Position numbers and translations under genes: made by a program | Shown: piece by piece, positions 1 to 10,541 of the stretch | Layout: each line of letters starts with the position of its first letter | Numbering within the stretch: position 1 is the stretch's first letter | The notes under the pieces: model-generated | The model's database searches: none | Told to the model about the DNA's origin: nothing | What the model saw: the letters and a program-made list of their open reading frames with translations, nothing else | From: Candidatus Undinarchaeota archaeon | GTDB taxonomy: Archaea; SpSt-1190 | NCBI GenBank assembly: GCA_964449215.1 | Contig: CAYVAH010000005.1 | Coordinates: forward strand, 1 to 10,541 | Direction: 5' to 3' | DNA: 10,541 bases

Positions 1-17
1 TGCGACGGCGAGCACAG

Positions 18-671
18 TCAGGAGAACAGCAGCTTTAGTCTCAACCAAATCATATTCACCCCTATTTTTATTCCGTCCCACACCCCTGTTCCTTTTTTCG
101 GGTCATGGTATATCACAGGTATTGTGACCTGGGCAATTTTCAGCCGGTTGTAGGAAGCCCTCGCTGCAATCTCAGTGTCCACAAAATAGCCGTTGCTGTT
201 CCACATAATTTTCTCTATTACCCCGGGCTTCACAGCTTTGAAGCCGCACTGGGTGTCCTTTATAGCTCCCCCAAAAAGCAGGTTGAACAATCTCTGCAGG
301 GACCAGTTTCCGAAGCGCTTTATCAGGGGCATCTTCCCCCCAATCCTCTGGCCAAAAACGATATCGGCGGATTCCAACCTTTTTAGGAGCTTGGGTATGT
401 CCTTCGGCCGGTGCTGTCCATCCGCATCCAGCATCACTATTTCGCCCCCGAGCTTCTTGGCACGCATGACACCCTCTCTCAGTGCATGACCCTTACCGAG
501 GTTCTTCACCAATCTTATGACCCTGGCTCCTGCTTTCTTTGCCTCCCGGGCGGTTCCATCGGTTGATCCATCATCAACCACAATTACAGCATTAACGAAT
601 TTTTTCGTGCTACTGACGACTTTGCCAACCCTCCCCTCTTCATTGTATGCGGGAATTACAGCCACGGTCAT
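18..671 (-). CDS. Glycosyltransferase family 2 (DPM1/polyprenol-phosphate glycosyltransferase-like)
   Basis: 217 aa with GT-A motifs VIPAYNEE, VVDDGSTD, NLGKG, DADGQH (DxD) and DTQCGFK. The start ATG overlaps the upstream gene's TGA (ATGA at 668-671), suggesting translational coupling. Confidence 0.93.
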   Translation of the reverse strand: MTVAVIPAYNEEGRVGKVVSSTKKFVNAVIVVDDGSTDGTAREAKKAGARVIRLVKNLGKGHALREGVMRAKKLGGEIVMLDADGQHRPKDIPKLLKRLESADIVFGQRIGGKMPLIKRFGNWSLQRLFNLLFGGAIKDTQCGFKAVKPGVIEKIMWNSNGYFVDTEIAARASYNRLKIAQVTIPVIYHDPKKGTGVWDGIKIGVNMIWLRLKLLFS

Positions 672-2332
672 TTCTTGCTCACCATATACTCCCCGAGGAA
701 GAGATAGTCAAGGTCAGAGTTCAGGAAGGTGTATATCGCGTCCTCCGGGCTGTTCACTATGGGGTCTCCGTGAAGGTTGAAACTCGTGTTGAGGAAGCCG
801 CCCATCCCCGTGAGTCTCTCGTACCAGGAGAGCAGCTTGTGGTACTCAGGGTTCCAGTCCCTGCGGACCACCTGCGGCCTACCTGTCATGTCCCCCTGGT
901 GCAGTGCGGCAATCAAGTGCTCTCTGGCGGGTGCCTTGGTTTCGAAGGCGAGTATCATATAGGGGGCGAATCTGGCGTTTTCAAAATACCTGTTATTCCA
1001 CCTGTCGAGAATCGAAGGGGCAAAGGGCATCCAGAAATCTCTTTTCTTTATGGCCTTGTTTATCTTCCACACCACTCGAGGGTCCGAGGCATTTGCCATT
1101 ATGCTTCTGTTTCCGAGTGCCCTCGCACCCCATTCCATCCTGCCGCTGCACCTTGCAACTATTTTTCCTCTCGCCACAAGCTCAGCCATCTTCTTTTCAG
1201 GGTTCCTGACTTTTTCCGATACTACCCTGCTGTCATTTGGTTCGTAACTGTATTCTGGACCGAAATAGATTGGCCCAAGCTTCTCGGGGATCTTTCCTGT
1301 GGTTTCAGTGTATGCCGCTCCAGCTCCCGTGAGAGCAAGGCTCTCGTCCCCACAGCTGGGGAAGACAAAGAGCTTGTCCGCCATGCCTGACAGTTTGCCG
1401 TTCAGTTTCACGTTCATGAACACCCCACCACTGAGGACAATATTCCTTATCCCTGTTTTCTTCATCCAATTGTCAATCCATTTCACCACGACATCTTCGA
1501 GCCTCTTCTGGAGTCCCCAGGCTATGGCGTCAAATCTTATGCCGGGAAGGCGTTTCGTGAGGAGCTTGTAAAATTCAATCCCCCACCTTCCCGAGTTGTT
1601 TCTGATTTTTAGCCCGTCAACGGTGAACATTCTCGCAAACTCTTCATACGCCACTCTGCCCAGTTTCTCTGGAGCATATGGGGCGAGACCCATAACTTTG
1701 TATTCATGTTCCAGGGGTTTCATCCCGAGATATTGTGTGACTCTGGTGTAAATTTCCCCGATAGAATGGTATGCACTTATTCTTGTCCGTTCCTCGAGTT
1801 GTCCATCCTCATAGAGCCATACAGACCCAGAGTAGCCGTCCCCGGATCCGTCCAGTGTGAAGACCAGTGCTCTTTCCATCCCGGAGAACAGGGCTGCCGC
1901 TGCATGAGTATAATGATGGTCATAAGACCTCACGGGTGCTTTTATTCCTAGGGACCTGAGTTCGGATACCTGCTTGTGGAGGGACCTCCTCCGGATGGCC
2001 TGATAAATGGGGACAATGCCTTCCGATCCTATCACAGCTCCGGGCAGGAATCTCGTGGACGCGGCTACAGACCTCCTGAAGAATGTTCTCGATTCCTTGA
2101 GGTCCAGCTCCTCCTGCTTGAGTGGTTTTGTGATGGTAGGAAACACAACAAGGTCAATATCCTCCCCATTGATTCCCGTGTATTCCAGGAGCCACTCAAT
2201 ACTTTTCCTTGGAAATCCGGCGAAACATTTCTTGCGATTAAATCTTTCCTCGCTTGCAGCCGCTACTATGCGCCCGTTTTCCATCAGGGCAGCGGTTGAA
2301 GTATGTCCATCGTGAATGCCAAGAATCCTCAT
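668..2332 (-). CDS. Carbamoyltransferase, NodU/CmcH/TobZ family (Kae1-like N-domain plus YrdC-like C-domain)
   Basis: 554 aa with family motifs ILGIHDGH, EERFNRKK, HHYTHA, DGSGD, EYKVMGLAPY, SGGVFMNVKLN, GRMEWGARALGNRSI, KKRDFWMPFAPS and NTSFNLHGDPIV. Confidence 0.95.
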   Translation of the reverse strand: MRILGIHDGHTSTAALMENGRIVAAASEERFNRKKCFAGFPRKSIEWLLEYTGINGEDIDLVVFPTITKPLKQEELDLKESRTFFRRSVAASTRFLPGAVIGSEGIVPIYQAIRRRSLHKQVSELRSLGIKAPVRSYDHHYTHAAAALFSGMERALVFTLDGSGDGYSGSVWLYEDGQLEERTRISAYHSIGEIYTRVTQYLGMKPLEHEYKVMGLAPYAPEKLGRVAYEEFARMFTVDGLKIRNNSGRWGIEFYKLLTKRLPGIRFDAIAWGLQKRLEDVVVKWIDNWMKKTGIRNIVLSGGVFMNVKLNGKLSGMADKLFVFPSCGDESLALTGAGAAYTETTGKIPEKLGPIYFGPEYSYEPNDSRVVSEKVRNPEKKMAELVARGKIVARCSGRMEWGARALGNRSIMANASDPRVVWKINKAIKKRDFWMPFAPSILDRWNNRYFENARFAPYMILAFETKAPAREHLIAALHQGDMTGRPQVVRRDWNPEYHKLLSWYERLTGMGGFLNTSFNLHGDPIVNSPEDAIYTFLNSDLDYLFLGEYMVSKK

Positions 2333-2352
2333 AACCTTGTGAATTTATAGGG

Positions 2353-2359
2353 TTTAAAT
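2353..2359 (-). promoter_or_regulatory. Putative TATA box of the carbamoyltransferase gene, overlapping the argF stop codon
   Basis: The minus strand reads ATTTAAA about 21 nt upstream of ATG 2332. The argF TAA (2354-2356) lies inside it. No Shine-Dalgarno is visible. Confidence 0.5.
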
Positions 2360-3232
2360 CTGTTTTCTCATGAGATACCTTATCAATCCCTTCTGTGCGT
2401 GCAGTCTGTTCTCTGCCTGGTCAAAGACCACTGAGTTCTTGCTATAGATGACGTCCTCGGTAACCTCCTGGCCTATGTGTGCGGGGAGGCAGTGCATGAA
2501 TATGTAGTTTTTCTTGGCGTGGGACACCAGCCGGGAATTCACCTGGTATTCCTTGAACGCTTCCAGCCTTTCTTCCCTGTCTTCTCTTCCCATACTGACC
2601 CACACGTCCGTGTAGACGACGTCCGCATCATCCACTGCTTCCACAGGGTCTTCTGTTACCACGACGTTTCCGGCGGCTTTAACGACATCTTTTTCGGGTG
2701 CATATTTCTTCGGGCAGCCTACCCACACTTCATGCCCGAGCATGCAGGCGGCGAGCATCAATGAGTGCGTGACGTTGTTGTTTCCATCCCCAACGAAGGC
2801 GACCTTCAGCTTTCCGGTCTTCTTTTCTTCCATTGTGAGAACATCCGCCAGTGCCTGGCAGGGGTGGAAGCGGTCCGAGAGTGCATTTATTACCGGTATT
2901 GAGGACCATCTGGCAAATTCTTCGAGGAAGCTGTGGGAATAAACGCGTGCGATGAACAGGTCAACATAGCGGCTCATGACAAGAGCCATGTCCCTCACGG
3001 TTTCTCCCCTTGAAAGCTGGGTGGTGCTGGCATCCATATAGAGCGGGTAGCCCCCCATCTGGAAGATTCCCACCTCAAAGCTCACTCTCGTTCTTGTTGA
3101 CGGTTTTTCAAACAGCAGGGCGGCAGTCTTTCCCCTGAGGTCCTCCGTGAGCTTTCCCCGCATTCCACTTGAGAGCCGAAGGACCTCCTTCAGCTCTTCA
3201 GGTTTCCAGTTCATAAGGCTTAACAGGTGCAT
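2354..3232 (-). CDS. argF: Ornithine carbamoyltransferase
   Basis: 292 aa with the carbamoyl-phosphate motif FEKPSTRTR, HPCQ, the ornithine-specific DVWVSMG loop, HCLP and DQAENRLH. Confidence 0.96.
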   Translation of the reverse strand: MHLLSLMNWKPEELKEVLRLSSGMRGKLTEDLRGKTAALLFEKPSTRTRVSFEVGIFQMGGYPLYMDASTTQLSRGETVRDMALVMSRYVDLFIARVYSHSFLEEFARWSSIPVINALSDRFHPCQALADVLTMEEKKTGKLKVAFVGDGNNNVTHSLMLAACMLGHEVWVGCPKKYAPEKDVVKAAGNVVVTEDPVEAVDDADVVYTDVWVSMGREDREERLEAFKEYQVNSRLVSHAKKNYIFMHCLPAHIGQEVTEDVIYSKNSVVFDQAENRLHAQKGLIRYLMRKQI

Positions 3233-3242
3233 TTCTCAATTA

Positions 3243-3260
3243 GAAAAGGGTTATTAAATT
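3243..3260. promoter_or_regulatory. Putative bidirectional BRE/TATA promoter between argF and the deacetylase
   Basis: Purine-rich GAAAAGGG followed by TTATTAAA (3251-3258) on +, reading TTTAATAA on -. It lies about 19-20 nt from both ATG 3232 and GTG 3278. Confidence 0.6.
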
Positions 3261-3277
3261 GCTTGCGAAATCTTTAG

Positions 3278-4006
3278 GTGATACTTACAGTTGATGTTGA
3301 ACACGACTGGGGTGGCTCCACCACGGAGAACTTTCAGTTCCTCACGGGACTTTTCAATTTTCTCGACGACACGGACTCCCGGGCGACGCTGTTCGTGCTG
3401 GGGGAGGTGGCAGAGAAGCTGGCGGAGTTTGGTGTTTCAAAGCGTGTTGAGATTGCCTCGCACTCAATGTCCCACACAAACCTGCGGGAGGCTTCGGAAG
3501 ATGAGCTGGTTGATGAGCTTCAGGGAAGCAAGAACCTGCTGGAGAGAACCTTCGGCATCAAGGTCTATGGGTTTCGGGTACCTTACTTCATGCCACCTGA
3601 AAATCTCTGGGAGGTGCTGAAAAAGCTCGATTACCTTTATTCTTCATCCCTGGTCGCGGGCTGGTTTCCAGGGAGGTATCACAACAGGATCAAGGCGAAG
3701 CCTTTCAGCAAGGGAGGAATCAAGGAGTATCCTGTCCAGAGCTTCCGTCTTATTCCTCTGCCGTTCGGACTCTCCTTCATGCGGTTGCTCTACCCGCTGT
3801 CAAAGTTATTGGTTCCGAAAAAGCCATACATGTTTTACTACCACACCACAGAGCTGTTGAAGGGCTGGCCGGGTCCCGGGGAGCCCCTTCCAGTGCGTGT
3901 TCTGTATGGAATCAACAGGGGAATGAGAGCCCGCAGGATTCTCTATGAGTTTCTTGAGAGGCATGCTCCCACGCAATCCATACGTGACCACATTTTATCT
4001 TACTAA
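3278..4006 (+). CDS. Polysaccharide deacetylase (CE4/NodB-like; DUF3473/exopolysaccharide-locus type)
   Basis: 242 aa, GTG start, with motifs TVDVEHDW, ATLFVLG, EIASHSMSH (metal His pair), GFRVP and FYYH. Confidence 0.88.
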   Translation: MILTVDVEHDWGGSTTENFQFLTGLFNFLDDTDSRATLFVLGEVAEKLAEFGVSKRVEIASHSMSHTNLREASEDELVDELQGSKNLLERTFGIKVYGFRVPYFMPPENLWEVLKKLDYLYSSSLVAGWFPGRYHNRIKAKPFSKGGIKEYPVQSFRLIPLPFGLSFMRLLYPLSKLLVPKKPYMFYYHTTELLKGWPGPGEPLPVRVLYGINRGMRARRILYEFLERHAPTQSIRDHILSY

Positions 4007-5062
4007 ATATCGCTCTTTCAGTTTTCTGTTCAGGGATATCTCCATGGCCAGGAGAGGCCTTGTCAGGCCCGGCAGGGGGTCTCTCAATGAAACTATGTCA
4101 AAGTTGGTGGTTTCCGGCAGCGACTTCAACAGTCCTGCAATGTCCCAGCGAAAGTGGAGGATGTCCCCAAAAAGCAGGTATTTGCACACCACCCCCGTTT
4201 CATATTCCGTCACAGGTTCGACGTCTCCTTCCACGACTATGTCCCTGTAGAGTTTCGGGAAGTTCACGCCAGCCTTCACGGCAAGTGCAAGGGACCCCCA
4301 CCACCTTGGGTTGGCTTCAAAGAGCACGGGTCCTTCGGGAGTCAGTCCAAACTCGACCATCACAACCCCATTCCACTTCAACCCCTTCATGAGTTGTTCG
4401 GCGAGTTCCCTTGTTTTTCGGTATTTCACGGAGACCCTCATGGTGCTCGGGCCGCCTTCCGCTGGGTGTTCCCTTATTCTCCTGTGCTGGAAGACCGCTC
4501 TCAGTTTTCCCTTGTTATACAGGAGTTCCACCCCGACAGTTCCTCTTTTACGCACCTCTTCCTGCACCACAAGCTTTCCATATTTTTCCAGTAGTCCCGG
4601 AACAACTTTCCTGAATTCCCACCTGCTCCCAATCCTTCTGCTGCCCCTGCTACCAGAGCCAAGAACCGGCTTTACCCTAACCGGGTATTCCCAGTCATCT
4701 TCGCAGCTGTCAATCAGCCTTGTCTCCGGGGTTGGGACTCCGCGCTTCTTTGCGAGCCTGTGGGTTTCCCACTTGTTCCTGAGTTTTTCCCAGCCTTTCT
4801 TCCCCGGGACAAGTGCATTCTTCAGTCTTTTCTTCACCCCAAAAAATGTGGCCTCGTCGGTCACCAGAAAGGCAACATCGAATCTTTCGAGTTCAAGTCC
4901 CACATAGTCCTGGAAAACCTCCCTGTGCTTTGTGAACCTTGAAAAGAAGCCTGTTGAGAACCTTGCCCTCCCAAAAGCGGTGACCTCATCCTCTTTTCCG
5001 ACGGAGCGGATTATGGTAAGTGCATGCCTTAACTCGGCATCCGTGACTGCCACCGCCACCAT
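3995..5062 (-). CDS. ATP-grasp domain protein (putative carboxylate-amine ligase)
   Basis: ATP-grasp motifs NKWET, GVPTPET, YPVRVKP..GSGSRG, VVQEEV, GGPST, GVVMVEF and FEANPRWWGS. Start moved from the track's 5095 to ATG 5062 (MVAVAVTD), which lies 20 nt from a TATA-like box. The 3' end overlaps the deacetylase by 12 nt. Confidence 0.85.
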   Translation of the reverse strand: MVAVAVTDAELRHALTIIRSVGKEDEVTAFGRARFSTGFFSRFTKHREVFQDYVGLELERFDVAFLVTDEATFFGVKKRLKNALVPGKKGWEKLRNKWETHRLAKKRGVPTPETRLIDSCEDDWEYPVRVKPVLGSGSRGSRRIGSRWEFRKVVPGLLEKYGKLVVQEEVRKRGTVGVELLYNKGKLRAVFQHRRIREHPAEGGPSTMRVSVKYRKTRELAEQLMKGLKWNGVVMVEFGLTPEGPVLFEANPRWWGSLALAVKAGVNFPKLYRDIVVEGDVEPVTEYETGVVCKYLLFGDILHFRWDIAGLLKSLPETTNFDIVSLRDPLPGLTRPLLAMEISLNRKLKERYLVR

Positions 5063-5081
5063 AGAAGGGAAGGCAGGAATG

Positions 5082-5090
5082 CTTTTTAAC
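5082..5090. promoter_or_regulatory. Putative bidirectional TATA core between the ATP-grasp gene and lysS
   Basis: CTTTTTAAC reads TTTTTAAC on + and TTAAAAAG on -. It lies 20 nt from both GTG 5110 and ATG 5062. Confidence 0.55.
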
Positions 5091-5109
5091 GACAACCTTT
5101 TAGCAGCTT

Positions 5110-6597
5110 GTGGAGAAACTGGTTCAGAGGCGGGTTCGCAGGTTCAAGAAGCTTGTGGAGTCCGGGGTGAACCCTTTCGAGGAGGTTAAGTATGAGCGTG
5201 ATTCCACAGCGGTTCAAATAAACAGGGAGTTTTCCATGCTGAAGCCCGGTGACGAGAACGGGCCGGTAAGAAAGGTTGCCGGGCGGATAATGGCCATTCG
5301 GGTGCATGGTGGTGTGGCTTTTGCCCCGATGATGGACTTCAGCGGGGAACTGCAGCTCGTATTCCGCAAGGACTTCTCCCCCAAGGCGTTTGGGTTTCTC
5401 CAGGAATTTCTTGATGAGGGAGATATCGTCGGTGCTTCCGGGAAGGTTATTAGGACAAAGCGCGGGACGGTCAGCCTGCTGGTTTCCGAAATAAAGCTGC
5501 TTTCCAAGGCTCTCCGTCCTCTCCCGAGCAAGTGGTATGGCTTGAAAAATGTGGAGACCAGATATCGCCAGAGGTATCTTGATCTGATAATGAATCCCCA
5601 GGTCAGGGAAAATTTTGTCAAAATTTCCAAGCTGGTCAATGGTATGAGGAACTGCCTGCTTTCCCGGGAATTCATCGAGGTCAGTACCCCTGTGCTGCAG
5701 CCCATCTATGGTGGGGCATTTGCAAGACCATTCAAGACCCACCACAACTACCTTAAGCAGGATATGTATCTCCGGATAGCTCCGGAACTCTACCTGAAGA
5801 GGCTGATAGTCGGTGGTTTTGAAAAGGTTTTTGAAATCGGGCCGTGCTTCAGAAACGAGTCCGTTGACAGCCGGCACAACCCTGAGTTTATACAGCTCGA
5901 GGCATATCAGGCATATTCCAACTACGAGGATATGATGGCTCTTGTGGAAAGCATAGTGTCGGCCGGGGTGAAGGCCGCCACGGGTGGCACAAAGGTGGAG
6001 TATGAGGGAAGGAAAATAGATTTCAAGGTGCCTTGGAAGAGGGTAACACTCGAGGCCTGCCTGGGAAAGATTGGTGTGGATATCACTGATGATAAGGCGT
6101 TGCTCCGGCGGGCAAAGGAGCTTGGGGTGGAAGCCGTGAGGGTTGGGGATGCCATTGAGGGGATATTTTCCGGGGAGGTGGAGCCCAAACTGGTCCAGCC
6201 CACCTTTGTCACCCATTTTCCCGCGGATATAAGTCCACTTGCCAAGAGATTCCCCGGAAACCCCAGGATTGCCCAGCGGTTCGAGGCTTATGTGGTCGGG
6301 ATGGAAATTGCAAATGCATACAGCGAGCTTAATGACCCAGTGGAGCAGTATGAGAGGTTTCGTGAGGAGGTTGAACTGAGGAAGAAACGTGTGGAGGAGT
6401 TCATGCCGATGGACAAGGACTATGTCCGTGCCCTCGAATATGGAATGCCTCCCACTGGTGGTCTTGGCATAGGTATTGCGAGGGTTGCCAGTGTTGTTGT
6501 GGGTAAGCCAAGCATAAAGGAGGTTATACTCTTCCCGGCTGTGGCCGCCGTGCCGGACCCAAAGGTTGTTGCGGAGATGTTCAAAATAGAAGTGTGA
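5110..6597 (+). CDS. lysS: Lysine--tRNA ligase, class II
   Basis: 495 aa with an N-terminal OB anticodon-binding domain (VAGRIMAIR, GDIVG), RYRQRYLDL, GGAFARPFKTHHN, YLRIAPELYLKRLIVGG, motif 2 FRNE, HNPEF, EIANAYSELNDP and motif 3 YGMPPTGGLGIG. Confidence 0.97.
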   Translation: MEKLVQRRVRRFKKLVESGVNPFEEVKYERDSTAVQINREFSMLKPGDENGPVRKVAGRIMAIRVHGGVAFAPMMDFSGELQLVFRKDFSPKAFGFLQEFLDEGDIVGASGKVIRTKRGTVSLLVSEIKLLSKALRPLPSKWYGLKNVETRYRQRYLDLIMNPQVRENFVKISKLVNGMRNCLLSREFIEVSTPVLQPIYGGAFARPFKTHHNYLKQDMYLRIAPELYLKRLIVGGFEKVFEIGPCFRNESVDSRHNPEFIQLEAYQAYSNYEDMMALVESIVSAGVKAATGGTKVEYEGRKIDFKVPWKRVTLEACLGKIGVDITDDKALLRRAKELGVEAVRVGDAIEGIFSGEVEPKLVQPTFVTHFPADISPLAKRFPGNPRIAQRFEAYVVGMEIANAYSELNDPVEQYERFREEVELRKKRVEEFMPMDKDYVRALEYGMPPTGGLGIGIARVASVVVGKPSIKEVILFPAVAAVPDPKVVAEMFKIEV

Positions 6598-7933
6598 ACA
6601 AAGACGCAGGCAACTTTACAATATTTTCATTCACTAATTCTCTTTCATCTCTAGTTAATATTATGGTATCTTTCGACTTTGATTTTTTCATTTTTTCATT
6701 TATATTTTTCAACGAGTAATTTCCACCCCACTCAATCTCCACCATAATGTTTCTTTCCCCAACTCTAATCACAGCATCTATTTCTTTCGATGTTGGTGAT
6801 TCTTGAAAGTAACAAATATTGAGCTCGGGGGTTCTGAGCATATTTTCGACTATTATCGCTTCTGCATCTCGGGATAGATCTTCTCCCTTCCTCTGTTGAG
6901 AAGCTCTCGTGGAAAACTTTTTTATCAATGCGGTTTTCAACCCCCTGTCTTGAAAATATATTTTTTGTCTTTTGATGGATCTTTCTTTGTGCATACTTCG
7001 AGAACAGTTTGGGACTGTGACCAATATAAATAATCTTTCTAACCAATGAATGAAAGACTTGACCGTTTTGTAGTCCATTTCAGTTCTGCGGGATATTGCG
7101 TTTATGTTCGTGCCGACACCTTCACTCTGTGCGAGGTATTCTAAAAATAACAAGAAGTCTTGCCATGTTTTGTTGGTTCTTTCCCCGGCCAAATCTTTGG
7201 AGAATACTTCACCGAGAATCTGCTGATAAAATTCTGCTCGATAGTGCTTAAATATTGTTTTTGGAAAACCTCCCTCGATCAAATATTTTTCAAAGTGGAA
7301 GTTTATTGCCTTTATTTCCCTTGAGGAAAACCGTTCGAATGTCCTGAACAAATTTTTTGGTGAGAGAAATGAAGATGGGAATTTTCTGAATGATGTTCTG
7401 AGGTCAACTGTGGACAATCCTTCTTTTGTTTCCATAATTTCAGAAAACTTCATGGGTAACAATGTTTTTTTTGTGTGTCTATCTACTAAATAAGAAACTG
7501 CAGCCTTATCAACGATTAAAGAACTTGATCCAGTTATGAAGAACGTTTTGCTTTGGTCCATATACATCTTTACTGTTCGGTACCACTCATCCACGAACTG
7601 AATTTCATCAAGAAAAACATATTTCCCTTTATTTATCCTAAAGAAGAGCTCCAAGTACTCTTTTAATTCTTTGTAGTTTTTTATGGTGTCGCACGGCAAA
7701 TATAATATTTTCTTCATGTCCTTTCCTTCCCGTTCGAGTTCAGCCATTACCATTTTCATAAGGCTGGTTTTTCCCGCTCTACGTGGTCCAACAAGGACAA
7801 CATTTTGCGACAAATCTTTCTTTAAAACACCCAACCACCTTTCCCTCTTCTTGAGATGTTTGACTTCTTCTAATATTTCGGATTCTCTCTCCCACCAAGG
7901 GTTCCAACCTTCAAGGTCATAATATTCTACCAC
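6581..7933 (-). CDS. Archaeal ATP-binding protein (AAA_14 ATPase plus DUF4143-like C-terminal nuclease-fold domain)
   Basis: N-terminal NPWW, Walker A GPRRAGKT, Walker B VFLDEIQ, ITGSSS, YLIEGGFP, KIYFQDRGL and C-terminal EIDAV...VEIE. The probable start is in-frame GTG 7933 (MVEYYDLEGWNPWW), 23 nt below a TTTATAAG box, rather than the track's TTG 7978. Confidence 0.88.
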   Translation of the reverse strand: MVEYYDLEGWNPWWERESEILEEVKHLKKRERWLGVLKKDLSQNVVLVGPRRAGKTSLMKMVMAELEREGKDMKKILYLPCDTIKNYKELKEYLELFFRINKGKYVFLDEIQFVDEWYRTVKMYMDQSKTFFITGSSSLIVDKAAVSYLVDRHTKKTLLPMKFSEIMETKEGLSTVDLRTSFRKFPSSFLSPKNLFRTFERFSSREIKAINFHFEKYLIEGGFPKTIFKHYRAEFYQQILGEVFSKDLAGERTNKTWQDFLLFLEYLAQSEGVGTNINAISRRTEMDYKTVKSFIHWLERLFILVTVPNCSRSMHKERSIKRQKIYFQDRGLKTALIKKFSTRASQQRKGEDLSRDAEAIIVENMLRTPELNICYFQESPTSKEIDAVIRVGERNIMVEIEWGGNYSLKNINEKMKKSKSKDTIILTRDERELVNENIVKLPASLFTLLF

Positions 7934-7955
7934 AGTCCAAGTTTGTTTGTCATTA

Positions 7956-7963
7956 CTTATAAA
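7956..7963 (-). promoter_or_regulatory. Putative TATA box of the ATPase gene
   Basis: The minus strand reads TTTATAAG, 23-30 nt upstream of in-frame GTG 7933, which is canonical archaeal spacing. Confidence 0.55.
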
Positions 7964-8027
7964 TGTTTTGGAATACAATCCAATTCATTTTTAAACGTTT
8001 TAACCTCATAAGTGGATGGTATTCCAA

Positions 8028-8918
8028 TCACCCAACCCCAAGAATTCTCTCGAGCCTCCGGTCAACCTCTTCCCCGGGGTCTATGCGCCTGACACCATTG
8101 ACTATAAGCTCGTCGCTGTCGGTCATCTCATTGTGTTTGACCCTGCCATAGAGTCTCAGCTCTTCCAGCATGGGGACCTTCTTCAACAGTGTCTCATACC
8201 CCGACATCTCGGCAATCTCTATTGCCTTTTCCCTTGAGACCCCGAGAAGTTCCTCGGCGGCTCTCCTGAAGAAGACTGCCCTTATAGACCCCGTGCTGTC
8301 CTCAATTGTCCCGCTTATCATGAGCTGTTTCCCTTCCGGGCTTTCAAAGAAAAGCCTGTCCGAGACACGGACCAACGCCGCTTTTGTGAGCACGTTGTCA
8401 CCAGCCTTGAACTGGTCAATTGTCTTTTCAATTGCCTGCTTTTTTCCAGATTTCAAGGACGATGGAATGTCCTTTGGATTTACTTTAACCACCGACCTGT
8501 TTCCAGCCCTGATTTCCAGTCCTGAATCTGTCTTTTTGGTGTAGCCCCCCGATATGTGAATTACATCCCCCGGGTTGATGTCAAGTTCCGCGTTCTTATC
8601 CCACAGGCTCACCCTCACGCTCCCTGTGCTGTCCTCAGCCAGCAGATTCTTGACTTTCCCTTCCCTGTTGTCCTTTTTGAACTCCCGGGCAGGATAGCTC
8701 CTCACAATCCTCAGGAATATGTCGACAACCATGTTCTCTTCAAGGTCCTCGACTTTCCACGTTGCTTTCAGGTTCAGACCCAGTTCGCTGGCTATGATAT
8801 GTGCGGCTCCTTCTTCACTGATGAGATAATCCAGCTCCTTACGCTTTGCCTCTATGAGACTCCAGATTTCCTCCTCAGGTTTTCCTGTCTTTTCGACGAT
8901 GAGCTTTACAAGGTCCAC
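8028..8918 (-). CDS. Replication protein A / single-stranded DNA-binding OB-fold protein (DUF2240-like N-terminus)
   Basis: N-terminal helical domain LIVEKTG...LISEEGAAHIIASELG, then OB folds (REFKKDNREGKVKNLLAEDSTGSVRVSLWD; GTIEDSTGSIRAVFF). The real start is probably in-frame GTG 8918 (296 aa), because the track's upstream extension overlaps the neighbouring gene. Confidence 0.85.
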   Translation of the reverse strand: MDLVKLIVEKTGKPEEEIWSLIEAKRKELDYLISEEGAAHIIASELGLNLKATWKVEDLEENMVVDIFLRIVRSYPAREFKKDNREGKVKNLLAEDSTGSVRVSLWDKNAELDINPGDVIHISGGYTKKTDSGLEIRAGNRSVVKVNPKDIPSSLKSGKKQAIEKTIDQFKAGDNVLTKAALVRVSDRLFFESPEGKQLMISGTIEDSTGSIRAVFFRRAAEELLGVSREKAIEIAEMSGYETLLKKVPMLEELRLYGRVKHNEMTDSDELIVNGVRRIDPGEEVDRRLERILGVG

Positions 8919-8941
8919 ATATGAATTTCCCCAGGAAGTTT

Positions 8942-9460
8942 TTATTTGTATGTGAATTCCATATTTGGTAGCTCCTTGTAGAAGAACCTGTTGAGTTTCC
9001 CATTTTTCACGTAAACGCCTCTGTTCTTCATAAAATTGTGGATTTTTTCCAGCAACATGTTTGTGTCCTTGCAGTCTATCTGGTTGTTGTCGCATATGTT
9101 GTTGTTGACCATAATGTGGCCGACAAGGGCGGCGTAGGCGACTTCCATCGCCCTAATCTCCTCAAGCCCATGTTTTTTGAGGCCATCTATCAGTTCTTTG
9201 GTCCATTTCAGGTGTCGCTCATCTTTTCCGCGCATATGCCCCCCATAGTGCGTGAAAAAGATGTCTTTTTCACTTATGGAGGGATTCCATGAATACTTTT
9301 TTTCCTTTATGAATTCAGATATTTCGAGCAGAAGCTTCCCGAATCCCTTCCGGGGGTCCTCCAGGACGCTGGGGGTCACCCTTTCATGTTTTACTTCATA
9401 TTCCCAGATTTCCTTTGGGAATTTTTCCAAGGATTCCTTGTACCTCCTGTAATCCACCAT
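8942..9460 (-). CDS. Hypothetical protein
   Basis: 172 aa Lys/Glu-rich ORF filling the gap between two genes, with an ATG start and a TTATAAAT box (9480-9487) 20-27 nt upstream. No family recognised. Confidence 0.75.
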   Translation of the reverse strand: MVDYRRYKESLEKFPKEIWEYEVKHERVTPSVLEDPRKGFGKLLLEISEFIKEKKYSWNPSISEKDIFFTHYGGHMRGKDERHLKWTKELIDGLKKHGLEEIRAMEVAYAALVGHIMVNNNICDNNQIDCKDTNMLLEKIHNFMKNRGVYVKNGKLNRFFYKELPNMEFTYK

Positions 9461-9492
9461 GCTTTAGCATATTCAAGTAATTTATAATGATT

Positions 9493-10365
9493 TCATTTTC
9501 CGGTGGTATCTCTGATTTCAATTCCCCAGAGACCCGCATAGCTCTCCGCAGCCTTTCCAATGCTTTTACAGAACACCACCAGCTTTGCTGGCAGCCCGAG
9601 AATTAAGTGTTTTTCCCTGAGAGCCTTGAGATGATTCAGACCCACATATTCCCTCTCCAGTGCAAGGTAGAACTGCCTGTTGACAGGGTCCCAGGCGGCA
9701 AGGTCGAACTTGAGCGCCACCTTTGTCGGGCCGTCCCTCAGCACCCAGGTCTCAATCTTGAAGGGTTTCCACACCCTGTAGTGGTCAGGGAATCTGGCGT
9801 TTGATTCCTTGAACTCGGCGGAGACGGGGCTGTACCCCGGGGCTACAGCATAGGTTTGCCCACCGATTGATCTCCTTTCGACCAGGCCGTAGTGCTCGAG
9901 GAGGTTGATAGCCCTCTTGTTCCTGGGGGTTTCCTTCAACGGGCCTCTCTCAACTTCTTTCAGAGTTTCGAGCGGGATCCCCCCTCCTTTCTGCACGAGG
10001 GACCTGACCTTGGCCTGCAATTTTCCCTCCTGACCCCGGGTGTAAAAAATTCTACCGAAGCGCTTCCCTCCAGCTATCACGGGTTTCTGGGTATGGAGGA
10101 GTCCTTTCTTTATCCGGGACAGGACCAGCCTCATATGTGCGAGGATGTTCTTCTCAGCGGTGTTTTTCCCTATCTTCCTGCCAAACTGCATCCTGTAATT
10201 TCTTATCAGGGAAGAGCCCATTGATGGCAGCCGGGGTGTCAGGTAGTCAAGTGCGACCTCCCATATCTCGGACTCCGCGAGGGGTCCCTTTGAAAGCTCC
10301 GCCTTCACGTGCTCCCGCAAGGACTCTTCCAGCCCCTTCGTGACTATGCCTATGCTTGGCCTCAC
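9493..10365 (-). CDS. Hypothetical protein; probable winged-helix domains plus a C-terminal restriction-endonuclease-like (Mrr-type) fold
   Basis: 290 aa, GTG start with an AT-rich box upstream. wHTH-like segments ELSKGPLAESEIWE and AINLLEHYGLVERRSIGGQTY. The C-terminus FDLAAWD...YVGLNHLKAL...KLVVFCKSIGKAAESYAGLWGIEI resembles the Mrr_cat pattern. The CDS is well supported; the domain calls are inference. Confidence 0.65.
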   Translation of the reverse strand: MRPSIGIVTKGLEESLREHVKAELSKGPLAESEIWEVALDYLTPRLPSMGSSLIRNYRMQFGRKIGKNTAEKNILAHMRLVLSRIKKGLLHTQKPVIAGGKRFGRIFYTRGQEGKLQAKVRSLVQKGGGIPLETLKEVERGPLKETPRNKRAINLLEHYGLVERRSIGGQTYAVAPGYSPVSAEFKESNARFPDHYRVWKPFKIETWVLRDGPTKVALKFDLAAWDPVNRQFYLALEREYVGLNHLKALREKHLILGLPAKLVVFCKSIGKAAESYAGLWGIEIRDTTGK

Positions 10366-10379
10366 ATAATACTATAACC

Positions 10380-10391
10380 TATATAATTAAA
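10380..10391. promoter_or_regulatory. Putative bidirectional TATA core for the 290-aa gene (-) and the C/D RNA (+)
   Basis: TATATAATTAAA lies about 15-20 nt from both GTG 10365 and box C at 10408. Confidence 0.5.
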
Positions 10392-10407
10392 TCCTGCTGG
10401 TGTTTCC

Positions 10408-10540
10408 GTGATGACAAGGCTCCTCTGATAAGCTTTTTGCGACGCTCCCCTACGGGTCGCTGCGAAAAGCTCGACCAAATCCCAGGCGGGGTTTGAGAAG
10501 GGGTGCAGCCCCTTTCGGTGATGAGGATTATGAGTGCTGA
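10408..10540 (+). ncRNA. Box C/D 2'-O-methylation guide sRNA, predicted tRNA-Met Cm34 guide, with a long D'-C' insertion
   Basis: Box C GTGATGA 10408-10414; 10-nt guide CAAGGCTCCT; box D' CTGA 10425-10428; 89-nt structured linker; box C' GTGATGA 10518-10524; 12-nt guide GGATTATGAGTG; box D CTGA 10537-10540. The D guide is antisense to ACUCAUAAUCC, a CAU anticodon arm. Confidence 0.82.
10431..10515 (+). repeat. Three adjacent inverted repeats (hairpins) inside the sRNA
   Basis: H1: AGCTTTTTGC (10431-10440) with GCGAAAAGCT (10462-10471) and an inner CCC-CTAC-GGG. H2: CAAATCCC-AGGC-GGGGTTTG (10476-10495). H3: GAAGGGG-TGCAG-CCCCTTT (10497-10515). Confidence 0.75.
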
Positions 10541-10541
10541 C

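Follow-up and report, generated by a model that had tools for sequence, protein, structure and literature searches.

A dispersed three-hairpin cassette in the D'-C' loop of a putative tRNA-Met guide RNA gene of Candidatus Undinarchaeota, and its probable route into the gene

The loop between boxes D' and C' of archaeal C/D guide RNAs is reported to measure 4–10 nt in most orders and 19–21 nt in Halobacteria (PMC2584109). Pyrococcus sR49 and haloarchaeal sR-tMet, which target C34 of tRNA-Met, are described as free-standing C/D RNAs whose D guide lies on the anticodon loop with C34 at position N+5 (PMC2584109, PMC4033218). For about 80% of the tRNA-targeting sRNAs of Pyrobaculum the other guide is reported to be without a clear target (PMC6009581). 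Small repeats have been described in connection with such genes and with tRNA genes. In Pyrobaculum calidifontis, MITE-like, composite and transposed sRNAs tie a small non-coding repeat to the duplication and shuffling of C/D modules, inverted repeats flanking the sRNA-like core (Lui et al. 2018, PMC6009581). The casposon of Aciduliprofundum boonei is inserted at the 3' end of tRNA-Pro with a direct duplication of 15 bp (PMC5137440), and a palindrome is found behind tRNA genes of Methanopyrus (PMC5217627). Bacterial REP/BIME sequences and MITEs are described as short, G+C-rich, gene-less stem-loops arranged in mosaic clusters (PMC3184786).

The window considered here is a stretch of 10,541 nt (G000:C5:1-10541) from the 788-kb genome of an Undinarchaeota archaeon from hydrothermal-vent samples (G000), which was compared with nine relatives; G-numbers denote genomes and L-numbers loci, among them the sister locus L147 and the diverged allele L154, which are described below. 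The box order C, guide, D', linker, C', guide, D can be read directly at 10408–10540 of the plus strand, and the features of the locus are as follows.

9493–10365, minus strand: open reading frame of 290 aa, divergent from the sRNA gene, without a Pfam match and not part of the RNA
10380–10391, plus strand: AT-rich, TATA-like box in the interval that separates the sRNA from the divergent reading frame, conserved upstream in L147 and L154
10408–10414, plus strand: box C (GTGATGA), read from the sequence and invariant in L147 and L154
10415–10424, plus strand: D' guide of 10 nt, likely orphan, varying among orthologues
10425–10428, plus strand: box D' (CTGA), putative junction of a 26-nt deletion from the old D' to the old D (alignment with L147)
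10429–10517, plus strand: linker of 89 nt, read directly
10430–10479, plus strand: module A, consisting of a T-tract/A-tract stem, an inner GC hairpin and a GACCAAA tail (12 strict copies in G000)
10476–10495, plus strand: middle hairpin, to which A contributes its tail and B its head, differing from copy to copy
10488–10514, plus strand: module B, consisting of a GGGGTTT head and an AAGGGG-loop-CCCCTT hairpin (5 copies in G000)
10518–10524, plus strand: box C' (GTGATGA), read directly
10525–10536, plus strand: D guide of 12 nt, complementary to the anticodon arm of tRNA-Met(CAU), N+5 being C34
10537–10540, plus strand: box D (CTGA), read directly

Perfect boxes in the order C, D', C', D within 200 nt occur four times in the genome and in none of 10 Markov-resampled genomes, and genes for fibrillarin and Nop5 are encoded in the genome as well. 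The divergent reading frame stands head-to-head with the sRNA gene across the family and served as a synteny marker; the TATA-like box at 10380–10391 is the likely promoter of the sRNA. With tRNA-Met(CAU) (G000:C12:735-813), which is intronless in this genome, the D guide forms 10 Watson-Crick pairs and one G-U pair that place N+5 on C34, and 10 pairs were reached by 27 of 2000 shuffled guides. The half that carries this guide is conserved in the family and in records titled Nitrososphaera. Classed by its target, C34 of elongator tRNA-Met, the window sRNA would be a guide of the sR49/sR-tMet type: it shares with the published members the free-standing organization, the position of the D guide on the anticodon loop with C34 at N+5 and the lack of a clear target for the other guide, and it differs from them in its D'-C' region of 89 nt and in the intronless target (PMC2584109, PMC4033218). 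The best match of the D' guide among the genome's own tRNAs and partial rRNA (the 3' third of its 23S is unassembled) was 8 bp to tRNA-Arg(CCG), which was matched by 552 of 2000 shuffles, and six orthologous D' guides had no consistent site on the rRNA locus of G001, 23S having been found in one of the nine relatives. Rfam returned nothing at the sRNA locus at E<=1, nor did a scan with sigma-70 and intrinsic-terminator models, which do not apply to archaea. With a D'-C' linker of 89 nt the window sRNA falls outside the compact size of its class, defined by a short D'-C' K-loop; its orthologues are compact, and the window gene therefore descends from a compact C/D guide.

Three observations concern the surroundings. 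In the Nitrososphaera-titled records (L020–L074) the half with the tRNA-Met C34 guide is widespread and occurs with a different conserved D' guide and with loops of ~3–25 nt. Within the window, 5110–6597 of the plus strand encodes a class II aminoacyl-tRNA synthetase whose anticodon domain is of the OB type; from its motifs we take it to be the class II lysyl enzyme, the less common type in archaea. An assembly gap begins one base past box D, at the end of the window; this gap (G000:C5:10542-10710) is occupied in L157:425-650 by another repeat of several hairpins, which belongs to a second sub-family and is also found beside tRNA genes on contigs C36, C46, C17 and C12.

An earlier note, made from the sequence, had described four perfect boxes and an 89-nt linker of three hairpins, and both the direct reading and folding against 200 shuffles bear this description out. 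The linker folds into hairpins at 10431–10471, 10476–10495 and 10497–10515 with -41.6 kcal/mol (z = -3.59), and none of the 200 shuffles was as good. The fold of its minus strand is weak (z = -1.37), and over all its 142 nt the region shows no unusual stability (z = -1.31). Folding without proteins leaves both guides partly paired and the C'/D' motif without a closing stem; when boxes and guides were held open in folding, the cassette folded on itself. The repeat proper occupies 10430–10514 (85 nt), and the last three linker bases, TCG, match the ancestral 3-nt loop. An assembly artefact was considered and rejected, the linker being present in contigs of four runs, with no joint that skips it: run X2 has a single contig across the stretch, its one difference lying outside the RNA, a contig of run X3 spans 10296–10541, and runs X4 and X6 cover the stretch in pieces. 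G10455A, alone, is found in runs X3 and X4 (depth under 5), where it breaks an inner pair.

Bases 10430–10514 make up one complete copy of a three-hairpin cassette, dispersed and without genes, that adjoins the ends of tRNA and sRNA genes. The earlier note had considered a dispersed palindromic repeat and had proposed a BLASTN search for further copies; this reading is borne out by related pieces on several contigs of the genome, most of them beside tRNA genes, by a copy in a second sRNA of the genome and by orthologues without the linker. Nine of the 12 strict copies of module A in G000 are found no more than 150 nt from a tRNA or C/D gene, in a zone amounting to 1.8% of the genome, this enrichment being descriptive only, since the pattern was written after such copies had been seen; a tenth copy follows a tRNA end cut by a contig start. 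The five copies of module B in G000 comprise two in C/D loops and three behind tRNA ends. Two pairs of module B are changed on both sides among seven copies, and only these pairs were used from the MAFFT/RNAalifold alignment of seven cassettes because module A was misaligned owing to differing loop lengths. A loose inner-hairpin pattern was discarded (52 mostly chance matches), as was the long-intron setting of ARAGORN, with which tRNAs were called (many false tRNAs). The motif of the A tail is present in six of the nine relatives and in six more distant genomes of 41 searched, where it adjoins tRNA ends and box D and lies inside tRNA introns; the copies of L135 and L140 (G001) are situated in anticodon-loop introns.

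Seven distinct full cassettes of the A-middle-B type are found among the loci collected, two of which are the window's alleles; each of the other five (L147, L105, L108, L130 and L136) is followed by a copy of the sequence that precedes it. End duplications were listed 20 times at 68 distinct tRNAs (13–55 nt, mostly 15–30 nt; six in G000), 5' ends included, in a set for which the relatives' loci were picked by the A motif and in which row L116 is doubtful. The duplicate at L130 fits another tRNA-Gly better than its own neighbour. The ends of the cassettes share only AAG/CTT and form no terminal inverted repeats, their right ends vary, modules are mixed and both orientations occur. Rfam searches of 20 cassette-bearing loci gave nothing beyond tRNAs and a sub-threshold sR39 match, and module B had no exact match in a viral contig collection. 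In L105 (G007:C11), near which no tRNA was called, the cassette lies in a tandem 82-nt repeat and has a 20-nt duplicate of a TATA-like stretch. Module A also follows unannotated, mutually similar GC-rich stretches without an Rfam match (G000:C16:1-86, plus strand; G000:C3:38360-38500, minus strand; L142). These are possibly unrecognised small RNAs, and our guess would be that they are H/ACA-like.

Orthologous and other paired sRNAs were compared. The 149 half-matches in the nine relatives include 74 that pair into 37 sRNAs, with a loop of 3 nt in 16 of the 37 and of at most 23 nt in 35; the remaining two, both in G009, have loops of 78 and 87 nt. The seven sRNAs of G000 have loops of 3, 3, 3, 10, 14, 45 and 89 nt. 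An orthologous half is present beside the same divergent gene in eight of the nine family genomes, with loops of 3, 3, 3, 3, 13, 19, 22 and 78 nt, and the comparison of orthologues that the earlier note had called for thus finds the window linker absent from seven of the eight, the eighth having a different insert of 78 nt. The two inserts of G009 (L015, G009:C7:4483-4604, 78 nt; L075, G009:C35:1719-1850, 87 nt) have no duplicate, and BLAST detects no similarity between them and the window linker; module A is present in them in reverse or in both orientations. They arose independently, in the same two sRNA families as in G000. Module B directly before a C' box occurs in one of 151 genomes, G000, where it does so twice. 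From the loops of the orthologues, the unrelated inserts of G009 and this count it follows that the linker is lineage-specific and not a conserved domain.

The second sRNA of G000 that contains the repeat is L129 (G000:C14:20-110, minus strand), with a 45-nt loop of two hairpins that ends in module B and a D' guide that matches helix 69 of 23S; its likely orthologue in G004, L088, has a loop of 8 nt.

A scan of metagenomes yielded 12 loci, two of which were set aside as coming from other contexts. The ten loci syntenic with the window comprise six with loops of 3–5 nt and no duplicate, one with 22 nt, and L157, L154 and L147. L157 does not differ from the window, of which it may be the source. 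L154, with the diverged 89-nt allele, differs from the window at 7 of 89 linker positions, 19 of 290 upstream positions and none of 44 box and guide bases; set against about 7% elsewhere, the last figure is weak evidence that function is kept (p about 0.04). The fold of L154 retains the three hairpins, one pair being changed on both sides. Its last 30 linker bases are identical to those of the sRNA on contig C14 (L129), and conversion between sRNA loci may therefore also have shaped the linker.

These alleles bear on the suggestion that selection maintains the linker as a functional domain of a composite guide, acting in protein binding, processing or stabilisation, an idea that we find extremely unlikely. 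It would agree with the fact that all seven linker differences between the window and L154 spare the three hairpins, one pair having changed on both sides, with the stronger fold on the transcribed strand and with the long inserts that G000 and G009 both have in the same two families of sRNA. However, the conservation of structure belongs to the cassette, since the same structure is kept in copies beside tRNAs; the linker is lacking in seven of eight orthologues, the eighth insert being different, with module A reversed and without BLAST similarity, and module B precedes C' only in the window's own genome among the 151. The composite guide considered in the earlier note, with an additional domain for protein binding or processing, is accordingly not borne out, for the insert is limited to the lineage of the window and the loop arrangements of G009 are unrelated to it.

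L147 is represented by one metagenome contig of 1.4 kb that ends 17 bases past a second box D. It contains an intact sRNA with a 3-nt loop, 92 nt of the same cassette and then the loop-C'-guide-D unit once again, the duplicate of the 3' half amounting to 27 nt (28 counting one shared base). The cassette of L147 aligns with that of the window over its full length, including the inner hairpin and both junctions, and the alignment of the two loci contains a single gap of 26 columns between two CTGA motifs, plus an indel of 7 nt in the inner hairpin. A tree built from 62 residues of the neighbouring protein places L147 as the sister of the window and L154 (94/98); support is weak at most of its other forks.

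Three states of the locus are thus at hand, namely empty, filled with a duplicate, and internal; their order is inferred, and the intermediate rests on one contig. We consider it likely that the cassette came to lie behind box D as the 3' half was duplicated, that a 26-nt deletion then brought it inside the gene, and that it is a tolerated passenger. In the first step the cassette would have landed just behind box D, duplicating the last 27 bases of the gene; in the second, a later deletion of 26 bases between the two CTGA boxes would have removed the original second half. The bases at 10515–10541 (3-nt loop remnant, C', D guide and D) would then represent the duplicated copy of the 3' half and, since L147 carries this unit both before and after the cassette, the present tRNA-Met guide would be the duplicate, serving as the working half.

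The earlier note had placed the landing site in the D'-C' loop itself, which is probably incorrect given that L147 has the cassette behind box D together with a duplicate of the 3' half. A one-step entry into the loop, by direct insertion or by gene conversion from the C14 sRNA, with L147 as a separate event or a later duplication, strikes us as very unlikely. The 30 terminal linker bases common to L154 and the C14 sRNA suggest exchange between the two loci, and the 78- and 87-nt loop inserts of G009 have no duplicate, but the cassette of L147, a sister lineage, matches that of the window along its whole length and at both junctions, all five full cassettes elsewhere have duplicates, and the three bases before C' match the old loop. 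Against the two-step history speak several sRNAs of the family that have module A behind box D and no duplicate, as well as 20 loci with an A-like start behind a box-D unit, none of which gave a duplicate under a strict test. L178 (G001:C5:10433-10620) is a C/D sRNA with a hairpin insert followed by a degenerate copy of its last 15 bases (13/15).

Arrival from behind followed by deletion would leave a gene that may still be transcribed from the upstream TATA box into a single RNA of about 135 nt, in which the cassette would fold on itself and loop out while L7Ae, Nop5 and fibrillarin still assemble and methylate C34. That one functional RNA is still made and C34 methylated is the reading towards which we lean. 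The T5 tract early in the cassette, the lack of a closing stem for the C'/D' motif and the partial pairing of the guides when folded without proteins count against it. Oligo-T tracts are known to end transcription in archaea, and the gene might instead no longer give one RNA: transcription could stop at the T-tract of module A (T5 at 10434–10438), or the cassette could be excised, leaving inactive halves or a two-stranded guide. We hold this to be rather unlikely. Module A does usually lie right behind mature RNA ends, where terminators are situated; yet the T-tract is paired in the fold, the copies of module A inside the tRNA introns of G001 (L135, L140) must be read through, and the window and L154 have the same boxes and guides. 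The conserved guide that matches a target is, moreover, the downstream one; no second TATA-like box is visible inside the linker, and because the only such box lies upstream of box C this guide depends on read-through. A split RNA is compatible with the same two-step origin.

The mobility of the cassette is judged from its distribution only, because no mobilising enzyme was found. In profile searches of genomes 72–95% complete, nothing scored over the cut-off for Y1_Tnp (six genomes) or for Cas1, Phage_integrase, IS110 and DDE_Tnp_1 (five genomes each). TnpB gave no match over the cut-off in five genomes and one sub-threshold domain match in G001; RVT_1, the reverse transcriptase on which a SINE-like retroelement would depend, gave none over the cut-off in five incomplete genomes, a result with which a host or divergent enzyme remains compatible. 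Our best guess, to which we give an even chance, is that the duplicating insertions are made by host replication or repair copying, by way of template switching where highly transcribed RNA genes end; it is favoured because the right ends of the cassettes vary and no transposase was found. The alternative, in which an unrecognised or trans-acting enzyme makes a staggered cut, is about equally balanced with it. Quite unlikely, in our view, is that the cassettes are host signals, such as terminator or 3'-processing hairpins at RNA gene ends, which spread only by accidental duplication or conversion. The proximity of 9 of 12 strict module-A copies to RNA genes (within 150 nt, in 1.8% of the genome), the lack of transposase, integrase, reverse transcriptase and Cas1 matches over the cut-off in the genomes searched and the lack of a module-B match in the viral collection speak for such signals; on the other hand, the cassettes occur in both orientations, most RNA genes and most orthologues are without them, and a terminator would not be expected to produce duplicated gene ends.

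Known elements resemble the cassette in part. REP/RAYT and IS200/IS605 derivatives (PATE-like) have a Y1 HUH transposase or TnpB in the genome and make no target duplication; with the cassette, duplications are present and neither Y1 nor TnpB was found over the cut-off. Tyrosine-integrase scars (attL/attR) consist of a tRNA gene, the inserted DNA and a copy of the T-arm end. The copy that accompanies the cassette, in contrast, agrees with the local target in each case, a C/D half and a promoter-like stretch (L105) among them, and the inserts are 30–250 nt long and contain no genes, with no Phage_integrase match in five genomes. Duplicating insertions of the kind seen at tRNA ends of small archaea also act on C/D genes, and are therefore not tRNA-specific integrase scars. 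As in a MITE, the cassette is multicopy, short and non-coding and has empty sites in relatives; terminal inverted repeats, a short fixed target duplication and a cognate transposase (DDE_Tnp_1 and IS110 were searched) were not found. With bacterial REP/BIME sequences and MITEs it shares short G+C-rich stem-loops, mosaic clusters and the lack of genes (PMC3184786); unlike REP/BIME it is tied to the ends of stable-RNA genes, with end duplication, and no Y1/RAYT was found in six genomes. The casposon at tRNA-Pro is similar in that it is inserted where a tRNA gene ends, at the 3' side, and is accompanied by a long direct duplication (PMC5137440), whereas the cassette has neither Cas1 (five genomes) nor terminal inverted repeats and hits many different tRNAs as well as C/D RNAs. 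The elements of P. calidifontis likewise link a small non-coding repeat to C/D module duplication and shuffling, but there inverted repeats flank an sRNA-like core (PMC6009581), whereas here a separate cassette without terminal inverted repeats lies inside or behind the sRNA and the end of the host gene is duplicated. We found no description of the cassette, or of a repeat inside a D'-C' loop, in the open-access literature searched, PMC6009581, PMC5137440, PMC3184786, PMC5217627, PMC7994747 and PMC3491384 included; long-loop sRNAs could be contained in the supplements of the Pyrobaculum and Haloferax papers.

G001, G006 and G008 each have the D' guide for helix 69 in two separate sRNAs, and in one case it is combined with the tRNA-Met guide (composite sRNAs L012, L013 and L017 versus G008:C30, G006:C8 and L083). 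This is in line with the more far-reaching proposal, unlikely as it seems to us, that an insertion process aimed at the ends of stable-RNA genes copies about 25 bases, equal to one C-guide-D half, and in this way generates spare guide halves. If so, such a process, combined with the loss of sequence between boxes, would give rise to new composite methylation guides, and it would also seed tRNA introns, the window being a finished product and L147 an intermediate.

The guide itself is ordinary and of a known kind; what stands out is the unusually clear record of the repeat's route inside. The useful part is the series at one locus, from the empty site through the site filled with a duplicated half to the internalised cassette, which provides a concrete route for the duplication and shuffling of guide halves that Lui et al. 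(2018) inferred without intermediates (PMC6009581). Natural C/D RNAs with folded loops of 45–89 nt, which would be missed by length-limited sRNA finders, may in addition serve to probe the tolerance of the C'/D' motif.
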